In this document: positions 1 to 64,000 of the stretch, piece after piece
How the letters are laid out: each line of letters starts with the position of its first letter
Position numbering within the stretch: position 1 is the first letter of the stretch
Assembly (NCBI RefSeq): GCF_000027125.1
Contig: NC_017626.1
Origin: Escherichia coli 042
GTDB lineage: Bacteria; Pseudomonadota; Gammaproteobacteria; Enterobacterales; Enterobacteriaceae
DNA length: 64,000 nucleotides
Reading direction: 5' to 3' (one strand)
The notes under the pieces: model-generated
The model's database searches: none
What the model was told of the DNA's origin: nothing
The model's input: only the letters and a program-made list of their open reading frames with translations
Translations under genes and position numbers: made by a program

Positions 1-775
1 CCGGAATTCATCAATCCACGCTTCGTCAATACGCTGTTCGATGGTTTCTGTTCGCTGCTCGCTTACCTCGCTATAATTCTGTACCGGCACAGGATTGATG
101 ATTTTTTCCTGTGGCTCTTCCAGTTCGTCCGGAGTATACACGCCCAGGATGACGTCAGGACAATAAAGGCGAGCCCAGTATTTCAACGCCAGATAGGCGA
201 GCTGTTGTTTCGGGTTTGAGGTCCATAAAGGAGAATTACGCGTAATCACGCTGGAAAGAAACACCGGTTCTCCCCAGGTAATCTCACTTTCACCGCGAAG
301 AACTGCACCAACTCGAACTGATAGACCATACTCATCTTCACTGGTCCAACATGGGATCGTTTCTTTTTTCTCATAGATTCCGCCTCCTTTGGCCGTTTTC
401 TTAACGGTCTCCACTCGGGTGCGAGAGCATTTCTCCCAGTCTCCCTCGTACTTGTAATGGAAGCGGCCTACAATTGCACTTGAGCTAGAGATCACAGCGT
501 TAACCAGTTGTGCTTCATAACCCAGAACTCCGTTTACCAGGTGTGTTTTCTGAGCCACAGCGTAGGGGTTCATGCCCCATTGCATGGCTTGCATGATGAT
601 TGCCATGCAGTCGGCAGGATTTCCGCGAAGGTGATCGGGAACTGTGACGGTGGCCTGTGACATCAACCTGGCTACTGCCTGAAGTTGCGTCAACGCCTGA
701 ACGTTAAAAATAGTGTTACTGGCAGAAATGGTATTTGGTGTCTGCTCTGTCGTGATGATATTGGTATTTTGCATG
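1..775 (-). CDS. Phage single-strand annealing/recombination protein, N-terminal part only (gene continues past window start)
   Basis: Hand translation of minus strand from ATG at 775 (MQNTNIITTEQ...) stays open to position 1; GGAG RBS; starts 13 nt after recE stop, the position recT occupies in Rac. Sequence does not resemble Rac RecT as I recall it, so family is uncertain. Confidence 0.5.
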
Positions 776-788
776 GTCAGGTTCTCCA

Positions 789-3700
789 TTAAGCCAGATG
801 CAGTGCTTCAAGACGACGAAGATCAAAGTCGTTTAATTCGTCGGTATAACTTTCGGTAATCGGTGCTGGCCAGTTGTTTGTCTCCAGGGCTTCGTTTATC
901 TGGCGTAGCGTCCGGCGATATTCCTGTCGACCAAGTTCCAGGAGTTCCTGCGAGGCTTCCACGACAGCCACCCAGTGATAGCCAGCATCTTTGTTGACGA
1001 AGATCCAGAAAAATTTTTCCAGGTTTGCCACATCGCAATACATTGCGGCGCTGAGGTGATAATCACGCTCAATAATTTCACGGTGCAGGCGATCTTTAAG
1101 TCGTTCCTGCCGCACATAACCGAGGCTGACTGACTTCACGTCGGCGCAAATGCTTTCGTATGGCAGCCGGATTTCGATATCAGGACGGACCCTGATTTCC
1201 AGCCCGGTTTCTTCATCAAACCCGAAATAGCTGATTTCAGATTTGCGATCCGGGTGGTTGAGTAGCCTTGCCGCATCAGTATTGTTTTGCAGTGCCGCGT
1301 GAATATTTTTTGCCTGTTCATACATATCCGGACTGATAAACGTTTTCCCGGCGTTTTCTTCTTGCTGGCGTTTTTGCCAGTCCTCCAGTGTCACCAGTTC
1401 CGGGCGAATTTTCCGTGCGATTTCGGTTAATTGCTCTTTCGTGCCACTGATGTTGTAAGGCAAAGATTTAGCACGTTCTTTTTTTGCCAGTTCTGGGTCT
1501 ACAGTTTCAATTTGATCCAGAAGTTGCTCCCGTGCTCCACTGGTTTTCAACAGAGGAGGGAGGCTTGCGTTGTATTCTTTAATACAGGCTTTCATTGCTG
1601 ATGCTGTGTGTTTTTCCCCCTCAGGGATACGCCGAAATTCCACCGGAAGCGAACCGTAAAGGATGCCTGTTTCTTCGGCCCCAGCACTTACAGACAGTGG
1701 CTGTATAAGAGTGCTGTTGTAGCTTTCGATCCACTCTTTCATCTGCTCTGGTGTCATCAGTGCTGGCAGACTGGCATTGTGTTTTTTAATGATGGCGATC
1801 AGTTCGTTAGAAGTAGTAACCACATATTCAGGAACCGGTACCGGAATGGCATATTCATCAGCGAATTTATCCGTTTCCAGAACATAGCTGTGAATGATCC
1901 TCCCACGCAGCAGTGCATCACTTTCCTCATTCGGAATAGTTCCGGCAATGTGCCGCCCGTGGTAATACATCAGGCTGATACGGGCATCCTTCAGCATCGT
2001 GCTGCTTATTCCGTTGGCGGAGTGATAAACCTCGTTCGGGAGGTTTTCATAGCGGCCTGGCTCGAAATATGACGGCCACATGATTTCAGTTGCTACAGGA
2101 GCTGACGCTTCACCAGTTTGATCACTGCAATCACGATGCGGATCGCTGCCAGCATTCTCATTGTGCGGATGTTCAGCGCCTTCCATTTCCACCGGATCTT
2201 TTTCCTTAGCTTCAACCTGATTCTCTTCATCGAATGTTTCCTGGTATGTTGCGTCGCCCATCACCGCGCCACAGTCAGGGCAGTTACTGCCGCCGGTCTG
2301 ACCGCAGGCGGCGCAGACTTTTTCCGGTTCCTGTTGCGCTTCTGGTTCATTTTGTCGCGAATTTTGGCCGTTTTGTTCCGATTTTCGGTCGTTCTGTTCC
2401 GTTTTTGGCTGATGCTGGTACACAGAATCGCGGGTCTGGATCCCCTTAACCCATTTCGGATCATTCGGGTCGCTAATCCCTTCAACAAATTCTCCGCGAT
2501 AGGCAGCCAGTAATTTGTCTGCATCAACAGAATTTACCTGTGACTGAGCATCCAGCGGCTGCGTGTCCTGATGATGTTCAGTTGCATCCGGTTCCACTGT
2601 TTCAGCCGTTGCCTGTTCATCTGCCATTGCGCCAGATGGTTGCGGTTTTTCTTCATCATTCTGTTTTCCCTCCTCTGTTACACGCTGCGGCATCGGGGCA
2701 GAGGAGCGACCGCAGGCAATATCCACGATTTCCGGATCAGGGTTGGCATGATCGGTTTCAGTCAGTACTTTGTTCAGATATTCTGTGACGTGCGCGGGGA
2801 TGACCTCGATCCCAATTGGTGCTTCTTTCACGGACGCAACCACGATGGCGCGAGAATAATCCAGCCCGCCAGGCATGGTGATGAATTTGTCGCGGAAAAC
2901 AGAAAAGGGCGGTTTATTTTCAGCGATAATTTCCTCAATGCGTTTAGCGTGTGCCGGATGAAGGTTATAGATGTCCACGTCCATTGAACGGGCCAGTACG
3001 CCAGTGGCTACGTCGCGCGCCAGTGACGTAAGATCGTGGACGAAACCTTCGCCGCGATCGGTGAGGTTCCCGCCGCCAGCATTAGCACCGGAAGCCGTGC
3101 GAGTGATGCGTGAAACACGATTACCCTTCATCCACTCTTTTGTCAGCAGTCCTCGATCGGTGTAGTCAGCGTTCAGGTATACTTCGAAAAAAGCAGTTAA
3201 CAGTCCCAAGTCTGAATTACCAGGATTAGGGAAAACTTTGTCAGTGTCACGAACCAGTTTGTGGAGATCGCGAATTTCCAGCGGGTCGAGCAGGCTGGTT
3301 TTGTGGGAAACAGCCAGGGCAGTAACAGCCGGTAGTTCTTCAGCCCGTGCAATGTGTAATGCCTGGAGTTCGCCGCGTGAAACGTGCGTTACCGGTTTTT
3401 CGCTGCCGTGTTGAGCAAGCCAACGAATGGGCAGTTCCTGGCCAGAAATTGGGAGTAGCATATTCTCCTCAATCTCAGTCATGTCTTCGCCGTTGACGTT
3501 GGTATTGCCTTGATAGTGAGCGTTGTCTGGTGCTGCTCCCGGTTTTAGTTCCCATGTCATGGAGTCTTTGCTGAGTTGATAGCGTTCACTCCAGGTAAAA
3601 TCGATCTCACCTTCAGCGGGCAGGTCATTAACGACAGGAAAATTCGTGGCAACAGCTTTAAAATAGCTGCTCAGTTTTTTACCTGACTTAACGATCTGGT

Positions 3701-3812
3701 AGTCCAGAGTGGCACAGGTCGATTCAAAATCGTCACTTGCCCACAGGACGACGTCAGGTTCACCGGATGATTTTTTCGCTTTCCGTAACAGGAAGAGTGG
3801 TTTTGTGCTCAT
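789..3812 (-). CDS. recE: Exonuclease VIII (RecE-like), 1007 aa
   Basis: Long ORF; C-terminal region has RecE-type nuclease-domain character (e.g. [10 protein letters not shown]) as I recall it; synteny with racC/ydaE/kilR. Longer than K-12 RecE (866 aa). Confidence 0.8.
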
Positions 3813-3913
3813 TGTTTTTTAACCTCAACTCAGATTAAAATTCGTTTTGTTCAGTGAATGATCTTGCCGGATACACACTGTTCATAGCCTGCGCCATACG
3901 CAGGCTATTTCTT

Positions 3914-4189
3914 TCAGATTTCACCTTTTAATTTCATTGCAATCAGAGTTGCCAGAAATCCGGCTTTTTTTTCTGCGGGCAGATTCTTTCCGATATGCAC
4001 TAGGCTCATTTTTTTGACACCTTCGTGAAGTGTTTTAACGTTGCCTGATGGACCGTCGATATCAACTACAGTGAATGGGGTTTCTTTATTTTCTGTTTTA
4101 ATCACGTAGCCAATACGCTTTCCTTCCAGATTAACTTCGTGAACAATGTCATCAGTAGTTACAACAGTGGCTTCATAACTGGTAATCAT
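3914..4189 (-). CDS. racC: Rac prophage protein RacC (91 aa from internal Met MITSYEA)
   Basis: ORF translation matches RacC as recalled; position between recE and ydaE. Confidence 0.8.
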   Translation of the reverse strand: MITSYEATVVTTDDIVHEVNLEGKRIGYVIKTENKETPFTVVDIDGPSGNVKTLHEGVKKMSLVHIGKNLPAEKKAGFLATLIAMKLKGEI

Positions 4190-4263
4190 GTTTTTCTTCT
4201 TAATTAAGGTTGAGCGAATCCCTGCCATTGCTGGCATAAATTCAGTTTCGCATAGTCAGTTAA

Positions 4264-4434
4264 TTAAAGTTCGTGTGCCATCTGGTCTTTTTCGGCACAT
4301 ATTTCGCTACAATATTTTTTCATTTCCGTCGTTGGGATAACTCCACGCATGAAATGAAGTGGTCTTTTAATGCTTTTGCTTTCTTTAACTTCTTTATCGC
4401 AAAGGTGGTAAGCACATTTTATTTTCTTAGTCAT
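4264..4434 (-). CDS. ydaE: Small zinc-binding protein YdaE (56 aa)
   Basis: Not in ORF track (<60 aa); hand translation [16 protein letters not shown]...YCSEICAEKDQMAHEL, GGAG RBS, 56 aa as in K-12 ydaE. Confidence 0.75.
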   Translation of the reverse strand: MTKKIKCAYHLCDKEVKESKSIKRPLHFMRGVIPTTEMKKYCSEICAEKDQMAHEL

Positions 4435-4655
4435 CACCATGACTCCGCCTTTACAGGTAAACCATCACGACCGAGGAAGACTTTAATCATGCAGTCAGTA
4501 ATGCATGTTTTTGTGGTCAGGTTACGAATATAAAGCTTTCGCTTTTTAATATTGTTTGCCGAGGCAATATATGTCCGGCCGTTATGAAGAACATAATCAC
4601 CAGGAGTCACACACTGACGAGGTATTTCATCAGTTCCGAAGTGATGAGCAATCAT
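4434..4655 (-). CDS. kilR: Cell-division inhibitor KilR (73 aa)
   Basis: ORF translation [21 protein letters not shown]...; Rac synteny. Confidence 0.8.
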
Positions 4656-5085
4656 AATTATCTCCATTTTCACAAATGAACTTTGTTGATGCGGTGCCTG
4701 GTGCCTCCAGGTGACGTTAACCAGTTAACAATTAACGCCGGATAATCCACCCATAACACTGATGCTTTTAACTGTTCCGCGTGCGCTTAGCCGCATTCAC
4801 CGCATCACAAAATTCACTTTAAAAAGGGCGGACATCAGCCGAACTTCAAGAAAAAACTGATGCCGCCAAGACTACACACAGCAATGTCGTTATTTACAAC
4901 CGGAGGCGCACTCCCACCATTTAAATTTAACAGACAAGACCGACTCTTTATGGATATCGGAAATGCGCCTTCGTGTTGCGCCCAGTTTTATTTCACCACC
5001 TCCGGGCTTCGGTGGTCTCGGCTATACCCCTACAGCGAGAGCTTGTGTTAACATTTCAATACCCTTACAGTTGAGAGTTATTGAT

Positions 5086-5574
5086 ATGTTGGATGTATTT
5101 ACTCCATTGTTGAAACTTTTTGCTAACGAGCCACTCGAAAGACTTATGTATACGATTATCATTTTTGGTCTCACTCTCTGGCTGATACCGAAAGAGTTTA
5201 CTGTCGCATTCAATGCTTATACTGAAATACCTTGGCTCTTTCAGATTATCGTTTTTGCCTTTTCTTTCGTGGTCGCCATTTCCTTCTCAAGATTGCGAGC
5301 ACATATTCAAAAGCATTTTTCATTACTACCAGAGCAACGAGTATTGCTTCGTTTATCTGAGAAAGAAATCGCTGTATTTAAAGATTTCCTTAAAACAGGA
5401 AATCTTATTATCACTTCTCCTTGCCGTAACCCGGTTATGAAAAAATTAGAACGGAAGGGCATCATTCAACATCAGAGTGATAGCGCAAACTGTTCTTATT
5501 ATCTCGTCACCGAAAAATACTCCCATTTTATGAAGTTATTCTGGAACAGCAGGAGTAGACGTTTTAATCGTTAG
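5086..5574 (+). CDS. sieB: Superinfection exclusion protein B (162 aa)
   Basis: Translation MLDVFTPLLKLFANEPLE... with hydrophobic N-terminal segments; divergent from kilR. Confidence 0.85.
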   Translation: MLDVFTPLLKLFANEPLERLMYTIIIFGLTLWLIPKEFTVAFNAYTEIPWLFQIIVFAFSFVVAISFSRLRAHIQKHFSLLPEQRVLLRLSEKEIAVFKDFLKTGNLIITSPCRNPVMKKLERKGIIQHQSDSANCSYYLVTEKYSHFMKLFWNSRSRRFNR

Positions 5575-5726
5575 CTTACTGTGTGCTTCTCCAACCATCG
5601 GCGCGCACCAGTTTCGGTTTTAAATGTTTTGCTTTTTGTATACGTCATCGCGGTGAACGTACCGTCCTGGTTGGGAAACACGCCACACACTATGGATTCG
5701 TTGTTGCCGAGGTCGATTTTTTGCAT
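5571..5726 (-). CDS. ydaF: Rac prophage small protein YdaF (51 aa)
   Basis: Hand translation MQKIDLGNNESIVCGVFPNQDG...; GAGGG RBS; size matches ydaF. Confidence 0.7.
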   Translation of the reverse strand: MQKIDLGNNESIVCGVFPNQDGTFTAMTYTKSKTFKTETGARRWLEKHTVS

Positions 5727-5737
5727 TTTGGGAACCC

Positions 5738-5872
5738 TCACATCTTGTTGTTACGGATAGAGGCTTCTGCCTGCCAGAGATCCCAGTCGTTGCTGCGTAG
5801 AGCCTGTACAGCCTGGCTGTAAGTGATGCCGCAACAATCCATCAAATACTGAACTACTTCGTAATGCACCAT
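5738..5872 (-). CDS. ydaG: Rac prophage small protein YdaG (44 aa)
   Basis: Hand translation MVHYEVVQYLMDCCGITYSQAVQALRSNDWDLWQAEASIRNNKM; size and position match ydaG. Confidence 0.65.
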   Translation of the reverse strand: MVHYEVVQYLMDCCGITYSQAVQALRSNDWDLWQAEASIRNNKM

Positions 5873-6043
5873 CTTATCTCTCCCCTTAACGCCGGGTGGC
5901 GGAACTAACTGCTGCACTGCAAAATTTGAATCCCGCCGTCATGTTCATACGCCTCGGGCTGGCTACTTAACCCCTGACCACTGCCTGGTAACTCGAAGTA
6001 TTGCCCTGCGTTCTGTGGGGCGGGGTGGGTTGGTAGGTATATG

Positions 6044-6085
6044 ATGTACTTTGTGTTCATTGTTGTAAAGTACTTTAAGTACATT
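6044..6085. promoter_or_regulatory. Candidate left operator: inverted ATGTACT/AGTACAT repeats
   Basis: atgtact at 6044-6050 and agtacat at 6078-6084, plus aagtac direct repeat; same heptamer recurs twice between racR and ydaS. Confidence 0.35.
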
Positions 6086-6159
6086 TTGTGTGTAAAAAAA
6101 TGAGATGGGATAAAGTGAAGCACAAACCCGGAGGGGGACGCTACCGGATTTATGCTGGT

Positions 6160-6579
6160 TTAAGAGGCTTTTTGTTTTTTCTTTCGTGCTAACTCTTCGT
6201 AAATTGCATTGTACTTCTGTTTTTTCTCCTCAAGAGTTTTTAAAAGTTCATCTGTCTCACTGTCAGGGAGCTCGTCCAGAAGGTCAATGATGATTTTTTG
6301 TCTTGGATTTAACTCCTGATAGAAACGTACCTGTCCACTTTCTTCTGTATCCTCTCCCAAAAGATAGGTTGGTGTTGTTCCAATGAGTGTTGCTAATTCC
6401 CTTAATTTCTCTCGGCGAGGAATTGTTTCGCCATTAAACCATTTGCTAACCGCTTTTGGTGTTAATTTCATTCGACGGGCAATTTCTGCCTGCCTTCCAT
6501 GTTGTTCATAACCAGCGTTTTCACAGGCTAGCGCAAGCCTACTGGCGAACTCTTTACGCGCTTTATCTTCATGAACCAT
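6160..6579 (-). CDS. racR: Prophage repressor, HTH XRE family (RacR-like), 139 aa
   Basis: HTH motif (QAEIARRMKLTPKAVSKW); divergent from ydaS/ydaT as in Rac. Confidence 0.75.
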   Translation of the reverse strand: MVHEDKARKEFASRLALACENAGYEQHGRQAEIARRMKLTPKAVSKWFNGETIPRREKLRELATLIGTTPTYLLGEDTEESGQVRFYQELNPRQKIIIDLLDELPDSETDELLKTLEEKKQKYNAIYEELARKKKQKAS

Positions 6580-6603
6580 AAGTTCAATGATATTCGCTCT
6601 TGA

Positions 6604-6634
6604 ATGTACTGTCAGTTCTGTTATAGCATGTACT
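6604..6634. promoter_or_regulatory. Candidate right operator/divergent promoter region (ATGTACT x2)
   Basis: atgtact at 6604-6610 and 6628-6634 in the 80-bp racR-ydaS intergenic region. Confidence 0.35.
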
Positions 6635-6658
6635 CAAAGTTCACATTGTGAGGGTGAT

Positions 6659-6913
6659 ATGAACCAGAAAACACTTGAAGATGTAATCAAAACTGTTCGC
6701 GTTTCTGTTGTGGCCGACGTTTGTGGTGTCAGCCAAAGAGCAATCTACAAATGGATGGATAACGGAAAATTGCCTCGCACAGAATATACCGGCGAAACAA
6801 ATTACGCTGAAAAAATCGCTCATGCATCAAACGGATTATTTTCTGCCGATGCAATTTTAACTATTGGCAGAAATAAAACTACTACGAAAAAGCTGATGGG
6901 AGTTGATTCATGA
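6659..6913 (+). CDS. ydaS: Cro-like HTH protein YdaS
   Basis: Translation MNQKTLEDVIKTVRVSVVADVCGVSQRAIYKW; position right of repressor. Start uncertain. Confidence 0.7.
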   Translation: MNQKTLEDVIKTVRVSVVADVCGVSQRAIYKWMDNGKLPRTEYTGETNYAEKIAHASNGLFSADAILTIGRNKTTTKKLMGVDS

Positions 6914-7332
6914 AAATCAAGCATGAGCACATCGAATCAGTGTTGTTAGCCCTGGCTGCTGAAAAAGGGCAGGCATGGGTAGCCAATGCCATTACTGAAG
7001 AATATCTGCGCCAGGGGGGCGGCGAATTGCCTCTGGTTCCAGGCAAGGACTGGAACAATCAGCAGAATATCTATCACCGTTGGTTGAAAGGTGAAACGAA
7101 AACGCAAAGAGAAAAAATTCAGAAGCTGATCCCAGCAATTCTGGCAATCCTTCCGCGCGAGCTGCGTCACCGACTCTGCATCTTCGATACCTTGGAACGC
7201 CGTGCATTACTGGCGGCGCAGGAAGCGTTAAGTACGGCAATTGATGCGCATGATGATGCTGTCCAGGCCGTTTACCGGAAAGCGCATTTCAGCGGTGGCG
7301 GGTCTTCCGACGATTCTGTCATTGTTCATTAA
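6910..7332 (+). CDS. ydaT: YdaT (140 aa), toxic Rac protein repressed by RacR
   Basis: 140-aa ORF overlapping ydaS stop (ATGA); matches ydaT size and synteny. Confidence 0.8.
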   Translation: MKIKHEHIESVLLALAAEKGQAWVANAITEEYLRQGGGELPLVPGKDWNNQQNIYHRWLKGETKTQREKIQKLIPAILAILPRELRHRLCIFDTLERRALLAAQEALSTAIDAHDDAVQAVYRKAHFSGGGSSDDSVIVH

Positions 7333-7344
7333 GCAAAAGTTTTC

Positions 7345-8202
7345 ATGCTGTTTGTGCTTATTCTAAGCAACCGGACAGCATCATACGGGGCAATTATGGC
7401 CGCATTACCATACATGCAACTGTACATAGCTGATTACTTGGCTGACACCATGCATTTGTCAGCAGAGGAGCACGGTGCGTATTTGTTGCTGATGTTCAAT
7501 TACTGGCAAACAGGAAAGCCAATACCCAAAAACAGGCTGGCAAAAATTGCCCGTCTGACTAACGAGCGATGGGCTGATGTTGAACCATCCTTGCGGGAGT
7601 TTTTTTGCGATAACGGCGAGGAATGGGTGCATCTTCGGATTGAGGAAGATCTGGCATCAGTCAGGGAAAAATTAACCAAAAAATCAGCCGCAGGAAAAGC
7701 ATCTGTTCAGGCCAGAAGAAGCAGAAAGGAAGCAGATGTTCAAACAAAACAAGAGAGAAATTTAACAGGTGTTCAAACAGATGTTGAAGTGGTGTTTGAA
7801 CATGATGCCAACACAAAGGCAACTAATAAAGATACAGATAAAGATCTAAAAACAGATCCCCCCCTAAATCCCCCCCGGGGGAATCGAGGTGTCAAAAAGT
7901 TTGACCCTCTGGATATTGCTTTGCCGAACTGGATTTCTGTCTCGCTTTGGCGTGAGTGGGTTGAATTTCGCCAGGCATTGCGTAAACCGATTCGAACGGA
8001 GCAGGGCGCTAACGGGGCGATACGGGAGCTGGAAAAATTCCGCCAGCAGGGTTTTTCACCTGAGCAGGTGATTCGACACAGCATCGCCAATGAATACCAA
8101 GGCTTGTTCGCGCCAAAAGGTGTTCTACCTGAGACGTTACTCCGACAGGTTAACACCGTCTCGTTACCGGATAGTGCGATCCCGCCAGGCTTCAGGGGGT
8201 AA
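7345..8202 (+). CDS. ydaU: Replication initiation protein O-like (YdaU), 285 aa
   Basis: 285-aa ORF, same length as K-12 YdaU; precedes DnaC-like gene. Confidence 0.75.
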   Translation: MLFVLILSNRTASYGAIMAALPYMQLYIADYLADTMHLSAEEHGAYLLLMFNYWQTGKPIPKNRLAKIARLTNERWADVEPSLREFFCDNGEEWVHLRIEEDLASVREKLTKKSAAGKASVQARRSRKEADVQTKQERNLTGVQTDVEVVFEHDANTKATNKDTDKDLKTDPPLNPPRGNRGVKKFDPLDIALPNWISVSLWREWVEFRQALRKPIRTEQGANGAIRELEKFRQQGFSPEQVIRHSIANEYQGLFAPKGVLPETLLRQVNTVSLPDSAIPPGFRG

Positions 8203-8208
8203 CTGACC

Positions 8209-8955
8209 ATGAAAAATATTGCGGCAGGCGGCATTCTTGAACGTATCCGCAGACTGGCCCCGCCACATGTAACCGCCCCATTCAAAACGGTAGCGGAGTG
8301 GCGCGAGTGGCAACTTTCCGAAGGCCAGAAACGTTGTGAGGAGATCAACCGTCAGAATCGTCAGTTGCGGGTGGAAAAAATTCTGAATCGCTCTGGCATC
8401 CAGCCATTGCACCGCAAATGCTCGTTTGCGAATTACCAGGTGCAGAACGACGGTCAGCGATACGCGTTGAACCAGGCGAAATCTATCGCTGATGAACTGA
8501 TGACCGGGTGTACAAATTTTGCGTTCAGCGGAAAACCTGGTACCGGAAAAAACCATCTGGCGGCGGCTATCGGGAATCGCCTGCTGAAAGATGGCCAGAC
8601 AGTGATTGTGGTTACCGTGGCTGATGTCATGAGTGCTCTACACGCCAGCTATGACGACGGGCAATCAGGCGAAAAATTTTTGCGGGAACTGTGCCAAGTG
8701 GATCTGCTGGTTCTTGATGAAATTGGCATTCAGCGCGAGACAAAAAACGAGCAGGTGGTGCTGCACCAGATTGTTGATCGCCGGACAGCGTCGATGCGCA
8801 GCGTGGGGATGCTGACAAACCTGAACTATGAGGCCATGAAAACATTGCTCGGCGAGCGGATTATGGATCGCATGACCATGAACGGCGGGCGATGGGTGAA
8901 TTTTAACTGGGAGAGCTGGCGTCCGAATGTCGTCCAGCCAGGAATTGCGAAGTGA
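8209..8955 (+). CDS. ydaV: DnaC-like helicase loader (YdaV), 248 aa
   Basis: Walker [14 protein letters not shown], Walker B LLVLDEIG. Confidence 0.85.
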
Positions 8956-8977
8956 TTTTTACCGGGAGGAAATTTTA

Positions 8978-9739
8978 ATGGAAACCGTTTTTGATGCACT
9001 GAAAGCAATGGGAAAAGCCACGTCGGTAGAACTGGCTGCGCGACTTGATATCAGTCGTGAAGAAGTGCTGAACGAGCTGTGGGAACTTAAAAAGGCTGGC
9101 TTCGTTGATAAAAGCGTATACACCTGGCGTGTGGCTGATAACAACGTTCAGCAGGAACAGCCAGAGCAGGCAGAACTGCCGGAAGAAACCACCACGGCAA
9201 CAGTAGCGAAAATCTCAGAGTGCGATTTAACCGCGACGATTGAACAACGTGGCCCACAAACGGCGGATGAACTGGCTACGTTTTTCGGCACCACATCACG
9301 CAAAGTGGCTTCAACGCTGGCAATGGCAATCAGCAAAGGCCGTCTGATTCGCGTTAATCAGAACGGTAAATTTCGTTACTGCATGCCGGGCGATGATTTA
9401 CCAGCAGAGCCGAAAGCTGCATCGGTAACGGAAACTGATGGTAAAGCCTTTCCTCAACCAGCAGGTGTTGCGTTACCGGGACAGGAAGCTGCAACACAGG
9501 AAGATATTAAAACAGAAACTGTGGCGGACATTGTGCAGTCGTTGCCATCGTTTACCGAAACGCGAGCGGATGACCTCGTTCTGCCATCGCTGCATATGGC
9601 AAACCGCGAACTGCGTCGGGCGAAAAATCATGTCCAGAAGTGGGAACGTGTCTGCGCCGCGCTGCGGGAGCTGAACAAGCACCGGGATATTGTTCGACAG
9701 ATTACTGATTCTTCTCGCTGTGTTGCATCGGAAAAGTGA
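8978..9739 (+). CDS. Phage hypothetical protein (YdaW-like), 253 aa
   Basis: ORF with strong RBS GGGAGGA before ATG at 8978; function unknown. Confidence 0.55.
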
Positions 9740-9754
9740 TTGCCGGAGGCGCTT

Positions 9755-10171
9755 ATGGCAAAAGTATTTACACAAGAAGAGCGGGAAAAAATCAAGGGAC
9801 AGGTTGTTGAGCTAGTACGCCGGAGTGGGCGCGAGACGTTACGGCAACTGGAAGCCAAGACAGGTGCGACAAGATATCTGATGAGCGTTCTCGCCAGAGA
9901 GCTGGTTGCCAGTGGCGATGTATACAACTCTGGCTACGGGTTATTCCCGTCTGAACAGGCTCGTAAGGACTGGCAAAATGCCCGCAAAAAACTATCTAGG
10001 GCAAAGGTGAAGAAACCATCTGTGGTTGATCCGGACCTTATCTGGTCATTACCTGACGGAGAAATACGTCGTTATGACAGGCACCAAAACATAATTTGCT
10101 GTGAGTGCCGGAAGAGCGAAGTTATGCAGCGCATACTGGCATTTTATCAGAGAAATTTTCGTTATTTATAG
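9755..10171 (+). CDS. Phage hypothetical protein, 138 aa
   Basis: ORF with GGAGG RBS; C-terminal Cys pair (CCEC). Confidence 0.5.
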   Translation: MAKVFTQEEREKIKGQVVELVRRSGRETLRQLEAKTGATRYLMSVLARELVASGDVYNSGYGLFPSEQARKDWQNARKKLSRAKVKKPSVVDPDLIWSLPDGEIRRYDRHQNIICCECRKSEVMQRILAFYQRNFRYL

Positions 10172-10334
10172 ACGTTACTCGATTAAAGAGCATTAGTTCA
10201 GATGTGAATTGACATTTTCACGGCACAGGATTGAGCTAGCGTGGTTGTCTGCTTTGTGTCAAAAGCAGATATTACCAGATTTAGACATCTATTCCCGATA
10301 GCCCTGCTCTGATGCTACACTCTGTGCTATTTTC

Positions 10335-11021
10335 ATGACCCCAATAAAAATATTTATGACTATTGCTGATTTCAAACGGCCTAAATTGGAGCTCCCAAAC
10401 GGGGCAAACAAACTACTACTGCACTCTTGCTGTGCTCCATGTTCCGGTGAAGTGATGGAGGCGCTTCAGGCCTCGGGAATCGACTATACCATCTTTTTCT
10501 ACAACCCGAACATTCATCCTCAGAAAGAGTATTTAATTCGTAAGGATGAGAATATTCGCTTTGCTGAACAACACGGCGTGCCATTTATTGATGCTGATTA
10601 CGACACAGACAACTGGTTTGAACGTGCCAAAGGAATGGAATGGGAGCCCGAGAGGGGGATCCGTTGTACCATGTGTTTTGACATGCGTTTTGAGCGGACA
10701 GCGCTGTACGCTGCTGAAAATGGTTTCAGTGTGATCAGCAGTTCACTGGGCATTTCACGCTGGAAAAATATGCAGCAGGTTAACGACTGTGGGCGGCGAG
10801 CCGTCGCGCATTATCCGGGCATGGTGTACTGGGATTATAACTGGCGCAAGCAGGGCGGCTCGTCCCGCATGATTGAAATCAGCAAGCGCGAAAAATTCTA
10901 TCAGCAGGAATATTGTGGCTGTGTGTATTCTCTGCGCGATACCAATCTACACCGCAAATCTCAGGGACGCCCTCTTATCAAAATTGGTCAACTCCACTAC
11001 GGTAAAGAAGAGAAGGAGTGA
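10335..11021 (+). CDS. DUF208/QueH-like Fe-S protein (epoxyqueuosine reductase family)
   Basis: N-terminal [21 protein letters not shown] and C-terminal YCGCVYSL motifs typical of QueH. Start codon uncertain (10335 or 10356). Confidence 0.65.
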
Positions 11022-11201
11022 TTTTATGGAGCACCTTTCTTATTGATTTCATATTGGCGAGGTAGCGGGAGTTAAGTAAAATTGCTGCGGGTGCTTGAGG
11101 CTATCTGCCTCAGGCATGAACACCAAAAGGCAGATAGAGAAAAGCCCCAGTTAACATTACGCGTCCTGCAAGACGCTTAACATTAATCTGAGGCTCAATC
11201 T

Positions 11202-11414
11202 ATGCTGAACACATGTAGGTTAGCCTCTTACGTGCCGAAAGGCAAGGAGAAGCAGGCTATGAAGCAGCAAAAGGCGATGTTAATCGCCCTGATCGTCATC
11301 TGTTTAACCGTCATAGTGACGGCACTGGTAACGAGGAAAGACCTCTGCGAGGTACGAATCCGAACCGGGCAGACGGAGGTCGCTGTCTTCACAGCTTACG
11401 AACCTGAGGAGTAA
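11202..11414 (+). CDS. mok: mok-like overlapping reading frame (translational coupling to hok)
   Basis: 70-aa frame that contains the hok ORF in-frame, as in hok/mok loci. Confidence 0.5.
   Translation: MLNTCRLASYVPKGKEKQAMKQQKAMLIALIVICLTVIVTALVTRKDLCEVRIRTGQTEVAVFTAYEPEE
11259..11414 (+). CDS. hok: Hok/Gef family membrane toxin (51 aa)
   Basis: MKQQKAMLIALIVICLTVIVTALVTRKDLCEVRIRTGQTEVAVFTAYEPEE: Hok-family TM helix plus conserved C..E..R. Confidence 0.85.
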   Translation: MKQQKAMLIALIVICLTVIVTALVTRKDLCEVRIRTGQTEVAVFTAYEPEE

Positions 11415-11880
11415 GAGACCGGGCGAGGGAGAAATCCCTCGCCACCTCTGATGTATTATGCATCCTCAACGCACCCACACTTAACCAGTTTTGGCGAGTT
11501 TATTTTATCTGTAAATATTTTTATAAAAATAATGCCCACGCACAGCATAAAACAAAAAGTATTACAGATAAAAAAGGAGCGTAATGTGCAGATTTGTTGT
11601 TTTCCATATTTACTCACCTTAATATGATTGATCTTGATAGGATTGTTATTTCAGTGGTTTTCAAATGAGATATTATGGTGATCTGGTAGATTTGCATAAC
11701 ATTAAAATTTAATTTGTTTAACCGCTTTTAATAATAAGCGTTGTTTTTATCCCGGCAATCTGTTGTTTGGTTTTTATTCCATTAAGGTGGGGACTTTACA
11801 CTGGAGCCAGTTTATTTATACTTCATACGTCAGCCTGAACAACTGGCATCTGCTGCACTGCGCCATCGAGAGATTGAGAA

Positions 11881-12480
11881 ATGGCGCATATACAACTGGT
11901 CAAACAAACTTCTTCTGGTTTACTTCTCCCGGCGACGCCGGAGAGTTGCGATTTTCTGCATCAAATCAAAATAGGTGAGTGGATACACGCAGACTTTAAG
12001 CGTGTGCGTAACTACGCATTCCACAAGCGTTTTTTCAAACTCCTGCAACTGGGATTCGATTACTGGACTCCGGTCGGTGGGGCGATCACACCTCGCGAAC
12101 GAGAAATGGTGTTCGGCTTCGTTGATTACCTGTGTGAATCAGTAGGCAGGGAACATACGCCAGCTCTGAGTGATGCCGCGGAACAATATCTGAATACCGT
12201 TGCGACACGCAGAACCCGGGATATGGCATTGCTCAAATCATTTGACGCTTTCCGCGAGTGGGTAACCATTCAGGCCGGATTTTACACCGAGCATTTTTAT
12301 CCTGATGGTAGTCGTGGGCGTCGGGCGAAATCCATCGCGTTTGCGAATATGGACGAAACCGAGTTTCAGCAGGTTTATAAATCTGTACTGAATGTGCTGT
12401 GGAACTGGATTCTGTTCCGTAAATTTTCCTCTCCGGAACAAGTCGAAAATGTGGCCGCGCAGCTACTGGAGTTTGCGTAA
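11881..12480 (+). CDS. Phage nin-region protein of unknown function, 199 aa
   Basis: ORF immediately upstream of and abutting the YbcO-like gene. Confidence 0.55.
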   Translation: MAHIQLVKQTSSGLLLPATPESCDFLHQIKIGEWIHADFKRVRNYAFHKRFFKLLQLGFDYWTPVGGAITPREREMVFGFVDYLCESVGREHTPALSDAAEQYLNTVATRRTRDMALLKSFDAFREWVTIQAGFYTEHFYPDGSRGRRAKSIAFANMDETEFQQVYKSVLNVLWNWILFRKFSSPEQVENVAAQLLEFA

Positions 12481-12770
12481 TGGTGGATTTACGTAAAGCG
12501 GCGCGGGGCCAGATGTGCCAGGTCAGAATCCCTGGCTACTGCAATCACAATCCCGAAACTTCTGTGCTGGCGCATTACAGGTTGGCAGGGACGTGCGGAA
12601 CAGCGACAAAACCACACGATATGCAGGCAGCGATTGCCTGTAACTCATGCCACGATTTAATCGACGGGCGGGTAAAAACCAGCGATTACACCAAAGAAGA
12701 ATTACGCCTGATGCATGCAGAAGGTGTTTTTCGCACGCAAGAAATCTGGAGAAAGGAAGGTTATTTATGA
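12480..12770 (+). CDS. YbcO-like DUF1364 phage protein (putative nuclease), 96 aa
   Basis: Conserved Cys pattern (CQVRIPGYCN...CNSCHD) as in DLP12 YbcO. Confidence 0.7.
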   Translation: MVDLRKAARGQMCQVRIPGYCNHNPETSVLAHYRLAGTCGTATKPHDMQAAIACNSCHDLIDGRVKTSDYTKEELRLMHAEGVFRTQEIWRKEGYL

Positions 12771-13303
12771 TTTACCCAACAAATACAGGCAAAAGCGGGG
12801 AACACCTTCGTCTCACCACGCTGGAAAGTGTCTGGATTCAGGGAAAACTGCGCATGTGGGGGCGCTGGTCGTATATTGGCGGCGGTAAGACGGGGAATAT
12901 GTTTAACCAGTTGCTGGCGTCAAAAAAATTGACGAAAACAGCCATCAATGAAGCCCTGCGCAGAATGAAAAAAGCGGGAATAGAGAAAGCTGAGCTGGAA
13001 GCGTTTTTGCGAGAGATGATCAACGGCAAGCAAAAGAGCTGGCTGGCGCATTGTACTGATGCAGAGGCACTAAAAATTGATAGTGTTATAGGTGAAGTTC
13101 TGGCGGATCATCCAGGACTACTAAATGTCCTGAGTCAGCGTTATGTGGGGCGAGGGATGAGTAAGAGAAGGATGGCCGAGTTATTAAACGAACAGTACCC
13201 AGAGTGGGCGTTGATTACATGCCGACGTCGTGTTGATCAGTGGTTGCGTGTTGCTGAGTTCATTTTGTATTCACCTATGAGAGAAGCGTTCGATTATGCT
13301 TAA
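12767..13303 (+). CDS. Late-gene antiterminator Q-like protein, 178 aa
   Basis: Position (last gene before tRNAs and lysis cassette), overlap with upstream gene, RBS GAAAGGAAGG; family assignment from memory only. Confidence 0.55.
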   Translation: MIYPTNTGKSGEHLRLTTLESVWIQGKLRMWGRWSYIGGGKTGNMFNQLLASKKLTKTAINEALRRMKKAGIEKAELEAFLREMINGKQKSWLAHCTDAEALKIDSVIGEVLADHPGLLNVLSQRYVGRGMSKRRMAELLNEQYPEWALITCRRRVDQWLRVAEFILYSPMREAFDYA

Positions 13304-13399
13304 AAAATCATTGCAAAATGAGCCACAAACTGCTTCAATTTCGGTACGCTTCGCATAGCTGTATCGCGAGGCAAATTAAGCGCATGAACTTTAATACAA

Positions 13400-13426
13400 C
13401 CCGCCATTGAGCGGGTTTTGTTGTTT
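13400..13426 (+). terminator. Candidate tR'-type intrinsic terminator
   Basis: cccgc-cattga-gcggg stem-loop followed by ttttgttgttt. Confidence 0.4.
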
Positions 13427-13558
13427 CTGTGGCGTGATATCAGAAACGACATTTAATAATCGCCTTCAAAATAAATTTGTTTATACATTGTCATGTATAT
13501 TTTAAGTGAAAGTGAATTATTCACATAAAATAAAAACACATAAATAAATTTACATAAC

Positions 13559-13590
13559 TTGACGCAAAGTGTTGTTGCGATTGGAATATT
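13559..13590 (+). promoter_or_regulatory. Candidate sigma-70 promoter for the tRNA pair
   Basis: TTGACG then 17-nt spacer then TGGAAT; AT-rich UP-like tract upstream. Confidence 0.25.
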
Positions 13591-13665
13591 AAATCGTATC
13601 ATCGAAAACGGTTCTGAGGGGGAACTCTTCTTTGCTCGGTGATATCGCTCCCCTGAAGAACCAAT

Positions 13666-13741
<76 letters not shown>

Positions 13742-13744
13742 TAT

Positions 13745-13819
<75 letters not shown>

Positions 13820-14121
13820 GCATTTGAAACAAGCCTTATTGTATTGCGGCACTGGCGTATTTTTTTATTACGTGGGAGCAGGTTGTTTTGAAAAAGCATT
13901 CTGTTCTCTGGCTATGATTTGAGGCCGGGTGTAGCCTCAGTGCTGATTTTTTACGGCAGCAGAATGGTGCATTATCGGTGGAGATTTTGTATTTCCTGGC
14001 AGGGTCGGTGATGCATCATTCTGGTGTTGTAAAAGCACCGCAGAGGCGTTCCTCAGGGCGAGGGTGGTTTAAAGAGTCGGTTTAGCGGGAAACCACAGTA
14101 TCCATACGGCACGGAATACTT

Positions 14122-14148
14122 CGGGAGGCACCCGACGCCTCGGTTTTA
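14122..14148 (+). terminator. Terminator-like hairpin
   Basis: gaggc-acccgac-gcctc then ggtttta. Confidence 0.3.
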
Positions 14149-14182
14149 TAACAATTAAATAATTCATCCCTTAATTGACCAA

Positions 14183-14207
14183 CCGCCGTATCAGGCGGTT
14201 TTTTTTA
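14183..14207 (+). terminator. Intrinsic terminator
   Basis: ccgcc-gtatca-ggcgg followed by T9. Confidence 0.5.
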
Positions 14208-14595
14208 TTCCTTTCTCAGGACAAAAAAATACACGAGCATCCAGGAATACTCGTGGGACAACGTCCTTTGGATAGCAATTTGCGAGAGGGTGAAAAGTAG
14301 CGCGGTCGTCGGATTAAGACCGCGGGACAAAGTCCATGAAGAAGAATAAGTATCGGTCTCCTTCCGGAGACGAGTTGATATTACTAAGCTTTAAAAATGG
14401 TTTAAATCCTCAGATCAACCTTAATTTCAGATAAGGTTTATTTCATTTTCTCCGCGTCACATCCGACGCACATCACATCAGATAACACCACACAAAAGGC
14501 ATCTGCGGGTGTCTTTGACGGGGTGTTTTTTACGGGCCGCTGGTGGCCATTTTTTGTTTCCATTACACAGCGCCCGCATCTGCGAGGTGGGGGTT

Positions 14596-14811
14596 ATGAA
14601 ATCCATGGATAAGTTAACAACGGGTGTCGCCTATGGCACCTCCGCAGGCAGTGCTGGCTACTGGTTTTTACAGCTGCTCGATAAAGTCACGCCCTCACAG
14701 TGGGCAGCAATAGGTGTGCTGGGTAGCTTGGTATTTGGCCTGCTGACGTACCTGACAAACCTTTATTTCAAGATTAAAGAAGATAAGCGCAAGGCTGCGA
14801 GAGGTGAATAA
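14596..14811 (+). CDS. Pinholin, phage 21 S21-type, dual-start (MKSM), 71 aa
   Basis: [26 protein letters not shown]...; RBS GAGGTGGGGG; two start Mets three codons apart. Confidence 0.85.
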
Positions 14812-15308
14812 TGCCTCCATCATTACGAAAAGCCGTTGCTGCTGCTATTGGTGGCGGAGCAATTGCTATAGCATCAGTGTTAATCACTGGCCCAAGTGGT
14901 AACGATGGTCTGGAAGGTGTCAGCTACATACCATACAAAGATATTGTTGGTGTATGGACTGTATGTCACGGGCATACAGGAAAAGACATCATGCTCGGTA
15001 AAACGTATACCAAAGCAGAATGCAAAGCCCTCCTGAATAAAGACCTTGCCACGGTCGCCAGACAAATTAACCCGTACATAAAAGTTGATATACCGGAAAC
15101 AACGCGCGGCGCTCTTTACTCGTTCGTTTACAACGTGGGCGCTGGCAATTTCAGAACATCGACGCTTCTTCGCAAAATAAACCAGGGCGATATCAAAGGC
15201 GCATGTGATCAGCTACGTCGCTGGACATATGCTGGCGGTAAGCAATGGAAAGGTCTCATGACTCGTCGTGAGATTGAGCGTGAAATCTGTTTGTGGGGTC
15301 AGCAATGA
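14811..15308 (+). CDS. SAR endolysin (R21-type lysozyme), 165 aa
   Basis: N-terminal Gly/Ala-rich signal-anchor-release segment [18 protein letters not shown]; lysozyme body. Confidence 0.85.
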
Positions 15309-15769
15309 ACAGAGTAACCGCGATTATCTCCGCTCTGGTTATCTGCATCATCGTCTGCCTGTCATGGGCTGTTAATCATTACCGTGATAATGCCATTACC
15401 TACAAAGCGCAACGCGATAATGTGAAGGAAAAACTCAACCAGGCGACCGCAATCATTACTGACATGCAGATACGCCAGCGTGATGTTGCTGCACTCGATG
15501 CAAAATACCTGAAGGAGTTAGCTGATGCGAAAGCTGAAAATGATGCTCTGCGTGATGATGTTGCCGCTGGTCGTCGTCGGTTGCACATCAAAGCAGTCTG
15601 TCCGTCCGTGCGTGAAGCCACCATCGCCTCCAGCGTGGATAATGCAGTCTCCCCCAGACTGGCAGACACCGCTGAACGGGATTATTTCACCCTCCGGGAA
15701 CGACTGGTAATGATGCAGGCCCAACTTGAAGGTGCTCAGCAATACATAACCGAACAGTGTTTAAAGTAA
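15305..15769 (+). CDS. Spanin inner-membrane subunit Rz
   Basis: N-terminal TM, coiled-coil body, follows endolysin. Confidence 0.8.
15525..15710 (+). CDS. Spanin outer-membrane lipoprotein Rz1 (embedded in Rz, +1 frame)
   Basis: Lipobox LVVVGC, Pro-rich mature part, fully nested in Rz. Confidence 0.75.
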
Positions 15770-15906
15770 AATCTTAACTACAATATGATTCATTTTGATG
15801 ATTGTTTCATAAGGAACAGTGAAGTAAGATCTAAGATGAGTTAAATTTTATACAGTATAATCATAATGTTGCAGCAAGGTGGTTATAATTGAAAGAATAT
15901 TTAGAT

Positions 15907-17364
15907 ATGAATACATCTCATGTAAGAGTTGTTACTCATATGTGTGGGTTCCTGGTTTGGCTCTATAGTCTTTCAATGTTGCCACCAATGGTTGTAGCAT
16001 TGTTTTATAAAGAAAAAAGCCTGTTCGTTTTCTTTATAACTTTCGTTATATTTTTTTGCATTGGTGGCGGAGCGTGGTATACAACTAAGAAATCTGGTAT
16101 TCAATTACGTACCCGTGATGGGTTTATTATAATTGTAATGTTTTGGATTTTGTTTTCTGTTATTAGTGCATTCCCTTTATGGATTGACTCAGAACTTAAT
16201 TTAACGTTTATTGATGCTCTATTTGAAGGGGTTTCTGGAATAACAACAACAGGAGCAACTGTAATTGATGATGTTAGTTCATTACCTCGGGCATATTTGT
16301 ACTATCGGTCACAGTTAAATTTTATAGGTGGCTTAGGAGTTATTGTTCTGGCGGTTGCTGTATTGCCATTATTGGGTATTGGTGGTGCAAAGCTTTATCA
16401 GTCAGAAATGCCAGGGCCATTTAAGGATGACAAACTTACTCCCCGCCTGGCCGATACGTCACGGACACTTTGGATAACTTATTCTTTATTAGGTATTGCT
16501 TGTATTGTCTGTTATAGACTTGCAGGAATGCCTTTGTTTGATGCTATTTGTCACGGGATATCCACAGTTTCGCTTGGTGGTTTCTCAACTCATAGCGAGA
16601 GTATCGGATATTTTAATAACTATTTGGTTGAGCTGGTGGCTGGTTCTTTTTCCCTGCTATCGGCTTTCAACTTCACCCTTTGGTATATTGTTATTAGCAG
16701 GAAAACGTTAAAACCTTTAATCAGAGATATTGAACTTCGTTTCTTTCTGTTAATAGCCTTAGGGGTGATCATTGTTACCTCTTTCCAGGTCTGGCATATA
16801 GGTATGTATGACTTGCCTGGAAGTTTTATTCATTCGTTTTTTCTTGCCAGCTCCATGCTCACTGATAATGGTTTAGCTACGCAGGATTACGCAAACTGGC
16901 CCACGCACACGATAGTGTTTTTGCTGTTGTCAAGTTTCTTTGGGGGATGTATAGGTTCAACTTGTGGTGGAATTAAGTCACTTCGATTTCTTATACTTTT
17001 CAAACAAAGCAAACACGAGATAAACCAGCTTTCTCATCCCAGAGCGTTGTTGAGTGTAAATGTAGGAGGGAAGATAGTTACAGATCGTGTAATGAGGTCT
17101 GTATGGAGTTTCTTTTTTCTTTATACTCTCTTCACGGTGTTTTTTATACTGGTGTTAAATGGTATGGGATATGATTTTCTTACATCATTTGCAACAGTGG
17201 CTGCATGTATTAATAATATGGGATTAGGTTTTGGGGCTACTGCATCGTCATTCGGAGTGCTTAATGACATTGCAAAATATTTAATGTGCATAGCTATGAT
17301 TCTTGGTCGCCTTGAAATTTATCCTGTTATTATATTGTTTTCAGGTTTTTTTTGGCGCTCCTAA
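15907..17364 (+). CDS. trkG: Potassium uptake protein TrkG (485 aa)
   Basis: Polytopic membrane protein matching TrkG/TrkH; AT-rich relative to flanks. Confidence 0.85.
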   Translation: MNTSHVRVVTHMCGFLVWLYSLSMLPPMVVALFYKEKSLFVFFITFVIFFCIGGGAWYTTKKSGIQLRTRDGFIIIVMFWILFSVISAFPLWIDSELNLTFIDALFEGVSGITTTGATVIDDVSSLPRAYLYYRSQLNFIGGLGVIVLAVAVLPLLGIGGAKLYQSEMPGPFKDDKLTPRLADTSRTLWITYSLLGIACIVCYRLAGMPLFDAICHGISTVSLGGFSTHSESIGYFNNYLVELVAGSFSLLSAFNFTLWYIVISRKTLKPLIRDIELRFFLLIALGVIIVTSFQVWHIGMYDLPGSFIHSFFLASSMLTDNGLATQDYANWPTHTIVFLLLSSFFGGCIGSTCGGIKSLRFLILFKQSKHEINQLSHPRALLSVNVGGKIVTDRVMRSVWSFFFLYTLFTVFFILVLNGMGYDFLTSFATVAACINNMGLGFGATASSFGVLNDIAKYLMCIAMILGRLEIYPVIILFSGFFWRS

Positions 17365-17501
17365 TATATGGCTGATTTATAATTGTGAGTTTAATATTAT
17401 ATTGACTCACTCATTGATCCAATACCTAACTTTACCAGCAACACCTCCGCCCCCAGTAGCACTGGCTGCTGGGGTGCGTTTTATTCATAAAGCAAGGCTG
17501 T

Positions 17502-18293
17502 ATGAGCGAGAAATTGAAGATCGTCTATCGCCCTTTACAAGAACTGTCTCCGTATGCACACAACGCCAGGACACACAGCCCTGAGCAGGTGGCACAACTG
17601 GTAGAAAGCATTAAGCAATTCGGCTGGACTAATCCGGTGCTGATTGATGAAAAGGGCGAAATTATTGCTGGTCACGGTCGCGTTATGGCGGCTGAAGTGC
17701 TCAAAATGGATTCCATTCCGGTCATCGTTCTGTCTGGTTTGATGGATGATCAGAAAAAGGCGTACCGCCTGGCAGATAATCGCCTGCCGCTGAACGCTGG
17801 CTGGGATGAAGAACTGTTGCGGATGGAGCTGTCGGAGCTAATCAATGCTGATTTTGATATCTCCCTGACAGGATTCAGCCCGACAGAAATTGATGAACTG
17901 TTGACGGATGTTTTGCCAGGTACAGGAAATGAGGAGGAGCCGTACACGACGAAAATTGATACGCCTGTTTATGAGCCGTCGGGCGATAAACCGGACATCA
18001 GTGAGCTGTACGACGATACGAAAACTCAGGAGCTGATCAGCCGGATACGTTCGGCGTCCCTTGAGCCCGATATCGAAAAATTCCTCCTGTGCGCGGCAGA
18101 ACGCCACACGGTGTTTAATTTCAGCAGAATTGCGGACTATTACGCTCACGCCCCCGCTGAAATTCAGTGTTTTTTCGAGGAGTCGGCGCTGGTGATCATT
18201 GATTATCAGCAGGCTATTGAAAATGGATTTGTCCGGATGACGCAGCGCATGGTGGAGATCATGCATGGTGGTGAGGAGGAGGAATATGCGTGA
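17502..18293 (+). CDS. ParB-like nuclease domain protein, 263 aa
   Basis: N-terminal ParB/Srx-like motif (GHGR..A); acidic C-terminus. Confidence 0.65.
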   Translation: MSEKLKIVYRPLQELSPYAHNARTHSPEQVAQLVESIKQFGWTNPVLIDEKGEIIAGHGRVMAAEVLKMDSIPVIVLSGLMDDQKKAYRLADNRLPLNAGWDEELLRMELSELINADFDISLTGFSPTEIDELLTDVLPGTGNEEEPYTTKIDTPVYEPSGDKPDISELYDDTKTQELISRIRSASLEPDIEKFLLCAAERHTVFNFSRIADYYAHAPAEIQCFFEESALVIIDYQQAIENGFVRMTQRMVEIMHGGEEEEYA

Positions 18294-19218
18294 TGATTTT
18301 TGCGCCTTTATTCTGACTCACGGGCGACCGGACAAAGTTCTGACTTACCGGACGTTGCGTCGTGCTGGCTATACCGGGAAAATTTTTATCGTTGTTGATG
18401 ATGAAGATAAGACACGGCATCAGTACATGGCTGAATTTGGTGAACAGGTGCTGGTGTTTTCCAAAGCCGATATCGCCAGTCGTTTTGACGAAGCCGATAA
18501 TTTCGGTGACCGCCGCTCAATTTTTTACGCCCGTAATGCCTGTTTCGACCTGGCAAAACTGGTCGGGTGTAAATACTTCATTCAGCTCGATGATGATTAT
18601 CACGAGTTCCAGTTTCGGGTGGATCGCAACTATGACCAGGCCTATTTTCCGATAAGGAAACTGGATGCGATCCTTTCTGAAATGCTGGCGTACTACGAAT
18701 CAATACCTGCTCTTTCCATCGCTATGTCGCAGGGCGGGGATTTTCTTGGTGACAATGGCGGCCATGCTTCGTGGGTGAAACGCAAGGCAATGAACAGCTT
18801 TATCTGTTCGGTTGATCGACCGTTCTCATTCATGGGGCGCATTAACGAGGATGTGAATACGTACACGAATCTCGGTCGCTGTGGTGAATTGTTTATGACG
18901 ATCGGTGCTGTCCAGTTAGGGCAGAAACAGACGCAGAAAAACAGCGGCGGAATGACCGAGCTGTATCTGGATTCCGGAACCTACGTTAAAAGTTTTTACT
19001 CCGTCATGTATGCGCCGTCGTGCGTAAAAATCTCACTGATGGGTGCCAGCCATAAACGCATTCACCATCAGGTCACCTGGAACAACGCTGCAGTAAAAAT
19101 CCTTCACGAAAAATACAGGAAGAAGACACCCTGCATATCAATAGGGGTGACAAATGATTCCATATTCGAAAGTCGAGTCTCTGGCAGCGTGCCGGATGAC
19201 TGCACAACAAATCGCTGA
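18286..19218 (+). CDS. Hypothetical protein, 310 aa (possible nucleotide-sugar transferase-like fold)
   Basis: Strong RBS GAGGAGGAGG; motifs FILTHGRP, IVVDDED, FIQLDDDY suggest DXD-type transferase but unverified. Confidence 0.5.
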   Translation: MRDDFCAFILTHGRPDKVLTYRTLRRAGYTGKIFIVVDDEDKTRHQYMAEFGEQVLVFSKADIASRFDEADNFGDRRSIFYARNACFDLAKLVGCKYFIQLDDDYHEFQFRVDRNYDQAYFPIRKLDAILSEMLAYYESIPALSIAMSQGGDFLGDNGGHASWVKRKAMNSFICSVDRPFSFMGRINEDVNTYTNLGRCGELFMTIGAVQLGQKQTQKNSGGMTELYLDSGTYVKSFYSVMYAPSCVKISLMGASHKRIHHQVTWNNAAVKILHEKYRKKTPCISIGVTNDSIFESRVSGSVPDDCTTNR

Positions 19219-19405
19219 CGTTCTGGATGTTGATCTGAACCGACTGAAAGAAAATCGGGAAGCAATGACAGATTTTTATGCGGCCATCCGTAAGGGCAGA
19301 GCGAAAGGTGAAGCCGAGTTACGAGCGGCATTGTTTAAGCTTGCCAGAAAAGGGGATGCCTTTGCTCTGCGCGAACTACTCAGGGTGGATAAAAATCAGG
19401 ACTAA
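19154..19405 (+). CDS. Small HTH-like phage protein, 83 aa
   Basis: ORF overlapping end of upstream gene; start uncertain. Confidence 0.4.
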   Translation: MIPYSKVESLAACRMTAQQIADVLDVDLNRLKENREAMTDFYAAIRKGRAKGEAELRAALFKLARKGDAFALRELLRVDKNQD

Positions 19406-19408
19406 CTG

Positions 19409-20503
19409 ATGAGCAGACCGGACTGGGGGGCGTTGCAGCAGGAGTATATTGCTGAATACACCCGCTCCGGTATATCTCCGGTGGCATGGTGTGAAGCAAG
19501 GGGACTGAATTACGCAACAGCCCGTCGTTACATCAAAAAACCTCCGAAAAATGCGCAGACAGAAATGCGCAAAACTGCGCAAAAAAGTGCGCAGAAAAAA
19601 TCTGCGCAGACTGCACAAAAGCGGAACGAAAAATCTCAGGAAAAAAAGCCAGTATTCGATGCGGGCCTGAATGAGGGCGACGCGGAGGAATTTTCGTTCT
19701 GTCCCGATGAATTCGGCATTTCTGACCAGCAGGCTAAGTTTGCGATGCTTGTTGCTCAGGGGAAAAAGCCGACAGAGGCGTACCGACTAGCCGGTTATGA
19801 GGGGCAAGGTGCGACAGCTAACAGCAACGCCAGTCGTATGCTTAGAAATGCCAGGGTTTTTCGCGCTATCAGCTACTTCCGCAATCAGTACCAGAAACGC
19901 TATACCGCAGACCTGGATTTACTGGTGAGTCAGTTGATGGCCATTGTCCTGGCCGACCCCAATCAGCTTGCACAATTTCGCCGTGTTAACTGCCGTTATT
20001 GCTGGGGCGAGAATCATCTCTACCAGTGGCGCGATATAGCAGAATTCGACAAGGCAGCGGCGCAGGCTTCCAGAGATGGCAAACCCGAACCGGAATATGG
20101 AGGCCTCGGCTTTGTTGATAACGCCATACCCAATCCGGACTGCCCGAAGTGCTGCGGTGAGGGAACGGGACAGCTTTATATGGCTGATACCACTCTGCTT
20201 GATGGGGATGCGCGGCAATTATATGCAGGGGCAAAACTCGGAAAATTCGGCGTTGAGATCCTGCTGGAGGATAAGGCTGCCGCCCGGCGTGAATTGTTGC
20301 GTTTGCTTTCTGCTGGCGGGGCTTTATGTGCAGATAAGCGGCTACAGGAACTGGAAATTGAACGACGCAGAATGGAAAACCAGAAGCTGCGCAAAGAGAT
20401 CGAAACGGTGGAAGATAATGAACATCCCCAGCCTGTGGCGATCAATATTAATGTGGTTGATGCCAGAGTAAGGAGTGATGAAGATGATCTCTCCGACGCT
20501 TAA
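19409..20503 (+). CDS. Terminase small subunit (P27-type), 364 aa
   Basis: N-terminal HTH, position directly upstream of large terminase. Confidence 0.7.
   Translation: MSRPDWGALQQEYIAEYTRSGISPVAWCEARGLNYATARRYIKKPPKNAQTEMRKTAQKSAQKKSAQTAQKRNEKSQEKKPVFDAGLNEGDAEEFSFCPDEFGISDQQAKFAMLVAQGKKPTEAYRLAGYEGQGATANSNASRMLRNARVFRAISYFRNQYQKRYTADLDLLVSQLMAIVLADPNQLAQFRRVNCRYCWGENHLYQWRDIAEFDKAAAQASRDGKPEPEYGGLGFVDNAIPNPDCPKCCGEGTGQLYMADTTLLDGDARQLYAGAKLGKFGVEILLEDKAAARRELLRLLSAGGALCADKRLQELEIERRRMENQKLRKEIETVEDNEHPQPVAININVVDARVRSDEDDLSDA
19550..19620 (+). repeat. TGCGCA(G/A) direct-repeat array (5-6 copies, 9-15 bp spacing)
   Basis: tgcgca at 19552, 19566, 19576, 19588, 19603, degenerate 19612. Confidence 0.6.
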
Positions 20504-21785
20504 TGTGCCTCAGGCGCGATTTCTTTCAATGCCCCATAAATTTAAAGCCTATATTGCTGGTTTTGGCTCGGGCAAAACATGGGTTGGGTGTGGCGGCATA
20601 TGCAAGGGGATTTGGGAGCATCCAGGTATAAATCAGGGATATTTTGCGCCAACGTATCCCCAAATTCGCGATATTTTTTACCCTACAGTGGAAGAAGTTG
20701 CTGCTGACTGGGGATTGAACGTAAAAATTAATGAGGGAAATAAAGAGGTTCACTTTTATTACGGACGCCAGTATCGGGGAACCACTATCTGCAGATCGAT
20801 GGAGAAGCCACAAACGATCGTCGGTTTCAAAATTGGTAATGCGCTGGTGGATGAACTGGACATTTTGCCGAAGGAAAAAGCCAGAACGGCGTGGCGCAAG
20901 ATAATTGCGCGTATGCGTTATAAGATTGATGGACTTCGCAACGGTATTGACGTTACAACCACGCCGGAAGGATTCAAATTTGTCTACGAGCAGTTTGTTA
21001 AAGCCGTGCGTGAAAAAACAGAGCTGGCCTCACTGTATGGTCTGGTGCAGGCATCTACTTTCGATAATGAAAAGAACCTGCCAGCAGATTACATTCCTTC
21101 GCTTCTTGAATCATACCCACCAGAGCTGATTAAAGCCTATCTTCGAGGACAGTTTACTAACCTGACAAGTGGTACTGTTTACCATCAGTTTGACCGGAAA
21201 CTGAATAATTGCGAAGAAGTGGAGCAGCCAGGGGAGCCGATTTATATTGGGATGGATTTTAACGTTGGAAAGATGGCGGGGATCGTCCATGTGCTGCGTT
21301 TGGGGCTTCCATGTGCGGTAACTGAAATCATCAATGCCTACGATACGCCGGATATGATCCGCATCATTAAAGAACGCTTCTGGCTGTATGACGGGAATGA
21401 TTACCGGAAAGTGAGGGAGATTTATATTTATCCAGATGCTTCCGGAGATTCCAGAAAATCAAGTAACGCAAGTACGACGGATATAGCCCAGCTTAAGCAG
21501 GCTGGTTTTAACGTTGTGGTGAACAGCTCGAACCCGCCAGTAAAAGATCGCGTTAACTCAATGAATGCAATGTTCTGCAATGCCAATGGTGAGCGTCGCT
21601 ATAAAGTTAATGTGAAGCGTTGTCCGGTATATGCCGAATCTCTGGAGCAACAGGTCTGGGATGATAAGGGGGAGCCTGATAAAAAATCTGGCAATGATCA
21701 CCCGAATGATGCCGGAGGTTATTTCATCGTTAAGCAATTCCCTATTGTCAAACCGACCGGAAGAGTCACATCACTTCGGATTTAA
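20475..21785 (+). CDS. Terminase large subunit, 436 aa
   Basis: Walker A GFGSGKT near N-terminus; size and position. Confidence 0.85.
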   Translation: MMKMISPTLNVPQARFLSMPHKFKAYIAGFGSGKTWVGCGGICKGIWEHPGINQGYFAPTYPQIRDIFYPTVEEVAADWGLNVKINEGNKEVHFYYGRQYRGTTICRSMEKPQTIVGFKIGNALVDELDILPKEKARTAWRKIIARMRYKIDGLRNGIDVTTTPEGFKFVYEQFVKAVREKTELASLYGLVQASTFDNEKNLPADYIPSLLESYPPELIKAYLRGQFTNLTSGTVYHQFDRKLNNCEEVEQPGEPIYIGMDFNVGKMAGIVHVLRLGLPCAVTEIINAYDTPDMIRIIKERFWLYDGNDYRKVREIYIYPDASGDSRKSSNASTTDIAQLKQAGFNVVVNSSNPPVKDRVNSMNAMFCNANGERRYKVNVKRCPVYAESLEQQVWDDKGEPDKKSGNDHPNDAGGYFIVKQFPIVKPTGRVTSLRI

Positions 21786-21787
21786 TT

Positions 21788-23194
21788 ATGGCTGATATAT
21801 CAACACCCAACCTCGACTATAACGATATGCTGGAGGCGTGGGATATTAACGACGCATTGATGGGCGGTACGCTTGAAATGCGCAGGCAGGGGGAAAATTA
21901 TCTCCCCAAATGGCCTAATGAAGATGAAGACGCTTATAAAAAACGCCTGTCTGTGGCTACGCTACTTCCTGTGTATGAAGAAAGCATCAAACAAAATATT
22001 GGGCGCATATTTGCAGAGCCGACAGTATTGAGTGAGGAAACGCCGGAAAAAATCAGGGAATATGCAGAAAATATCGACATGGAGGGGAGCCGACTGGATG
22101 TGTGGGCGCAGCAATTTTTCAGTCTCGCATTTCAGTATGGTGTGGCACATGCGCTGGTGGACTATCCACGGACGGATATGAAAGAGATTCGGACAAAAGC
22201 CGATGAAAACGCGGCCGGTGGTCGCCCGTACGTTACGATGCTGAATCCACGCCAGGTTATTGGATGGAAATCGAAAGTTGAAAAAGGGAAAGTTGTTCTC
22301 ACTGATTTGCGTATAAAAGAGGTCATCATTATTGATGGTGATGATTTCGGGCAGAAGAAGGTGGAGCAGATCCGCCATATTATGCCCCGTCGAGTTGAAA
22401 TTTATCGACGCAGCGAAGGTACTAATGGCGAATCTGTCTGGACGCTTCATGAGTCATGGAATACCAGCCGTGATGATATTCCTCTGGTAACACTGTATAC
22501 GAAGAAAACAGGGTTTATGCGTGGTACACCGCCATTGCTTAATCTTGGCTTGCTGAATATCAAGCACTGGCAAAGCCAGAGCGAGCAGGACAATATTCTT
22601 CATGTTGCCCGCGTTCCATTGCTGGTGGCCTACGGGCTGGACAGGAATGAAGAACTGACGGTTGGTGCATCCACCGCTACGATTTTTGAGGACAGAACAA
22701 AAAATGGCCTCGAATATGTTGAACATAGTGGCGCAGCGATAGAATCTGGCGAAACATCACTTGAGAAGCTGGAAAATCAGATGCGTCATGCCGGCGCTAA
22801 ACTTCTGCGGGCTGAAAATACATCCACCAAATCTGTTGATCAGACTAATGAAGAGCGGATGCAGGAACACTCGCCGCTTTATACAATGGCGAACTCCCTC
22901 GAAGATGCCCTCGATAATATTCTCCAGATAATGGCGGAATGGAGCGGAGAGAGTTGCGGTGGCAATGTGGATGTGCGCACTGAACTGGATGTATCTGCCC
23001 AGGTGTTTGACTCATCCTCCGCGCTGGCTGTTCAGTCATTGCGTCAGGGCGGTGATATACGTCAGATTGATGCGGTTCGGGTGTTGCAGGCGTTGAAATT
23101 TATCGATCAGGATTCCCGTCCAGAGGAAGTGATCGATGAATTAAAAAATCAGAGTGTAATGCTGATGGAAATCAATGATGCAAACCGTGAATGA
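21788..23194 (+). CDS. Portal protein, 468 aa
   Basis: Follows terminase; size. Confidence 0.7.
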   Translation: MADISTPNLDYNDMLEAWDINDALMGGTLEMRRQGENYLPKWPNEDEDAYKKRLSVATLLPVYEESIKQNIGRIFAEPTVLSEETPEKIREYAENIDMEGSRLDVWAQQFFSLAFQYGVAHALVDYPRTDMKEIRTKADENAAGGRPYVTMLNPRQVIGWKSKVEKGKVVLTDLRIKEVIIIDGDDFGQKKVEQIRHIMPRRVEIYRRSEGTNGESVWTLHESWNTSRDDIPLVTLYTKKTGFMRGTPPLLNLGLLNIKHWQSQSEQDNILHVARVPLLVAYGLDRNEELTVGASTATIFEDRTKNGLEYVEHSGAAIESGETSLEKLENQMRHAGAKLLRAENTSTKSVDQTNEERMQEHSPLYTMANSLEDALDNILQIMAEWSGESCGGNVDVRTELDVSAQVFDSSSALAVQSLRQGGDIRQIDAVRVLQALKFIDQDSRPEEVIDELKNQSVMLMEINDANRE

Positions 23195-24290
23195 ACGGCT
23201 GCGTGATGAATCAATTGCTCATGCAGTCTGGATATCCCGCTATAGCACTGGTGTGGCTGCCAGAATAGTGAAAATACTGAATGACAGCGATGCGGAGCTT
23301 ACAGCTCGCCTGCTGGTAGCACTGGACAGCCTCGATCCTAGTAGTTTTACCGTTACGCGCCTGGAGTCACTTCTGGCGAGTGTCAGAGAGGTTAACCGCA
23401 CTGCTATTAACAGCATGTTTACCAGTCTCTCCGGAGAGCTGAACGAGCTGGCAATTTATGAGGTTGGTTATCAGTTAAGTCTGTTTGATTCTCTGCTACC
23501 TGATTTTGTTGCTGATGTTCACCCTCTGGTTGGTATCTCTTCTGATGCACTTTACGCCGCTGCAATGGCGCGACCATTCCAGGGACGACTGCTCAGTGAG
23601 TGGGCCTCAGATCTTGAGGCGGATCGGCTCAGACGCATAACAAATACGGTGCGTCAGGGTTTTTTGCTGGGGGATACCAATGAGCAGATCGCAAGAAAAA
23701 TTCGGGGACATGTCAGTAAGGGATTTCAGGATGGTGCATTGCAGATGAGCCGGGCTAATGCGGCCAGCATTGCAAAAACAGCGGTTGGACATCTTGCTGC
23801 TACTGCTCGTGAGAGTTTTGCACGCGCGAATAATGATTTGATTAAGGGTAAGCAATGGTTATCAACGCTTGATAATCGTACTACGCCACAATGTCGAATC
23901 AGGGATCGCCTCAAATATACGCTGGATAATAAACCTGTAGGTCACAGCGTGCCTTATTTGCAGGGGCCGGGAAAAATTCATTTCTGCTGCCGCTCAACGG
24001 AAACGTTCATTCTGAAATCAGCGAAGGAACTGGGTATTGATGTTCGTGATATTTCCCCGGCTGAGCGGGCCAGCATGGATGGCGTGGTGGCCGGAGATAC
24101 AACCTACAGGGAATGGTTTTTGCGTCAGCCTTACACCAGACAAAAACAGATTGTGGGGGAAACCCGGGCAAAGCTGATTCGGGATGGTGGTATGTCGCCA
24201 GATGAATTTTACACCGATAAAGGCGAATGGCTGACGCTGAAGCAACTCCGTGAGCGTGATGCACAGGTATTCAGAAAAGCAGGGATTTAA
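23175..24290 (+). CDS. Head morphogenesis protein (Mu F / SPP1 gp7-like), 371 aa
   Basis: Position after portal; family assignment from memory. Confidence 0.6.
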   Translation: MMQTVNERLRDESIAHAVWISRYSTGVAARIVKILNDSDAELTARLLVALDSLDPSSFTVTRLESLLASVREVNRTAINSMFTSLSGELNELAIYEVGYQLSLFDSLLPDFVADVHPLVGISSDALYAAAMARPFQGRLLSEWASDLEADRLRRITNTVRQGFLLGDTNEQIARKIRGHVSKGFQDGALQMSRANAASIAKTAVGHLAATARESFARANNDLIKGKQWLSTLDNRTTPQCRIRDRLKYTLDNKPVGHSVPYLQGPGKIHFCCRSTETFILKSAKELGIDVRDISPAERASMDGVVAGDTTYREWFLRQPYTRQKQIVGETRAKLIRDGGMSPDEFYTDKGEWLTLKQLRERDAQVFRKAGI

Positions 24291-24309
24291 ATAAATCATT
24301 TATTACAAC

Positions 24310-24336
24310 AGGCTACCTTCGGGTGGCCTTTTTTAT
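24310..24336 (+). terminator. Intrinsic terminator with UUCG tetraloop
   Basis: aggctacc-ttcg-ggtggcct followed by T7. Confidence 0.45.
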
Positions 24337-24394
24337 TGCTGCGATCCGGATGGTGAGCAGCGTAACTGTCGGAAGACTTAAACCAGGTACTAAT

Positions 24395-25159
24395 ATGAAA
24401 CTGAAAACGGTCGAGATTAACGGAAAACAATACGCAGAAATTGATACTGCTGGCCTGCCAGTTTATGTGCACGACGATGGTAAAGAAATCGGCTTCGATG
24501 CACCGCTGGCGACAAAAAAAATTACAGAACTTAATGGCGAGGCAAAAAATCATCGCCTGGCTAAAGAAGCTGCAGAGGAAAAACTGGCTAAGTTTGCCGC
24601 TATCGAAGACCCGAAGAAGGCGATCGAGGCACTGGAAATGCTGTCAAAAATCGACCAGAAAAAGCTGATCGATGCGGGACAGGTTGACCAGGTTAAGGCT
24701 GAAATTACGAAAAATTTTCAGCAGCAATTAGATGAAGAAAAGCAACGCTCTCAGATGCTGGAGAAGCAGCTTTACGATTCTATGATTGGCGGTAGTTTTG
24801 CGGGTTCAAAATATATTGCCGATAAAATTGCGATCCCGGCAGATTTATTACAAGCCCGCTTCGGACAGGCATTCAAAGTGGAAGAAGGGAAGATCGTTGC
24901 TTATGACGCTTCCGGCAACAAAATTTATTCCCGCGCGAAGCCAGGAGAACTGGCGCAGTTTGATGAGGCGCTGGAGTTCCTCGTCGAAAATTACCCTCAG
25001 AAAGACTACATCCTGAAAGCCAGTGGCAACAATGGCGGCGGTTCCCGTCCGACACAGCATGATATTGGTCAGAAAACGATGAAACGCTCTGCTTTTGATG
25101 CACTGGATGTTGCAGGTAAGCAAAACGCACTGAAAGACGGTATCACAATCGTTGATTAA
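24395..25159 (+). CDS. Scaffolding protein (putative), 254 aa
   Basis: Acidic, helix-rich, immediately upstream of major capsid gene. Confidence 0.55.
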   Translation: MKLKTVEINGKQYAEIDTAGLPVYVHDDGKEIGFDAPLATKKITELNGEAKNHRLAKEAAEEKLAKFAAIEDPKKAIEALEMLSKIDQKKLIDAGQVDQVKAEITKNFQQQLDEEKQRSQMLEKQLYDSMIGGSFAGSKYIADKIAIPADLLQARFGQAFKVEEGKIVAYDASGNKIYSRAKPGELAQFDEALEFLVENYPQKDYILKASGNNGGGSRPTQHDIGQKTMKRSAFDALDVAGKQNALKDGITIVD

Positions 25160-25257
25160 TACATTTGCCAGCTTCCGGATGGGAGTTGGTGTCAGGGCTG
25201 GATAGCTCACTACTCAATCCATTCACAATTACGCAAATTTTTAAGGAATATTTAATT

Positions 25258-26397
25258 ATGGCTGGAAATACCCTGACCGGGTTGATCCCGACTATTTACA
25301 CCGCCCTGGATGTTGTATCCCGTGAGCAGGTAGGTTTTATCCCTGCGGTAGCAAAAAACGCAAAAGCTGACGCCGCAGCAAAAGATCAGACGGTAACCGC
25401 GCCAGTTGCGCCTGAGGCGAAAACCGAAGATATCGTACCGGGGCCGTCAGCTCCGAATACCGGTGATCAAAATATTGGCACTGTTGATGTAAAAATTACT
25501 AAATCCAAAATGGCGCCGGTTAAATGGAATGGTGAAGAACAACTGGCTCTTGGCCCTTCAGGGACTTACAACACCATTCTGGCTGATCAGTTCAAGCAGG
25601 CTTTTCGCGCCCTTGCAAACGAGGTTGAGGCTGATCTTGGTGTGTTGTATTTCGGTGCTTCCCGCGCCGTGGGAACCGCAGGGACAACGCCGTTTGGTGT
25701 TAAAGATGATCTTTCTGATGCTGCTCTGGCTCGTCAGGTTCTGGAGGATAACGGCGCACCGACAACAGATCTGCAGATGGTGCTTGGTTCCACTGCCATT
25801 GCTAATTTGCGCGGAAAACAGTCTGTATTGTTTAAAGTGAATGAATCCGGCACTGAACAGCTACTGCGTGAGGGCGTGTTGGGGCGTCTGGAGGGATTCA
25901 ATATTCACAGTTCGGCAGGTGTAAAACGAGCGCCAAAGGTTGCTGCAACTGGTTATCTCGTGAATGGCGAGAAAAAAGAAGGCGATGTTCTTATTTCCAT
26001 TGATACTGGTTCGGGGAGTATTTCTGCAGGTCAGATTGTTACGTTCGCTGGCGATCCTAATCAGTATGTTGTGGCAGCAGCGACCAGCAATCTGATTACT
26101 CTTGCAGCACCGGGACTGCGTCAGGATCTGGCCGATGATACTGCAATCACAGTTGTTGGCTCCTTTACTGCAAATATGGCGTTTGATCGCAACGCGTTTC
26201 TGCTGGCATCCCGTACTCCGGCAATGCCGGAAGGTGGCGATAATGCTGATGATGTAATGAATGTTACGGACCCGATTTCAGGGATTACGTTCCAGATTGC
26301 ACTGTATCGTCAGTATCGCCAGGTGCGCTATGAAGTTGGACTGGCATGGGGTGTTTCGTCAGTGAAACCGGCACATGGTTGTCTGATTCTTGGTTAA
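25258..26397 (+). CDS. Major capsid protein (putative), 379 aa
   Basis: Position, size, RBS TAAGGAATA. Confidence 0.65.
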   Translation: MAGNTLTGLIPTIYTALDVVSREQVGFIPAVAKNAKADAAAKDQTVTAPVAPEAKTEDIVPGPSAPNTGDQNIGTVDVKITKSKMAPVKWNGEEQLALGPSGTYNTILADQFKQAFRALANEVEADLGVLYFGASRAVGTAGTTPFGVKDDLSDAALARQVLEDNGAPTTDLQMVLGSTAIANLRGKQSVLFKVNESGTEQLLREGVLGRLEGFNIHSSAGVKRAPKVAATGYLVNGEKKEGDVLISIDTGSGSISAGQIVTFAGDPNQYVVAAATSNLITLAAPGLRQDLADDTAITVVGSFTANMAFDRNAFLLASRTPAMPEGGDNADDVMNVTDPISGITFQIALYRQYRQVRYEVGLAWGVSSVKPAHGCLILG

Positions 26398-26439
26398 ACA
26401 TCCAAACGGGGCTTCGGCCCCATTTTTAATGGAGGGTAT

Positions 26440-26664
26440 ATGGCCGGATTAACTAAAGAGCAAAGAGCACAGCGTGAAGCCGCGCAAAAAAATGCAGTGG
26501 TGGAGCAAAATGTGGAGCAAATTCAGGAGCCACAAAAAACGCAAATTGAGTTAGTGGTTATGGTGACCGATTATCAGATGTTTCCCGGCGCACCAACTAT
26601 CGCTAATGTTCATCCTGATGAAGTTGACAACTGGAAGGCTCTGGGCTGGAAAACTCAGGAGTAA
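26440..26664 (+). CDS. Small head-associated protein, 74 aa
   Basis: ORF in head module. Confidence 0.4.
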   Translation: MAGLTKEQRAQREAAQKNAVVEQNVEQIQEPQKTQIELVVMVTDYQMFPGAPTIANVHPDEVDNWKALGWKTQE

Positions 26665-26667
26665 CAC

Positions 26668-27063
26668 ATGATCACTTACGTGACCTGTGATGACGTTGAT
26701 AATGCGTTTGGGAACGCCTGGACGAGTGAGAACGCTAAAAATAAAGCTGTTTTAATGGCTAATGCCTGGCTTAATGGCTTCGGCCTGAAAATTAACCCAT
26801 CCCGTATTCCGGAAGAGGTAAAACTTGCGGGAGCATATGCAGCCAGAATTGCCTCTGTCGGTAAGTTGTTTCAGCAGAAAAATGATTCTGGCGTTGTTAT
26901 CAGTAAAGCCGTGTCGGCTGACGGGGTCAGTGTATCGAAATCATTTGCTGAATTGCCAGCAAACAGCACTGCATTGCTTGAACCCGATTTACAGCTTGCG
27001 ATAGCACTGCTGAAACCGTACGGACTTAGTCGCTCACAAGTCAGGGTTGTGAGGGGGGGATGA
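26668..27063 (+). CDS. Head-tail connector/adaptor protein (putative)
   Basis: Abutting ORFs between capsid and tail tube genes. Confidence 0.5.
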   Translation: MITYVTCDDVDNAFGNAWTSENAKNKAVLMANAWLNGFGLKINPSRIPEEVKLAGAYAARIASVGKLFQQKNDSGVVISKAVSADGVSVSKSFAELPANSTALLEPDLQLAIALLKPYGLSRSQVRVVRGG

Positions 27064-27446
27064 TGGGGCTTCGTGAAGAGATTCAGTCAGAGGTTGCCGC
27101 TGCTTTTGATGAGGATTTAGCAGACGCCGTGAGTGATTTTTCTGGTTCTTACGTTGCGCACCGGAACTGGAATCCAGTGACGGAAACTGGCGGCGAATCC
27201 ACAGCAACCTATACCGGGCGAGGCGTGTTGACGCGTTATAAGCTGGGCAGAATTGATGGGATTAATATTTTGCATGGTGACCTTAAATTAACAGCTCTGG
27301 TATGCGAGGTTACGGATAAAACCGCTGTCGGCCATATTATTGAGATTTATGATCCTGTATCAAGGCAGTTGCAACGATACGAGGTAATTACAGCGAGTGT
27401 AGATCCTTCCGCATCAGTTTACTCAATCCAGTTAAGGAGAGCGTAA
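27060..27446 (+). CDS. Head-tail joining protein (putative)
   Basis: Gene order. Confidence 0.5.
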   Translation: MMGLREEIQSEVAAAFDEDLADAVSDFSGSYVAHRNWNPVTETGGESTATYTGRGVLTRYKLGRIDGINILHGDLKLTALVCEVTDKTAVGHIIEIYDPVSRQLQRYEVITASVDPSASVYSIQLRRA

Positions 27447-27827
27447 ATGGCAAAGGCATGGGATATCGAACCGTCAATATTTGCCGGGATGATTGAGGAA
27501 GATGTGGGGCTGAAAATTCGCTACATCGCTATTCAGATTCTTACTGCTATCGATATTGCTGCTCCGGTTGATACCGGGCGTTTCAGAAATAACAACATGG
27601 TGTCGTTACAGCATCCCGATTTTGGTATATCTGATAACGTGGATCCGAACGGTACGATTGCGGTTCAGCGTGGGATCGGGGTTATTTCGAAAGCTGCAAA
27701 TTACGGAATTATTTATATCCAGAATAACCTTCCTTATGCAGAGGCTCTTGAAAACGGTCATTCACAACAAGCGCCAACTGGCGTGTATGCCAACGCTTTT
27801 CATGGTGTTTTACAGGCTTACAAATGA
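27447..27827 (+). CDS. Head-tail joining / tail completion protein (putative)
   Basis: Gene order. Confidence 0.5.
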   Translation: MAKAWDIEPSIFAGMIEEDVGLKIRYIAIQILTAIDIAAPVDTGRFRNNNMVSLQHPDFGISDNVDPNGTIAVQRGIGVISKAANYGIIYIQNNLPYAEALENGHSQQAPTGVYANAFHGVLQAYK

Positions 27828-28216
27828 CGTTTACTGAAATCAGAAATACGGTCATTTCCAGAATGACGGCACAGACGGTTATTAATGGAAAAGACGTATT
27901 GTATCCGAACGGGCCAACGTTCGATCCTTCCGGTAAGTTAATCTGGGCGCGGTTAAGTAATATTCCCGGGCAGGCTGGAGTTAATGAAATTGGTGCGGGG
28001 CCGGTTGTTTATCGCACGGGGATAATCATTATTCAGTTATTTGTCCCCGCAGGTTCTGGTTCAAAACTCATTACTGAGACAGCCGATAAATTGCGGGAAC
28101 TGTTTGAGTTTCAGGATGACGACCGTCTCAGTTACCAGGCTGTTTCCTCAATAACCGTTGGCGAAAAGAATGGCTGGTTCCAGCTTAATCTTCAAATTCC
28201 ATATCGCGCGCTCTAG
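27824..28216 (+). CDS. Tail completion/terminator protein (putative)
   Basis: Gene order immediately before major tail protein. Confidence 0.5.
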   Translation: MTFTEIRNTVISRMTAQTVINGKDVLYPNGPTFDPSGKLIWARLSNIPGQAGVNEIGAGPVVYRTGIIIIQLFVPAGSGSKLITETADKLRELFEFQDDDRLSYQAVSSITVGEKNGWFQLNLQIPYRAL

Positions 28217-28242
28217 CGCAATTAATGACATAGGAGGCTCCT

Positions 28243-29205
28243 GTGAGTTCAGGTGCAAAGGTTATCTCGGCATTTATCCGGGAGACAGTTGCAGGCACCA
28301 CACCAGCAAGTGGTGACTGGAGTTTATTAAAACGCACAAGCTGGGGAGTAAAACCCACCCAGAATAAAGGCGAAAATAATGAGATTGGTGGCTCCCGGAT
28401 GGCTCAGGGGGCGACGCCTGGCACTGTGGATGTTGGCGGTGATGTTGGTACCAAATTTCGCTGGGGTCAACATGATGATTTTCTTGCATCCTGTTTCGGC
28501 GCGGAATGGTCAGGTGATTCTCTGACAATGGGGAATGAGCGAATAACATTTTCTCTGGCGACCTATGCGTCCGATGTCGGAATTGCCTCTGTTGTCAGAG
28601 GAGCGCAGGTTGGCTCATGGAAAATGCAGATCCCTAACGACGGCGATATTACGGCGACCGTAACCTTTGCCGGGCTGGACTGGGAATCAAAGGCCGATGA
28701 TACGAATTTTATCAAAGGCGAACCTGTGGATAGTGCAGGAAAGCTACGTTATTCGTTTAAGGAGGTTTCAGCAGTAAGCCTGAATGGTGTTGCCGGAGGT
28801 AACGGTTTTTGTATCGACAGTTTTGATATTCAGTTCGATAACAAACTCCAGACACAGCGTTGTATCGGGACTGGCTCGCCTTATGCAGGAGCAAATATTC
28901 CGACTACTTTTACACCGTCCGGTACGGTGACGCTTTCATGGTCTAAAGCCGCGTGGGAAATCTGGAGTAAAACACTGACTGGAGAAACAGTTCCGTTCAG
29001 CTTCACGCTTTCGAATGGAGAGGGGGCATACACTTTCAGTTTCCCGAAGGTTCAGATGTCAGGTGAATGGCCTGATGGGGGTAATACCGACATTATCCAG
29101 GTTCAATTGAGCATTACCGCAGCAGATGAAGCACCTACGATAACCAGAAAAAAAGCCTCCCCGGCTGCCGTGATCGCAAAAGCCAGTGCTGAGGCGATTA
29201 GTTGA
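28243..29205 (+). CDS. Major tail (tube) protein, 320 aa
   Basis: Position before G/GT chaperone; size. Confidence 0.65.
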   Translation: MSSGAKVISAFIRETVAGTTPASGDWSLLKRTSWGVKPTQNKGENNEIGGSRMAQGATPGTVDVGGDVGTKFRWGQHDDFLASCFGAEWSGDSLTMGNERITFSLATYASDVGIASVVRGAQVGSWKMQIPNDGDITATVTFAGLDWESKADDTNFIKGEPVDSAGKLRYSFKEVSAVSLNGVAGGNGFCIDSFDIQFDNKLQTQRCIGTGSPYAGANIPTTFTPSGTVTLSWSKAAWEIWSKTLTGETVPFSFTLSNGEGAYTFSFPKVQMSGEWPDGGNTDIIQVQLSITAADEAPTITRKKASPAAVIAKASAEAIS

Positions 29206-29253
29206 TTTTCCGTTATTCCCCCTGTGGTACTGCACTACAGGGGGGCGCATTGA

Positions 29254-29715
29254 ATGAGGTTATGGATGTTTATTCTTAATCAGAAAATTATCATCGGTGG
29301 TGAACGCTGGTTTACCCCAATGAAGGACTTAAAACCTGTAGACGGGTTAAAACTGTTGGTGGCAAGCAGCGATAACGATCAGTATCGCTCCCGTAATGCA
29401 TTAATCCGTCGCCACATTGAGAAAATGGATGCCAGTTTGCACGTCGGAACGAAGGAGTTTGATATTGCAAAGGTTTCCGAGGTGGATTCTGTTGATGATT
29501 TACTCATTGATAATGCTGCTCGTTATCTGCTGAAAGACTGGAAAGGGGTTGGTGAACTGGTTGATGGTGTTGAGGTTGCACTGGAATATACGCCAGAACG
29601 AGGGATCGCGCTGCTTAAGCAGAATCCGGAGTTGTACTGGCAGATCCTTGCAGAAGCAGCCAGCATCGCCCAGGGTAAAGAGCAGCAGAAGCAGGATACG
29701 ATAAAAAAGCCATAG
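29254..29715 (+). CDS. Tail assembly chaperone (G-like), 153 aa
   Basis: RBS AGGGGGG; ends just after slippery heptamer. Confidence 0.7.
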   Translation: MRLWMFILNQKIIIGGERWFTPMKDLKPVDGLKLLVASSDNDQYRSRNALIRRHIEKMDASLHVGTKEFDIAKVSEVDSVDDLLIDNAARYLLKDWKGVGELVDGVEVALEYTPERGIALLKQNPELYWQILAEAASIAQGKEQQKQDTIKKP

Positions 29716-42305: not shown

Positions 42306-42586
42306 TGAAAGATTTAACACTCAAATTTGCCGACAGGGCCGACTTTTCGGCCTTTATGGATAGCACTGGCTATTATGATGACGAGTCGATGCAGGATGAT
42401 ATTCTTATTGACGTGATAGGTAACGTGTACAAAGAAACCGGAGAACTGACTGAAGATGGCGAACCGGTATGTGTTAAGGAAGACGGATATTTTGTAAACG
42501 TGCGCATCATTAATGATTCGCAAATATCGTCATTATTCGATGAATACGTGGTTGCTGTTGAGCATCAACTTCGTGGCTGGATGTGA
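42305..42586 (+). CDS. Hypothetical acidic protein, 93 aa
   Basis: ORF between fibre genes. Confidence 0.45.
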   Translation: MKDLTLKFADRADFSAFMDSTGYYDDESMQDDILIDVIGNVYKETGELTEDGEPVCVKEDGYFVNVRIINDSQISSLFDEYVVAVEHQLRGWM

Positions 42587-42595
42587 GGAAGAAAA

Positions 42596-43636
42596 ATGGC
42601 TACATCGACAGTAATTCCTGATGACATCAAAACGCTAAAATCCGACGTTAGCAAATTAAAAAACGATCAAGGAAGCTACGCAACAAAATTATATGTAGAC
42701 AGCAAAGATGAAATCGTTGGTGACTGGTCTGCTTCATGGTATCAGCAGGTATTGCCAACTAGCGGAGCTATATTTGGGAGAAAACTCCGCTCAACTCACA
42801 GGACGGCAGGTGTTGAGGATGCGTATTGCGAACTATACCTCAAAAAATGGATAGACAGTCCAGGTAACGCAATGGCGCGCCTTAACCTGAACGATAACGG
42901 GACAAACATTTGCTGGGACTTTACCAACCTTTATGGCGGTACGATGATTTTTCCCGGTGACAGCGGATACCTCAAAATGGGTAACTGCCTTATGTCATAC
43001 AGCAAGCGTGGAAGTAACGCGCTTATTAAATTTGATTACACCGACACATTACAGATCAAATATGCCAATCATGGGTCAACCATGACATTAAACACACAGG
43101 GAACCGCTTATGCTGGTGTTACTGCTCAATTGTGGGGCAACACCAGCCGTCCTGTTGTTTATGAAGTCGGTGTTGATGGTGGCGCTTATATGTTCTATGC
43201 GCAGAAAAATACCGATAACACCTATATGTTAAGCGTTAATGGTGCATGTCATGCCACCGCATTTAACCAGCATTCCGACCGGGATCTGAAAGACAACATT
43301 CAGGTGATCGATAATGCAACCGACCGCATCCGTAAAATGAACGGCTATACATACACGCTTAAAGAAAACGGTATGCCCTATGCTGGTGTCATTGCACAGG
43401 AAGCTCTGGAAGCAATCCCAGAAGTTGTAGGTTCCGCAATGAAATATCAGGACGGTGCGAGCGGATCGGAAGGTGAAGAAGGTGAACGTTATTACACAGT
43501 AGATTATTCTGGTGTTACTGGCTTGCTTGTTCAGGTAGCCAGAGAGTCAGACGACAGAATAACAGCACTGGAAGAAGAAAACGCAGAATTAAGACAAAGA
43601 TTATCTGCAATTGAGGCGGCGCTTGCGTCTAAATAA
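42596..43636 (+). CDS. Tail fibre protein with C-terminal intramolecular-chaperone (S74-like) domain
   Basis: C-terminal chaperone-domain character followed by coiled-coil (TALEEENAELRQRL). Confidence 0.7.
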   Translation: MATSTVIPDDIKTLKSDVSKLKNDQGSYATKLYVDSKDEIVGDWSASWYQQVLPTSGAIFGRKLRSTHRTAGVEDAYCELYLKKWIDSPGNAMARLNLNDNGTNICWDFTNLYGGTMIFPGDSGYLKMGNCLMSYSKRGSNALIKFDYTDTLQIKYANHGSTMTLNTQGTAYAGVTAQLWGNTSRPVVYEVGVDGGAYMFYAQKNTDNTYMLSVNGACHATAFNQHSDRDLKDNIQVIDNATDRIRKMNGYTYTLKENGMPYAGVIAQEALEAIPEVVGSAMKYQDGASGSEGEEGERYYTVDYSGVTGLLVQVARESDDRITALEEENAELRQRLSAIEAALASK

Positions 43637-43642
43637 TATTAA

Positions 43643-43665
43643 GGGGCCGAGCGCCCCGTTTTATT
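43643..43665 (+). terminator. Intrinsic terminator after tail fibre gene
   Basis: ggggc-cgagc-gcccc then gttttatt. Confidence 0.5.
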
Positions 43666-43678
43666 GGGTAGGATGAAA

Positions 43679-43972
43679 ATGGATATAACACCTTTCCTTC
43701 ATGCGCTTTGTGCTGTGGCTGCGCAGCTACTGATTGGTCTTTTTACCGGGAACTGGGCTTACGGGGCGATAGCCGGTTGTACGTTCTTCATTGCGCGTGA
43801 ACACACCCAGGCAGAATATCGCTGGATCGAAATGTTCGGGCATGGCAAGCGAATGAATATGCCGTGGTGGGGCGGTTTTGATCCGCGTGCATGGGATGTG
43901 GCAAGCCTGATGGATTTTGCTGTGCCGGTGGTGGCGTGTCTGCTGGTCTGGCTGTTGGTTAATCGTGGGTGA
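43679..43972 (+). CDS. Small membrane protein of unknown function (97 aa), terminal moron
   Basis: RBS AGGA; two to three predicted TM segments. Confidence 0.5.
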   Translation: MDITPFLHALCAVAAQLLIGLFTGNWAYGAIAGCTFFIAREHTQAEYRWIEMFGHGKRMNMPWWGGFDPRAWDVASLMDFAVPVVACLLVWLLVNRG

Positions 43973-44323
43973 AAAAAGGTGAGCTGTATATGCAACGGAG
44001 GAAGAAACCCCGTTGCTGGAAGCCTGGAAAAAGTATCGGATGCTGCTGAACCGTGTTGATACATCAACTGCACCTGATATTGAGTGGCCTACGAACCCTG
44101 TCAGGGAGTAATCATTGGGATTATGCCGCAGAAACGTTGTATGCAATAACGTTCTGCGGTTGGCTGATGCACTTTCGAGAGTGCATGTATTGAATTATTT
44201 CCAGCTATTATCGATTTTACGTATTTTTTGCATGAGAGAATTTGTACCTCCTCCCAACAACGACCTTCCATGACTTTCCGGACTTCTGTGGGCCAGCGGA
44301 CGATGCTGCCCTCGGATGTTGTG

Positions 44324-45181
44324 CTAATTGGGTGATGACAAATCCTGTGTATGGGTGTTTCCCTTTGTGCGTGCGTTGATGCTGGTAACGGTGAACGTCA
44401 TGATGAACACAACCGCGAATAAGACGACAATCGTCGGAGCTGGTGCACTGTCGATAAAAAAGGACAACCAGACACCAGTCATTGACACTATTACCGATAT
44501 GCCAATCGCCAGTAGGAGCGCAATATGAAAGCGTTGTGTCAGGAGTACCGCAATGGCGCCAGGCGCAATGAGCAGAGAAATGGAGAGAATGATACCTACC
44601 GCTTTCAGCGTCGCCACAATGGTCAGAGAGACCATGCACAGCAGCCCATAATGCAGACATCTCGTATGCAAACCGCTTACCTGCGCCTGTTGATAATCAA
44701 AGCTGAACAGCAAAAAATCCCGCCATTTTACGCTAATAACAAGTGTAACCAACCCGGCAATAATCACCGTCTGGATTATATCGCCGATGGTTACCCCGAG
44801 CATGTCGCCGAAAAGAATATGGTCAAGATGTACGTCTGGTTTGACTGCAATATACAAGATCAGACCTGCGGCAAACATGCCAGAAAAAACAATCCCCATC
44901 ACTGTATCTTGCTTGATTCGGCTGTTGTCTTTCAGGTATCCCGTCGCCACCGCGCAGAATACTCCGGCGACGAATGCCCCTGTAGCCAGAGGTAACCCCA
45001 GAATCCAGGCAAGCACGATGCCAGGAAAAACCGCATGACTCATCGCGTCACCCATCAGTGCCCAACCTTTCAGGACCAGAAAGACCGACAGCAGCGCACA
45101 GGGTATGGAAACTACCAGTGAAATCAGCAGTGCGTGACTCATAAAGGTGAACTGCAGTGGCTCCAGTAATAATGCCATCAT
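44324..45181 (-). CDS. sitD: Mn/Fe ABC transporter permease SitD
   Basis: Polytopic permease; operon order sitABCD. Confidence 0.9.
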   Translation of the reverse strand: MMALLLEPLQFTFMSHALLISLVVSIPCALLSVFLVLKGWALMGDAMSHAVFPGIVLAWILGLPLATGAFVAGVFCAVATGYLKDNSRIKQDTVMGIVFSGMFAAGLILYIAVKPDVHLDHILFGDMLGVTIGDIIQTVIIAGLVTLVISVKWRDFLLFSFDYQQAQVSGLHTRCLHYGLLCMVSLTIVATLKAVGIILSISLLIAPGAIAVLLTQRFHIALLLAIGISVIVSMTGVWLSFFIDSAPAPTIVVLFAVVFIMTFTVTSINARTKGNTHTQDLSSPN

Positions 45182-46035
45182 GAGCGATCCTCCAGCGCTT
45201 TATGCGCACGCCGACGATTTGCCAAAAGCCCATGGGTGGGCGCAAATACAAATGCTAAAAGAAACAGCAGTGTCTGCGCCACCACGATGATTCCACCTGT
45301 CGCGCCGTCCAGAAAGTAACTGACCCACGCGCCGAGGAAACTGGTTACACTGCCAATAGTTACAGCAATTATGAGCAGGCGGGGAAAATGATCGGTTAAC
45401 AACCATGCTGTTGCACCGGGAGTCACCACCAGACAGATCACCAGAAAGGCACCAACCGTTTGCAGCGCCGCAACGGTCGAAACCGACAGCAGGGTGAAGA
45501 AGAGGATTTTTAATCTGCCCGGATGCAATCCAATAGCACGAGCGTGATTCTCGTCGAAAAAGGTCACCATAAGATCTTTCCATTTGAAAAAAAGCACGAT
45601 GATCGAGAGAATGCCAATGATAGTGAGTTGCAGGATATCCGCCGGATCGATTGCCAGAATATTGCCCAGGACGATGGTCTGAATGTTCACGGATGTCGGG
45701 TTCAATGACACCATAAACAGCCCCAGGCCAAAAAAGGAGGAGAAGATCAGGCCGATGATGGCATCTTCTTTTAAGCGAGTGCGTTGGTTAAGAAACAGCA
45801 TGCTGCCCGCTGCCAGTCCGCCGGAAAAGAAGGCTCCCAGAGAAAACGGAAGCCCCAGCATATATGCCCCCGCAACACCCGGGACAATAGAGTGCGACAG
45901 CGCATCGCCAATCAGCGACCAGCCTTTTAGCATCAGATAGCATGACAGGAAAGCGCAGAGACCGCCGACCATCGCCGAGACCCACATCGCATTGAGCATA
46001 TATTCATAGCTGAAGGGTTCCAGTAGCACGTTCAT
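45178..46035 (-). CDS. sitC: Mn/Fe ABC transporter permease SitC
   Basis: Polytopic permease paralogous to SitD. Confidence 0.9.
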
Positions 46036-46859
46036 CTTGCTTCCCCCTGCACCGCTGACGGTCGATGTGCCACAAAAGGGTGTTCATCGTCAGTAATAAT
46101 GCTTTCTTCCGAGCCGTTAAGTGTGACATGGCGCAGTACGCCGCTAAAAGCCAGCTCCAGGTTCTCGGCTGTAAAAGTGGTGTCTGTCGGCCCGCTTGCC
46201 AGGACGGTGCCTTTGACCATGACCGTATAATCGCAAAATGTCGTGACTGAGCCGAGATTGTGCGTTGAGACAAGCATCGTCTTGCCTTCCGCGCGTAACT
46301 CCCTCAACAGGCTGATGATTTTCGCTTCGGTTTTCACATCAACGCCGGTAAAAGGTTCATCCAGCAGGATCACATCACCCTGCTGTGCAATCGCTCTCGC
46401 CAGAAAGACGCGTTTCTTTTGTCCACCGGAAAGCTCGCCGATTTGTCGATGGCGAAAATCCACCATATCGACACGTTCCAGCGCATCGGTGACAATCTGA
46501 CGATCCCTCTTTTTGGCTATACGCAACATACCCATGTGCCCATAGCGGCCCATCATCACCACATCTTCCACTAGTACAGGAAATGACCAGTCAACCTCTT
46601 CTGACTGAGGGACGTAGGCAACCAGGTTTTTCTGTAGCGCCTGTCGCGTGGGAATACCCAGAACAGATATCTTTCCGCTGGTCAGACGGACAAATCCCAT
46701 AATCGCTTTAAACAACGTCGATTTTCCGGAACCGTTTACCCCAACCAGAGCGGCAATAGATCCACTTGGTACTGTGAAGGATGCATCGCGCAGTGCTGTG
46801 TGCCCGTTACGCCAGGTGACAGTAACATCATTAACGACAATGCCCGCAGATTGCATCAT
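46032..46859 (-). CDS. sitB: Mn/Fe ABC transporter ATP-binding protein SitB
   Basis: Walker [13 protein letters not shown] signature LSGGQKKR, Walker B ILLDEP. Confidence 0.9.
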
Positions 46860-47773
46860 TATTTCTCCCTTTTCCCGGCTTTAATTCCCTGTACCAGCGT
46901 ACTGGTAGTAACCTTCAGAAGGTCGATATACGTAGGTACCGGGCCGTTTTCTGTGCTCAGGGAATCGACATAGAGTACACCGCCGTAGTGCGCGCCGGTT
47001 TCACGCGCAACCTGACGCGCTGGTTTATCGGAAATCGTACTCTCGCTAAAGACTGCCGGGATATGATTTTTCTTCACCATATCAACAACCTTACGTACCT
47101 GCTGCGGCGTGCCTTGTTGATCGGCATTAATCGGCCACAGATAAAGCTCTTTTAGCCCCAAATCGCGTGCGAGATAAGAAAAAGCCCCTTCACTGGTGAC
47201 CATCCATCGCTGATTCTCAGGGAGTTCAGCAATCTGCTTACGCAGGGGGGCAAGGGTTTGGGTAATCTTGGCTTTATAAGTATCGGCATTACGTTGGTAG
47301 GTTTGTGCATTTGCCGGATCGTATTTTATCAACGCATCACGAATATTATCGACATAAATCAGAGCATTATCTGGCGACATCCAGGCATGGGGGTTAGGTT
47401 TGCCCTCATAGGGTCCTTCGGTGATCCCTACTGGCGTCACACCCGAAGAGACAATTACTTCTGGAACCCCATTGAGATGTTGGTAAAAGCGTTGGAACCA
47501 CAATTCCAGATTCATACCATTGGCGAGAATCAGTTGTGCCCCCTGCGCACGTTTAATATCTCCAGGGGTAGGCTGATACTCATGAATTTCTGCACCAGGC
47601 TTGGTTATGGATGAGACTTCTGCAGCATCTCCAGCCACGTTTTTGGCCATATCCGCGATGATGGTAAATGTTGTAATGACCTTGAATTTTTCAGTTGCAC
47701 TTGCCTGAAATGCGATCGAGCAGGTGAGGGCGAGGCACCCCAAGAGCATGGTTACTTTTTTTATTGAGTGCAT
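46859..47773 (-). CDS. sitA: Periplasmic metal-binding protein SitA
   Basis: Signal peptide; cluster-9 substrate-binding protein family. Confidence 0.9.
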
Positions 47774-47805
47774 AATTTAGTACCTATAGTGAGCAAAATT
47801 AGAAA

Positions 47806-47827
47806 AAACATAGCAACAGCTATGTTT
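47806..47827. promoter_or_regulatory. MntR box (perfect palindrome AAACATAGC-AACA-GCTATGTTT)
   Basis: Palindrome 33-54 bp upstream of sitA start; matches E. coli MntR operator consensus. Confidence 0.75.
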
Positions 47828-47845
47828 TATAGCATAAGCCATGCA

Positions 47846-47866
47846 AAATGAAAATGATTATCATTA
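47846..47866. promoter_or_regulatory. Fur box-like site
   Basis: aatgaaaatgattatcattag resembles GATAATGATAATCATTATC. Confidence 0.6.
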
Positions 47867-48325
47867 GCGGTTGTGGGCCCAACACAGGGATTAGGTTGTT
47901 TCCTGCTGGCGATGTGGTATTGAGGAAAAAATTAGGGCAGCTATTAGGCTTTGAAATGACTTTATGAGGAGAATTGTTGATGGCAAAAATGGGGCAAAGC
48001 GCTGCAAAAGGGGCAAAAAAGGGGCAAAAAAAGAGTGGGTTATCGTAGCTTATTGTTGTCGCTGATGATGTTTAACACATTGAAAAATAAGTAAAATACT
48101 TATGAGTCAGAGAGTTGTGATTTTTGCCCTTACTTGTTCAGATTGTATTGTTCTTTCTTACTAATTTCTTGATTTTGCGACATTTAAAAGCGACTCAATT
48201 CGTTATATGGCATCAGAAGAGTATGCGTCATGCCGGAAAGCCCAGCATAAGAAATCTGATATAAAAACTGTGGCGTGTATGGTACGGATTAGAGGGGAAA
48301 ATGTCAGCACATTTGCGAAATGAAT

Positions 48326-48351
48326 CAAAAAGCCCGCAGCAATGTGCGGGC
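48326..48351 (-). terminator. uspF intrinsic terminator
   Basis: gcccgca-loop-tgcgggc with T5 on minus strand. Confidence 0.6.
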
Positions 48352-48358
48352 GTTAGTG

Positions 48359-48874
<516 letters not shown>

Positions 48875-48901
48875 TTAGATCAAAGGAGGAAGAATAAGCA
48901 G

Positions 48902-48926
48902 AAAAAGCCCGCCATAACAGCGGGCA
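48902..48926 (-). terminator. ompN intrinsic terminator
   Basis: gcccgc-tgttat-ggcggg then T5 on minus strand. Confidence 0.55.
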
Positions 48927-48933
48927 GGAGGAT

Positions 48934-50067
48934 TTAGAACTGATAAACCAGACCTAAAGCGACAATATCATCGGTAGAGATGCCGTTGGCAGCGTAGAAG
49001 CTGTCATCTTCATCCAACAGGTTGATTTTATAGTCAACATAGGTGGACATGTTTTTATTGAAATAGTAAGTCGCGCCAACATCGGCGTATTTAACCAGAT
49101 CTTTATCATCAACACCTGCCGGGTTGTCTGCACCACCGGCAGCGTGCAGGTCACGGCCTTTAGACATCAGGAAAGAGACTGCCGGACGCAGACCAAAATC
49201 AAACTGGTACTGTGCAGTAACTTCAAAGTTCTGGGTTTTGTTTGCAACAGCATAATCGCTGTCGCCAAACGGGGTCATATTACGCGTTTCTGAATACATG
49301 GTTGCCAGGTAAATATTGTTAGCATCGTATTTTAGCCCAGCAGTCCACGCGTCTGCTTTATCACCACCCGCCGCAGTATGGTTAACCTGGTCATTGGTGC
49401 GGTCAGAAGAGGTGTATGCCGCACCAGCGCTAAAGCCCATGCCTAAATCATATGTTGTGGAAAGACCCCAGCCGTCACCGTTTTCATGGCGAACATCACG
49501 TCCGTTGTTGGTGCCTTCCTGACCATTACTGGCACCTTCGTTGTTACCTTGATACTGCACCGCGAAGTTCAGACCATTTACCAGACCGAAGAAATCAGTA
49601 TTACGATAAGTCGCGACGCCATTGGCACGACCAGTCATAAAGTTGTCTGCATTGGTATAAGAGTCACCGCCAAATTCAGGCAGCATATCGGTCCAGCCTT
49701 CGATGTCGTACATTACGCCATAATTACGTCCGTAATCGAAAGAACCGTAATCTGCAAATTTCAATCCGGCAAATGCCAGACGGGTCCATGACTGGTTTTT
49801 TGAGGATTCAGTGTTGTTTGCCTGAATATTGTATTCCCATTGACCGTAGCCAGTGAGTTGATCGTTAATTTGCGTTTCGCCTTTAAAACCCAGACGCGCA
49901 TAGCTCTGGTCGCCATCTTTCGCTGAATTATCAGAAAAATAATGCAGGCCATCAACTTTGCCATACAGATCTAATTTGTTGCCGTCTTTATTATAAACTT
50001 CGGCTGCATGTGCAGCACCTGCGGCGAGCAGGGCAGGAATTAAAAGTGCCAGTACTTTGCTTTTCAT
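48934..50067 (-). CDS. ompN: Outer membrane porin OmpN
   Basis: Signal peptide; OmpC-family porin ending in F. Confidence 0.9.
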
Positions 50068-50294
50068 TGAATAAATCCTTTAGTTATTTTATTTGCCTTT
50101 TATCCCCATTTCGGGGAGTGAAAACATCCTAAAGGAGATGTTCAGTTAGCCGATAAATATCATTTGTTACGCCTTAAGTAAAACCTTAATCAAATAATTC
50201 TTCTGAAATGATAATAAGTCTGGTGAATGTATTGGAGATAATACATACAAAATAAAAATTATACTTTTAATTTGCTATACGTTATTCTGCGCGG

Positions 50295-50403
50295 GTTATA
50301 TGCCTTTATTGTCACAGATTTTATTTTCTGTTGGGCCATTGCATTGCCACTGATTTTCCAACATATAAAAAGACAAGCCCGAACAGTCGTTCGGGCTTTT
50401 TTT
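50295..50403 (+). ncRNA. micC: MicC small regulatory RNA
   Basis: Sequence GTTATATGCCTTTATTGTCACAG... ending in gcccgaac...gttcgggc + T-run; between ompN and ydbK. Confidence 0.85.
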
Positions 50404-50432
50404 TAGAATTGGATAATTCTTATCCAGAGCAT

Positions 50433-53400
50433 TTAATCGGTGTTGCTTTTTTCCGCTTTTCCGGCCATTTGTGCCAGGAAGTCATAGCGTTTTTGCAAAT
50501 CAGCTGCAGCATCTTTCCATAACTGTTCTGCCACTTCTGGCTGCTGCGAATTCAGACGACGGAAACGTTGCTCATGCAGTAACGTTTCTTCCAGTGCTTC
50601 TGACGGCGGGCGTGAATCCAGTGCCAGCGGCAGTTTGCCTTCATCGGCTCGACGTGGATCGAAGCGATATAGCGGCCAGAAGCCGGTGGCAGTGAGTTGG
50701 CGCATCTGGTCGTGACTGAGTGCCAGATCGTAACCATGCTCTTCACACGGGCTATAAGCGATGATCAGCGATGGTCCCGGATACGCTTCTGCTTCCTGAA
50801 TCGCTTTCACTGTCTGGTTCAGCTGTGCACCAAGAGAAATTTGCGCCACATAAACATGACCGTACATCATCATACTGACGCCAAGATCTTTACGCGCTTT
50901 ACGTTTGCCATGCTCGCCAAACTTAGTTACTGCACCCAGCGGTGTCGCTTTCGACGCCTGACCACCGGTGTTGGAATAGCATTGCGTATCCAGCACCAGA
51001 ATGTTGACGTTTTCCGTCAAACTCAATACATGATCCAGACCGCCAAAGCCGATATCGTAAGCCCAGCCGTCGCCACCAATCAGCCAGATTGATTTTTCCA
51101 CCAGTGCATCTGCGTCACGTAGCAGTTCATGTGCTTCGGCAACATCTTTGAGTTGCTGGCGTAAAGCTGCAACCTGTTCACGACGAACCTCTGGCGTGGC
51201 GTCTGATTTCAACGCAGTCAGTAATTCCGCCGGGATTTTATCGGCAAATTGATCCAGCAGACGCAGCACGCGGACACGGTGTTGATCGACCGTCAGGCGG
51301 AAACCAAGGCCAAATTCGGCGTTATCTTCAAACAGCGAGTTCGCCCATGCCGGTCCACGACCGTTGGCATCGGTAGTATACGGTGTAGAGGGCAGGTTAC
51401 CGCCATAAATTGAAGAACATCCGGTGGCGTTAGCGATCAACATTCGGTCGCCATAGAGCTGAGTCAGCAATTTAATATACGGCGTCTCGCCACAACCGGA
51501 GCAAGCACCTGAATATTCAAACAGCGGTGTAATCAGCTGCGATGTACGAATATCAATACGTTCCAGTTTGCTACGGTCGATTTCTGGGAGGTTGAGGAAG
51601 AAATCGTAATTGATTTTCTCTTCTTCGACATGTTCCAGGCGCGACATCATATTGATGGCTTTGATCTCTGGATTCTGACGGTCTTTCGCCGGGCAAACTT
51701 CGACGCACAGGTTACAGCCGGTGCAATCTTCCGGTGCCACCTGCAAGACATATTTCTGCCCGCGCATATCACGCGATTTCACATCCAGCGAATGCAGGCT
51801 GGCAGGGGCGTTTTCCATCGCTTCAGGCGGTACCACTTTTGCGCGAATAGCGGAGTGTGGGCAAGCAGCGACGCAGTGGTTACATTGGGTACAGAGTTCC
51901 TCTTTCCAGATGGGGATCTCTTCGGCGATATTGCGTTTTTCCCAGCGCGTAGTGCCCATCGGCCAGGTGCCGTCTGGCGGCAGCGCCGAAACGGGGAGGG
52001 CATCACCAAGCCCGGCGAGCATCGCCGCGGTTACGGTTTTCACGAAATCAGGGGCGGCATCGGAAACCACTGGCGGTCGATTGGCGCTGTGCGGATTTAC
52101 TGGTTGCAGCGGAACTTCTTCTACGGATTCACGTGCCAGCGCCAGAGCCTGCCAGTTGCGTTCCACCAGATCCTGACCTTTGCTACTGTAACTTTTGGCA
52201 ATCGCACCCTGCAATTCTGCGAGGGCGCTATCGCCAGGCAGAATTTGCGTAAGATGGAAAAAAGCCATCTGCATGACGGTATTAATACGGGCTGCCAGGC
52301 CACATTCGCGGGCGATTTTCGCCGCGTTAATCACATAGAAGCGCGCTTTTTTCTGGTTTAACACGGCCTGAACTTCCTGCGGCAAGCGCGACCATACTTC
52401 ATCTGCGCTGTACGGCGTGTTGAGCAGGAAAATGCCGCCAGGTTTTAAACGTTCAGCCATCTGATATTTATCGATAAACTGCAACTGGTGGCAGCCAACA
52501 AAATCAGCCTGGGAAATGAGATAAGCGGAACGAATCGGCTGCTCACTCACGCGAAGGTGAGAAACCGTCAGGCCGCCCGCCTTTTTGGAGTCGTAAACAA
52601 AATAGCCCTGTGCGTACCACGGCGTGGAATTACCGATAATCTTGATATTGTTTTTGGTCGCGGAAACGCTGCCATCACTACCAAGGCCATAAAACAAGGC
52701 TTCAAGTTTCGCCGAGTTTGGCAGGGTGTTTTCCGGCAACGGTAGTGACAGATTGGTCACATCATCATAAATACCAACCGTAAAGCGCGCTTTCGGTTTA
52801 GCCGCGTTGAGCTCGGCAAATACCGCCAGTACACAGTCCGGGCCAAATTCTTTGGATGAAAGACCATAGCGCCCACCAATGACACGGGGCAGGGTTTCGC
52901 GCTCGCCATTATTAAAGGCTTCTGCCAGTGCAGTCATCACATCCAGATAGAGCGGTTCTGCCTGGGCACCGGGTTCTTTGGTTCTGTCCAGTACCGCCAC
53001 GCTGCGTACGGATCCCGGTAGAGCTTGTAGCAAGTGTTTGGCGGAGAAGGGACGGTACAGGCGAACTTTCAGCACGCCGACTTTTTCGCCACGGGTTAGC
53101 AATTCATCAACCACTTCTTCACAGGTGCCAATGGCAGAGCCCATCAGGATAATCACCCGTTCCGCTTGCGGATGCCCGTAATACTCAAACGGCTGATACT
53201 GACGACCTGTCGCGGCAGCGAAATCATTCATCGCCTGTTCAACATGGTCGTAAACTGCGTTGTACCACGGGTTGGTGGCTTCACGTGACTGGAAGTAGGT
53301 GTCCGGGTTAGCCGAGGTACCGCGAATCACCGGATGCTCCGGATTCAGCGCGCGGGCGCGATGAGCATCAATTTCGGCCTGCGGCATCAGTTCCAGAATC

Positions 53401-53957
53401 GTGTCATCGGCCAGCGGGACAATTTTATTGATTTCGTGGGACGTGCGGAAACCATCAAAGAAATGAATAAATGGAACGCGGCTTTTCAGCGTCGCGATGT
53501 GCGAAATGAGAGCAAAGTCTTGCGCTTCCTGGACGTTAGCCGCACACAACATCGCGCAACCCGTCTGGCGCACCGCCATAACGTCGGAATGATCGCCAAA
53601 AATAGAGAGTGCATGTGTGGCAACGGTACGTGCCGCTACATGCAGGACAAATGGCGTCAGTTCGCCTGCCAGTTTGTACAGCGTCGGGATCATCAGCAAC
53701 AAACCCTGCGATGACGTAAACGATGTTGAAAGGGCACCCGTCTGCAAAGCGCCATGCACGGTAGCGATAGCCCCCGCTTCCGACTGCATTTCAACCACGC
53801 GTGGTGTGTCTCCCCAAACGTTCTTCAAGCCGTTTCCGGCCCATGCATCAGCCTGTTCTGCCATCGTGGAACTGGGGGTAATAGGGTAGATGGCGATAAC
53901 TTCACTGGTGCGAAACGCCACCGAAGCAACCGCGCCATTACCGTCAATAGTAATCAT
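50433..53957 (-). CDS. ydbK: Pyruvate:flavodoxin oxidoreductase YdbK (1174 aa)
   Basis: Size; two 4Fe-4S ferredoxin motifs (CTQCNHCVAACP, CTGCNLCVEVCP). Confidence 0.95.
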   Translation of the reverse strand: MITIDGNGAVASVAFRTSEVIAIYPITPSSTMAEQADAWAGNGLKNVWGDTPRVVEMQSEAGAIATVHGALQTGALSTSFTSSQGLLLMIPTLYKLAGELTPFVLHVAARTVATHALSIFGDHSDVMAVRQTGCAMLCAANVQEAQDFALISHIATLKSRVPFIHFFDGFRTSHEINKIVPLADDTILELMPQAEIDAHRARALNPEHPVIRGTSANPDTYFQSREATNPWYNAVYDHVEQAMNDFAAATGRQYQPFEYYGHPQAERVIILMGSAIGTCEEVVDELLTRGEKVGVLKVRLYRPFSAKHLLQALPGSVRSVAVLDRTKEPGAQAEPLYLDVMTALAEAFNNGERETLPRVIGGRYGLSSKEFGPDCVLAVFAELNAAKPKARFTVGIYDDVTNLSLPLPENTLPNSAKLEALFYGLGSDGSVSATKNNIKIIGNSTPWYAQGYFVYDSKKAGGLTVSHLRVSEQPIRSAYLISQADFVGCHQLQFIDKYQMAERLKPGGIFLLNTPYSADEVWSRLPQEVQAVLNQKKARFYVINAAKIARECGLAARINTVMQMAFFHLTQILPGDSALAELQGAIAKSYSSKGQDLVERNWQALALARESVEEVPLQPVNPHSANRPPVVSDAAPDFVKTVTAAMLAGLGDALPVSALPPDGTWPMGTTRWEKRNIAEEIPIWKEELCTQCNHCVAACPHSAIRAKVVPPEAMENAPASLHSLDVKSRDMRGQKYVLQVAPEDCTGCNLCVEVCPAKDRQNPEIKAINMMSRLEHVEEEKINYDFFLNLPEIDRSKLERIDIRTSQLITPLFEYSGACSGCGETPYIKLLTQLYGDRMLIANATGCSSIYGGNLPSTPYTTDANGRGPAWANSLFEDNAEFGLGFRLTVDQHRVRVLRLLDQFADKIPAELLTALKSDATPEVRREQVAALRQQLKDVAEAHELLRDADALVEKSIWLIGGDGWAYDIGFGGLDHVLSLTENVNILVLDTQCYSNTGGQASKATPLGAVTKFGEHGKRKARKDLGVSMMMYGHVYVAQISLGAQLNQTVKAIQEAEAYPGPSLIIAYSPCEEHGYDLALSHDQMRQLTATGFWPLYRFDPRRADEGKLPLALDSRPPSEALEETLLHEQRFRRLNSQQPEVAEQLWKDAAADLQKRYDFLAQMAGKAEKSNTD

Positions 53958-54230
53958 ATGACACCCTTACATTGCGCAAATGAGGGGCGCACGAAATTGC
54001 TGCGCGCCCAGTAGTTATCTTTCAATTTTAGCAAATGGCTTTCTTCTGCATTTTCGCTTTTGTGTCCCCCACATCAGCGTAATGAATGTTTTGATCAAAC
54101 AGAGGGCAAAAAAATAGCCATAAAAAAGTAAAAATGCGGGGCAACGCGCAGGACAGCTCTCGACGTCGCCCTCTGTGCTGCCTATTATTTATGGCGGTGT
54201 CGTTTGGCTTGAAGATCAGAGGAAGAAAAG

Positions 54231-54497
54231 ATGCGAGCAGCGTTTTGGGTAGGGTGTGCCGCTTTATTGTTGTCGGCGTGTAGTAGTGAACCTGTTCAGC
54301 AGGCGACTGCGGCGCACGTAGCGCCAGGTTTAAAAGCGTCGATGTCCAGTAGTGGAGAAGCAAATTGTGCAATGATCGGCGGTTCGCTTTCTGTTGCCCG
54401 TCAACTGGATGGTACGGCGATTGGGATGTGTGCATTACCCAACGGCAAACGCTGTAGTGAACAGTCACTTGCCGCCGGGAGCTGTGGCAGCTATTAA
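54231..54497 (+). CDS. ydbJ: DUF333 lipoprotein YdbJ (88 aa)
   Basis: Lipobox LLSAC; size. Confidence 0.8.
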   Translation: MRAAFWVGCAALLLSACSSEPVQQATAAHVAPGLKASMSSSGEANCAMIGGSLSVARQLDGTAIGMCALPNGKRCSEQSLAAGSCGSY

Positions 54498-54916
54498 TTC
54501 ATTAAATCCGCCAGCTTATAAGTTAATGTCTGTTTCGCGGTCGCCAGCGTTAACTGGTTCGCGGTCAGATCCACTTGTGCACCTTCTTTCAGCATTTCGC
54601 TAATGGTGTTATCGAGTTCATTAAGCTGCGGGTTAGCGCACATCATACGGGTCATTGCCAGCCCTTTGGCTGTTAGTTCACCATTAGACAGTTTGCCTTC
54701 ACCGCTAAAGCGGTTACACATGCTGCCGGAAATCATCATCTTTTCACCAAAGCTGATTTCTGGCGGATTTTTATCGCTGGTCACGGGCTTACCGTTTACG
54801 CTTTCCAGCACAAAGCGATGACGCTGTAGCTGTTCTGGGGTTACAGCAATTTTGTCATTACTTACACATCCCGCCATCAGCAGGCTTAGCGCAACAAACG
54901 CGGCTACTTTCTTCAT
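54494..54916 (-). CDS. hslJ: Heat-shock lipoprotein HslJ
   Basis: Lipobox LMAGC; synteny. Confidence 0.85.
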   Translation of the reverse strand: MKKVAAFVALSLLMAGCVSNDKIAVTPEQLQRHRFVLESVNGKPVTSDKNPPEISFGEKMMISGSMCNRFSGEGKLSNGELTAKGLAMTRMMCANPQLNELDNTISEMLKEGAQVDLTANQLTLATAKQTLTYKLADLMN

Positions 54917-55026
54917 TGTGGTTCTCAATTACAGTTTCTGACTCAGGACTATTTTAAGAATAGAGGATGAAAGGTCATTGGGGATTATCTGAATCAGCTC
55001 CCCTGGAATGCAGGGGAGCGGCAAGA

Positions 55027-56016
55027 TTAAACCAGTTCGTTCGGGCAGGTTTCGCCTTTTTCCAGATTGCTTAAGTTTTGCAGCGTAGTCTGAGAAATAC
55101 TGGTCAGTGCTTCTGCTGTCAGGAATGCCTGGTGCCCGGTAAACAGCACGTTGTGGCAGGCAGACAGACGACGGAATACGTCATCCTGGATCACGTCGTT
55201 GGATTTGTCTTCAAAGAACAGATCGCGTTCGTTCTCATACACGTCCATACCCAACGAACCAATTTTCTGATTTTTCAGCGCTTCAATTGCCGCCTGAGAA
55301 TCAATCAATGCACCGCGACTGGTATTGACGATCATCACGCCATTTTTCATCTGATCGAAGGCGGCTTCGTTCAACAGATGGTAGTTTTCCGGTGTCAGCG
55401 GGCAGTGCAGAGAGATAACGTCTGATTCAGAGAACAGGGTTGGCAGATCGACATACTCCACACCGAGTTCCAGTGCCGCCGCACTTGGATACGGATCGAA
55501 CGCCAGCAGACGCATACCAAAACCTTTCAGAATGCGCAGCATCGCCACACCGATTTTACCGGTACCGATAACGCCTGCCGTTTTGCCATACATAGTAAAG
55601 CCGGTCAGACCTTCCAGAGAGAAGTTGGCGTCACGAGTACGCTGATACGCGCGATGAATACGGCGGTTCAGCGTCATCATCATACCGATGGCGTGTTCAG
55701 CAACGGCTTCTGGATCATAGGCTGGAACACGGACTACTTTCAGCCCCAGTTCTTTTGCCGCGTCAAGGTCGACGTTATTAAAACCGGCACAGCGCAGGGC
55801 GATATATTTAACGCCGTGCTTTTTCAGCTCTTCCAGCACCGGGCGGCTGCCGTCATCGTTTACGAAAATACATACCGCTTCGCAGCCATTGGCGGTTTTA
55901 GCGGTTTTTTCCGTCAGCAGAAAGTCAAAAAATTCCAGCTCAAAGCCAAAGGACTCGTTCACCTGTTGCAGGTACTTCTTGTCGTACTGTTTTGTGCTAT
56001 AAACGGCGAGTTTCAT
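55027..56016 (-). CDS. ldhA: Fermentative D-lactate dehydrogenase
   Basis: 329 aa; NAD-binding GVIGTGKIG; 2-hydroxyacid dehydrogenase family. Confidence 0.95.
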   Translation of the reverse strand: MKLAVYSTKQYDKKYLQQVNESFGFELEFFDFLLTEKTAKTANGCEAVCIFVNDDGSRPVLEELKKHGVKYIALRCAGFNNVDLDAAKELGLKVVRVPAYDPEAVAEHAIGMMMTLNRRIHRAYQRTRDANFSLEGLTGFTMYGKTAGVIGTGKIGVAMLRILKGFGMRLLAFDPYPSAAALELGVEYVDLPTLFSESDVISLHCPLTPENYHLLNEAAFDQMKNGVMIVNTSRGALIDSQAAIEALKNQKIGSLGMDVYENERDLFFEDKSNDVIQDDVFRRLSACHNVLFTGHQAFLTAEALTSISQTTLQNLSNLEKGETCPNELV

Positions 56017-56223
56017 AAGACTTTCTCCAGTGATGTTGAATCACATTTAAGCTACTAAAAATATTTTACAAAATTTCAAATATAATTGAAAGCTATGGCG
56101 ATATTGAAAAATTCATCAACAACTATGCTTAGTGTAGGCGCAACCTTCAACTGAACGGTTAAACATGCCACAATACCCGTATTGAATGCTTAATTTTTCG
56201 CTAAATCAGGATATTAACTACCC

Positions 56224-58863
56224 ATGCTGGGTAAATATAAAGCCGTTCTCGCGCTGTTATTACTGATTATTCTTGTGCCGTTGACGCTGCTGATGACGCT
56301 CGGCTTGTGGGTTCCCACGCTGGCGGGCATCTGGCTACCGCTCGGGACACGTATTGCATTAGATGAAAGCCCACGCATTACGCGTAAAGGTTTAATCATT
56401 CCCGATCTCCGTTATCTGGTGGGAGATTGTCAGCTTGCGCATATCACCAACGCCAGCCTTTCACATCCCAGCCGCTGGTTATTGAACGTCGGCACGGTAG
56501 AATTTGATTCTGCTTGTCTGGCGAAATTGCCGCAGACGGAGCAATCGCCAGCTGCTCCAAAAACCCTCGCGCAGTGGCAGTCCATGCTGCCTAACACCTG
56601 GATCAATATCGATAAACTGATTTTTTCTCCCTGGCAGGAATGGCAGGGAAAACTCTCTCTCGCATTAACCTCTGATATTCAGCAACTGCGTTATCAGGGC
56701 GAAAAAGTTAAATTTCAAGGCCAGCTGAAAGGGCAACAACTTACAGTCAGCGAACTGGATGTCGTCGCGTTTGAAAATCAGCCGCCGGTTAAACTGGTGG
56801 GGGAATTTACTATGCCGCTCGTGCCGGATGGACTTCCTGTAAGTGGGCATGCTACTGCGACGTTAAACTTGCCGCAGGAACCGTCACTGGTGGATGCAGA
56901 GCTGGACTGGCAGGAAAATAGCGGGCAATTGATTGTGCTGGCACGGGATAACGGCGATCCGTTGCTCGATTTGCCGTGGCAAATTACTCGTCAACAATTG
57001 ACCCTAAGCGATGGTCGCTGGAGCTGGCCGTATGCAGGTTTTCCTTTGAGTGGCCGACTGGGTGTCAAAGTCGACAACTGGCAGGCAGGGCTCGAGAACG
57101 CTCTGGTCAGCGGACGACTTAGTGTGCTGACCCAGGGGCAAGCGGGTAAAGGCAACGCGGTGCTAAATTTTGGCCCAGGAAAATTAAGCATGGATAACAG
57201 CCAGCTGCCTATGCAACTGACCGGTGAAGCGAAACAGGCGGACCTCATTTTATATGCCCGTTTACCTGCGCAGCTAAGTGGAAGTCTGACTGACCCAACG
57301 CTGGCCTTTGAGCCAGGCGCGTTATTACGTTCGAAGGGAAGAGTCATCGATTCGCTGGACATCGATGAAATCCGCTGGCCTTTAGCGGGTGTAAAAGTCA
57401 CCCAACGTGGTGTTGACGGACGTTTGCAGGCCATTTTGCAGGCGCATGAAAATGAACTGGGCGATTTCGTGCTGCATATGGATGGGCTGGCGAATGATTT
57501 TCTCCCTGACGCTGGCCGCTGGCAGTGGCGCTACTGGGGAAAAGGCAGTTTTACACCGATGAATGCCACCTGGGATGTTGCAGGAAAAGGTGAGTGGCAT
57601 GACAGCACGATTACGCTGACCGATCTCTCCACCGGTTTCGACCAGTTACAATACGGTACGATGACGGTAGAAAAGCCGCGATTAATTCTCGACAAGCCCG
57701 TCGTCTGGGTACGTGACGCACAGCATCCCTCCTTTAGCGGCGCGCTGTCACTGGACGCCGGGCAAACGCTGTTCACTGGCGGCAGTGTGTTACCGCCATC
57801 AACCTTAAAATTTAGCGTCGATGGACGCGATCCGACGTATTTCCTATATAAAGGCGATTTACATGCTGGTGAGATTGGCCCGGTTCGGGTAAATGGTCGC
57901 TGGGACGGTATTCGTCTGCGCGGTAACGCCTGGTGGCCTAAACAATCACTGACCGTATTCCAGCCGCTGGTGCCACCCGACTGGAAGATGAACTTACGCG
58001 ATGGCGAACTGTATGCTCAGGTCGCATTTTCTGCTGCGCCTGAACAAGGATTCCGCGCGGGAGGGCACGGTGTGTTGAAAGGCGGTAGTGCCTGGATGCC
58101 AGATAATCAGGTTAACGGTGTCGATTTTGTCCTGCCTTTCCGTTTTGCCGATGGAGCCTGGCATCTGGGGACTCGCGGCCCCGTTACGTTGCGAATTGCC
58201 GAAGTGATTAATCTGGTGACAGCGAAAAATATTACGGCTGATTTGCAAGGGCGCTATCCGTGGACAGAAGAAGAACCATTGTTGTTGACTGATGTTAGCG
58301 TCGATGTGTTAGGCGGTAACGTGCTGATGAAACAATTACGTATGCCGCAACATGACCCGGCGCTGTTGCGGCTGAATAATCTCTCATCCAGCGAACTGGT
58401 TAGCGCCGTCAATCCGAAACAATTCGCCATGTCCGGGGCATTTAGTGGTGCATTGCCGTTATGGCTAAACAACGAAAAATGGATAGTGAAAGATGGTTGG
58501 CTGGCAAATAGCGGGCCAATGACCTTGCGGCTGGATAAAGACACCGCAGATGCGGTGGTAAAAGACAATATGACTGCGGGTTCAGCAATTAACTGGTTGC
58601 GCTATATGGAAATTAGCCGTTCATCGACAAAAATTAATTTAGATAATCTCGGTTTATTAACCATGCAGGCCAACATTACAGGTACCAGTCGCGTTGATGG
58701 TAAAAGCGGTACGGTAAACCTTAATTACCATCACGAAGAGAATATTTTTACGCTGTGGCGCAGTTTACGCTTTGGCGATAATCTCCAGGCATGGTTGGAG
58801 CAGAACGCGCGTCTGCCGGGAAATGACTGTCCGCAAGGAAAAGAGTGTGAGGAAAAACAATGA
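56224..58863 (+). CDS. ydbH: AsmA-family protein YdbH (879 aa)
   Basis: Size, N-terminal TM, synteny with ynbE/ydbL. Confidence 0.85.
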   Translation: MLGKYKAVLALLLLIILVPLTLLMTLGLWVPTLAGIWLPLGTRIALDESPRITRKGLIIPDLRYLVGDCQLAHITNASLSHPSRWLLNVGTVEFDSACLAKLPQTEQSPAAPKTLAQWQSMLPNTWINIDKLIFSPWQEWQGKLSLALTSDIQQLRYQGEKVKFQGQLKGQQLTVSELDVVAFENQPPVKLVGEFTMPLVPDGLPVSGHATATLNLPQEPSLVDAELDWQENSGQLIVLARDNGDPLLDLPWQITRQQLTLSDGRWSWPYAGFPLSGRLGVKVDNWQAGLENALVSGRLSVLTQGQAGKGNAVLNFGPGKLSMDNSQLPMQLTGEAKQADLILYARLPAQLSGSLTDPTLAFEPGALLRSKGRVIDSLDIDEIRWPLAGVKVTQRGVDGRLQAILQAHENELGDFVLHMDGLANDFLPDAGRWQWRYWGKGSFTPMNATWDVAGKGEWHDSTITLTDLSTGFDQLQYGTMTVEKPRLILDKPVVWVRDAQHPSFSGALSLDAGQTLFTGGSVLPPSTLKFSVDGRDPTYFLYKGDLHAGEIGPVRVNGRWDGIRLRGNAWWPKQSLTVFQPLVPPDWKMNLRDGELYAQVAFSAAPEQGFRAGGHGVLKGGSAWMPDNQVNGVDFVLPFRFADGAWHLGTRGPVTLRIAEVINLVTAKNITADLQGRYPWTEEEPLLLTDVSVDVLGGNVLMKQLRMPQHDPALLRLNNLSSSELVSAVNPKQFAMSGAFSGALPLWLNNEKWIVKDGWLANSGPMTLRLDKDTADAVVKDNMTAGSAINWLRYMEISRSSTKINLDNLGLLTMQANITGTSRVDGKSGTVNLNYHHEENIFTLWRSLRFGDNLQAWLEQNARLPGNDCPQGKECEEKQ

Positions 58864-59045
58864 AAATTTTACTGGCTGCGTTGACGTCATCTTTTATGCT
58901 GGTTGGCTGTACGCCTCGCATTGAAGTCGCTGCACCTAAGGAACCGATCACTATCAATATGAACGTTAAAATTGAGCATGAGATCATCATCAAGGCAGAC
59001 AAAGATGTCGAAGAGCTGCTTGAGACTCGTAGCGATCTTTTCTGA
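58860..59045 (+). CDS. ynbE: Lipoprotein YnbE (61 aa)
   Basis: Lipobox LVGC; overlaps ydbH stop. Confidence 0.8.
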   Translation: MKILLAALTSSFMLVGCTPRIEVAAPKEPITINMNVKIEHEIIIKADKDVEELLETRSDLF

Positions 59046-59049
59046 GGCG

Positions 59050-59379
59050 ATGATGAAGAAAACATTACTTCTTTGTGCGTTTCTTGTTGGGCTGGTAAGC
59101 AGCAATGTAATGGCATTGACTCTGGATGAAGCCAGAACTCAGGGGCGGGTAGGGGAAACATTTTATGGTTATCTGGTTGCGCTGAAAACAGATGCTGAAA
59201 CAGAGAAATTAGTAAACGACATTAATGCCGAACGTAAAGCGAGTTACCAACAACTGGCAAAGCAAAATAATGTCTCGGTAGATGATATCGCGAAACTCGC
59301 CGGGCAAAAGCTCGTAGCTCGGGCTAAACCGGGGGAATATGTACAAGGGATAAACGGTAAATGGGTGCGAAAATTTTAA
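59050..59379 (+). CDS. ydbL: Periplasmic protein YdbL
   Basis: Signal peptide; third gene of ydbH-ynbE-ydbL. Confidence 0.8.
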   Translation: MMKKTLLLCAFLVGLVSSNVMALTLDEARTQGRVGETFYGYLVALKTDAETEKLVNDINAERKASYQQLAKQNNVSVDDIAKLAGQKLVARAKPGEYVQGINGKWVRKF

Positions 59380-59513
59380 TAGCAAAACCGCAATATCGGG
59401 ATAACGCTACAGGAGAAGGCGATTATTCTATTTTCCGGAAACAAGGTGAATATTCAAAAATTCCTGTCAAATTGCCTTTCGCCCTGAAAAATGCATAGTC
59501 AAATATCTGTTTT

Positions 59514-59552
59514 AACTAATTCGCGTTGCTGTACATGCAACGCGAATTAGTT
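59514..59552. terminator. 39-bp palindrome (bidirectional terminator-like)
   Basis: aactaattcgcgttgc-tgtacat-gcaacgcgaattagtt. Confidence 0.45.
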
Positions 59553-59784
59553 AGCGGAATTTACGTCGATACTCGCCTGGCGTCATCCCAAAGCGTTGAT
59601 TAAATACCGTTGAAAAATGACTCTGGTCGGAAAATCCCCAATGAAAGCCAATGCCTGCCAGTTTTTCATCATCTGCGGCATGGCGAATCGCATCTGCACA
59701 AAAATCGAGACGACGGTTACGGATATATTGCGCGACTACCAAACCTTTATCGGCAAACTTTATCAGCGCGTAGCGCCTGCTGCT
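59551..59784 (-). pseudogene. feaR: feaR 3' remnant (AraC-family C-terminal HTH only)
   Basis: Frame encodes ...GFHWGFSDQSHFSTVFNQRFGMTPGEYRRKFR; stop at 59785-59787 truncates it to about 77 codons. Confidence 0.6.
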
Positions 59785-59787
59785 TTA

Positions 59788-59910
59788 GCGTTCGTTAGTG
59801 AAAAAGGTGAAACCTCGGTCGGTGAACTGCCTGCGCCGGGAAGCCTGTATTTTCAACGTTTTGGCGGCTTGAATATTGAACAGGACGCGTTATGCCAATT
59901 TATCAGATAG
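59788..59910 (+). pseudogene. paaX: Probable paaX 3' remnant
   Basis: Open frame running into and overlapping the paaY start; identity inferred from synteny only. Confidence 0.35.
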
Positions 59911-60482
59911 ACGGTCTGACTCCGGTTGTGCCAGAAGAGAGTTTTGTTCATCCGACAGCGGTATTGATCGGCGATGTTATTCTCGGCAAGGGTGTTTACG
60001 TTGGGCCAAATGCCAGCCTGCGTGGCGATTTTGGTCGTATCGTGGTGAAAGATGGCGCGAACATTCAGGATAATTGCGTTATGCACGGTTTTCCCGAGCA
60101 GGATACTGTCGTGGAAGAAGATGGACATATTGGTCATAGCGCTATCCTTCACGGCTGCATTATCCGCCGCAATGCATTAGTGGGAATGAACGCGGTAGTG
60201 ATAGACGGTGCGGTGATTGGCGAGAACAGCATTGTTGGCGCATCCGCATTTGTGAAAGCCAAAGCAGAAATGCCAGCTAATTACCTGATTGTCGGCAGCC
60301 CGGCGAAAGCGATTCGTGAACTCAGTGAGCAGGAGTTGGCATGGAAAAAGCAGGGTGCGCATGAGTACCAGGTGCTGGTGACACGCTGTAAGCAGACGTT
60401 ACATCAAGTCGAGCCATTGCGGGAAGTTGAACCTGGCAGGCAGCGCCTGGTATTTGATGAGAATCTGCGACCGAAACAGTAA
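59892..60482 (+). CDS. paaY: Hexapeptide-repeat thioesterase PaaY (196 aa)
   Basis: Left-handed beta-helix hexapeptide repeats; size. Confidence 0.85.
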
Positions 60483-60525
60483 CGTCCTGATGCTGGACGT
60501 TCTAATTTTTAGCATGTGATACACA

Positions 60526-60558
60526 AACCGCAACGCTGATACAGGTTGCGGTTTTTTA
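60526..60558 (+). terminator. paaY intrinsic terminator
   Basis: accgcaac-loop-gttgcggt followed by T6. Confidence 0.6.
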
Positions 60559-60712
60559 TTGCCGGATGCGGTACTTGACGCGTTTTGTTTTGGTGTCTTT
60601 CAGGGCAATAGAGCAACTCATCCAGTAATCTTGTTTACGCCTTCGCATTATTTATCTCTTTTCGTTTCTATACTGATTTTTCTTAATCCGTTTTATTACA
60701 GGGCAGGGTGCG

Positions 60713-61573
60713 ATGAGCAACAACACATTTACTCTCGGTACAAAATCCGTTAACCGTCTTGGTTATGGCGCGATGCAACTGGCAGGCCCTGGGGTTTTTG
60801 GCCCCCCAAGAGATCGCCACGTTGCTATAACCGTGCTGCGTGAGGCGCTGGCATTGGGTGTCAATCACATTGATACCAGCGACTTTTATGGTCCGCACGT
60901 CACCAATCAGATTATCCGCGAAGCGCTTTATCCTTACTCTGACGATCTGACAATTGTCACTAAAATTGGTGCGCGGCGTGGAGAGGACGCATCCTGGTTG
61001 CCCGCATTTTCTCCGGCAGAGCTGCAAAAAGCGGTACACGATAATCTACGTAATCTCGGCCTGGACGTACTGGATGTGGTTAACCTGCGCGTCATGATGG
61101 GGGATGGTCATGGCCCGGCGGAAGGATCGATTGAAGCCAGCCTGACCGTGCTGGCAGAGATGCAACAACAAGGCCTGGTAAAACATATTGGCCTGAGCAA
61201 CGTCACACCGACGCAGGTCGCAGAGGCGCGTAAGATTACCGAAATCGTCTGTGTGCAGAACGAATACAACATTGCTCATCGTGCTGATGACGCAATGATT
61301 GATGATTTGGCCCGCGATGGCATTGCTTACGTGCCGTTCTTCCCGCTTGGGGGCTTTACGCCGCTGCAATCCTCCACACTTTCGGATGTAGCAGCGAGCC
61401 TGGGCGCAACACCAATGCAGGTGGCGCTGGCGTGGCTGTTACAGCGTTCACCGAATATTTTGCTGATCCCAGGGACGTCTTCTGTTGCGCATTTACGGGA
61501 GAATATGGCTGCTGAAAAATTGCATCTTTCTGAGGAAGTGTTGTCTACGTTGGATGGTATTTCGCGAGAATAA
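60713..61573 (+). CDS. ydbC: Aldo-keto reductase YdbC (286 aa)
   Basis: AKR-family sequence; size. Confidence 0.85.
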   Translation: MSNNTFTLGTKSVNRLGYGAMQLAGPGVFGPPRDRHVAITVLREALALGVNHIDTSDFYGPHVTNQIIREALYPYSDDLTIVTKIGARRGEDASWLPAFSPAELQKAVHDNLRNLGLDVLDVVNLRVMMGDGHGPAEGSIEASLTVLAEMQQQGLVKHIGLSNVTPTQVAEARKITEIVCVQNEYNIAHRADDAMIDDLARDGIAYVPFFPLGGFTPLQSSTLSDVAASLGATPMQVALAWLLQRSPNILLIPGTSSVAHLRENMAAEKLHLSEEVLSTLDGISRE

Positions 61574-61630
61574 CGAATATACAAAAGGGAAAGATGCATT
61601 TCCCTTTTGTTTCTTTTTTAATGGCATGGA

Positions 61631-63937
61631 GTGCATATGTTTAAGCCCAGGATTTGCAGCTGGATAGGTTTACTTCCCCTGTTTATGCTGAGTCTTCCAG
61701 TACAGGCGGAACTTCGATGTGTTGCAAATGCAGTTGATATTGAACCATTTTTTTCTGCGGCTACCGCTGAAGATAAACAACAAGTTGAACAAGCTATCAA
61801 CAGTAGCGTGAATCTTGTCCCCTTCGGTTTATCTGCATCGGACTGGAAAGTGCATCGTGGCGATTTAGTGGTTGACGGTAATATAGAGAGTAATCAAAAA
61901 TTGATTGTTCTTGGCAATTTGACAGTCAAAGGTAATATTTCCACTTTCTCTCTTTCTAATCCATGGATTATTCTCGGTAACGTGACGGCAACGAATATAG
62001 TTACGGATTCACCACTGTTAATTACCGGTTCGATAAATGCAAGTGGACTGGTATTTATCGACTCATATTACGATAATCCGTCTACGATTAAGGGGAGTAT
62101 TAATGCGCGTGGGATATTTATCAATGACATAATTGCACCTGTTGTTGTGTCTTCGACAAATAGTGAATTCATGGTCCGTGCGGGAGACAAAAATGACACT
62201 GAAAATGTCAAAAAAGCGCTGACGATAATAAATCCTGATGCATATTATTGGGGCCTAATAAATGATGAAGATGCTCTGAAAGAAATTTTTAAGCGAAGCA
62301 ATATTCGCATAGCAGGGAATGTCTGTAATCAGATGAAAAAAGAAGCGCTGTTTCGCCCTAAGCCTTCACCTGAATTAGTGCAGGAATTGCAAATGCTGGA
62401 TGAAGGCAAAGTTGCTGCATTTGAAGGGCGAGACATTGCGACATTTGATCTTGCCATAATGCGAACTCTCCCAAGGCTTAAAGGAATTTCAGCTAACCTA
62501 CGCAAACAACTTATTAATAGCAATGATGAACAAACGATTGAAAGTATGGCGAGATATATGCCTGACAATGAGATTCTGGAGTTGACCGATCAGCAATTGG
62601 GTTACCAGCCTGTGGTTCTGGGGTTGCTCAACCGTGAACCGCTCTCTGTCGAAATAATGACGCGAATTAGCCATCTACCTGATGGTGCCGGTCCGTTGAA
62701 TCTTGCGCTACGTGAAAATCTCCCTCTGGATATCGTCATGACTCTGGCGAAAAGAGATTGGGTCATTGAGGGGCTTTATAAAGATGCATGGTTATTGCCC
62801 GAATCCATTATAGATGGCTATATCCGCAGTGATGATCCCACAATTCGTCAGGTCGGTGCTGGAGGACAACTCACCTACAATCAGGCAATGCAGTTGGCGA
62901 AAGATTCATCAAAAAATGTTGTCACAAACTTAGCGTTCAAGCTGGCAGAGATGAAACACCATGGTCAATTGTTGCGGATGACACCACAAGAGAGTGACAA
63001 AATAGCAGTATATTTATACCAAAAATTCGAGAATGACGATGATCTAATAGGTACGTTATTTTTAGCGTTGCCAGATAACTTACAGTTTAATTTTGTTAAA
63101 AGGATGGAGAAAAAATCCCCTGCCTACTTTTGCTGTCGGGATATGCAGATAATTCACTCTGACGCTGCTTTACAACGGTTATTGACACGTTTCAACGATC
63201 CTGAGGGGTGGAGTAATTTGGCGAAAAATCAGTATCTGAGCACGTCGATGAAACAAAAAATTTGGCAACGTGCTTTATCGCATCGGAAAAATAATCCGAA
63301 AGCAGATTCTGCAGCATATGAAACCAGCGCTGATATGATTTTGTCTGAGCTGATTAGCCACGGTGAAGTTGATGACCAGATGCTATTAAATGCCACCTCT
63401 CTGATACGTTCGGAAGGCTGGGACTTTTTAGAGAGTGCATTAGTTAGTTGGGATAATTTACCCGCTGTTGTCCTCAAGGAATTACAGCAAAATATGCCAC
63501 GCAATGATATTTGGGCGAAGTTTTTTCTGAGGCAGGAAAACAGCTCTCGTGCGCAGGTTAACGAAGCGTTACGTGTTTATTATGCACTTGACCCCGATGC
63601 ATTAGCACAACTGGATAAACTGGCAAAACAACCGGATCGTATATGGTGGAGTACACTGGCGAAAAGCAATCTCACATTTTTCAAGTTCGGCGCACTTAAC
63701 AACCACCACACACCGCCTGCAGTACTGGCGGCAGAAATTGATCCCGAGTGGTGGATTGTGGCGATGAATAATCCCCGTTTTCCAGTTGATATATTAAAGG
63801 CGAGGCTGAAACGTGATCCTTTGCTGGCGTTAGAGCTTGTTAACCCTGAACTGGATTTAGTTCGGCAGCTGGCGCTTAACGGTAAGACGCGCGCAATACG
63901 GGAACAAGCGATGAGAAAACTTGATGAGTTGTATTGA
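61631..63937 (+). CDS. ydbD: Protein YdbD (768 aa)
   Basis: Signal peptide; size and synteny after ydbC. Confidence 0.8.
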   Translation: MHMFKPRICSWIGLLPLFMLSLPVQAELRCVANAVDIEPFFSAATAEDKQQVEQAINSSVNLVPFGLSASDWKVHRGDLVVDGNIESNQKLIVLGNLTVKGNISTFSLSNPWIILGNVTATNIVTDSPLLITGSINASGLVFIDSYYDNPSTIKGSINARGIFINDIIAPVVVSSTNSEFMVRAGDKNDTENVKKALTIINPDAYYWGLINDEDALKEIFKRSNIRIAGNVCNQMKKEALFRPKPSPELVQELQMLDEGKVAAFEGRDIATFDLAIMRTLPRLKGISANLRKQLINSNDEQTIESMARYMPDNEILELTDQQLGYQPVVLGLLNREPLSVEIMTRISHLPDGAGPLNLALRENLPLDIVMTLAKRDWVIEGLYKDAWLLPESIIDGYIRSDDPTIRQVGAGGQLTYNQAMQLAKDSSKNVVTNLAFKLAEMKHHGQLLRMTPQESDKIAVYLYQKFENDDDLIGTLFLALPDNLQFNFVKRMEKKSPAYFCCRDMQIIHSDAALQRLLTRFNDPEGWSNLAKNQYLSTSMKQKIWQRALSHRKNNPKADSAAYETSADMILSELISHGEVDDQMLLNATSLIRSEGWDFLESALVSWDNLPAVVLKELQQNMPRNDIWAKFFLRQENSSRAQVNEALRVYYALDPDALAQLDKLAKQPDRIWWSTLAKSNLTFFKFGALNNHHTPPAVLAAEIDPEWWIVAMNNPRFPVDILKARLKRDPLLALELVNPELDLVRQLALNGKTRAIREQAMRKLDELY

Positions 63938-64000
63938 ATAACAGCGTAATAATTTTTAACCACTTGATTTATTGGGGATAATCATTCCTGACGGTGAGTC

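Follow-up and report, generated by a model that had tools for sequence, protein, structure and literature searches.

A sitABCD metal-importer operon as likely cargo of a Rac-family prophage in Escherichia coli 042

Introduction

Escherichia coli 042 carries a sitABCD operon between the tail-fibre end of a prophage and the host gene uspF, which raises the question of whether the operon is cargo of the prophage or part of a separate island that abuts attR. An earlier note on this DNA left both alternatives standing and proposed that the operon is controlled by manganese and iron. Here, we address these points for a 64,000-nt stretch of the chromosome (contig NC_017626.1), referred to below as the window; the features under discussion are collected in Table 1.

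Results

An intact sitABCD operon

Four minus-strand open reading frames (ORFs) at 44324-47773, each overlapping the next at its stop and start codons, correspond to sitDCBA. SitB scores 589.6 bits against the NCBIfam equivalog NF011630, "manganese/iron ABC transporter ATP-binding protein" (cut-off 393), SitA, SitC and SitD match binding-protein and permease families of Mn/Zn ABC transporters with E values of 1e-50 to 1e-63, and a RefSeq locus 99.8% identical to this one carries sitA-D annotation. The earlier note had described a complete minus-strand sitABCD operon, the ORFs of which it placed correctly, and both the family matches and the RefSeq locus agree with that description. The gene order (binding protein, ATPase, permease, permease) is that of the SitABCD/YfeABCD Mn2+/Fe2+ ABC importers. 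SitA aligns without gaps to structures of Yersinia pestis YfeA (5uxs; E 1e-124) and matches a fragment of Salmonella SitA (5jg7) at E 3e-86. Residues H64, H129, E195 and D270 of SitA have identical counterparts in YfeA at +12, a His/His/Glu/Asp set which we take to be the YfeA metal site. By its sequence, SitA is a cluster A-I periplasmic binding protein with these conserved positions and a signal peptide. By gene content, the operon is intact and predicted to encode an Mn2+/Fe2+ ABC importer; transport of both Mn2+ and Fe2+ has been reported for the Sit homologues of avian pathogenic E. coli (APEC), Shigella and Salmonella (review PMC3852070).

Table 1. Coordinates of the sitABCD locus and its surroundings in the window
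Feature	Position	Strand	Remarks
Tail fibre	39924-42305	+	PHROG tail/tail-fibre families, E 0 to 1e-220; collinear RefSeq annotation
Small phage ORF	42305-42586	+	Among the last prophage structural genes (39924-43636)
Tail-fibre domain protein	42596-43636	+	PHROG tail/tail-fibre families; collinear RefSeq annotation
Small phage ORF, phrog_1443	43664-43972	+	Function not assigned; accompanies sit in icd-type phages too
C-terminal tfa (tail-fibre assembly) remnant	43992-44111	+	PHROG tail-fibre assembly matches; homologous to K-12 tfaR 3' end
Two stable hairpins	44125-44185		Where the tail-fibre and sit operons converge; fold -30.6 kcal/mol, z = -3.45
sit cassette	44304-47963	-	Operon, promoter and operators; 3.66 kb; bounds from comparison with other carriers
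sitD	44324-45181	-	285 aa; inner-membrane permease subunit
sitC	45178-46035	-	285 aa; inner-membrane permease subunit
sitB	46032-46859	-	275 aa; ATPase subunit; NCBIfam NF011630 equivalog
sitA	46859-47773	-	304 aa; periplasmic Mn/Fe-binding protein, N-terminal signal peptide
MntR operator	47806-47827		AAACATAGCAACAGCTATGTTT, perfect 9-4-9 palindrome
Predicted sigma-70 promoter	47826-47854	-	-35 TTTTCA 47854-47849, 17-nt spacer, -10 TATAAA 47831-47826; placed by eye
Fur box	47850-47868	-	GCTAATGATAATCATTTTC, 17/19 to consensus
P' arm of Rac-type attachment site	47981-48133		K-12 homology; three GGGGCAAA repeats at 47991-48028
attR core, prophage right boundary	48134-48159		TTGTTCAGATTGTATTGTTCTTTCTT; five-way alignment of attR, attB, attL, attP
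ttcC, displaced original 5' end of ttcA	48134-48184	-	Same as K-12 ttcC (27959-28009 of K-12 locus L002)
uspF, first host gene	48359-48793	-	NCBIfam UspF equivalog, 302.6 bits

The operon lies inside the prophage boundary

The tail-fibre end of the prophage and uspF, which the earlier note had named as the neighbours of sit, were identified correctly; what it had overlooked is that the ~590 bp between sitA and uspF hold an attachment-site arm and the ttcC remnant. Homology to the Rac prophage of E. coli K-12 resumes at 47981, which is 152 bp inside the annotated end of K-12 Rac, and positions 47981-48600 are 98.6% identical to K-12. The three GGGGCAAA copies of the P' arm fall within 38 nt, a clustering that is in itself suggestive; counted over all 64 kb, the motif is not significantly enriched (6 versus 3.4 expected). 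Genomes with an intact, empty ttcA site beside uspF are homologous to the window exactly from 48134 onward, and the comparison of genomes with and without the prophage, one of the checks proposed in the earlier note, places the boundary at the same position as the mapped att core. At the opposite end of the element, intR-xisR-ttcA is found in the collinear relative KK19-02 and in those genomes that are most closely related to the window at its left end. The window itself begins in recT/recE; to go by these relatives, attL and int sit ~2.4 kb to the left of its edge, and the attL core in ttcA is expected to read TTGTTCAGGTTGTATTGTTCTTTCTT.

On the other side of sit, the last prophage genes run towards the operon and end in a truncated tfa gene, 90% identical to the 3' end of K-12 tfaR and annotated as a partial pseudogene in a relative. 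The block 43670-44048 is common to the phages ev207 and PhiR63_2 at 95-97% identity. The two hairpins that follow are probably terminators; K-12 Rac has the first of them too, directly ahead of its att arm (87% match, 27732-27769 of the same K-12 locus). We considered the segment 43980-44320 as the site of the att core, which would have put sit outside the prophage, and rejected it: it contains the tfa 3' remnant and the hairpins, one of which is internal to K-12 Rac too, its K-12 matches are confined to the tfaR 3' end and the hairpin, and no att-like repeat was found in it.

These data decide between the two readings with which we began. A separate genomic island lying outside attR and merely abutting the prophage would fit the orientation of sit, which is opposite to that of the phage late genes, and its position directly after a truncated tfa, which resembles a prophage end. 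However, sit is separated from uspF by the att core and its Rac P' arm, the empty-site genomes align only from beyond the operon, the tfa side offers no candidate repeat, and the same cassette occurs in isolated phage genomes (see below). Since the att core is on the uspF side, sit is prophage cargo, and the island reading is almost certainly wrong. Base composition, also proposed as a check, gave no signal: GC content is 50.4% in sit, 48.2% in the prophage and 48.4% in the host flank, and GC and GC3 profiles do not independently support a foreign origin, with only the promoter and the att arm being AT-rich. We conclude, with a probability of about 0.93, that sitABCD is a moron of a full-length, ~50-kb Rac-family lambdoid prophage in ttcA, occupying a slot of variable content that separates the tail-fibre genes from the att site, with the tfa remnant on one side and the att arm on the other. 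As expected of a dispensable moron, it occurs in some related phages and is lacking in others: the same slot holds pinR-ynaE-ynaM in K-12 Rac, and far more genomes have an occupied ttcA than have the sit-attR junction (see below). The earlier note had given the K-12 filler as pinR-ynaE-ttcC; the first two genes stand, whereas ttcC is kept in both strains.

A related possibility is that the prophage is defective and that sit, having lost its mobility as cargo, has effectively become a fixed, phage-derived operon of the chromosome, its function and regulation being unchanged. K-12 Rac is cryptic, the tfa gene here is truncated, the inducibility of the prophage is inferred, and the att core carries one substitution: position 48141 is A, and G in attB, attL, K-12 attR and one attP copy, a change that could slightly impair excision. 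Against this, the modules for lysis, terminase, portal, capsid, tail and tail fibre are all complete in this element, as they are not in the 23-kb K-12 Rac, it is collinear with the ~53-kb KK19-02 prophage, which has int and xis, and plaque-forming icd-type phages share the arrangement of truncated tfa and sit. Accordingly, we regard a defective prophage as somewhat unlikely, albeit with appreciable weight, and cargo of a full-length prophage remains our preferred reading.

Promoter and operators of sit

A sigma-70 promoter is predicted upstream of sitA, such that its -35 hexamer overlaps a Fur box and its -10/+1 region overlaps an MntR operator; transcription would start near 47819. This promoter is missing from the scanner output, since its -10 hexamer, TATAAA, ends in A. 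The inverted repeat AAACATAGC-N4-GCTATGTTT close to this predicted promoter is indeed the perfect MntR palindrome claimed by the earlier note, and it is the sole match in the window even at three mismatches (0.03 expected); its half-sites match the box upstream of K-12 mntH, AAACATAGCAAAGGCTATGTTT, letter for letter. The Fur box-like site that had been placed at 47846-47866 is real, but its register was off by a few bases, and the best fit (Table 1) is the single site in the window at three or fewer mismatches (0.03 expected). Phages and plasmids that carry the cassette have kept both boxes; across four carriers, the DNA between the boxes varies and the MntR box is invariant except for its spacer.

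Could the palindrome and the AT-rich site resembling a Fur box nevertheless not be operators, leaving sit constitutive or under other factors? Their role in this strain is read from sequence, and a simple scan also picks up the palindrome, together with the T-run after it, as a terminator-like hairpin. Yet the identity of the half-sites to the mntH box, the low chance expectation of each motif and the conservation of both boxes amid varying neighbouring bases all make this very improbable. Repression of mntH and sitABCD by MntR, import of both Mn and Fe by Sit, and repression of the Salmonella and Shigella sit systems by MntR and Fur have moreover been reported (PMC3852070), and a Fur box lies upstream of phage-borne sit (PMC6969025). 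Dual Mn/Fe control by MntR and Fur, as the earlier note proposed, is thus supported at the level of motifs, to which the two repressors would bind.

The cassette in other phages and in ColV plasmids

The phages ev207 and PhiR63_2, as well as one phage-plasmid record, contain the cassette as the same block, 97.5% identical. Both ev207 and PhiR63_2 are isolated lambda-like phages with icd as integration site, and in both the cassette is flanked by the tail fibres and by att/int of the icd type. On ColV plasmids, the copies span 44295/44317 to 47987/47998 at 97.4-97.6% identity and retain ~25 bp of the Rac-type right flank, followed by IS1. The ColV/ColBM plasmids, pAPEC-O2-ColV among them, thus have the same cassette with the same operators, but flanked there by IS1 and aerobactin genes. 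Tentatively, one may picture the cassette as a discrete module moved by illegitimate or microhomology-mediated recombination, with the ColV copy apparently captured from a Rac-type phage; we consider this scenario rather unlikely as it stands. If it is true and not already noted, temperate phages would be the source of a major plasmid-borne virulence locus of extraintestinal pathogenic E. coli (ExPEC) and APEC.

The pAPEC-O2-ColV record contains an intact Rac attP beside sit, which at first sight is strong evidence of phage-to-plasmid capture. This weight was downgraded, since the attP is unique among PLSDB plasmids and is followed by a stretch of N and by GAATTCACTAGTGATT, which resembles a cloning vector; it is possible that the record is a chimeric assembly with excised phage DNA.

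Two further observations concern the cassette. Its left end is always joined to a tfa-3'-like CGGRTGYTGCTG motif, and it is found in lambdoid phages with differing integrases, of the Rac/ttcA type and of the icd type. Among complete E. coli genomes, 43%, or ~2,300 genomes, carry sit, 9% have the exact sitA-attR-uspF junction and ~54% have an occupied ttcA.

Discussion

The presence of sitABCD with a Fur box as tail-end prophage cargo is already published, and control of sit by MntR and Fur is textbook knowledge. Prophage 042p3 (ROD21) of enteroaggregative E. coli 042, ~50 kb in length, has sitABCD as tail-end cargo (Chaudhuri et al. 2010, PMC2808357). The operon is separated from the edge of that prophage by a few hundred bp, the same architecture as in the window, and the element is described there as bounded by a 15-bp repeat. 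Among lambda phages of the infant gut, 70% carry sitABCD (Mathieu et al. 2020, PMC6969025). The infant-gut phages ev207 (Jouyvirus) and Lambda_2E9 from that study, as well as PhiR63_2, resemble the window in having the 97.5% identical cassette, with the same Fur and MntR boxes, placed as here behind the tail-fibre genes and phrog_1443. However, these icd-type phages differ in having an icd-type rather than a Rac/ttcA integrase and att site, in joining the cassette directly to the tfa stub and in having the hairpin segment on the other side of sit. In the adherent-invasive E. coli strain LF82, the sitABCD genes of the active lambda-like prophage Perceval count among its morons, and the lysogen expresses them at 4-13-fold over the prophage background (Misson et al. 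2023, PMC9928086).

K-12 Rac shares with the element the ttcA site, the attR core, the P' arm, the ttcC remnant and the tfaR 3' end, along with the backbone genes recE, kilR, sieB, ydaS-V and trkG, but it is a cryptic remnant without head and tail genes and has a different filler in place of sitABCD. The sitABCD of Salmonella pathogenicity island SPI-1, the Shigella sit genes and Yersinia yfeABCD specify the same four-gene Mn2+/Fe2+ ABC importer and differ in the carrier, being located on SPI-1 and chromosomal islands, as opposed to an intact Rac-type prophage here.

The following picture of how the locus may work can be drawn. SitA, as a secreted periplasmic binding protein, would capture Mn2+ or Fe2+, and the SitC/SitD permease would import the metal, powered by the SitB ATPase. 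As the sit operon faces the tail-fibre operon and has a predicted sigma-70 promoter of its own, it would not depend on phage late transcription and would be expressible in the lysogen. The host repressors Fur-Fe2+, bound at the box over the -35 hexamer, and MntR-Mn2+, bound at the palindrome over -10/+1, would shut the operon off when either metal is plentiful. In this way, a lysogen starved of metal or under oxidative stress would have a high-affinity importer of Mn and Fe at its disposal, and the phage would gain the fitness of its host, with sit being spread by lysogeny.

As a discovery, the locus carries little weight, being present in thousands of sequenced E. coli. The att mapping supplies an exact right boundary (48134) for the annotation of this prophage, and the locus provides a clean worked example of a phage-borne fitness/virulence operon wired into the metal regulons of its host.

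The sit operon and the boundary of the prophage

BLAST comparison of the window with the ttcA-Rac-uspF region of E. coli K-12, in which Rac is a cryptic prophage in ttcA, showed that the window starts within the recT/recE region of a Rac-family prophage, the Rac backbone being common to the two genomes in patches only. Homology to K-12 ends past the 3' end of tfaR (43991-44089) and resumes at 47981, 152 bp inside the annotated Rac end of K-12. It extends into a counterpart of ttcC almost identical to the K-12 pseudogene, which originally formed the 5' end of ttcA and has been displaced. In complete E. coli genomes with an intact ttcA adjoining uspF, alignment to the window begins only at 48134. 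A five-way alignment of the window attR, an empty attB (MS14385), attL of the collinear relative KK19-02, K-12 attR, and an attP-form sequence revealed a 26-bp core, TTGTTCAG(G/A)TTGTATTGTTCTTTCTT, in all five sites. In its left half attB agrees with attL and in its right half with attR, and attP agrees with attR on the left and attL on the right, the textbook pattern. Only the window carries A instead of G at 48141, a core mismatch that might influence excision. Since the core maps to 48134-48159 and empty-site genomes align from its first position, all sequence to the left, sitABCD included, belongs to the prophage. The earlier note had left open whether the operon is prophage-end cargo or an island abutting attR; with the core on the uspF side of sit, the former reading stands and the latter is excluded. 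Nor does the core fall within 43980-44320, the position that the note had named as speaking against cargo; that segment holds a tfa C-terminal remnant and two stable hairpins, and one of the two also occurs inside K-12 Rac. The GC content was uninformative on the origin of sit.

The P' arm contains three GGGGCAAA repeats within 38 nt, and two further copies lie in the P arm beside intR (positions 4970-4990 of the K-12 region, 29100-29125 of comparison sequence L003); these repeats are candidate arm-type integrase binding sites. In KK19-02, intR, xisR, and ttcA are found ~2.4 kb beyond the left edge of the window, as they are in the strains closest to its first 2.6 kb; judged from these relatives, the prophage would be roughly 50 kb long, with its other end outside the window. 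The genome paper on EAEC 042 lists a 50.4-kb prophage that has, as cargo, sitABCD "at the tail end" (PMC2808357). Unlike K-12 Rac, a 23-kb relic, the present element is complete in its modules for lysis, packaging, head, tail, and tail fibres.

Features of the window. Identifiers and lengths are given where available.
Feature	Position	Strand	Details
recT and recE N-terminal region	1-2094		recE ORF 1007 aa
sok antitoxin RNA	11089-11264	+	Rfam RF01794, 119.6 bits
tRNA-Thr(TGT), tRNA-Gly(TCC)	13666-13819	+	tandem prophage tRNA genes
trkG	15889-17364	+	potassium transporter, homologue of K-12 Rac trkG
tfa-3'-like motif CGGRTGYTGCTG	44039-44050, 44293-44304		also L004 7365-7385, L007 4000-4020 (comparison sequences)
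sit cassette	44304-47963
sitD	44324-45181	-	285 aa, six-frame ORF list
sitC	45178-46035	-	285 aa, six-frame ORF list
sitB	46032-46859	-	275 aa, six-frame ORF list
sitA	46859-47773	-	304 aa, six-frame ORF list
MntR palindrome	47806-47827		AAACATAGC-AACA-GCTATGTTT
Fur-like site	47850-47868		GCTAATGATAATCATTTTC on the sit strand, 17/19
P' arm	47981-48133		GGGGCAAA repeats at 47991-48028
att core	48134-48159
ttcC counterpart	48134-48184
MicC small RNA	50292-50412	+	Rfam, 127.5 bits

Several other features of the prophage and its flank are listed in the table. The recT/recE allele is unlike those of K-12 and KK19-02 and has its best matches (99.0%) in STEC strains, indicating mosaicism of the early region within the Rac family. 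The sok match implies that the early region carries a hok/sok toxin-antitoxin module; KK19-02 is different here, with a 2.4-kb P-loop NTPase gene at about this place. The trkG gene is a second transporter cargo of the prophage. Beyond uspF, MicC has ompN on one side and nifJ/ydbK on the other, the same arrangement as in K-12. In the collinear relative (L001 35948-36307; window ~59547-59906), a partial HTH gene fused to partial paaX comes after ydbL and is itself followed by paaY; the feaR-feaB-tynA-paaZ...paaK block of K-12 therefore appears to have been deleted in this lineage.

Products and regulation of the operon

The complete minus-strand sitABCD operon reported in the earlier note was recovered as four ORFs at exactly the same coordinates, all with family matches. 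Neighbouring ORFs overlap at their stop and start codons (ATGA, ATGATG), as is typical of a translationally coupled operon. SitB passes the NCBIfam equivalog for manganese/iron ABC ATP-binding proteins (589.6 bits against a cut-off of 393), SitA matches Mn/Fe/Zn substrate-binding families, and SitC and SitD match metal ABC permease families (E 1e-50 to 1e-55); the 99.8% identical locus of KK19-02 is annotated as sitA, sitB, sitC, and sitD in RefSeq. SitA carries an N-terminal signal peptide and aligns without gaps to crystal structures of Yersinia pestis YfeA (E 1e-124), with conservation of His64, His129, Glu195, and Asp270, which we take to be the positions of the YfeA metal site.

Upstream of sitA, the claimed MntR palindrome is present and is the sole match in the 64-kb window even at three mismatches (0.03 expected). 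The Fur-like site is likewise real and unique in the window (0.03 expected), but its best register is 47850-47868 rather than 47846-47866 as noted previously. On the sit strand, this region reads ...gcTAATGATAATCATTTTCattttgcatggcttatgcTATAAAACATAGCTGTTGCTATGTTTtttctaattttgctcactataggtactaaattATG, from which we infer a sigma-70 promoter whose -35 (TTTTCA) and -10 (TATAAA) hexamers are separated by 17 nt; a simple promoter scan passed over it on account of the final A of the -10 hexamer. The predicted -35 would lie inside the Fur box and the predicted -10/+1 would overlap the MntR palindrome, so that Fur or MntR, each alone, would occlude RNA polymerase. The MntR half-sites are identical to those of the box ahead of K-12 mntH (AAACATAGCAAAGGCTATGTTT), which is also preceded by a Fur-like GATAATCATTCTC. 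Alignment of the Rac-type copy with the ev207-type one and two from plasmids showed conservation of both boxes, the sole change in the MntR box falling in the 4-nt spacer, and the 13 nt between the boxes include several variable positions. The proposed dual Mn/Fe control is thus supported at the sequence level. Published data agree: according to a review, MntR represses mntH and sitABCD, and Sit transports both Mn2+ and Fe2+ (PMC3852070). The operon and that of the tail fibres converge on a segment with hairpins, a layout that fits an autonomous unit expressed from a repressed prophage. In the active prophage Perceval of LF82, sit genes, termed morons, are transcribed 4-13-fold over the prophage background (PMC9928086).

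Carriers and spread of the sit cassette

Comparison of carriers delimited a 3.66-kb cassette, which extends 20 bp beyond the sitD stop codon at one end and ~190 bp ahead of the sitA start at the other. It is found at 97.5% identity in isolated lambda-like phages, including ev207/Jouyvirus, Lambda_2E9, 1H12, and PhiR63_2; as in the window, these phages carry it after the tail-fibre genes and a small phrog_1443 ORF. They have an icd-type integration module in place of that of Rac. In the lambda phages of Mathieu et al., sitABCD was present in 70%, "in all cases" with a Fur box (PMC6969025). The cassette is also found on about a thousand ColV-type plasmids, where IS1 and aerobactin genes flank it. 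The slot was previously described as pinR-ynaE-ttcC in K-12; pinR and ynaE are indeed there, but the third gene is ynaM, and a ttcC counterpart persists in the window. With pinR-ynaE-ynaM in the same slot of K-12 Rac, sit is a variable module, carried as cargo in the lambdoid "b-region".

Whether the carrier is the Rac-type prophage, an icd-type phage, or a ColV plasmid, the tfa-3'-like motif directly borders the cassette on its sitD side; in the window it occurs twice, ~255 bp apart. In ev207, the cassette replaces ~95 bp between this motif and the middle of the hairpin; the window, by contrast, has the hairpin segment whole, with sit beyond it. The recurrent junction and this difference point to illegitimate or microhomology joins rather than a dedicated mobility system. 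Ahead of IS1, ColV plasmids retain ~25 bp of a right flank that is specific to the Rac type, and in the pAPEC-O2-ColV record (NC_007675.1, 7660-8060) sit is followed by a complete Rac-type attP, in the order P' arm (shorter, with fewer GGGGCAAA repeats), core, P arm, and the int 3' end. The retained flank and attP suggest that the plasmid copy derives from a Rac-type phage. However, this attP is the only one of its kind among PLSDB plasmids and gives way to a run of N and then GAATTCACTAGTGATT, resembling a cloning-vector polylinker, so that its position beside sit may reflect a chimeric assembly.

Among 5,426 complete E. coli genomes, the sit operon is present in 2,336 (43%), accompanied by at least some of the flanking DNA of the window in 1,549 (29%); the exact sitA-attR-uspF junction occurs in 494 (9%), and the ttcA attB is empty in 2,489 (46%). 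All parts of the arrangement, namely the transporter family, dual MntR/Fur control, carriage at the tail-fibre/att end of lambdoid prophages, and Rac/ttcA integration, have already been described, and the window is a further example of a very common arrangement.

What the first reader, a model, noticed from the sequence alone, without database searches (positions are those of the whole stretch)
47990..48040. Four direct GGGGCAAA repeats between sitA promoter and uspF
The sequence atggcaaaaatggggcaaagcgctgcaaaaggggcaaaaaaggggcaaaaaaag contains GGGGCAAA-type repeats at about 10-13 bp spacing. They could be arm-type integrase-binding sites of attR, which would put sitABCD inside the prophage, or part of a tiny Lys/Gly-rich ORF (MAKMGQSAAKGAKKGQKKSGLS, 22 aa).
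Basis: seen in the sequence. Interest (0 to 1): 0.4.

Follow-up and report, generated by a model that had tools for sequence, protein, structure and literature searches.

The report
Integrase arm sites of Rac-like prophage
The GGGGCAAA repeats are most likely the docking sites where the integrase of a Rac-like prophage grips the right end of the prophage (attR), which is ordinary phage biology and confirms that the sitABCD iron/manganese transporter is carried inside the prophage.

Summary
The repeats are real: three exact GGGGCAAA and two degenerate units (GCAAA starts at 47983, 47994, 48004, 48013 and 48024; spacing 11, 10, 9, 11), which is far beyond chance. They lie 100-150 bp inside attR of a roughly 50-kb Rac-like prophage integrated in the 5' end of ttcA (core at 48134-48159).

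The same motif, in the same orientation, occurs at attL between the core and the intR stop codon in K-12 Rac and in two genomes close to this window. It also occurs on both sides of the core in the intact attP of phage PHB10 (Int 69% identical). Five further phages (Int about 43% identical) show the same layout: 1-2 TGCCCC(A/T) units at the int 3' end and 2-4 about 200 bp away.

IntR has an N-terminal Arm-DNA-bind_2 domain. Published data put an IHF site between the attL core and the attL repeats, and show that XisR does not bind a fragment holding the attR repeats.

The micro-ORF is a by-product. All three frames are open because the block lacks T, its SD and ATG arise at the sit-cassette junction, and its stop codon is lost in an O103 variant.

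This is a new member of a known kind, of modest interest.

The parts
47981..48133 (+). Phage-derived arm of attR (P arm by the lambda convention, the arm distal to int) of the Rac-like prophage.
   Evidence: Homology with K-12 Rac, BL21 and an O103 Rac-like prophage starts exactly at 47981 although the cargo to the left differs in each. Homology with an empty ttcA-uspF site starts at 48134.
47981..47989 (+). Unit 1, degenerate arm-type unit TGGCAAAAA. It is the outermost conserved element of attP.
   Evidence: It is conserved in K-12, BL21 and O103 and marks the edge of homology.
47991..47999 (+). Unit 2, GGGGCAAAG.
48001..48009 (+). Unit 3, degenerate, GCTGCAAAA.
   Evidence: A comparable degenerate unit (TTTGCAAC) ends the attL array.
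48010..48019 (+). Unit 4, GGGGCAAAAA.
48021..48032 (+). Unit 5, GGGGCAAAAAAA.
48073..48085 (+). IHF-like site TAAcacaTTGAAa, 12 of 13 positions of YAANNNNTTGATW (8 of the 9 specified), between the repeats and the core. Putative.
   Evidence: It is conserved in all Rac-type arms, and PHB10 has a perfect TAActaaTTGATt at the same place. It rests on a sequence match only, with no binding data for this arm.
48134..48159 (+). attR core or common region, TTGTTCAGATTGTATTGTTCTTTCTT, lying in codons 9-17 of ttcA.
   Evidence: It is a 26-bp identity block between K-12 attL and attR. Only the first 15 bp are shared with the STEC309-type attL. There is a single copy in the window.
48130..48183 (-). ttcA' 5' remnant (ttcC in K-12): ATG at 48183-48181, 17 codons, then a stop in phage DNA.
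   Evidence: Read from the sequence. The empty site L003 has full-length ttcA here. Described by Liu 2015.
44324..47773 (-). sitDCBA operon, a cargo (moron) cassette at the right end of the prophage.
   Evidence: ORFs and annotation of a near-identical genome. Cassette homology with a second sit locus ends at about 47968.
47980..48048 (+). 22-aa ORF MAKMGQSAAKGAKKGQKKSGLS. It is a by-product of the T-poor repeats, not a gene.

Best explanation
The five GGGGCAAA-type units are arm-type binding sites for the N-terminal domain of the Rac integrase IntR. They sit in the attR (P) arm of a roughly 50-kb Rac-like prophage integrated in the 5' end of ttcA. IntR is a heterobivalent tyrosine recombinase. 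Its C-terminal domains bind and cut the core (48134-48159), and its N-terminal domain would hold the distant arm units. An IHF-type bend, for which there is a candidate site at 48073-48085, would fold the arm back onto the core. Three matching units at attL next to intR would complete the excisive complex, with XisR setting direction. What is shown: the position in the attR arm, the same motif on both arms, conservation across the integrase family, and the presence of an arm-binding domain. What is inferred: that IntR actually binds these units, and which units are used in integration versus excision. sitABCD is cargo inserted just outside the outermost unit, so it is inside the prophage and would leave with it on excision.
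For: (1) Position. Homology with an empty ttcA-uspF site starts at 48134, and homology with K-12 Rac starts at 47981. Three different cargo contexts (sit, ydfK/ynaM, NleG-like) all converge exactly at unit 1.
(2) Both arms. K-12 attL has aaatGGGGCAAAttgGGGGCAAActtTGCAAc 49-77 bp from the core, in the 51-bp gap between the ttcA start and the intR stop. The same is seen in two genomes close to this window.
(3) Intact attP. Phage PHB10 (Int 69% identical) has 2 units, then the core inside a phage-borne ttcA 5' end, then 4-5 units.
(4) Family-wide pattern. Five phages with Int about 43% identical have TGCCCC(A/T) units at the int 3' end: two units 11 bp apart in four of them, and one exact plus one degenerate unit in phi330. 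Each also has 2-4 units at +150 to +215, and almost no other YGCCCC in the locus.
(5) Protein. IntR has Arm-DNA-bind_2 at residues 5-69 (E=1.2e-25). The N-domain is 44-49% identical across the family, against 27-31% for the core-binding region, which fits a shared arm motif with different attB targets.
(6) Literature. IHF binds in vivo at a consensus site between the attL core and the attL units (PMC8407004). XisR does not shift fragment AttM, which I mapped to contain all the repeats and the whole arm up to the core (PMC4632033).
Against: There is no direct Int-binding or mutational evidence for any member of this integrase family. I found none in the searchable literature, and no solved structure covers the N-domain. 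The motif does not covary with the integrase, it is simply conserved, so the comparative evidence rests on conservation and position. The excisionases of all these phages also belong to one family, DUF1233, so conservation alone cannot separate Int sites from Xis sites. The window itself does not contain int or attL, and those were read from related genomes.
Confidence: 0.85

Rival explanations
1. The units are binding sites for the excisionase XisR, the directionality factor, like the phased X1-X1.5-X2 sites in the lambda P arm.
For: They are phased direct repeats in the arm distal to int. XisR shifts the AttR fragment that contains them (PMC4632033). The DUF1233 excisionase family co-occurs with the motif in all seven phages.
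Against: XisR did not shift AttM (K-12 L001 2863-3153), which holds all five units and the whole arm. The same motif sits on the int-proximal arm as well, even inside the int coding end, where Xis sites are not expected (established lambda model, from my own knowledge). The Xis proteins are only 26-34% identical, against 44-49% for the Int N-domain.
Confidence: 0.07
2. The block encodes a translated Lys/Gly-rich micro-protein (MAKMGQSAAKGAKKGQKKSGLS).
For: The window has an ATG with GAGGAG 8 nt upstream. The frame is also open in K-12, BL21 and O103.
Against: All three forward frames are open because the block has almost no T. The unit spacing of 11, 10, 9 and 11 is not a multiple of 3, so the repeat is read in changing frames. 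In K-12, BL21 and O103 the start is GTG without the GAGGAG. In the window the GAGGAG and the A of the ATG come from the sit-cassette junction. The stop codon and C-terminus differ in O103, and there is no such ORF in PHB10 or the distant relatives. No plus-strand promoter-like site lies upstream. RefSeq K-12 annotates nothing here, and BL21 annotates a different frame. There is no Pfam hit.
Confidence: 0.03
3. The block is phased A-tract DNA that acts only as an intrinsic bend or as a nucleoid-protein (Fis/H-NS) site, or it is slippage-generated low-complexity sequence with no function.
For: A5-A7 tracts recur at about 10.5 bp, which is expected to curve DNA (sequence).
Against: The conserved part across the family is GGGGCA, not the A-tract. 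The distant relatives have TGCCCCATCCATGCCCCAC with no A-tracts. The motif recurs at defined positions on both arms in 7 of 7 att sites.
Confidence: 0.03
4. The repeats are part of sitABCD regulation, for example an upstream operator.
For: They lie about 210 bp upstream of the sitA start codon.
Against: The sit cassette ends at about 47968, and the second sit locus (in an icd prophage) lacks the repeats. Rac prophages without sit carry them. The recognisable MntR-like and Fur-like boxes are at 47805-47865, inside the cassette.
Confidence: 0.01

Closest known systems
Bacteriophage lambda attP arm-type sites (P1, P2, P'1-P'3) bound by the Int N-terminal domain
   Same: A repeated motif unrelated to the core lies on both arms of attP, 50-150 bp from the core. 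Three contiguous units sit on the int-proximal arm with an IHF site (H') between them and the core. The integrase is heterobivalent and has a partner excisionase.
   Different: The motif is different, GGGGCA(A/T) rather than lambda's CAGTCACTAT-type (the lambda motif is from my own knowledge). The N-domain belongs to a different Pfam family, Arm-DNA-bind_2 rather than the lambda-type Arm-DNA-bind_1. All units on both arms point the same way. The distal arm carries five contiguous, helically phased units rather than two separated ones. The core lies in the 5' end of a protein gene (ttcA), which the phage rebuilds.
Rac prophage attL/attR as described by Liu et al. 2015 (PMC4632033)
   Same: It is the same integration module: IntR, XisR and a core in ttcA. 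The window's attR arm is 97-98% identical to that of K-12.
   Different: That paper defines only the core and an XisR gel shift, and the word 'arm' does not occur in its text. Here the prophage is full-length (about 50 kb) and carries sitABCD in place of the K-12 ydfK/ynaM end.
Mycobacteriophage L5 attP arm-type sites (adjacent pairs P1/P2, P4/P5, P6/P7)
   Same: Arm-type sites occur as closely spaced adjacent direct repeats on both arms (from my own knowledge, not tested here).
   Different: The integrase N-domain, motif and host factor (mIHF) are unrelated.

Membership tests
Arm-type sites of a heterobivalent (lambda-type) tyrosine integrase | The integrase has a separate N-terminal arm-DNA-binding domain. 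| tested here: met
   IntR residues 5-69 match PF12167 Arm-DNA-bind_2 at E=1.2e-25, with 89.7 bits against a cut-off of 22.
Arm-type sites of a heterobivalent (lambda-type) tyrosine integrase | A repeated motif different from the core is present on both arms of attP (at both attL and attR). | tested here: met
   attR. attL. Intact attP of PHB10. Five more phages.
Arm-type sites of a heterobivalent (lambda-type) tyrosine integrase | The sites lie within about 50-150 bp of the core, with a site for a DNA-bending protein in between. | tested here: met
   The attR units are 102-153 bp from the core, with an IHF-like site at 48073-48085. The attL units are 49-77 bp from the core, with an IHF site bound in vivo between them (PMC8407004). 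The IHF site in the attR arm rests on sequence only.
Arm-type sites of a heterobivalent (lambda-type) tyrosine integrase | The motif is conserved together with the arm-binding domain among related integrases. | tested here: met
   The motif is retained in 7 of 7 att sites. The N-domain is 44-69% identical, while the core-binding region falls to 27-31%.
Arm-type sites of a heterobivalent (lambda-type) tyrosine integrase | The Int N-domain binds the sites directly, and the sites are required for recombination. | not testable with these tools
   No footprint, EMSA or mutational data were found for this family. No solved structure covers the N-domain.
Excisionase (RDF) binding sites | The sites are confined to one arm of attP. 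| tested here: not met
   The motif is on both arms in all att sites examined.
Excisionase (RDF) binding sites | The sites are bound by the excisionase. | not testable with these tools
   A published EMSA shows XisR does not shift AttM. I mapped AttM to K-12 L001 2863-3153, which includes all units at 3001-3052. This points to 'not bound', but it is one published experiment and not a test made here.
Small-protein gene | Start codon, frame and stop codon are conserved across homologous loci. | tested here: not met
   The start is ATG only in sit-junction variants and GTG elsewhere. The stop is lost in O103. There is no such ORF in PHB10 or the distant phages. All three frames are open.
Small-protein gene | There are expression signals, meaning a promoter and an RBS native to the element. 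| tested here: not met
   No plus-strand promoter-like site lies upstream. The GAGGAG straddles the end of the sit cassette, reads GCGG in the other sit locus and is absent from K-12.

The most novel reading that the evidence does not exclude
The arm motif TGCCCC(A/T) and its 11-bp phasing are shared by a whole family of enterobacterial prophage integrases (Rac, PHB10, and phages like 933W, VT1-Sakai and Gifsy-2) that target different chromosomal genes. If the N-domains really read the same arm sequence, co-resident prophages could cross-occupy each other's arms. A resident Rac IntR might then modulate excision or integration of Stx or Gifsy phages, or allow hybrid complexes. Retargeting in this family would then evolve by swapping only the core-binding region. 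In the distant members the int-proximal units also encode a conserved C-terminal Int tail (AP-x-MP-H/Q), so one stretch would serve as both binding site and coding sequence.
Probability: 0.25. Interest if true: 0.55.

Novelty: new member of a known kind. Interest (0 to 1): 0.3.

Why it matters
It gives a precise functional boundary for Rac-type attP. Everything from 47981 to the core belongs to the recombination site, and cargo such as sitABCD, NleG-like effector genes or cold-shock genes is always attached just outside it. It shows that this copy of the sit iron/manganese transporter is mobile with the prophage. It also supplies a candidate arm-site motif, GGGGCA(A/T) at 11-bp phasing, for an integrase family that includes Stx-converting and Gifsy phages. 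I found no published description of arm sites for this family, so the motif could help delimit such prophages and design attP substrates. Finally, it flags a spurious 'hypothetical protein' annotation across these sites in BL21(DE3).

Tried and rejected
- I searched the window for a second core copy (attL) and found none, because the prophage runs off the left edge. attL was therefore taken from K-12, from H1 and from STEC309, which best matches the window's left end.
- H1 is not collinear with window 1-2094, where recE differs.
- Phage record ON470595 (Int 99.8% identical) turned out to be a prophage excerpt with bacterial flanks, not an intact attP.
- An inverted copy TTTTGCCCT beside the core (48122-48130) is not conserved in O103 or PHB10, so I dropped it as a candidate site.
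- Checking whether the distant relatives use a different excisionase family, to separate Int sites from Xis sites, did not discriminate. All are DUF1233.
- Rfam finds nothing at the repeats.
- Pfam finds nothing for the micro-ORF.
- The PDB has no homologue of the N-domain.
- Three literature searches found no paper defining arm-type sites for IntR or its relatives. The library lacks most subscription journals, so an older description cannot be excluded.

Full report
**Observation**

- It holds three exact GGGGCAAA copies, at 47991, 48010 and 48021.
- It also holds two degenerate units, TGGCAAAAA at 47981 and GCTGCAAAA at 48001, so there are five units rather than four.
- GCAAA starts at 47983, 47994, 48004, 48013 and 48024, giving spacings of 11, 10, 9 and 11 bp, about one helical turn. 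TRF reports period 11.
- The cluster is not chance. None of 300 Markov simulations of the window had even two GGGGCAAA within 45 bp, and none had five GCAAA within 55 bp. Only 2 of 100 simulations had any 8-mer three times within 45 bp.
- The only GGGGCA pair spaced 9-12 bp in the 64 kb is the one here.

**Where it lies**

Megablast against 5,426 complete E. coli genomes shows three layers.
- 494 genomes match the whole sitA-uspF spacer.
- K-12, BL21 and others match only from window 47981 rightwards.
- Genomes in which ttcA and uspF are neighbours match only from 48134.

The annotations confirm this picture. In K-12 the stretch is the right end of the Rac prophage (stfR, tfaR, pinR, ydfK, ynaM, then uspF). 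In the empty site, ttcA abuts uspF.

Reading the sequences gives the following.
- The junction between phage and host DNA is at 48133/48134.
- The identity block TTGTTCAG(A/G)TTGTATTGTTCTTTCTT (48134-48159) lies in codons 9-17 of ttcA.
- A 17-codon ttcA remnant (48183-48130, minus strand) is left at attR.

So 47981-48133 is the phage arm of attR. sitDCBA (44324-47773) lies between the tail-fibre genes and that arm, inside the prophage. [quoted passage not shown]

The window has no second core, because it starts inside recE. I therefore read attL from three genomes.
- K-12 has only 51 bp between the ttcA start codon and the intR stop codon. That gap contains aaatGGGGCAAAttgGGGGCAAActtTGCAAc, in the same orientation as at attR and 49-77 bp from the core.
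- A genome 99.5% identical across the sitA-uspF spacer has the same sequence.
- STEC309, which best matches the window's left end, also has it. That places attL about 2.4 kb left of the window and makes the prophage about 50 kb.

**Intact attP sites**

Phage PHB10 (complete genome, Int 69% identical) has its attP in one piece. After the int stop come two units (TTTTTGCCCCtattaTGCCCCtat), then a phage-borne ttcA 5' end containing the core, about 100 bp of spacer, and GTGCCCtttttTTGCCCCtatttcGCAtttTTGCCCCtaaatTTGCCCCtat. A cargo gene follows.

Five further phages have int mid-genome and Int about 43% identical: phi367 (933W-like), CobraSix, PSTRCR_117lys, FSL SP-016 (Gifsy-2-like) and phi330 (VT1-Sakai-like).
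- Four of them have two TGCCCC(A/T) units 11 bp apart within the last 60 bp of int. phi330 has one exact unit plus one degenerate unit (GTGTCCCA).
- Each has two to four more units at +150 to +215.
- Elsewhere in these 2.8-6.2-kb loci YGCCCC is almost absent.

**The protein**
- IntR carries an N-terminal Arm-DNA-bind_2 domain (PF12167, E=1.2e-25) ahead of the catalytic domain.
- Across the seven integrases the N-domain is 44-69% identical and the catalytic region 48-70%. The core-binding region drops to 27-31% in the distant members. This fits a shared arm motif combined with different chromosomal targets.
- No solved structure covers this N-domain.

**Published experiments**
- GeF-seq found an in-vivo IHF peak at the consensus TAAnnnnTTGATW near the ttcA start codon at Rac attL (PMC8407004). 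That is between the attL core and the attL units, giving the order core, H', P' units as in lambda.
- In the attR arm an IHF-like site (TAAcacaTTGAAa, 48073-48085) is conserved, and it is a perfect consensus in PHB10. There are no binding data for it.
- Liu et al. 2015 showed XisR shifting fragment AttR but not AttM.
- Using their primers I mapped AttM to K-12 L001 2863-3153. That fragment contains all five units and the whole arm up to the core edge. The repeats are therefore not sufficient for XisR binding.

**Boundary of the module**

Three cargo contexts lose homology exactly at unit 1, TGGCAAAAA at 47981. They are sit here, ydfK/ynaM in K-12 and BL21, and DUF1076 (NleG-like) genes in O103. 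The O103 arm is about 90% identical overall but keeps the units. This is what is expected if unit 1 is the outer limit of a functional attP and cargo accumulates just outside it.

**The micro-ORF**
- All three forward frames are open across the block, because the units contain almost no T and so cannot form stop codons.
- The unit spacing is not a multiple of three, so successive units are read in different frames.
- In K-12, BL21 and O103 the 'start' is GTG and there is no GAGGAG.
- In the window the GAGGAG straddles the end of the sit cassette. The cassette ends at about 47968 and reads GCGG at that point in a second sit locus.
- The stop codon is lost in O103, and PHB10 and the distant phages have no such ORF.
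- No plus-strand promoter-like site lies upstream.
- RefSeq annotates nothing here in K-12, and in BL21 it annotates a 57-aa ORF in another frame.
- I conclude that the ORF is a by-product of the repeats.

**Mechanism and rivals**

The best-supported reading (0.85) is that the units are arm-type sites for the IntR N-domain in the attR arm. They would work with the three attL units, IHF bends and XisR in a lambda-like intasome.

The main rival, XisR sites (0.07), is weakened by the AttM result and by the motif being on both arms, including inside the int coding end. It is not excluded, because all these phages share a DUF1233 excisionase.

The other rivals have little support. They are the micro-protein, a pure A-tract bend and sit regulation.

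**Comparison and novelty**

The system works like lambda attP. It differs in four respects:
- the motif
- the Pfam family of the N-domain
- the uniform orientation of all units
- the five phased units in the distal arm

I found no paper that defines arm sites for IntR or its relatives, but the library omits most subscription journals. I rate it a new member of a known kind. The annotation is useful and the biology is ordinary.

Noticed in passing
window 44324-47968; L011 1-2700 and 4408-4575: The sitABCD cassette, with about 90% identical upstream DNA, sits at the att-proximal right end of two unrelated prophage types. One is the ttcA-integrated Rac-like prophage here. The other is a prophage integrated in icd, where an icd' remnant follows. 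Cassette homology ends at about window 47968, 13 bp before the attR arm begins.
   Followed up: partly
window 47805-47828 and 47847-47865: The sitA promoter region contains a perfect palindrome, AAAACATAGCTGTTGCTATGTTTT. It resembles the MntR box of mntH (from my own knowledge), and the scan scored it as 'terminator-like'. A Fur-box-like aatgaaaatgattatcatt lies nearby. Both are inside the sit cassette and separate from the repeats.
   Followed up: no
L012-L016, last 60 bp of int (e.g. L013 2044-2066): In the distant IntR relatives the int-proximal arm units lie inside the int coding sequence. There they encode a conserved C-terminal tail, AP-x-MP-H/Q (GCC CCA tcc ATG CCC CAC). IntR and PHB10 Int stop just before their units. 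This would be DNA with two roles, binding site and coding sequence.
   Followed up: partly
K-12 has a 1-bp difference upstream and no such call. It is probably a spurious gene call over T-poor repeat DNA.
   Followed up: partly
window 48142; L017 2596-2625: Base 9 of the core is A in the window's attR, as in the empty attB. K-12 and H1 attR, and all attL copies seen, have G. The STEC309-type attL shares only 15 bp (TTGTTCAGGTTGTAT) with attR, which narrows where strand exchange can occur and matches the '15bp direct repeat' reported for EAEC 042.
   Followed up: partly
window 48122-48130 (minus strand): An inverted near-copy of the unit (AGGGCAAAA) lies directly beside the core in Rac-type arms. 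It is not conserved in the O103 variant or in PHB10, so it is probably fortuitous.
   Followed up: yes
window 50292-50412 (+): The MicC sRNA gene lies between ompN and the pyruvate:ferredoxin oxidoreductase gene, as in K-12 (Rfam RF00121, 127.5 bits).
   Followed up: no
window 1-2094: The 5' part of the window's recE region (a 1007-aa ORF at 789-3812) differs from the otherwise near-identical sit-Rac prophage of strain KK19-02. It matches STEC-type Rac-like prophages at 99%, which suggests a mosaic early region.
   Followed up: partly

Follow-up and report, generated by a model that had tools for sequence, protein, structure and literature searches.

A deletion scar between feaR and paaX in Escherichia coli 042 in place of the phenylethylamine and phenylacetate genes

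The window, i.e., the whole stretch of 64,000 nucleotides from Escherichia coli 042 that was analysed, contains the local gene order ydbH-ynbE-ydbL, a short frame on the minus strand, a short frame on the plus strand that runs into paaY, a spacer of 230 bp, and pdxI(ydbC)-ydbD. On its left, the scar is preceded by ydbL (59053..59379, plus strand), the last core gene that is intact; it is collinear with K-12 and has the same name in the annotation of NZ_AP022298.1, whose locus is identical. On the right, pdxI, also called ydbC (60713..61573, plus strand; NF007695, 557 bits), is the first gene that is intact. A stretch of 1.5 kb is identical in NZ_AP022298.1, where NCBI annotates a partial helix-turn-helix gene and a partial paaX (both “missing N-terminus”), an intact paaY, and pdxI. 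The search for structured RNAs in Rfam over 58800-61700 gave no match at E ≤ 0.1.

Between the convergent ydbL and feaR, the sequence reads as a perfect inverted repeat of 16 bp (59514..59552; arms 59514-59529 and 59537-59552, loop of 7 nt), which overlaps the feaR stop and lies within the ungapped alignment to K-12. This repeat is native and was not made by the deletion. It is conserved in K-12, and a T-run is absent on either strand.

The frame on the minus strand is the 3' remnant of feaR (59551..59758): the stop and 68 codons, approximately residues 234-301 of the 301-aa FeaR, i.e., a pseudogene fragment. Its translation (59554-59757) is identical to the C-terminus of K-12 FeaR in 67 of 68 amino acids, with one substitution. 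Against the NCBIfam profile of FeaR (NF007243) it covers positions 236-303 of 303 and scores 121 bits at a cutoff of 199; the score is below the cutoff because only a fragment is present, the 68 C-terminal amino acids of about 301, and the remnant cannot be counted as FeaR. The original prediction, made from the letters of the window, recognized the C-terminal end of feaR on the minus strand; its length of about 77 codons was 9 codons too many.

The frame on the plus strand ends in the 3' remnant of paaX (59759..59910), which consists of 2 nt, 49 codons (59761-59907), and the stop (59908-59910); the deletion has taken the promoter and 84% of the gene. The prediction noted this short frame running into paaY and listed paaX among the lost genes; since the frame contains the last 49 codons of paaX, the gene is not wholly gone. 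The tail is identical to the C-terminus of K-12 PaaX in 48 of 49 amino acids and matches TIGR02277 at positions 244-278 of 279 with 22.8 bits (cutoff 264.6); with 49 amino acids left, it is not the full-length repressor of about 316 aa. The overlap of 19 nt between paaX and paaY is kept as in K-12. In matching genomes NCBI labels both remnants as partial pseudogenes, the one of feaR being described as “incomplete; missing N-terminus”. The list of open reading frames also includes a chimeric frame of 97 codons (59617..59910, plus strand), in which the antisense of the feaR remnant is fused in frame to the paaX tail. Its family match is limited to the C-terminal 40 aa, which are PaaX, and no expression signals were found for it, there being no promoter-like site upstream. 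We therefore rejected it as a new gene and consider it a by-product of the junction, as only its PaaX-derived tail matches any family.

The gene paaY (59892..60482, plus strand) is intact from ATG to TAA and encodes 196 aa, as had been predicted; it matches TIGR02287 over profile positions 1-192 of 192 with 372.3 bits against a cutoff of 319.6. Its genomic context, i.e., the co-transcription with paaX from Px and the adjoining paa catabolic operon, is missing: Px, the 5' end of paaX, and paaZ/paaA-K are deleted upstream of paaY. A passage in PMC4640556 cites the paaXY operon, in which the two genes are normally transcribed together. In the interval from ydbL to paaY (59380-59892), no sigma-70-like site was found on the plus strand. 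We infer that paaY is probably transcribed weakly or not at all.

The alignment of the window (59200-61000) to MG1655 (1443000-1478000) gave three collinear blocks. The left arm, MG1655 1446027-1446588, corresponds to 59200-59761 (97.0% identity) and ends inside feaR; the right arm, MG1655 1464338-1465062, corresponds to 59759-60483 (98.3% identity) and starts inside paaX; the third block, MG1655 1474005-1474508, corresponds to 60497-61000 (96.4% identity). The deletion junction (59758..59759) reads GGCAAAC followed by TTTATCAG, with the break between 59758 and 59759, and MG1655 approximately 1446589-1464340 (17,752 bp) is missing. The lost DNA comprises the 5' 77% of feaR, feaB, tynA, paaZ, paaABCDEFGHIJK, and the 5' 84% of paaX. 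Thus, the predicted deletion scar from the 5' part of feaR through feaB, tynA, paaZ, and paaA-K to the 5' part of paaX is borne out by the alignment to K-12, by the family matches of the two truncated gene ends, and by the annotation of partial pseudogenes in NCBI. The junction had been placed at about 59785, approximately 25 nt away from its position in the alignment. The proposed alignment to K-12 did define the breakpoints (a gap of about 17,752 bp) and the microhomology, which amounts to 0-2 bp in register.

The deleted 17.75-kb segment of K-12 has no blastn match anywhere within the 64-kb window, and the functional catabolon for phenylacetate and phenylethylamine (feaB, tynA, paaZ, paaABCDEFGHIJK) is not present there. 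Complete feaR and paaX frames elsewhere in the interval, which would have contradicted the prediction, do not exist: both genes are truncated. The absence of the catabolon refers to the 64-kb window, while the carriers of the scar were sampled for the ends of feaR and paaX; each such record has these ends in one place, with no second copy of either in the sampled carriers. Considering that the remnants can be completed to FeaR and PaaX only with the K-12 DNA restored, the difference is a deletion here and not an insertion in K-12.

Turning to the breakpoints, K-12 continues at the feaR side as ATTCGG, the paaX side in K-12 is preceded by ATCAACA, and the two share only TT in register. The hexamer AACATT occurs on both K-12 sides. 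At the feaR side it is found in K-12, FMU073332, and Iso00225, and at the paaX side also in AST240, so that the T at 59759 derives from paaX. Pairing at AACATT would give AAACATTTATC; the window is without that A. The local alignment of the two K-12 breakpoints (±150 bp) scored 12 against 11.4 ± 1.8 for shuffles, i.e., no better than chance, and neither longer homology nor inverted repeats beyond chance were found at them. No IS element or IS end was found at the junction (59700-59820 inspected), which speaks against an IS-mediated deletion. The two truncated genes abut directly: a mobile element and a long direct repeat are both absent, and a few base pairs at most are shared. These are the features of an illegitimate deletion, and the event was one, at the level of microhomology.

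To the right of paaY there is a second, unrelated junction (60483..60496), at which 13 bp (60484-60496) replace 8,942 bp of K-12. According to the alignment, the absent segment, K-12 1465063-1474004, contains ynbG and ydbA with IS2 and IS30; in K-12, ydbA is a pseudogene broken by these two elements. The region to the right (60497..60712, plus strand) aligns to MG1655 1474005-1474220 and includes the last 9 nt of ydbA and the upstream region of pdxI. The spacer between paaY and pdxI (60483-60712) has the predicted length of 230 bp. The direct junction of paaY to pdxI is fully covered in 2,037 of 5,426 genomes with an identity of 90.6-100%, and it also occurs in genomes with intact paa genes, e.g., in AST240 (intact paaJ-paaK-paaX-paaY). 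The prediction was right in that ydbA is absent; its loss does not belong to the same event. Among the carriers of the scar, 258 of 259 are without ydbA. Considering this proportion and the existence of paa-intact genomes without ydbA, the fea-paa deletion most likely arose on a background already lacking ydbA.

The 13 bp, which are unique to ydbA-less genomes, contain TGATGCTG, and the same 8-mer recurs within the final 33 nt of ydbA in K-12, O157:H7, and ABU 83972, where it lies 11 nt further from the stop. This suggests, rather faintly, that the ydbA-less state may itself have arisen by deletion, with about 30 nt of the ydbA 3' end retained. A hairpin with a 7-bp stem followed by a T-run (60481-60510) stands directly after the paaY stop and is terminator-like; at 60484-60501 the hairpin and the T-run are formed by the 13 bp, the paaY stop, and the retained tail of ydbA. 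The ydbA-less allele thus seems to have created a terminator-like structure just 3' of paaY. Another stem-loop terminator, read from the sequence, lies downstream of the ydbA tail at about 60525-60560 (stem AAACCGCAAC/GTTGCGGTTT, then a T-run).

The frequency of the scar was estimated in 5,426 complete E. coli genomes. Of these, 259 match the 201-bp probe of the junction over its full length; the 48-bp probe, neither half of which matches alone, is found in 258 genomes, once in each and always in the chromosome. The scar is thus present in approximately 4.8% of the complete genomes, and its carriers were obtained from humans, poultry, pigs, dogs, wild birds, and water. Ten carriers were compared: the strain named ST648, C4, an O169:H41 strain, GMF054, 2016C-3878, ETEC1738, the E2348/69 derivative, 2017.09.02CC, GPEC1035, and E20. 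The junction is base-identical in 10 of 10 of these diverged carriers, and their ydbH, pdxI, and ydbD differ from those of the window by 1-5%. The identity of the junction together with this divergence of the flanks indicates an old event, which is not specific to the strain and has become widespread. ST648 is placed in phylogroup F and E2348/69 in phylogroup B2; for the carriers, the phylogroups are assumed from the strain names. In the carrier ETEC1738 (record L014, from 2068 onward), a tnpA of the IS200/IS605 family is found immediately 3' of paaY, within the spacer that in other genomes is occupied by ydbA or is empty.

The genes paaABC are present in 3,125 of the 5,426 genomes, i.e., 42% are without them, and at least two other independent deletions are observed at the locus. 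One allele, feaR'/'paaY, is found in 564 of the 5,426 genomes (e.g., Iso00225 and SK1144) and is clonal; MG1655 1446629 is joined to 1464721 with an overlap of 4 bp. Similar to the window, it has a 3' stub of feaR adjoining ydbL and has lost the whole catabolon; it differs in its breakpoints, in the truncation of paaY, and in that a full-length autotransporter of the ydbA type is kept. In Iso00225 (record L003, 4252-4830), the feaR stub of 252 nt is fused to the 3' 329 nt of paaY. In Iso00225 and throughout this allele, the full-length 8.6-kb autotransporter of the ydbA type follows the paaY remnant; in the Iso00225 record it is named “EntS/YbdA MFS transporter”, which looks like a misnaming. 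The other deletion, in FMU073332 (record L004, 6252-7945), is bounded by IS1, extends from feaR to ynbD, and removes fea-paa, paaY, ydbA, pdxI, ydbD, and ynbA-C; an IS1 is at its break, while the junction in the window has no IS. ABU 83972 and O157:H7 resemble the window in having no phenylacetate genes between ydbL and pdxI; unlike the window, they have no remnants of feaR, paaX, or paaY, and an autotransporter of the ydbA type is present. The state of these two genomes cannot be called a scar, whereas that of the window can.

The variability of this locus is documented. Goldstone et al. (2016) described the paa locus, which they placed between ydbH-ynbE-ydbL and ynbC/ynbD, as a region of genomic heterogeneity, in which they reported deletions of independent origin (tynA-paaZABCDE, and a fusion of paaA to paaK) and a carriage of ydbA that varies (PMC4951805); Leimbach et al. 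(2017) reported paa to be missing in their genomes of phylogroups B2 and E (PMC5422975). The locus is the same, with the core ydbH-ynbE-ydbL on one side; the breakpoints published there differ from those of the window. In E. coli B, phenylacetate catabolism was lost at the same locus through an IS3-mediated event (Archer et al., 2011; PMC3032704), whereas the window has no IS and microhomology only. No paper giving the exact feaR'/'paaX junction was found in the literature. The scar represents gene loss of the ordinary kind: the allele has been annotated before, and the variability of the locus is on record.

We presume, with a probability of approximately 0.93, that the scar results from a single old deletion in a fea-paa background without ydbA, which was later inherited and spread. 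The ancestor would have possessed the fea-paa cluster and already lacked ydbA. One old deletion by illegitimate recombination would then have removed about 17.75 kb, from feaR codon 233 to paaX codon 267, and with it the genes for the conversion of phenylethylamine to phenylacetate (the activator feaR, feaB, and tynA), paaZ and paaA-K, and the repressor gene paaX with its promoter. What remains are two dead gene ends and a promoterless paaY, presumably functionless in this context. The allele would have been subsequently inherited into many E. coli lineages and was probably also moved by homologous recombination of its flanks. A single origin is the economical reading of the data, and we infer it as such.

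Other explanations were considered. An error of assembly or sequencing can be dismissed since the same junction is present in 258 independently assembled complete chromosomes. A combined event that took everything from feaR to ydbA would be suggested by the two differences from K-12 lying within 750 bp of each other; however, the two junctions are separated by the intact paaY and by 152 nt of paaX, and the paaY-pdxI junction is eight times commoner than the fea-paa one and is shared by the paa-intact AST240. We consider the combined event refuted by this frequency and by the paa-intact carriers, and its chance is negligible. A hotspot, e.g., slipped mispairing at AACATT, could also have produced the deletion more than once, in different lineages but always at these two nucleotides. 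The occurrence of AACATT on both sides in K-12, the very diverged backgrounds of the carriers, and the other junctions found at this deletion-prone locus agree with such a proposal; nevertheless, the observed AAAC joined to TTTATC is not the product of recombination at AACATT, all the 11 sequences examined share the same odd junction without one A, and the breakpoints of the other deletions found here are not the same. Recurrence with at most 2 bp of in-register microhomology seems unlikely, and we give this proposal very little credence. A further proposal, which we find rather improbable, starts from the base-identical scar in backgrounds as distant as the strain named ST648 and the E2348/69 derivative and in isolates from humans, poultry, dogs, and wild birds: one ancient loss allele may have been spread between lineages by homologous recombination and kept since the loss of the catabolism, or of FeaR and PaaX, helps in some host-associated niches; if so, the at least three independent deletions at the locus would represent convergent adaptive gene loss.

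The question of paaY is related. It may be proposed that paaY was retained for a role independent of paa (e.g., as a housekeeping acyl-CoA thioesterase) and that selection shaped the boundary to spare it. The gene is complete in the window, and of the 10 other carriers sampled 9 have it intact; it is full length in the best 60 carrier matches listed, and its pairwise pN/pS among carriers is 0-0.3 on small counts, with synonymous divergence of up to 0.16. However, the low pN/pS may be inherited from paa-intact ancestors or donors. In the scar carrier EPEC1 derived from E2348/69 (LT903847.1; record L015, 1255-1875), both the start and the stop codons of paaY are lost (AAG and TCA, respectively), and the gene has 10 synonymous and 10 non-synonymous private substitutions. 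Moreover, the allele common to 564 genomes halves paaY, the gene is wholly absent from ABU 83972 and O157:H7, and no promoter-like site precedes it here. Selection keeping paaY is therefore unsupported: the counts behind pN/pS are tiny, one lineage of carriers has neither start nor stop, and other alleles destroy the gene. We find this proposal improbable and conclude that, in the single old deletion, paaY is a bystander that lies outside the breakpoint by chance. In LT903847.1 NCBI calls a paaY of 204 aa from a downstream start.

As to the consequences of the deletion, the FeaR-activated conversion of 2-phenylethylamine to phenylacetate (tynA, feaB), all the enzymes for the ring opening of phenylacetyl-CoA and for beta-oxidation, and the repressor PaaX would be lost. 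From the gene content, growth on phenylacetate and phenylethylamine is probably lost; the strain of the window and about 5% of the sequenced E. coli would then be unable to use 2-phenylethylamine or phenylacetate. The scar also accounts for the two short pseudogenes and the orphan paaY that genome annotations show, and the 48-bp junction sequence can be used as a marker of the lineage or the allele. For a locus that has repeatedly lost these genes, one more allele is thereby precisely mapped; beyond such bookkeeping, the scar has little importance.

Some observations concern the rest of the window. Positions 1-43700 are mostly a lambdoid, Rac-like prophage, with a recE-type exonuclease VIII on the minus strand (789-3812) and with head and tail genes (19-43.7 kb) that are 96-97% identical to those of Salmonella phage SPF_0923 and several E. 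coli vB_EcoS phages. This prophage is missing from BEC1-S17-ESBL-09, a strain that is otherwise identical; collinearity with this strain over the whole window was rejected, as it holds from 48134 onward only, and the prophage is specific to the window in this pair. Between the prophage tail genes and a fragment of ttcA, a four-gene Mn/Fe ABC transporter on the minus strand (44324-47773; binding protein, ATPase, and two permeases) resembles sitABCD and looks like prophage cargo. Synteny with the prophage-free genome restarts at 48134-48190 within ttcA, in its first 17 codons (MSQNQEISKKEQYNLNK, followed by a stop), and this segment is an attR-type duplicate of the 5' end of ttcA. The integration site in ttcA is the one used by Rac in K-12.
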